From positions 1,757,327-1,821,326 of the forward strand of contig JAWQFM010000011.1 in the NCBI GenBank assembly GCA_033442325.1: a DNA stretch of 64,000 nucleotides, read 5' to 3'. A program made the position numbers and the translations under genes. Shown piece after piece: positions 1 to 64,000 of this stretch. Numbering within the stretch: the stretch's first letter is position 1; every line of letters starts with the position of its first letter. The notes beneath the pieces were generated by a model. That model was not told the DNA's origin. It saw nothing but the letters and a program-made list of their open reading frames with translations, and made no database searches. This DNA is from Salpingoeca rosetta (Eukaryota > Protista > Choanoflagellata).

Positions 1-26975: not shown

Positions 26976-29900
26976 GGCTCCTTTGTGTTGCCTTTTGGCT
27001 GCAATCTCATGCATGACCCATGCTTGGGTGTTCTTCTTCCCCTGCCTGCCCTCACTCCCGGGGCATCGCAGCGCGTGTGACGGTGTCCCTAACCACATCA
27101 AGTGACCTCTACTTTTGTCTTAACGGAACCCATCAGGTGTGTGAGCTGAGGTTTGCGTGGCCTTTTAGTGTGAATGTATTGGAGGCAATGTGGCGTGCCT
27201 TGTGCATTCAGGTTTTGTCTTGGGACTTACATCACTCGTTTCCTGCATGCAGGGCGATGATGTCTACATCACCGCGGAGGCAACCGCAGCAGGCATTCCC
27301 CTTCCCGTCTCTGTATGTTCACACTCATGTATCTGTGTGCGTGTGTGTGTGCCAATGTGTCTTGTCAGTGTGTGTGTGTGTGTATGTGTGTGTGTGTGTG
27401 CCTGTCTGTATCTGTCTGTATCTGTCTTTCTGCATCTGTGTTTCCACGTACCATATACCTGTTGTCCACCTGCCCATGTCTCGTCTGCATTGTTTTGTCC
27501 GTTTGCTTGACTTTACCTCAGATGCTCCGCCACATCTCACCAACCCAACCCAACCCCCCAACCCTTCCCACCAACGCACCTTGCCCGTGGCAGATTGTGT
27601 TCCTGATTGTGCTGCTGGGCCTGTCTGGTCTGTTCTCCGGCCTCAACCTTGGTCTCATGTCCCTGGCGCCAAACGAGCTGGAGGTCATCTCTGCCTCTGG
27701 AGAGGGCAAGGAACAGCAGCATGCCCGCACCATCCTGCCCCTGCGCCGCCGCGGCAACCTCCTCCTCTGCACCGTCCTCCTCGGCAACGTGCTCGTCAAC
27801 TCCACCCTCGCCATTTTCCTCGACGGCCTCTTTGGCGGCCTGGCCGGTGTCCTCGGCTCCACCGCGGGCATTGTCATCTTTGGCGAGATTGTGCCCCAGT
27901 CCGTGTGCTCGCGCCACGCGCTTGCTGTCGGCGCGTATACCATCTGGCTGACCAAGTTCTTCATGGTGGTCACGTTCCCCATTGCGTATCCAATCAGCGT
28001 CGTCCTGGACAAGATCCTCGGGGACGAGGTTGGCGCCGTGTACATGCGCAAGCAGCTGCTGCACCTGCTGAAGATGCAGGACCCGTACAACGACCTGGAG
28101 CGCGACGAACTCGACATCATCACGGGCGCCCTCACGTACAAGACCAAGACGGCGGCGGACGTCATGACCAAGATGGAGGACGTGTTCATGCTCGACATCA
28201 ACTCCATCCTCGACTTCAAGACGGTCTCGCGCATCATCGACGACGGACACAGCCGCATCCCGACATACCGCGGGGAGCGTGACAACATTGTCGGCCTGCT
28301 GTATGTCAAGGACTTGGCGTTTATTGACCCGGACGACAAGACGCCGCTGGAGACGGTGATCAAGTACTACAAGCACCCGATTGAGGAGGTGTACACGACG
28401 ACGGCCCTGGACGAGATGCTCGACCTCTTCAAGAAGGGGCGCACCCACATGGTCATGGTCATCCACATCAACGCCGAGGTGGGAGACGGTGGTGCAATTG
28501 TGTGTGTTGGGGGTAGGTCTGTGTGTGTGTGTGTGTCTGTCTGTCTGTCTGTGTGTGGGTGTGTGTGGGTGTGTGGGTGTGTGGGTGTCTGTGTGTGTCT
28601 TTCTGTTGGGGCTGCTCTACCCTGGCGTCACCTCACGTCACCGCACCTCACGTCACCACTGCTGGTGTTCTGCTCGTGTGCTGCAGGATCCTGACCGGGA
28701 CCCCGTGCGAGAAGTGGTCGGCATTGCCACGCTGGAGGACGTCATTGAGGAAATCATCCAGGACGAAATCATCGACGAGACAGACCGATACCGTACGTCT
28801 TTGTTTTGTTGTTTGTTTGCTTGGTTGTCCGTACACGTGTGTACCTCTGTATATGCGTGCGCGTCCTTGTACCTGCGTCGCTCTTTTTGTTGTCCGGTCA
28901 CAACCTCACGTTGTGTGTCCCTGCACCTGCAGTTGACAACAAGACCAAGGCCCTCGTGCGTCGCGATGACCACAAGCCGTTTGCGCTCCCGCCAGCCGCC
29001 TTTGCCCGCGAGGAAACAAGCTTCCGCCTCTCCGATAATGTGTGTACTCGTGTGTGTGTGTGTGTGTGTGTGCGTGCGTGTGTGTGCGTGTGTGTGTGTG
29101 CGTGCGTGTGTGTGCGTCTGTATCTGTGTGTGTCTGTGTGTGTGTGTGTCTGTATCTGTGTGTGTCTGTGTGTGTGTGTGTGTGCGTGTGTGAAACATCC
29201 GCTTCAATGAATTTCCCTTACATCATCTCACGCGACAATTCTCTTGATTGCCCCTGCGTCACAGGTTGCGCTGGCCGTGTTCACGTACCTGGCAACTCAA
29301 TTTGAGGAATTCAGCCCCAACATCATTGGCGGTGCTGGTCAGTCAGTCACTAACATGTGCGTGTGTCTGAGAGTGTGCTCGGTGTGATTGTGTGCACTCG
29401 CGTGCATGTTTAGGTCATTGCTGTCAACTCGCCCTCCTCCTCTTCCCCCCCCCCCTCTTCGTTCGTCTCTTGTCCTTCTGCCTTCTCCTTCCCAAACATA
29501 CCGCCGCCGCCACCTGGCCCACTGCGTCGCTCACGGCTGTTCCCTGCGCCACCAGTGCTGAAGCGGCTGCTTGGGCGGCCCGAGTGCGTGCGTCTGCTGC
29601 AGAAGGAGGATCTGACCGAGGACGAGATGTGGCTCTATCGCGAGGGCGAGCCTGGAGACTTCTTCACCCTCGTCGTCGAAGGAAGCTTGACGGTGTGTGT
29701 CTGTGTGTGTGGGGGGGTGTGTGTGTGGGTGTGGGTGTGGGTGTGGGTGTGAGTGTGGGTGTGTCGGCGTGTGTGTCTGTGTATGGGTGTCTGTGTGTGT
29801 CTGAGTGTGTGTGTCTGTGTGTGTGTGGGTGGGTGTGTCTGTGTGTCTGTGTGTCTGTGGGTGTGGGTGTGGGTGTGTCTGTGTATGGGTGTCTGTGTAT

Positions 29901-30885
29901 GGGTGTCTGTGTGTGTCTGTGTGTGTCGCTGCGTGTCTGCCCCTCACTCGCCAATTTCTTCTCTCACATGCATACAAATTTGACACATTTGTGCCCTCAC
30001 CCTCACCCTCACCCCTCCTCTCTCGTCATCATCATCGTCATCTTCCATCAGGTGATTGTGGGCAAGGATCGGCTGCAGTTTGAGGCCGGCCCCTACCACG
30101 CCATCTGCCTCTCCGCGCTCACACAGCCTGGCTTTGTGTGCGACTTCTCCGCCCGCATCAAGACGAGCAAGGTCGTGCTCGTGTGCATCCCGCGCAAGCT
30201 CTACCTCGACGCCGTCGCCGCAAGCAAGATCACCAACCAGCGAGTGCGTTTGTTGTGTTGTGGTCAACGCAGAGGGAGAAAGGCAGTGAGAAGGGAGCGG
30301 TTGTCGCGCTGCCTGTCCATGCACACGTTTTTGCTTGTGCGTTTTGCTGGTCCCCTCGCCCGTTGTTCTATGATCTATACTTTGTCTCACCTTCACACAC
30401 CTTCACACGCACACACACCTTCACACACCTTCACACGCACACACACCTTCACACACACACGCACACACACACACACACACACCTTCACACACCTTCACAC
30501 ACCTTCACACACACACGCACACACTTTTCAGGAGCATCCTGAAGTGTTTGCGCTGGCGCAGCGCGCAGAGGCCGCGGCCCGCGAGCACCTCGCCCACGTC
30601 CACCATGACGACGACGACGACGACGACGATGACGGCAGCGGCAATGCTGGGACCGCCCCATCCCAGCAGCAGCCGAATGGTGTTGTTGGCGAACCGTCGT
30701 CCGCCTCCGCCGCCAACAACGGGGCCGGTTACGAAGAACGCAGGCAGGAGTCGCCACCGTACGAGCCAACGGCAACGCCGCCGCAGTTTGCACCACCAAC
30801 CAACGACTCTTCCTCAGCTAGGCTGTTAGACAACGACGACGACGACGCCCATGGCCACGGCGATAACGGTTTCAGCGTCGTGTAA
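26271..30885 (+). CDS. CNNM: CNNM/ACDP Mg2+ transporter (N-terminal extracellular domain, DUF21, CBS pair, CNBH). Start codon unresolved. Exons include 26455-26562, 27594-28478, 28687-28792, 28933-29039, 29556-29692, 30052-30243, 30532-30885
   Basis: [107 protein letters not shown], and CNBH-like [17 protein letters not shown]. Confidence 0.95.
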
Positions 30886-31660
30886 TTGCACACCACCCTC
30901 CACAAGCACTCCCCACCAATCGCTCCCCGACACCACACCAACCCAACACATACACACACACACACACATACACACACACACTCACTCACTCACTCAAACA
31001 CACACACACACACCATTTCCACACGATGAACGTGTTTATCCTTGTGTTTTTTGTGTCATCCTAAAACGTTGCCATGCTGTTTCCTTCTTGCTTGCCTTGT
31101 GTTCATTCACTCCCACATTGTAGTCGACCTCCCTTCCTTCCTCCTTGCTCTTGCCTCTCTTGCTTGGATCATGAACACAACACACGCACACACTCACACA
31201 TACATGTGCACAAAACCACACCAACACAAACATACCCAAATCAATGAGTACACAATCATCTTCGACAACGGCTGCGTTGGGGCACGCAAGCAAAATCAAG
31301 CAAGCACTTGAGGGTGAATACTGTGGTGGTTGCATGAGTGTTGGTGGCACGTGTGGGATGTGACGCACTCGTGTGTGGATTGCCATCTGTGACTCAGCGG
31401 TTTAAGGGACATCGAAACGTTGTAGGAAAAACAAACGCAGTGTAGGGAACTCAAATGGAGGACTCGAGGACTGTAGGTAGAGAGGTGGGTGGTGCTAACA
31501 CAAATCGAAGCAAAACACAACACACAGACGCTTGGATGAACGATCGAACACGCCGTCAGGTCTGTGCCTATGCCTCTTGCTACACCAAAACATACCGACA
31601 TACACACACACACACACGCACATACAAGTACACATACACGCTTGCGCACGTGGTGTGCGC

Positions 31661-51079
<19,419 letters not shown>

Positions 51080-52079
51080 TTTGATGCGCTTTGCCTTTGC
51101 CTTGCTGATCGTGGCTGGCGCAGTGACATCCACCGCTTACCGCAGAACCGCAAGCAGTACAAGCGGCGACCCGTCGATCGATGTCTTCTGCTAAGTAGTT
51201 GTGCTCTCGGCCACCACGCTTGTGATGGTTTGTCTTGTGTGTTGTAGGCGTGTGCGTGTATGCGTGTGCGCTCGTGAGTGGCAGTCTTGATGTTTGTGGC
51301 AGCTGCCTGGCGTGGCGCTTGGGCTGGTGTTGATCGTTGAGTGTTGTGGGCTGGCTGGGAGAAAACGCGGGCTGGACGAACGCGTTGAGTGCTGAGTGAG
51401 CCACCAACAACACACGTGTTGTGGGTGTCTCACCCTCGCGGTTGGAAGGACACAAATCGCGTGAGCAACGCATGACTTGGGGTAAGATTGTCCAGGACTC
51501 GGACAAGAGCGCTTCCTGTTTGATGGATCGAACTGATTCGAAGGATTCGAAGGCACGATTCTCTTTGTTCTCCCATCCAAATCGTGAGCCTACCCAAACC
51601 TTCGGTCCTCAAACACAGCATTGCGATCATTTCGCTCTGGCTTGGATTTGCACCAAAACGCGCATTTGACGATTGTCGGTGTTGCCCATGACTTTCCGTG
51701 TCTGGAGGCGCGAACCACTCAAACACGTGCGGCGCGGTTGCAGATGATGCTGTGTGTGTGCGTGCATGTGTGTGCATGTGTGTGAGTGTGTGCGTGTGTG
51801 TGTGGATGTGTGCGTGCACGCGAGCATGGGTTTATGGTTGAGGCATGCGCAATTTTGTGAATGCTGGATGCGTCAAGCTGTCAAGGCTGCTGTCACTGCT
51901 GCGTCTGCGCTCCGTGGCTATCGTACGTTTCAGCTTGTTTGCACTCCACTGCGCCTTGCACACACTCTCTCATGCTTCTTGTTGTGTAACAATCCATCAA
52001 TTGCAAGCAGAAGAAGCTCGCTGGCGCACAGAGTCGTCACAGCAGGCAGCCGGCCACGTATGGGTAACACACGCCAAAG

Positions 52080-52719
52080 GCAGCCCTGGCAGCAGAACAT
52101 GCGCTCATGATGCGCAACAGCGCAGGCCTTCCTCAATACACATACGACTTGCACGGTTTGTGTGTGACAGCCGCTGTCAGAGAAGTGAGGGTGCTCATCG
52201 CTGAAGCCAACGGTGAGTCTCGTTTGTGTGTGTTTGGCGGGTGTGTGCGTGTGCGTGCGTGTGTACGTGCGTGCGTGTGTGTGCGTGTGTGTGTGTGTGT
52301 GCGTGTGCATGTGTGTGTGTGCGTGAGTATTTCGGACACTCGTACCAACGTTCCCTTGGTATTTACGCGTTCCACTCCGCTTGTCGCACACGCTCACCTC
52401 TGTTCCATGCTTCATGCATGCGTTCCAGCCCGACGGCGCACAGGCGTGAAAGCGCCCTGCTCCTACTGTTTTGTGACGGGATCGGGACAGTACGGCAACG
52501 ACGTAAGCGTGCGTGCTGCTGGAACATGGTGGTATCTGCATTCGTGCATTTAAACCATTGATGCGTCCTCACTTGCTGTGTGCTGTGTGCAACACGTGTG
52601 TTCGCTGTCTGTAGTCGAGGATCAAGGCCGTGCTCAAGAACTACTGTACGGGATCCGGCCTCCGATACGAGGACGTGGACGGCGCAACCATCAAGATCAT
52701 CGCACGCCCCTACCGCTGA
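52080..52719 (+). CDS. Small Smr-domain endonuclease-like protein (resembles the N4BP2/Cue2/NONU-1 C-terminal module). Exons 52080-52212, 52444-52502, 52615-52719; 5' end unresolved, possibly from ~51826
   Basis: Spliced translation AALAAEHALMMRNSAGLPQYTYDLHGLCVTAAVREVRVLIAEANG|VKAPCSYCFVTGSGQYGND|SRIKAVLKNYCTGSGLRYEDVDGATIKIIARPYR*. It has DLHG, TGxG and RIK motifs in Smr spacing. Both GT-AG introns are phase-compatible. Confidence 0.82.
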
Positions 52720-53105
52720 GATACATGCTTGATTGTTGGTGCGTGTGTGTGCGTGCGCGCGCGTGTGTGTATGTGTGCGTTCTTTGCTTGCTGCTGTGGA
52801 TGCTGTTCTGTGTTTGTGTTTGCAGTCCCTCGTCCTGAGTACGTTAATTGAAGTCATGCGAAGTTTTATGTGCTGTAATGATGTGATGTGACATGGCATC
52901 AAGTAAACGTTCACTTTGAACAAAACAACGCATGAAACGGAAGGCACAGAGTAACGTGACAGCAAGATTGGGATCATTGACAACAAACAGCCATGATAAC
53001 ACACACTCACAAAGCAACACACTCACAAAGCAACACACACACATGCAACACGCAAAGCAATACTGTTCTTCCACCCCCCTCCCACACACACACTCACACA
53101 CACTA

Positions 53106-54452
53106 TCAGTCTGACAAGCATTCTGGGACAAAAGTGATGAGGGTGAAGAGTGCTGGTGCGAGGGCCTCGGCAAGCAAAAGGAGGCGGTTCTGGGCCCAGG
53201 ATGTGTAGTGGACCCAAGGGCCGATGATGAAGCCGCCAACGAGCCAAACCCCAAACAGAATACCACCAATCACGACCAGGATGGCGCCCGCGATGTACAT
53301 GGCGAGGCGGACCAGGTTGATGACGCCGTCGACGCTTTCGATGTCGGTCTCGTCTTCGTCACAGGAGTTGGCCAGTTTCAACAGAAGACGCCCGCCAAGG
53401 AGCATGGGTAGGCCAATGGGGATACCGGAGAGGCTGTACTTGTGGTAGCAGACGAGGTCGCGAACAGAGATGCCTGGTGGTTTGCCCAGGTTGATGCAGT
53501 AGTCGTTGAAGTCGGCGTTGGTGAGCGGAAACAGGACCAGGGCCTGCTGGCTGGCGATGACGAGGAACACCACGCTGTACAGCAGCTTGACCATGAAGCC
53601 TTTCAACCAGTTGCACCAGCCCCCCTGCTCCTCCTCCTCAAAGTCCTCATCCCGGGAGTTGTTGAAGTCATCGACGGAAATGTCCCGTTTCAGCGCGGCC
53701 TTGAGCGAGGGCAACATCACCAAGGTTTTCAGCTTGAGGCGCTCCAGTTCCATCTCCAGCAGGAGCACAAACATCTCCAGCAGGACGAACCCCATCAGGC
53801 CGAGGACCAGGCTGATGGTGGCCACCGTGCCTGGCGACAGCTTTGCTCCGATCCGGATGCCCAAGCTGCACTCGCTGGGGCCGACCGGCTCCAGTGTGCT
53901 CGTCGTGCCATTGGTCAAGATAAAGTCGCTGCAGCCAACCTCGCGCAGGAAATCGGGGCTGAGGCTTGAGCTAAACGCCGGACCGGGGAACACCATTTCG
54001 CCCTCCGCCGTCCACGACGGCGTGTACTCGTTGTCGTTGGTGGTCCAGGCGTGAAGTCGAGCACAGAGAACCACAAACTCAAACAGGAAGAAGATGAGGA
54101 AATGCACAATGGGCGCAACGAAGCGCACGCGACGCGCCGAGCGCGGGCGATGCAAGCAGCACTTCAGGATGAACCATGCCATGAAGCTGAGCACGAGGTT
54201 AGCGCCGACGATGCCGTACAAGATGAGGGCAGGCAGGTCCAGCACGTCGCTGAAGTACCACGGGGTGTCCAGGCTGCCTGGAATCGGCGTTGGCGCCGGC
54301 GTCTGCGTGGTGAAGGGGCCCGTCGTCCATGTCGAGGTCGGGGAGGAGGTCAACATGCTGGTGCTCGTCATGTTTGTTGTTGCACTGGTGGTGACATTGG
54401 TCCCGTTGAAGGTCGGGAACATGGTCGTGTTGGCCATAACCGTGGTGTTCAT
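53106..54452 (-). CDS. Intronless orphan multi-pass membrane protein (448 aa, ~7 TM) with a Thr-rich N-glycosylated N-terminus
   Basis: Uninterrupted GC3-rich ORF from ATG 54452. N-terminal sequons NTT, NTT, NGT, NVT, NMT with no signal peptide. About seven hydrophobic segments, two loops each with a Cys pair, and two acidic loops. Confidence 0.8.
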   Translation of the reverse strand: MNTTVMANTTMFPTFNGTNVTTSATTNMTSTSMLTSSPTSTWTTGPFTTQTPAPTPIPGSLDTPWYFSDVLDLPALILYGIVGANLVLSFMAWFILKCCLHRPRSARRVRFVAPIVHFLIFFLFEFVVLCARLHAWTTNDNEYTPSWTAEGEMVFPGPAFSSSLSPDFLREVGCSDFILTNGTTSTLEPVGPSECSLGIRIGAKLSPGTVATISLVLGLMGFVLLEMFVLLLEMELERLKLKTLVMLPSLKAALKRDISVDDFNNSRDEDFEEEEQGGWCNWLKGFMVKLLYSVVFLVIASQQALVLFPLTNADFNDYCINLGKPPGISVRDLVCYHKYSLSGIPIGLPMLLGGRLLLKLANSCDEDETDIESVDGVINLVRLAMYIAGAILVVIGGILFGVWLVGGFIIGPWVHYTSWAQNRLLLLAEALAPALFTLITFVPECLSD

Positions 54453-55548
54453 GGTTGTGTGTGTGTGTGTGTCTGTGTGTGTGTGTTTGTTGTACTTGTG
54501 TTGTACTGGTTCTGCTCTGTGTGAGTCGCTCTGTGTGAGTCGCAGCTCTGTGCAGCGTGCAGGCTGATGGTGTTTTGAGGTCGTGTGCGACTGTGGGAAA
54601 ATGGTCTGGAAAGAAGAAGCAGAGGAGCGTGGAAAGATTTGGCTGCTTGACAAGGGGAGCTGCCTGGGCTGGGCTGCGTTGGGTCGGACGCTATGACGTC
54701 GATCGATACGCTGGCCTGCTTGTCGATGGCAAGGGTGCTCGAGAAGGAAACGAGGGGAGGACTGGTGAACGGAGAAGAGAATGAGAGAAAGAAAGCACAA
54801 ACGTCACACCCGAGCTGTGCCAGTGCGTGTGGTCTTTGGTTTTTCTCTTTGGGAATCACTGCGTCGGAGACGGAGGAGTGGTCTAGTGGTGTCGCTGTAG
54901 GACTGTGTAGACGTGTGCTTTCTCCTCTTGCACCTGGAGGACACAACACACAGAACACACGCCAACGTCCAGCATGTCCAAAGACTGAGGGAGAAGCCTT
55001 TCGTGCAAACTTCGAGGGGATGTCCTTCCTCCTCTTGGTTCCTGTGCCTGCCGCTAGCCTGCTTGTGGCGCTGAAGCTCCAACGCGCGAAAGGCGAGGCG
55101 AAAGTCGGTCGACCACGCACTTTCCCAGCCAGCGCGCCAAGAAGGACCCGTTCTGGAAGTGGCGCGTCTCAGTCGCCACCCAAAGGTTAGAAGGTTTGTT
55201 GTGTGTCTTTGTTTGCGGTGTCGAAGCGAAACGCTGAAAAGCGTCTGGGTGCGTTTTCTAGGCTTCTCGCTGCTGCGTTGACCAACTGACTTGGGCCCGT
55301 TCCATTGGGTTGCGGTGGAGTGCAATTGGGAGAAATTGGGGCGTGGCCTCACGAAAGACAGCAAGAAGAAGCAAAGCTGCGCAGCAGCGCAGGGTTCATT
55401 TCTCAGCTGTTGCGCTTGTTGTCAGTGTTCTCCTCTCCTCTCCTCCCAGCCCCCCCCCCCCCTCCAAAGCAGCGCCACCGCAAGCTTGTGCGTTTCTCCG
55501 CACATCAGCCTTCAACTTCAGTTCTTCTGTTACAACAACAGAGCCACG

Positions 55549-55936
55549 ATGGCCTCCGAGCACCGCCTGACGGACGGCGTGTCTGTGGAGGCGATCAAGG
55601 CCTTCTTCGCAGACCTGAAGCGCGAGTTCCCCGACACATACACTGAGATGACCACGGAGGATGCCTGCAAGCAACTGGTTGTGCCACGCACACGCCAGGA
55701 CAACTGCGCCTACGTCGAGCAGCTGCGCAAGCAGTCGCCAGAGCACGTGAACAAGGCCACCGTGTTTGTGTCACACGCATGGCGGTACAAGATTGCAGAC
55801 GTGCTCAACGTCTTGCTGGAGTTTGCGGATGAGCAAGCAAGGAAGGACGCCGCCCAGCCCGTGTTCTTCTGGTTTGACCTCTTCATGAACAACCAAAACG
55901 CCAACGTCACGGCCAACCTCCCACAAGAGTGGTGCG

Positions 55937-55986
<50 letters not shown>

Positions 55987-56044
55987 CTCTTGCGCTCTTC
56001 AACAACCACTGCCACACGCACACAGACACACGCACACTGTTCCC

Positions 56045-56088
<44 letters not shown>

Positions 56089-58187
56089 CTCTTGCGCTCT
56101 TCAACAACCACTGCCACACGCACACAGACACACGCACACTGTTCCCTCACAAGAACGACAACCCCTCCCCTAATCCTCCCCGTCTTCCTTTTTCCCCCAC
56201 CCTTTCCCCCTCCCCTTTTCCTTTCTCAACACCCAGGTGGAGTACCACGTTCAAGCAGTCGATTGCCAACATTGGCCATGTGCTGCTGGTGCTCATGCCG
56301 TGGCGGGACCCTGTTCCCTTGACACGCGCGTGGTGTTTGTGGGAGATCTTCTGTGGCATCAGTAACGAGGCCACAGAGGTCAGCATCCGCTTGCCCAAAA
56401 GCGAGGAGTTAGAACTGGTCCTAGCCATCGCGGATGACTATGAAGCCGTCACAGACACGCTGGTGCGCGTGCAGGCACAAAGAGCCGACGCCTTCAACCC
56501 ACACGACAAACACATGATCTTCACGGCGATCGAGTCGTGGGCGGGTGGCTTCAGCGCAGTCAACCAGGCCGTGAAGGACAAGCTGCGCGCGTGGTGCCTG
56601 CAAAAGGCGGTGGGTGCCGTCGAAGCCATGCGGGCACGAGGCGAGGACAGCACTGACGCCTTCGCGGGGCTGTGTGGCCAGGTTGGGACGGTGCTCAGCC
56701 AGTTTGGCGAGCACAACAAGGCCATTGCCTACTACGAGACAGCGCTGGCAATTCGGCTGCGCACTGAAGGGGAGAAAGGAAGAAACGCGGCAGCATTGTA
56801 CGGCAACCTCGGCAACGCCTACGGCGACAAGGGCGACTTCGACAAGGCGATTGAGCTGTGTAAGAAGGCCCTCGCCATCAAGGTGGAGACGCTGGGGGAG
56901 AAGCACTCGAGCACAGCTGTGACATACAACAACCTCGGCAACGCCTACAGGAACAAGGGCGAGTACGACAAGGCGATTGAGTTTTATGAGAAGGACCTCG
57001 CCATCACGGTGGAAGTGCTGGGTGAGAAGCACCCGAGCACAGCGAGCACGTACGGCAACCTCGGCGCCGCCTACCACAGCAAGGGCGACCACGACAGGGC
57101 CATCCACTACTACGAGAAGGCCCTCGCCATACAGGTGGAGACGTTGGGTGAGAAGCACCCGACCACAGCGAGCACCTACAACAACCTCGGCGCCGCCTAC
57201 AAGAACAAGGGCGACTACGACAGAGCGATTGAGTGTTATGAGAAGGCCCTCGCCATCAAGGTGGAGACGCTGGGCGAGAAGCACCCGAGCACAGCACAGA
57301 CGTACAACAACCTCGGCATCGCCTACAAGAACAAGGGCGAGTACGACAGAGCGATTGCGTTTTACGAGAAGGACCTCACCATCACAGTGGAGACGTTGGG
57401 CGAGAAGCACCCAGGGACGGCCACGTCGTACTTCAACATTGGCCTGCTGCACGCCAAGCGCGGGGACAAGGAGCAGGCCTGCGCCTACATCCAACATGCA
57501 CTCGACGTTTTTGCGACCACGCTCGGGCCACATCACCCAAACACCCGCAAGGCCAAGCAAAACCTGCAGCGCATTCGCGGTGGTGCTGTGACCAGGCAGC
57601 ACACATCCACGCAACACGTGTCAGAGTCTCAACTTCAGCAGCAAAACGTGCTTGCTCATCGCAACCTTCTTCTTCGGTTCATCTCGTCTGCTGTTGTGTA
57701 CCAGGCGTTTGCTCCACAACGCAACTTGCTCATGCGGTTTCTCGGTGCAGTTGCACAGGTTCACGCTGAGGCAAGACGCCCAGCAAACACGGGCAGTGAC
57801 GGTGAAGACAAGAAGACAGAGACTGGGCACGATTGTCCTCGTGGCTGCTCTGCACCAGCAAGAGCGTTGTACAAGGACGCTTGCAAGTGCCCTGGTGAGC
57901 CACTGATCGGCTGGTTGCGGAAGCGAGGGCGGCTAAGGGCCGCCTTTCGCACTCGCTGGTGCGCACTCATCGACGACCGCCTGACGTACAGCAAGGGTCC
58001 TTCCCTGGCAGAACGTGGGCGCATCCCCCTTTCCAGCGTGCTGTCAGCTGAGCTTGTCCATGGTGGCGAGGAGTTACACGTTGCTGTTTCTGGTCGCACC
58101 TTCGTCTTCCGCCTGCACGCGCGCTCTGACACCTCGCTGGCAGACTGGTGCACCGCCATCAACAGCCGGATCAACGCCACCACTTGA
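55549..58187 (+). CDS. HET/TIR-like domain + 42-aa TPR array + C-terminal PH domain. Exons 55549-55931, 56237-58187
   Basis: Motifs [19 protein letters not shown] and [10 protein letters not shown]. Kinesin-light-chain-type TPRs ([38 protein letters not shown]). PH domain GWLRKRG...FRTRWCAL...RGRIPL...RTFVF...WCTAI. One phase-2 GT-AG intron. Confidence 0.9.
55985..56147. repeat. Tandem duplication (~102-bp period) in the TPR-gene intron
   Basis: The 61-bp block AACTCTTGCGCTCTTC...CACTGTTCCCT occurs at 55985-56045 and 56087-56147, each copy preceded by (GT)n. Confidence 0.9.
56787..57416 (+). repeat. Coding tandem array of five 126-bp TPR units with high internal DNA identity
   Basis: Units start at 56787, 56913, 57039, 57165 and 57291, sharing CAACCTCGGC...GCCTAC...AAGGGCGA...GGTGGA...GAGAAGCAC. 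Divergent capping repeats lie on both sides. Confidence 0.95.
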
Positions 58188-59319
58188 CTGTGTGCTGTGT
58201 TTGTGTGTGTGTATGTGTGTGTGTGTGTGCTTGTGTTTGCTGGTTTGTCTCTTTGCTCCTTTGGTCCTGTCTTTCCTTCAAGTGCTTGCTTGCCACTTGC
58301 TTTGACTTGCTTGACGTTGCTTGTTTGTCGCTTTAGTAAACGCTTCACGCAATCCAACCGGCTGACAACGAGCAAACAACCTACCATACCATACGTCAAC
58401 CAAACACTGGCAACCAAACAGGTCCTCTTTCACCCTCGCGTCCAAGCACACAACGCCCGCCTTGCGCACCAGCAGCTCCAGGGTGCTGCCGGTGGAAAAG
58501 TAGTTCCGTCAGCACGTTGGACTGCAACAGTATCTGCAGGCAGCGGGTTCGGCCGCTCAACGTGCACGACGCCCAGCAGCCTCGTCAGAGGGCTGGGTCG
58601 CCAGACTGGACTCGTTGTCCGTCCCCGACCGTGCGGAACAGCACGTCGTCGCTGCACGCCCACGCCAATCGAGAACGCCGGCTTGAGCGCGTGGATGCGC
58701 CCAACTCTCGTCCTGCACCTCCGCTACCGTTAATTCCTCCTCGGGGTTCAGGTCGCCCGTCCCCAGCGACAGGTCCCACCATCCCAAGGGCTGCAGCGAC
58801 ATCAGGAACGTGAAGAGGTCTGCGTTCCAGCAGCGTGCTTCTGCAACCCTGTCTCCTCGTCAGTCTTTCTGCGCACTGTGCCCACGAACACGGCGGCAAT
58901 CCCTGACGGCAGCTGCAGCTTCGTCTCGAACGGCGCCTGCAGCGTCTTCTTGTTGACGACCGCGTGCGTGTCCTTGCCCACATCGCGCGCGCGCGTGTCC
59001 TCGGGCGAGACGTTAGAGCACGTCTCCTGAGTTTGGGGCGCACCCGTCCACCTGCTCAAACCACAATCGTGTTGATGGTGTTGACGGTGCTGTAACATGC
59101 GCTTGGGGGTCTCGGCGGCCAACACACGGGTACGTCGGGGTCGGTGAGCGACCTGAACCCAAACGGCCGTGGCGGCGGTGGTCGATGGTGAGCCCACCAT
59201 CCCCGTTGACGCATCCCAACAGACGTGTTTGCTCTTGATGGTTGTTGGTGCTGGGGAGCGAGAGAGGAAACGACGCCACGGTAGACGGGCAAATGACTCG
59301 GCGTGGATGTGGAGACGTG

Positions 59320-61195
<1,876 letters not shown>

Positions 61196-61362
61196 CGGGC
61201 TGTGGTGTGTGTGTGTGTGTGTGTGTGTGTGGCTGTGTGGGGTGGGAAGGGTGCAATTGACGTATCGAACGCATTTGTGTCGTGACCCCCCACACCATGC
61301 AAGGGAGGCATACCAAGGGTGGTACTTCAACAAAAGGGAACAATCCAAAAGTGTCGCCTCGC

Positions 61363-61462
61363 NNNNNNNNNNNNNNNNNNNNNNNNNNNNNNNNNNNNNN
61401 NNNNNNNNNNNNNNNNNNNNNNNNNNNNNNNNNNNNNNNNNNNNNNNNNNNNNNNNNNNNNN
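61363..61462. other. Assembly gap
   Basis: 100 N. Confidence 1.
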
Positions 61463-61848
61463 TCTGCTGTTCTTTCTACAACCAGCTTTGTTTGTGTAGT
61501 AGTTGCTGTGGTTGCTTTCCTCGTCCGCCACTGCCCATCATCATCCGCACCACTGCAGGCAGCAGCCAAAGAAACGCCAACAACACCACCACACAGGTTT
61601 GTTTGTTCTTCCACATGACATGTGTGTGTGTGTGTGTGCTTTGATGAGTTGTTTCGTCAACAGACATGTTTCCCTCACCATCACCATCACGTGTTCGTGT
61701 TGTCGCAGACGAGGCACAAGCGCATAGCAACGGCAATGTGGTGCCTCTCTCTCACTCACTCACTCACTCACACACACACACACACACACTCACTCACTCA
61801 CTCACTCACTCACTCACTCACTCACTCACTCACTCACTCACACACACA

Positions 61849-62271
61849 ACCTCGATCGACCAGGCCATGCACTGCGGCATGGTGAGATACAGACACCAGG
61901 GGCGTGCCACTTGAGAGCATCATAATCTTTCCCTGTTACACCAGCTGCCCTGAGGTGACTGCGTGCTTGTGCACGTGCGTGTGTGCTTGCGTGTACGCCT
62001 GTGCGTAACACCGTGTGTTTCCAGCGGAAATGGTGTATCATGTATGATGGTGCCATGGTGTATTGAAGATGCTGATGCACTGCGCATGCTGAACTTTTGA
62101 CCTCAGCTACACTTCCCTCCCTTGTCGCTCACTGCCATCACCATCACCTTTACCATGTACAAGGAAGGCGTTGTTGCGCAGGAGCTCGTCAAGATCAGCG
62201 GCCGCTGCAGGCCCAGCCACCAGATCTTCAACTTCCACGAAGGTGAAGGAGGATCGTGTGTGTGTGTGTTG

Positions 62272-62303
<32 letters not shown>

Positions 62304-62323
62304 TGTGTGCGTGTGCGCGTGTG

Positions 62324-62385
<62 letters not shown>

Positions 62386-63324
62386 CAACAAGTTGATTGA
62401 TGGGATTTCAACTCGACTGTATGCACACTCACCTACTATCTTGATCCATACACACGAACCCCCCCCCACAAACAACATCACACAACCTGTTGGCAGCAAG
62501 TGTGTGTGTTGTACAAGAAGCCACTGCTGGAGAGTGAGACCATGGGCACGGGCACCAACGTCGACGTCATTGTGCCGCACACCACCAACTCATTCAGCCG
62601 ACAGCGGCGACGCAGAAGCAGGTGTGGATGTTGTGTGCACGTGCGTGCATTTGTGTAGCTTACACGATCGTTTGCATCCTATCCAGCCCCATCTCCTCAT
62701 CACCACTCAACATCCCTTCTTTCATCTTCTTTTTCTGTTCTCAGGTGGCGGCATCCCCATGTGCACGCTGCGCAACTTCCCGCACCTCATTGACCACTGC
62801 ATCGAGTGGGCGCGGGCCAAGTTCACGGACCTGTTTGTGAGCCCGGCGTCGCAGCTGCAGCAGTTCTTGGAGGATCCTGAGGGATTCACCTCGGGGCTGG
62901 AGACGAAGTTTGAGCAGCACGAGCGGATTGGCGCCCTCGAACGCGGCGTGGACACGCTCAAGGCCATCAAGGACCTCGCCGCACAGGTGCTGGTGTTGTT
63001 GTTGTTGTTGAAGGTGGCAGCGTGTGGTAATTGTGTGATGGAGGTTGTGGAGGTGATGACACGCCCTTTCCTGGTGATGAGGGTTCACACCACCGTAACA
63101 CCGCCACCACTACAGCTGGCGCGTGTTATTCCTCAGCTGCAAGAGAAGCCGACGATGGAGACGTGTGTGTCGCTGGCGTGGCGTGACTTTCACGCGTTTG
63201 TCCGCCACGTCATTCTGGACCTCATCGCCACCTTCCCCGCAGGCGCAAAGACCAAGCGTGGAGAGCCCTTTTGGTCAGCTGAGGACTCGCGTGTGTGCGT
63301 GCGTGTGTGTGTGTGTGTGTGCGC

Positions 63325-63355
<31 letters not shown>

Positions 63356-63787
63356 TGTGCGTGTGTGTGTGCGTGTGCGTGTGCGTGTGTGTGTGTGTAT
63401 GGTTGGGTTCGCTCTGGCAGCACCATCCACACCGCAACTGACCGTTTTCTCGCCTCGCCCCTCGCCCCTCGCCCCTCGTGTGTGTGTGCTGCCCATAAAG
63501 CCTACAAGATCTTCCCCGAGGTGCTCGAGTTTGATCCGCAGAATCCGTTGCACAAGGAGTTTCTGATTGCCGCCGCCAACCTCTACGCATGCGTCTTCAA
63601 GGTGGGCTGGCTGTGGGGTGCCTTCTTTGCTTGGGGGTTAGATGGTGGTGGGGGGTTGCTTTGGGGTGAGGTGGTGGTGGCGGTTGCGTGCGGTCGTTTT
63701 CTGCTGACACCACTGCCTCATCTGCGATGATGTTCAGGTACACCCGACCAAGTACCCGAGCGAGGAGAACAAGCTCCACACCAAGCG
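61849..63787 (+). pseudogene. Disrupted ubiquitin-activating enzyme E1 (UBA1/UBA6 family) fragment; may continue beyond the window
   Basis: GVVAQELVKISG, KKPLLESETMGTGTNVDVIVPHTTNS, IPMCTLRNFPHLIDHCIEWARAKF (catalytic Cys at 62762-62764), GEPFWS, FDPQNPLHKEFLIAAANLYA. The adenylation core (GxGxxG...SNLNRQ) is missing between 62241 and ~62490, ESG is changed to ESE, and there are frameshifts at ~62505 and ~62595. Confidence 0.8.
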
Positions 63788-64000
63788 GTGAGCCGCGATG
63801 GCATGGGCTTTGCTTGGAGCTTTTTGCAGCATTGAATGGCTACGACGCTTGTGACTCGACACACACACACACACACACACATACACATGCACACACCCAC
63901 CCACATGCACATGCACACACACACACACACATGCGCACACACACACATACACACACAAATTCTCATGCCGTTCCTCATGCTTGCGCATGATGTGCCTTGT

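Follow-up and report, generated by a model that had tools for sequence, protein, structure and literature searches.

Cell death and immunity in bacteria, plants, animals and fungi rely on TIR and HET domains as central effectors, and several of the described systems join them, or comparable enzymes, to arrays of repeats. Some are bacterial: the anti-phage protein BcTpr combines an N-terminal NADase with C-terminal TPRs (the "core Tpr architecture"), which modulate the products of the NADase (bioRxiv 10.1101/2023.05.26.542521), and the PDB entries 9m0n, a "tetratricopeptide repeat protein" of 824 aa whose N-terminus is a TIR, and 9umd are likewise TIR-TPR proteins. In the fungal HET proteins (HET-E/D/R, TOL and the het-B Bh protein) the HET domain (PF06985; about 220–240 aa, with its biochemical activity still to be established; PMC12881547) stands N-terminally, ahead of repeat or recognition domains, and HET homologues have been reported from choanoflagellates, stramenopiles, haptophytes and green algae (Dyrka et al. 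2014). The NIR/DUF4062 proteins (TEP1, NWD1/2, NPHP3 and TTC41), which are prevalent in choanoflagellates (bioRxiv 10.64898/2026.09.04.749371), place a TIR-like NADase-type effector before the repeats and are mostly NLR-like proteins with an NTPase; the plant TNP/XTNX proteins (TIR-NBARC-TPR) hold a central NB-ARC. Both choanoflagellate HET homologues and bacterial NADase-TPR proteins are thus already known.

The choanoflagellates are the closest living relatives of animals, and among them Salpingoeca rosetta is genetically tractable. In a window of 64,000 nucleotides from its genome (contig JAWQFM010000011.1, positions 1,757,327 to 1,821,326) we analysed a gene at 55549-58187 on the plus strand, which with a single intron encodes a protein of 777 aa that joins an N-terminal effector-like domain to TPRs and a PH domain. 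Its features, in window coordinates and with conservation given over 80 diverse homologues, are as follows:

55549..55931, plus strand: exon 1, with the ATG at 55549; aa 1-127 and two bases of W128, its translation matching residues 1-127 of the database protein P0001; covers the extension at the N-terminus, FVSHAW of strand A, and WFDLFMNNQ of strand B and its loop
55765..55782, plus strand: FVSHAW, end of strand A; S75 and W78 invariant, H76 and A77 at least 90% conserved
55870..55896, plus strand: WFDLFMNNQ, strand B and start of a BB-like loop; W108, F109, D110, F112, N115 and Q116 at least 90% conserved
55932..56236, plus strand: intron, GTGCGT...CAG (GT..AG), phase 2, splitting the N-terminal domain
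56237..58187, plus strand: exon 2, aa 128-777, with the stop codon TGA at 58185-58187
56325..56345, plus strand: RAWCLWE, start of helix C; R158, C161 and E164 invariant
56343-56345, plus strand: E164, the candidate catalytic Glu, invariant and aligned with the TIR catalytic Glu
56391..56450, plus strand: variable patch in helix D, aa 180-199
56664..57545, plus strand: seven TPR units of 42 aa, aa 271-564 (TPR_12/TPR_10, KLC/NPHP3 type)
57909..58172, plus strand: PH domain (PF00169), aa 686-773, 33.1 bits (cut-off 25.1), E 8e-8

The spliced product is identical to P0001 (777 aa, "mbre TPR repeat protein [Salpingoeca rosetta]"), and the exon join re-creates the sequence EWWSTTF that is conserved in all homologues. 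The homologue L069, which has no intron here, aligns with query residues 9-261 in a single open frame running across the position of the join, and RNA depth falls to about zero in the bins inside the intron. Between 13 and 43 RNA reads per run match the gene at 98% identity or more, with the first mate on the minus strand in all; many of the reads have loose ends deriving from paralogues and none of those listed spans the splice junction, so that transcription and splicing of this exact gene copy are only weakly supported by reads.

Four computational lines, namely predicted structure, TIR_2 matches, profile-profile comparison and the alignment of a glutamate, place the N-terminal domain, which spans about 262 aa upstream of the TPRs, in the TIR superfamily. 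The AlphaFold2 model of the domain is confident and predicts a flavodoxin-like alpha/beta fold, with a parallel sheet of strands A-E alternating with helices; its closest structures, at weak to moderate scores, are TIR domains, including those of MyD88, IL-18Rbeta, TRAM, TRIF and MAL, and nucleoside 2-deoxyribosyltransferases. Sub-threshold TIR_2 matches were recovered in 17 of the 80 diverse members, against three at most for any other family, and the four that were inspected share one register (domain residues ~60 to 133-153 on HMM positions 1 to 63-77). The best of these four scores 17.7 bits (cut-off 28) and the best E-value over all 17 is 0.0023; the gathering threshold of the Pfam TIR and TIR_2 models (PF01582 / PF13676) was not reached and P0001 has no match to them at E<=10, nor did Pfam scans at E<=10 with each exon, the spliced domain and five distant homologues return anything relevant for this domain. 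Run profile against profile on six canonical TIR_2 domains from S. rosetta, hhalign gave a probability of 82%, an E-value of 1e-5 and a score of 41.4 (column-shuffled controls 11.7 +/- 2.3, maximum 21), and on a broader set of 19 TIR sequences a score of 29.8 (shuffled controls 11.0 +/- 2.4). The same comparison with the S. rosetta DUF4062 domains stayed at background (probability 0.4%, score 15.6), and none of the DUF4062 places listed for the genome falls on a listed copy of the present family. A profile search of PDB sequences produced chance-level matches only (TerB, ResE), and PADLOC matches were weak only, to the candidate system PDC-S66 in 7 of the 80 members (best E 0.0015) and to ThsB in one. 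The best score in the ESM Atlas "named clusters" feature search, 0.77, was uninformative, and a homodimer prediction of the domain (score 0.00) gave no verdict and is evidence neither way.

The preliminary description had singled out three motifs in order and a catalytic-type glutamate, and both observations hold, at the coordinates given there. The motifs are present in one reading frame, interrupted by the intron, and they are not chance occurrences, since across the 80 homologues S75, W78, P149, P153, R158, C161, E164, D218 and I222 are invariant and H76, A77, W108, D110, N115, Q116, W160 and others are conserved at 90% or more. FVSHAW aligns with the (S/T)(Y/H)xW of the canonical S. rosetta TIR_2 domains, and the WFD of WFDLFMNNQ with their WFD/WMD. 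RAWCLWE is retained in all 38 annotated paralogues, and the pattern R.WC..E in 142 of 144 other family members. In profile alignment E164 falls on the invariant Glu of TIR_2, which in turn aligns with the Glu of "WTNYEL" in AbTir, which we take to be the catalytic E208 of that protein, and with the corresponding Glu of Cat1. The domain resembles the catalytic TIRs (SARM1, plant TIR-NLR and TIR-only proteins, AbTir, ThsB and Cat1) in fold class, in the order of secondary-structure elements, in the type of strand A ((S/T)(Y/H)xW-like) and strand B (x-F/W-D), and in the Glu near the beginning of helix C. It differs from them in being about 100 aa larger, with ~60 conserved aa added N-terminally and with helices at the C-terminal end, in lying below every Pfam TIR threshold, and in its family-specific invariants, including Q116, R158, C161 and D218.

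The HET consensus consists of an LSYxW-like, a WIDxxCINQ-like and an RxWxxQE-like block, to which the conserved SHAW, WFDxxxNNQ (CCINQ in P0047) and RAWCLWE blocks of the present family may correspond. Both domains would then have three motif blocks of which the last is an R-x-W-x-x-x-E-like element with a conserved Glu; they are similar in size, lie N-terminally ahead of the repeats, and form large families of variable copy number. Both are also remote relatives of TIR (Dyrka 2014, PMC4986451; PMC9153377), and the taxonomic range of the HET homologues of Dyrka et al. (2014) is that of the present family. In the results shown, which for the 80-member scan are the top 25 of 35 families, the Pfam HET model (PF06985) matched no member at E<=10, so the label "HET" draws on the likeness of the motifs and on the homologues of Dyrka et al. 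(2014). A six-frame genome search with the HET model was uninformative, as it gave no match and the control genomes were equally silent. Of the "HET/TIR-like" effector first proposed, the TIR-type fold is borne out by the AlphaFold2 model, hhalign and the TIR_2 matches, and the HET half found no Pfam counterpart in the results shown. Unlike fungal HET proteins, the S. rosetta protein pairs the domain with KLC-type TPRs and a PH domain and has no NACHT.

The seven TPR units retain a conserved scaffold with a few variable positions, and the TPR_NPHP3 model scores 175 bits on P0001, a TPR type that the protein shares with NPHP3 itself and with kinesin light chain. Kinesin light chain has an N-terminal heptad-repeat coiled coil that binds the kinesin heavy chain, followed by six TPRs; in the S. 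rosetta protein an alpha/beta TIR-like domain takes the place of the coiled coil. The N-terminal domain extends to about aa 262 and the first TPR begins at aa 271, which leaves ~8 residues between them and no room for an NTPase. The Pfam results of exon 2, taken over the best 25 of 51, contain no NACHT, NB-ARC or AAA family, the Walker A pattern was not found in P0001, and six long relatives have TPRs only and no NTPase. The regular expression for Walker A did match "GH(L/F)AYGKS" in seven paralogues; we regard this as chance, no NTPase family being recorded for those proteins. The direct fusion of effector to TPRs and the missing NTPase are therefore as the preliminary description had them, and its two-part layout needs to be completed by the C-terminal PH domain, joined through a linker of ~120 aa, and by the domain-splitting intron, both of which it had overlooked. 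Its term "NLR-like" survives as an analogy only, for the effector-repeat layout is there and the NACHT or NB-ARC that defines NLR/STAND proteins, central between effector and repeats, is not. This sets the protein apart from most NIR proteins and from the plant TNPs, with which it otherwise shares a TIR-like effector and TPRs. It agrees with BcTpr and 9m0n/9umd, in which an N-terminal glycosidase or TIR effector is joined straight to TPRs with no STAND NTPase; these are prokaryotic proteins, operon-encoded with a TIR partner gene and devoid of a PH domain, and the likeness drawn here is one of architecture.

The gene belongs to a large family whose N-terminal domain is covered by no Pfam model. 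In S. rosetta a genome-wide count, proposed earlier, yielded at least 66 copies, all of the detected ones open, and clustering at 50% identity gave at least 11,120 representatives, apparently eukaryotic throughout; in the cluster taxonomy look-up the relatives are mostly metagenome or transcriptome proteins. A pattern scan of 185,579 prokaryotic genomes retrieved a single locus, the L069 mentioned above ("Verrucomicrobiaceae MAG"), which we rejected as a bacterial homologue and consider probably a misbinned eukaryotic contig on account of its sparse ORFs and an adjoining ZNFX1-like helicase with an RZ finger. In many protists the domain is also fused to other modules (DUF285, methyltransferases, HNOB), as expected of a modular effector. 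Of the 19 copies closest to the gene, 16 are situated no more than 80 kb from a contig end, each with its transcription directed toward that end, which suggests that the youngest clade near chromosome ends is a rapidly turning-over repertoire. The domain is under purifying selection in the 21 closest copies analysed, with a dN/dS of 0.13 over aa 128-261 and of 0.08 over the core. The expansion of the family had been anticipated; its subtelomeric distribution had been missed, as had the HET homologues already described from choanoflagellates and the NADase-TPR precedents in bacteria.

These features describe a three-part cytosolic protein, in which a divergent ~262-aa TIR-superfamily domain is followed by seven TPR units of the KLC/NPHP3 type and, at the C-terminus, by a PH domain. 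We read it, at a probability of about 0.5, as a TPR-triggered sensor-effector. The N-terminal domain would be a glycosidase, dependent on its Glu, with NAD+ or a related nucleotide as substrate. The monomer would be silent, and activity would set in once a ligand or partner is bound by the TPR array and several copies are gathered, a mode of activation that we propose because self-association is needed by catalytic TIR domains; the PH domain may position the protein at a membrane that carries phosphoinositides. The outcome would be sensor-effector signalling or cell death upon non-self or stress, and with its TIR-type domain, its TPRs, its many copies and the position of the youngest of these near chromosome ends the gene looks like a putative innate-immune sensor-effector.

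Other functions can be envisaged for such a protein. A TIR-fold enzyme could use a substrate other than NAD+, as a nucleoside or nucleotide N-glycosidase or transferase or by acting on nucleic acids, given that its relatives include 2-deoxyribosyltransferase and CMP-hydrolase and that some plant TIRs act on nucleic acids; we think this unlikely, as the sequence signal goes to TIR_2 and not to the deoxyribosyltransferase families, and arrays of repeats are a typical fusion partner of TIR and HET effectors. Alternatively, the domain may be a non-catalytic adaptor for homotypic or heterotypic assembly, comparable to MyD88 and the TLR TIRs, with the TPRs and PH domain as a scaffold. This would suit the adaptor TIRs among the structural matches and the at least 52 canonical TIR_2 loci of S. 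rosetta, some of them close to copies of the present family, as possible partners. It would also suit the helix-D patch, where alone in the domain close paralogues have diverged strongly (dN 0.18 and dS 0.82, against a dN of 0.016-0.026 elsewhere in the domain), which presumably falls in the region forming interfaces in TIRs. However, the polar residues S75, H76, D110, Q116, R158, C161 and E164 vary little or not at all among eukaryotes very distant from one another, and their position at strand ends and in helix C is the pattern of an active site and not of an interface; together with the low dN/dS of the core this makes a purely adaptor function quite improbable.

Least plausible to us is a housekeeping trafficking or cytoskeletal adaptor, multiplied by segmental duplication near chromosome ends. 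The public annotation of the paralogues as "kinesin light chain" or "TPR repeat protein" and the type of the TPRs are in line with it, and a block of at least 8 kb around the gene is duplicated whole among contig ends, so that copy number could be a by-product; but a TIR-like domain stands where the heptad-repeat N-terminus would be, none of the 66 detected copies is disrupted, the 21 closest are under purifying selection, and many protists have the domain joined to unrelated modules. Returning to the sensor-effector, a Glu-dependent NADase activity would mean that thousands of protist "TPR repeat proteins" are to be re-annotated as sensor-effectors, and that eukaryotic effector-repeat receptors can work without a STAND NTPase, as in bacteria. 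Only tentatively do we extend this to a eukaryote-wide HET/TIR-type nucleotide-cleaving effector, of which the NTPase-free TPR receptor repertoire of S. rosetta near chromosome ends might be a diversifying innate-immune or allorecognition system, linking HET-mediated death in fungi, TIR NADases and bacterial NADase-TPR defence. A large Pfam-less family with an invariant Glu in the catalytic position offers a handle on HET activity and on pre-animal TIR-based immunity.

Downstream of the gene, a 107-bp inverted repeat (59804-59910 / 60632-60738) was considered as a transposon and rejected, as it is merely (AC)n facing (GT)n. The intron of the gene carries a perfect tandem duplication, two copies of 102 bp with their (TG)n tracts included.

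The gene at 55549-58187 (contig 11 of the Salpingoeca rosetta assembly G000, on which the window spans bases 1757327-1821326) comprises two exons, and its spliced product is identical to P0001, a protein of 777 aa whose public record is named 'mbre TPR repeat protein' and nothing more. The features of the gene and its product are as follows:

55549-55931, + strand: exon 1
55765-55782, + strand: FVSHAW, motif of the N-terminal domain
55870-55896, + strand: WFDLFMNNQ, motif of the N-terminal domain
55932-56236, + strand: intron, phase 2, GT..AG
56237-58187, + strand: exon 2
56325-56345, + strand: RAWCLWE, with the Glu164 codon at 56343-56345
56664-57545 (aa 271-564), + strand: seven TPR units, 42 aa each, KLC/NPHP3 type
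57909-58172 (aa 686-773), + strand: C-terminal PH domain (PF00169, 33 bits)

The exon join recreates the motif EWWSTTF, which is kept in all homologues including an intronless relative. The preliminary description of this gene reported a real observation: its three motifs lie exactly where it placed them, its TPR array following the effector domain resolves into the seven units, and its claim that no NTPase intervenes is borne out, with no NACHT, NB-ARC or AAA family among the Pfam matches listed for exon 2 (best 25 of 51), no Walker A pattern in P0001 and a gap of only ~8 residues between the N-terminal domain and the first TPR. It overlooked the C-terminal PH domain; hence, the architecture is an N-terminal domain, the TPR array fused directly to it, and a PH domain. 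In a small sample of 35 TPR units the scaffold is conserved and variable positions are few.

The N-terminal domain has no Pfam match, even at E<=10, and a profile search of PDB sequences found no match to it. Its assignment to the TIR superfamily comes from four other kinds of evidence, which uphold the TIR-type fold proposed earlier. The first is structural: AlphaFold2, given an alignment of 16 sequences, yields a confident model (pLDDT 89.4, pTM 0.88), with strands at 72-75, 106-108, 142-146 and 175-179 alternating with helices. All ten top Foldseek matches in the PDB are TIR domains, with RPP1 at the head (E 0.023, probability 0.85). When 80 diverse members were scanned one by one against Pfam, 17 gave a below-threshold match to TIR_2, while any other family was matched by at most three; the four TIR_2 matches inspected share one register (domain ~60 to 133-153 on HMM 1 to 63-77). 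Third, comparing the profile of the 80 aligned members with that of canonical TIR_2 domains from the S. rosetta genome gave a probability of 82% (E 1e-5, score 41.4) for a six-sequence set and 25% (score 29.8), in unchanged register, for a broader set of 19, against 11-12 +/- 2.3 (maximum 22) for column-shuffled controls. The related NADase fold DUF4062/NIR scored at background when its S. rosetta representatives were used (probability 0.4%, score 15.6), which excludes membership in that family and doubles as a negative control.

The fourth line is the catalytic position. In the profile alignment SHAW corresponds to (S/T)(Y/H)xW of TIR_2, WFD to WFD/WMD, and C161...E164 to C..E; the TIR_2 Glu aligns in turn with the catalytic Glu of AbTir (in 'WTNYEL') and with its Cat1 counterpart. 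The placing of Glu164 in the catalytic position by the preliminary description holds. Across 80 homologues of 28-54% identity, S75, W78, P149, P153, R158, C161, E164, D218 and I222 are invariant, and conservation reaches at least 90% at H76, A77, W108, D110, N115, Q116, W160 and further positions. RAWCLWE is present in 38/38 annotated S. rosetta paralogues, and 142 of 144 other fetched family members have R.WC..E. Among the 21 closest genomic copies the domain is under purifying selection, with dN/dS of 0.13 over aa 128-261 and 0.08 in the E164-bearing core. The sole strongly diversified stretch is a helix-D patch (aa 180-199, 56391-56450; dN 0.18), where dS among close paralogues is 0.82 versus 0.19-0.35 in the flanks. 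This high synonymous divergence speaks for old or converted sequence rather than simple positive selection, and suggests that the patch, a probable interface, underwent gene conversion or is of mosaic ancestry.

The motif content associated with HET domains, also by the preliminary description, is an S-aromatic-x-W block, W-x-D...(C)INQ and R-x-W-x-x-x-E, and the N-terminal domain has it. It is also of similar size (~240-260 aa versus 220-240 aa for HET; PMC12881547). It was Dyrka et al. 2014 (PMC4986451) who showed HET and TIR to be related; their alignment includes one S. rosetta protein, and they report homologues of HET from stramenopiles, haptophytes, choanoflagellates and green algae, a range that the present family shares, with members in oomycetes, haptophytes, chlorophytes and diatoms. 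Since the current Pfam HET model is absent from all results shown for family members, HET membership is a plausible lead and not a result; of the earlier label 'HET/TIR-like' the TIR part stands, and 'HET', 'NLR-like' and 'immune' are not established as names for this protein.

A full HMMER search over 1.84 billion representatives recovered 11,120 clusters with E<=1e-3, of which 2,582 reach E<=1e-30. In the ESM Atlas, neighbours identified by structure come from eukaryotes; among them the domain occurs by itself, joined to TPR_10/12, or joined to DUF285, methyltransferase or HNOB modules. When 185,579 prokaryotic species genomes were scanned by pattern, the single locus obtained lay on a contig labelled 'Verrucomicrobiaceae MAG' (L069:7767-16431), which carries an intronless TIR-like/TPR gene of 836 aa. 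The adjacent gene encodes a ZNFX1-like helicase of 1,864 aa that bears an RZ-type zinc finger, and ORFs are sparse elsewhere; we read the contig not as bacterial but as a misbinned eukaryotic, probably protist, one. The pairing of the two genes may merit attention. In PADLOC, seven of the 80 members weakly match PDC-S66, a candidate single-gene defence system (best E 0.0015).

Counting paralogues genome-wide gave at least 66 six-frame matches in S. rosetta, all open. Copies at least 87% identical to the 55549-58187 gene form a young clade near chromosome ends: for 16/19 a contig end is no more than 80 kb away (binomial P 2.5e-9), and all 16 of these are transcribed toward it (binomial P 1.5e-5). 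Clades of greater age (75-85% and 59-64% identity) lie mostly in contig interiors. Several contig ends bear TTAGGG arrays, and the copy studied here is 52 kb from the end of a 1.87-Mb contig. The duplicated block reaches well past the gene on both sides and includes a further gene, co-duplicated at 95-96% identity at the ends of contigs C17, C29, C36 and C34:

52585-54824 (ORF 53106-54800), - strand: upstream, divergent multi-pass membrane-protein gene

Its product is rich in Thr and Ser at the N-terminus and matches no Pfam family. Copies of a canonical TIR_2 family (multi-copy; motif ...RGNRGLV...CDNVLLEWMAMLEL) are likewise grouped no more than tens of kb from contig ends, at these G000 loci among others:

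C13:1706318, C23:1193998, C36:42521, C30:19274
C26:20811, C14:1676842, C29:887248, C4:76058

Some of these copies adjoin TIR-like/TPR copies (spacing ~2.2 kb on C23), and the regions close to chromosome ends may hold islands of TIR-type genes.

We propose that the N-terminal domain is a glycosidase that would use the Glu to cleave NAD+ or a related nucleotide. Catalytic TIRs require self-association; hence, the TPR array is proposed to bind a ligand or partner and so gather copies, and the PH domain would localise the protein at a membrane. The bacterial NADase-TPR protein BcTpr (bioRxiv 10.1101/2023.05.26.542521) and the TIR-TPR protein of PDB 9m0n show that proteins joining an effector to TPRs without an NTPase do occur and that they can have NADase activity. 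Less probably, the domain could be a TIR-fold enzyme with a substrate other than NAD+ or an adaptor without catalysis, or the protein could be a housekeeping scaffold, its copy number a by-product of duplication near chromosome ends. The HET-TIR link, choanoflagellate homologues and bacterial NTPase-free effector-TPR proteins were already known; new here are a very large eukaryote-wide TIR-type domain family lacking a Pfam model, the TIR-like/TPR/PH architecture and the S. rosetta expansion, whose youngest clade lies close to chromosome ends.

That this copy is transcribed is plausible but weakly documented: three 2026 RNA-seq runs gave 13-43 reads per run at >=98% identity, many of them from paralogues, with depth of ~0 in intron bins and no splice-junction reads among those listed. 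The first mate is on the minus strand in all matching reads, which under usual stranded libraries is the sense orientation. The intron contains a perfect tandem duplication (55944-56147, 102 bp x2), each unit opening with a (TG)n tract of ~20 repeats; the 100% identity of the units indicates a very recent event. A 107-bp 'inverted repeat' (59804-59910/60632-60738), considered as a mobile element, is merely (AC)n facing (GT)n microsatellites and recurs genome-wide. Downstream of the gene an assembly gap (a run of N, X in translations) lies between ~60860 and 61644.

What the first reader, a model, noticed from the sequence alone, without database searches (positions are those of the whole stretch)
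56787..57416. TPR array with homogenised scaffold and hypervariable positions: candidate diversifying recognition surface
Seen: five 126-bp units are near-identical even at synonymous sites, yet vary at fixed residues. Position 3 is A/V/S/S/Q, 6 is G/N/G/N/N, 10 is N/N/A/A/I, 13-14 is GD/RN/HS/KN/KN, and 23-24 is EL/EF/HY/EC/AF. Positions 28/32 covary (A-K, D-T, A-Q, A-K, D-T). The 3/6/10/13 spacing lies on one helix face. Known: fungal NLR repeat domains with high internal conservation diversify by repeat shuffling with positive selection on ligand-facing sites. Inference: a combinatorial receptor repertoire generated by unit exchange within and between paralogues.
Basis: partly seen in the sequence, partly recalled or inferred. 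Interest (0 to 1): 0.75.

Follow-up and report, generated by a model that had tools for sequence, protein, structure and literature searches.

The report
Hypervariable TPR sensor array, choanoflagellate family
This is the repeat domain of one of at least 44 related Salpingoeca rosetta genes. A rigid 42-residue TPR scaffold carries a few fast-changing groove residues, and the repeat units are duplicated and swapped between gene copies, which looks like a receptor repertoire but has not been shown to be one.

Summary
**Observation: partly confirmed.** The five 126-bp units sit exactly where stated and have the stated residues. They are not "near-identical at synonymous sites": nucleotide identity is 73-86% and dS between units is 0.40.

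**What it is.** The units are the internal repeats of a kinesin-light-chain-type TPR array with seven helix pairs, counting two degenerate cap units. The gene has two exons and its public product is a 777-aa S. rosetta "TPR repeat protein". The domain order is an unannotated alpha/beta N-domain (possibly TIR/HET-like), the TPR array, then a PH domain.

**Family context.**
- I analysed 45 paralogous arrays of 5-14 units, all in exact 126-bp register.
- Positions 3/6/10/13/14 equal TPR 2/5/9/12/13, the classical concave ligand face.
- 273 internal units carry 256 different 8-residue signatures.
- Among the 20 closest paralogues, units show no positional orthology. Synonymous distance is the same within a gene, between genes, and at the same or a different index.
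- Flanking domains are mosaic (PHI test significant), and these genes cluster near contig ends.

**Selection.** Omega is about 0.1-0.25 on the scaffold. At the top groove sites it is 1.0-2.0 depending on method, so positive selection is not proven.

**Verdict.** This is a new variant of the fungal-NLR / Ectocarpus style of repeat-shuffling sensor. It has no NOD domain. The scan noted this gene before (s1-433377).

The parts
55549..55931 (+). Exon 1: first half of the N-terminal alpha/beta domain, with the motifs VFVSHAW and FFWFD. It ends in codon phase 2 (TG|G).
   Evidence: ORF and sequence. The public product P0001 reads ...PQEWWSTTF... across the junction. No Pfam family matches. It is 94.5% nt identical to paralogues on C29 and C36.
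55932..56236 (+). Intron (GTGCGT...CAG, 305 nt). It contains an exact 102-bp x2 tandem duplication with (TG)n at 55944-56147.
   Evidence: An intron of 158-576 nt sits at the same codon in every paralogue examined.
56237..56660 (+). Exon 2, N-domain second half, with the family-invariant motif [10 protein letters not shown], followed by helical linker helices.
   Evidence: Invariant columns in the 45-46-protein alignments. The AF2 model of relative P0041 shows beta-alpha-beta-alpha order. It is 92-97% nt identical to paralogues, and the best match switches along the segment.
56661..56786 (+). Degenerate N-terminal cap TPR unit (unit 1 of 7).
   Evidence: HMM score 31 against 71-93 for internal units. 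Forms helices 2-14 and 18-36 in the model. Its helix-A groove positions are also hypervariable among paralogues: dN 0.93 against dS 0.55.
56787..57416 (+). The five internal 126-bp / 42-residue TPR units of the finding. Starts: 56787, 56913, 57039, 57165, 57291.
   Evidence: Pfam TPR_12 1.8e-103 and TPR_10 3.7e-76. AF2 pLDDT 95.3. Foldseek matches KLC1/KLC2/LGN TPR domains with TM 0.7-0.86.
57417..57542 (+). Degenerate C-terminal cap TPR unit (unit 7 of 7).
   Evidence: HMM score 45. The groove-equivalent positions are much less divergent than in internal units: dN 0.36 against 0.79.
57543..57908 (+). Linker between the TPR array and the PH domain.
   Evidence: The open frame is continuous. 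It is 94-97% nt identical to paralogues on C29, C2, C33 and C10. No Pfam family matches.
57909..58172 (+). PH domain. The stop codon TGA is at 58185-58187.
   Evidence: Pfam PF00169, E = 5.7e-7, 30.4 bits (cut-off 25.1), residues 558-645 of the exon-2 translation. Best paralogue match is C3:1834074 at 91.6% nt.

Best explanation
The region is the ligand-binding sensor array of one member of a Salpingoeca rosetta-specific gene family. Each member has an alpha/beta N-domain (possibly TIR/HET-like), a kinesin-light-chain-type TPR array and, in many members, a PH domain.

**Shown**
- Each 42-residue unit is a helix pair. Its packing residues are under strong purifying selection.
- A few positions are free to change, chiefly 3, 10 and 13 (TPR 2, 9, 12), with 6 and 14. 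These lie on the helix-A face that lines the TPR groove.
- Arrays gain and lose whole units in exact 126-bp register.
- Among the 20 closest paralogues, most of which lie near contig ends, the internal units have lost positional orthology and form a common pool.
- The rest of the gene is a recombinational mosaic.
- Units coalesce within each family tier rather than before the family split.

**Inferred**
- Unequal crossing-over and ectopic gene conversion between paralogues reshuffle the units.
- Selection, diversifying or at least permissive, keeps groove residues different. Each paralogue therefore presents a different groove, giving a germline combinatorial repertoire of binding specificities.
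- This sensor is coupled to an N-terminal effector and a membrane-targeting PH domain.

What the proteins bind, and whether the family is immune-related, is unknown.
For: **Identity and fold**
- Pfam TPR_12, TPR_10 and TPR_NPHP3 plus PH.
- AF2 pLDDT 95 with 14 helices.
- Foldseek hits to KLC1/2 and LGN TPR domains, and VIA hits to Podospora 'nearly identical TPR-like repeats' 4Y6W at Z 21.9.
- The species and the 777-aa product are confirmed.

**Family**
- 45 arrays of 5-14 units in exact phase, 44 of them with the same N-domain.
- Nearly all lie in open frames.

**Variable surface**
- Entropy ranking.
- 256 signatures in 273 units.
- Positions map to TPR 2/5/9/12/13, which are the concave ligand-contact positions (PMC1261162).

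**Selection contrast**
- Scaffold omega is 0.10-0.25.
- Groove sites have omega 1.0-2.0.
- The C-cap equivalents are less than half as divergent.

**Concerted evolution / turnover**
- TPR scaffold dS tracks N-domain dS between tiers: 0.77 vs 0.79 and 1.48 vs 1.40. Yet multi-unit arrays exist in all tiers.
- Position-specific codons are tier-specific.

**Exchange**
- dS is independent of gene and index.
- The nearest neighbours of the five units lie in five different genes.
- 14 of 16 well-supported unit clades span more than one gene, and in 7 the index differs from both ends.
- Tandem duplicates occur in the C16, C26, C21, C20 and C3 arrays, and blocks are shared between arrays.
- PHI is p = 0.025, 0.021 and <0.001 for the three flanking segments, and the best-matching paralogue switches along the gene.

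**Location**
- 16 of 21 close paralogues lie within 100 kb of a contig end (binomial p about 1e-6).
Against: - Positive selection is not demonstrated. ML per-site omega is 0.9-1.25 with none significant, and M2a is no better than M1a. Only counting methods exceed 1.
- The unit tree rests on 126 nt for 124 taxa and is poorly resolved. Tree error inflates inferred changes.
- A rapid burst of duplication from an array of then-identical units could mimic part of the 'pool' pattern.
- Different unit indices can arise from unit insertion or deletion alone.
- No ligand, expression or strain polymorphism data are available.
- The helix-B variable sites (23, 24, 28, 32) covary with other helix-B sites. 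They may be packing variants rather than contact residues.
- The N-domain fold was not confirmed. Pfam finds nothing and the fold search was swamped by TPR matches.
- About 30 weaker loci could not be fetched.
- Contig ends are not shown to be telomeres.
Confidence: 0.6

Rival explanations
1. Ordinary TPR paralogue family with relaxed surface positions. The groove positions are simply unconstrained (omega about 1), as in TPR proteins generally. The family expanded in a fast burst of segmental duplication near chromosome ends. No selection for diversity and no repertoire function are involved.
For: - ML per-site omega is 0.9-1.25, not different from 1, and M2a is not favoured.
- The same positions are the most variable in TPRs at large (PMC1261162).
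- Flanks are homologous, consistent with segmental duplication.
Against: - Groove sites use a restricted polar or small alphabet of about 9-12 effective residues with almost no Pro, Trp or Met. Some nonsynonymous changes are therefore removed, yet omega still reaches 1 or more.
- Counting methods give 1.4-2.0 at sites 3, 10 and 13.
- C-cap equivalents are conserved.
- Nearly all copies keep intact frames.
- A burst model predicts lower dS for same-index units than for different-index units, and that is not seen (0.437 vs 0.434 in the four 7-unit genes).
Confidence: 0.25
2. Diversified endogenous adaptor family. Like kinesin light chain or LGN/Pins, each paralogue uses its groove to bind a different cellular peptide motif, for example in trafficking or colony development. 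The diversity reflects sub-functionalisation rather than non-self recognition.
For: - The closest solved structures are KLC1/KLC2 and LGN cargo-binding TPR domains.
- The PH domain suggests membrane recruitment.
- One paralogue is publicly named 'kinesin light chain isoform 1'.
Against: - There is no kinesin-heavy-chain-binding coiled coil. The N-terminus is an alpha/beta domain.
- Sub-functionalised adaptors should keep positional orthology and stable arrays, unlike the pooled, mosaic units seen here.
- The family is restricted to one species with few distant relatives.
- The youngest copies cluster near contig ends.
Confidence: 0.1
3. Programmed (somatic or targeted) diversification. A dedicated mechanism rewrites the variable codons or reassembles units within a clonal culture, in the manner of lamprey VLR assembly or a retroelement-guided system.
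For: Only the pattern itself: variation confined to fixed codons in a constant frame, and a pool of donor-like units. The Ectocarpus authors raised the same idea for 42-residue TPR exons (PMC3341825).
Against: - Every array examined is a complete, in-frame germline gene with its own N-domain and caps, not a cassette store.
- Synonymous sites also differ between units (dS about 0.45), as expected from ordinary divergence.
- No associated machinery was looked for or seen.
- A single assembly cannot show somatic change.
Confidence: 0.03

Closest known systems
Highly internally conserved TPR repeats of fungal NLR-like (STAND) proteins, e.g. Podospora anserina Pa_2_10340 (Dyrka et al. 2014, PMC4986451; structures 4Y6C/4Y6W)
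   Same: - Same 42-residue KLC-type TPR unit.
- Unit number is variable (2 to over 14 there, 5-14 here).
- Variation is concentrated at a few helix positions mapped to the concave face.
- Exchange of units within and between loci is proposed.
- Often linked to a HET/TIR-related N-terminal domain.
- 4Y6W is a top structural match (Z 21.9).
   Different: - There is no NACHT or NB-ARC domain between effector and repeats.
- This gene's repeats are 55-81% identical, below the 85% criterion.
- Positive selection is not significant in my ML test.
- Repeat-number variation is shown only between paralogues, not between strains.
- The host is a choanoflagellate, and a C-terminal PH domain is present.
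Ectocarpus NB-ARC-TPR candidate receptors with shuffled 42-residue TPR exons (Zambounis et al. 2012, PMC3341825)
   Same: - 42-residue TPR modules are reshuffled so that paralogy is obscured.
- Gene clustering and birth-and-death evolution.
- Only weak or near-neutral omega signals for the TPR units.
   Different: - There, each unit is a separate phase-0 exon and shuffling is exon-based. Here the whole array lies in one exon, so exchange must be by in-register recombination.
- No NB-ARC domain here.
Kinesin light chain / LGN-Pins / nephrocystin-3 TPR domains (Pfam TPR_12, TPR_10, TPR_NPHP3)
   Same: - Sequence family and fold: Pfam scores far above the cut-offs.
- Foldseek TM 0.7-0.87 to KLC1 and 0.85 to LGN.
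- Peptide ligands bind in the concave groove in those structures.
   Different: - Those are conserved single-copy adaptors with fixed repeat number.
- The other domains differ, and there is no KHC-binding coiled coil.
Designed consensus TPR (CTPR; 1NA0, 8BU0, 9QHB) and the TPR variability map of Magliery & Regan 2005 (PMC1261162)
   Same: - The scaffold residues of these units nearly spell the statistical TPR consensus (phmmer 5.8e-169 to a 16-repeat CTPR).
- The variable positions 2, 5, 9, 12 and 13 are the same.
   Different: - The natural units carry the 8-residue KLC-type extension of helix B and its loop.
- TPR positions 33/34 are not variable here, whereas 22, 23 and 31 are.
Bacterial TIR-plus-TPR anti-phage proteins (e.g. 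BcTir/Tpr, bioRxiv 10.1101/2023.05.26.542521)
   Same: An NAD-glycosidase-type N-domain is joined directly to a C-terminal TPR domain without an NTPase (abstract). This would be the nearest architecture if the N-domain here is TIR-like.
   Different: - That the N-domain here is a TIR is not established.
- The bacterial system is a two-gene operon with no repeat-unit repertoire and no PH domain.

Membership tests
KLC-type 42-residue TPR (Pfam TPR_12 / TPR_10) | Significant match to the family profiles above the curated cut-off | tested here: met
   TPR_12 339 bits (cut-off 30.1), TPR_10 250 bits (27.5), TPR_NPHP3 175 bits (100).
KLC-type 42-residue TPR (Pfam TPR_12 / TPR_10) | Tandem helix-turn-helix units with a 42-residue period forming a right-handed superhelix | tested here: met
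   Exact 126-bp period. AF2 model with 14 helices and pLDDT 95.3. Foldseek TM 0.73-0.87 to KLC1 TPR.
Kinesin light chain proper | N-terminal heptad-repeat coiled coil that binds kinesin heavy chain, followed by six TPRs | tested here: not met
   The N-terminal 270 residues have no Pfam match. In relative P0041 they fold as alternating strands and helices.
NLR / STAND receptor | Central NACHT or NB-ARC NTPase domain between effector and repeats | tested here: not met
   Pfam scan of the full public product P0001 at E <= 10. The best 25 of 49 families were shown: TPR-type repeat families plus PPR/PPR_2, PH, BTAD, ANAPC3, MIT and two DUFs, with no NACHT or NB-ARC among them. The TPR array begins directly after the roughly 270-residue N-domain.
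Fungal-type 'highly internally conserved' repeats (PMC4986451) | Repeats of one protein over 85% identical across at least 100 residues | tested here: not met
   The five units are 55-81% identical in protein. A few paralogues have 95-100% identical unit pairs at nucleotide level.
Fungal-type 'highly internally conserved' repeats (PMC4986451) | Repeat-number polymorphism | tested here: inconclusive
   5-14 units among 45 paralogues, in exact register. Polymorphism between strains at one locus could not be tested.
Fungal-type 'highly internally conserved' repeats (PMC4986451) | Positive diversifying selection at concave-face positions | tested here: inconclusive
   ML per-site omega is 0.9-1.25, not significant. 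NG86 gives 1.31 with CI 1.03-1.64. Parsimony counting gives 1.7-2.0 at sites 3, 10 and 13.
Fungal-type 'highly internally conserved' repeats (PMC4986451) | Concerted evolution: exchange of repeats within and between loci | tested here: met
   Tier-specific coalescence of units and tier-specific codons. No positional orthology. Cross-gene unit clades. PHI tests significant.
TIR / HET effector domain (for the N-domain) | Flavodoxin-like beta-alpha fold with a conserved Glu in helix alphaC, and a profile or fold match to TIR | tested here: inconclusive
   Strand-helix alternation, and an invariant Glu within the invariant W-C-L-W-E motif. No Pfam hit. The fold search list was filled by TPR matches. 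The resemblance to plant-TIR and HET motifs comes from memory and from PMC4986451 Fig. 6, which lists an S. rosetta sequence of unknown identity.
Programmed diversification systems (VLR-like cassettes, retroelement-guided) | Incomplete germline gene plus donor cassettes, or a reverse transcriptase with a template repeat | not tested
   All arrays seen are complete genes. No search for associated machinery was made.

The most novel reading that the evidence does not exclude
A germline combinatorial receptor repertoire in the closest living relatives of animals. Dozens of NOD-less effector-TPR-PH proteins would have their binding grooves diversified by exchange of 126-bp units among chromosome-end paralogues, serving recognition of microbes, viruses or non-self. 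This would be an origin of 'shuffled-repeat' immunity independent of fungi, brown algae and jawless vertebrates.
Probability: 0.3. Interest if true: 0.8.

Novelty: new variant of a known kind. Interest (0 to 1): 0.6.

Why it matters
Choanoflagellates are the reference outgroup for the origin of animal immunity, and S. rosetta can be manipulated genetically. A large lineage-specific family with a hypervariable TPR groove, a possibly TIR/HET-like effector and a membrane-binding domain would be a testable candidate for a pre-metazoan recognition system.

It would also be a further independent case, after fungal NLRs and Ectocarpus NB-ARC-TPRs, of repertoire building by repeat-unit exchange. Here it would occur without the NTPase switch considered central to such receptors.

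I found no paper in the held library that describes the family. Public records call its members generic TPR proteins or 'kinesin light chain'.

If the variable sites turn out to be merely unconstrained, the finding is still an unusually clean natural example of a near-consensus TPR scaffold evolving by unit turnover.

Tried and rejected
1. **Low-dS binning.** Binning unit pairs by low scaffold synonymous distance gave omega 4-7 at the variable sites. Selecting on one half of the scaffold and measuring on the other showed this was a selection artefact, and omega fell to 1.3.
2. **IQ-TREE partition run.** The codon partition model did not report omega, so I wrote my own GY94-F3x4 likelihood code.
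3. **M2a fits.** The first fit diverged numerically. The bounded refit stopped about 5 log-likelihood units below M1a with no site assigned to omega > 1. It was not better than M1a and was not fully optimised.
4. **Flank-anchored young pairs.** Unit pairs chosen by near-identical neighbours were too few and were themselves identical, so they carried no information.
5. **UFBoot tree.** The run timed out, so FastTree SH supports were used instead.
6. **Second genome fetch.** About 30 weaker loci are unanalysed.
7. **N-domain fold.** P0009 proved to be a truncated gene model. The VIA wide search with P0041 returned only TPR matches.
8. **Telomeres.** TTAGGG runs were listed near the ends of three contigs (C5, C23, C17) and at three internal sites. 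The listing showed only the first 100 of 255 matches. I therefore write 'near contig ends', not 'subtelomeric'.
9. **Exon handling.** Each was searched by reference. The spliced public product P0001 returned was used by its id.
11. **A retroelement-type mechanism** was considered only on the face of the pattern and was not searched for.
Full report
**Gene and organism**

The window is eukaryotic. It lies at G000:C11:1757327-1821326 in a 55.4-Mb, 68-contig genome.

The finding lies in a two-exon gene:
- Exon 1 is 55549-55931.
- A GT..AG intron is 55932-56236. It holds an exact 102-bp x2 duplication with (TG)n.
- Exon 2 is 56237-58187.

Each was searched by reference. A word search with the exon-2 product returned a 777-aa public protein, P0001, named 'mbre TPR repeat protein [Salpingoeca rosetta]'. 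It is 100% identical over the 141-residue query region and reads ...PQEWWSTTF... across my splice junction. That confirms both the species and the gene model.

Pfam finds TPR_12 (1.8e-103), TPR_10, TPR_NPHP3 and a C-terminal PH domain (5.7e-7). It finds nothing in the first roughly 270 residues.

**The observation**

They are flanked by a degenerate N-cap unit (56661-56786) and a C-cap unit (57417-57542), making seven helix pairs. The AF2 model has pLDDT 95.3 and 14 helices, with helix A at unit positions -1..15 and helix B at 18-36.

'Near-identical even at synonymous sites' is overstated:
- DNA identity is 73-86% and protein identity 55-81%.
- 31% of synonymous sites differ (dS 0.40).

Alignment to consensus TPR proteins shows that unit position equals TPR position + 1. 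Magliery and Regan found these to be the most variable TPR positions, exposed on the concave ligand-binding face (PMC1261162).

**Family**

The genome holds 158 TPR matches at roughly 75 loci. They contain 45 arrays of 5-14 units, with 7 to 10 units commonest. All are in exact 126-bp phase, and each has degenerate caps.

Forty-four arrays follow the same two-exon N-domain, with an intron at the same codon. Almost all lie in open frames.

By N-domain identity to this gene the arrays fall into three tiers: 20 'young' (at least 86% aa), 16 'mid' and 8 'far'.

Sixteen of the 21 closest paralogues (20 young plus C16), including this gene, lie within 100 kb of a contig end. This gene is 38-92 kb from the end. 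Contig lengths are partly known and partly bounded by the size ordering. The binomial p is about 1e-6. TTAGGG runs were listed near only some contig ends, so 'subtelomeric' is an inference.

**Variable positions**

- Across 273 internal units the entropy ranking is 13, 3, 10, 32, 24, 14, 23, 6 (2.0-3.6 bits). Most scaffold positions are below 1 bit.
- There are 256 different 8-residue signatures among the 273 units.
- D28 goes with T32 in 37 of 39 cases (Fisher p = 3e-24). This is the strongest covarying pair.
- The other top covarying pairs are also within helix B and its extension. The helix-B variable sites may therefore be packing variants rather than contact residues. I could not get model coordinates to settle this.

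**Is the scaffold homogenised?**

In part, yes.
- In the young tier, synonymous codons are position-specific. Leu8 and Leu29 are CTC in 97% but Leu36 is CTG/TTG. Ile22 is ATT in 70% but Ile31 is ATC in 96%. Thr1 is ACA in 82% but Thr35 is ACG in 93%. The far tier uses other codons. Codon bias would not do this.
- Scaffold dS between any two units tracks the N-domain dS between their genes. Young-mid is 0.77 vs 0.79 and young-far is 1.48 vs 1.40. Yet multi-unit arrays exist in every tier.
- Units therefore coalesce per tier, not before the family split. That is the signature of concerted evolution or array turnover.

**Exchange of units**

| Comparison within the young tier | dS |
|---|---|
| Same index | 0.436 |
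| Different index | 0.463 |
| Same gene | 0.448 |
| Adjacent units | 0.415 |
| Four 7-unit genes, same index | 0.437 |
| Four 7-unit genes, different index | 0.434 |

- Only 40 of 273 units have their nearest neighbour in their own gene.
- The five units of this gene have nearest neighbours in five different paralogues: C33 unit 4 of 9, C21/C1, C29 unit 4 of 12, C16/C4/C25, and C21 unit 6 of 10. Identity to these is 89-92%, against 75-88% for same-index units of the other 7-unit genes.
- Of 16 unit clades with SH support of at least 0.9, 14 span more than one gene. In 7 the index differs from both ends.
- Tandem unit duplicates, up to 100% identical, occur in the C16, C26, C21, C20 and C3 arrays. 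Blocks are shared between arrays: C3/C57 share five identical units and then diverge, and C33:29978/C4:53294 share units 2-3.
- The non-repeat parts are 92-97% identical to paralogues, but the best match switches along the gene. PHI tests are significant for three flanking segments (p = 0.025, 0.021, <0.001).

**Selection**

| Method | Helix-A groove sites | Helix-B sites (23, 24, 32) | Scaffold |
|---|---|---|---|
| Pairs chosen for low scaffold dS (artefact) | 4-7 | 2.6-7.5 | 0.5-1.4 |
| Independent-halves design, gene-bootstrap CI | 1.31 (1.03-1.64) | 1.08 | 0.16 |
| All young-tier pairs, no selection | 1.7 | 1.66 | 0.22 |
| Fitch-parsimony counting | 1.68 (site 3), 1.85 (site 10), 1.97 (site 13) | 1.44 (site 32) | 0.25 |
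| ML codon model, per site, 124 young units | 1.25 (3), 1.02 (10), 1.07 (13), 0.31 (14), 0.23 (6) | 1.21 (24), 0.93 (32), 0.43 (23) | about 0.09 (M1a purifying class, 83% of sites) |

- The first row is an artefact. Pairs were chosen for low scaffold dS, which biases dS downward.
- In the ML analysis no site is significantly above 1, and the bounded M2a fit was no better than M1a.
- The methods agree that a handful of sites escape the strong constraint on the scaffold. They disagree on whether omega exceeds 1.
- Two side observations favour more than mere relaxation. The groove sites use a restricted alphabet. The equivalent positions of the C-cap are less than half as divergent, while those of the N-cap are as variable as in internal units.

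**Comparison with known systems**

- The nearest analogue in mode of evolution is the highly conserved TPR, ANK and WD repeats of fungal NLR-like proteins. These show repeat-number polymorphism, concave-face variable sites and exchange within and between loci (PMC4986451). A Podospora example (4Y6W) is among the best structural matches.
- The 42-residue TPR exons of Ectocarpus NB-ARC-TPR genes behave similarly, and there too omega was near 1 (PMC3341825).
- The differences here are the absence of a NACHT or NB-ARC domain, repeats below the 85% internal-identity criterion, an array encoded in one exon, a PH domain, and a choanoflagellate host.
- The N-domain has strand-helix alternation and an invariant W-C-L-W-E motif. 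I could not confirm a TIR fold.
- I found no paper in the held library describing this family.

**Verdict**

Positive selection and receptor function remain open.

Noticed in passing
window 55944-56147: An exact 102-bp tandem duplication, each copy starting with about 40 bp of (TG)n, lies inside the gene's only intron. Every paralogue examined keeps an intron at the same codon, 158-576 nt long.
   Followed up: partly
window 55549-56660; alignments A2/A3: The N-domain has family-invariant motifs: S-H-A-W, W-x-D and [10 protein letters not shown] with an invariant Glu. In the AF2 model of relative P0041 it shows strand-helix alternation. No Pfam family covers it, and the nearest ESM-Atlas clusters are unnamed (Haptophyta, Chlorophyta).
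   Followed up: partly
L013 (G000:C57:744-) and L015 (G000:C3:1835056-): Two arrays share five consecutive 100%-identical units and then diverge in the last two internal units. This is either a haplotig or assembly copy, or a very recent duplication with a breakpoint inside the array.
   Followed up: no
G000:C1:2745611, C7:1538283, C12:1380104: Runs of (TTAGGG)n lie far from contig ends, besides those listed near ends (C5:4192, C23:2040, C17:1385099). They could be interstitial telomere repeats or scaffold joins.
   Followed up: no
young-tier paralogues, N-domain versus N-cap unit: Synonymous divergence doubles from the N-domain (0.28) to the adjacent N-cap TPR unit (0.55), although both are positional orthologues. 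Either the flanks are homogenised by conversion or old array variants are retained.
   Followed up: partly
protein P0017 (public record): A family member is publicly named 'kinesin light chain isoform 1'. The family lacks a kinesin-binding coiled coil, so the name is probably a misnomer carried over from TPR similarity.
   Followed up: no
window 50000-64000: The region is dense in (TG)n/(CA)n microsatellites, with more than 15 arrays in 14 kb. Several flank the gene (58189-58236) or lie in its intron.
   Followed up: no
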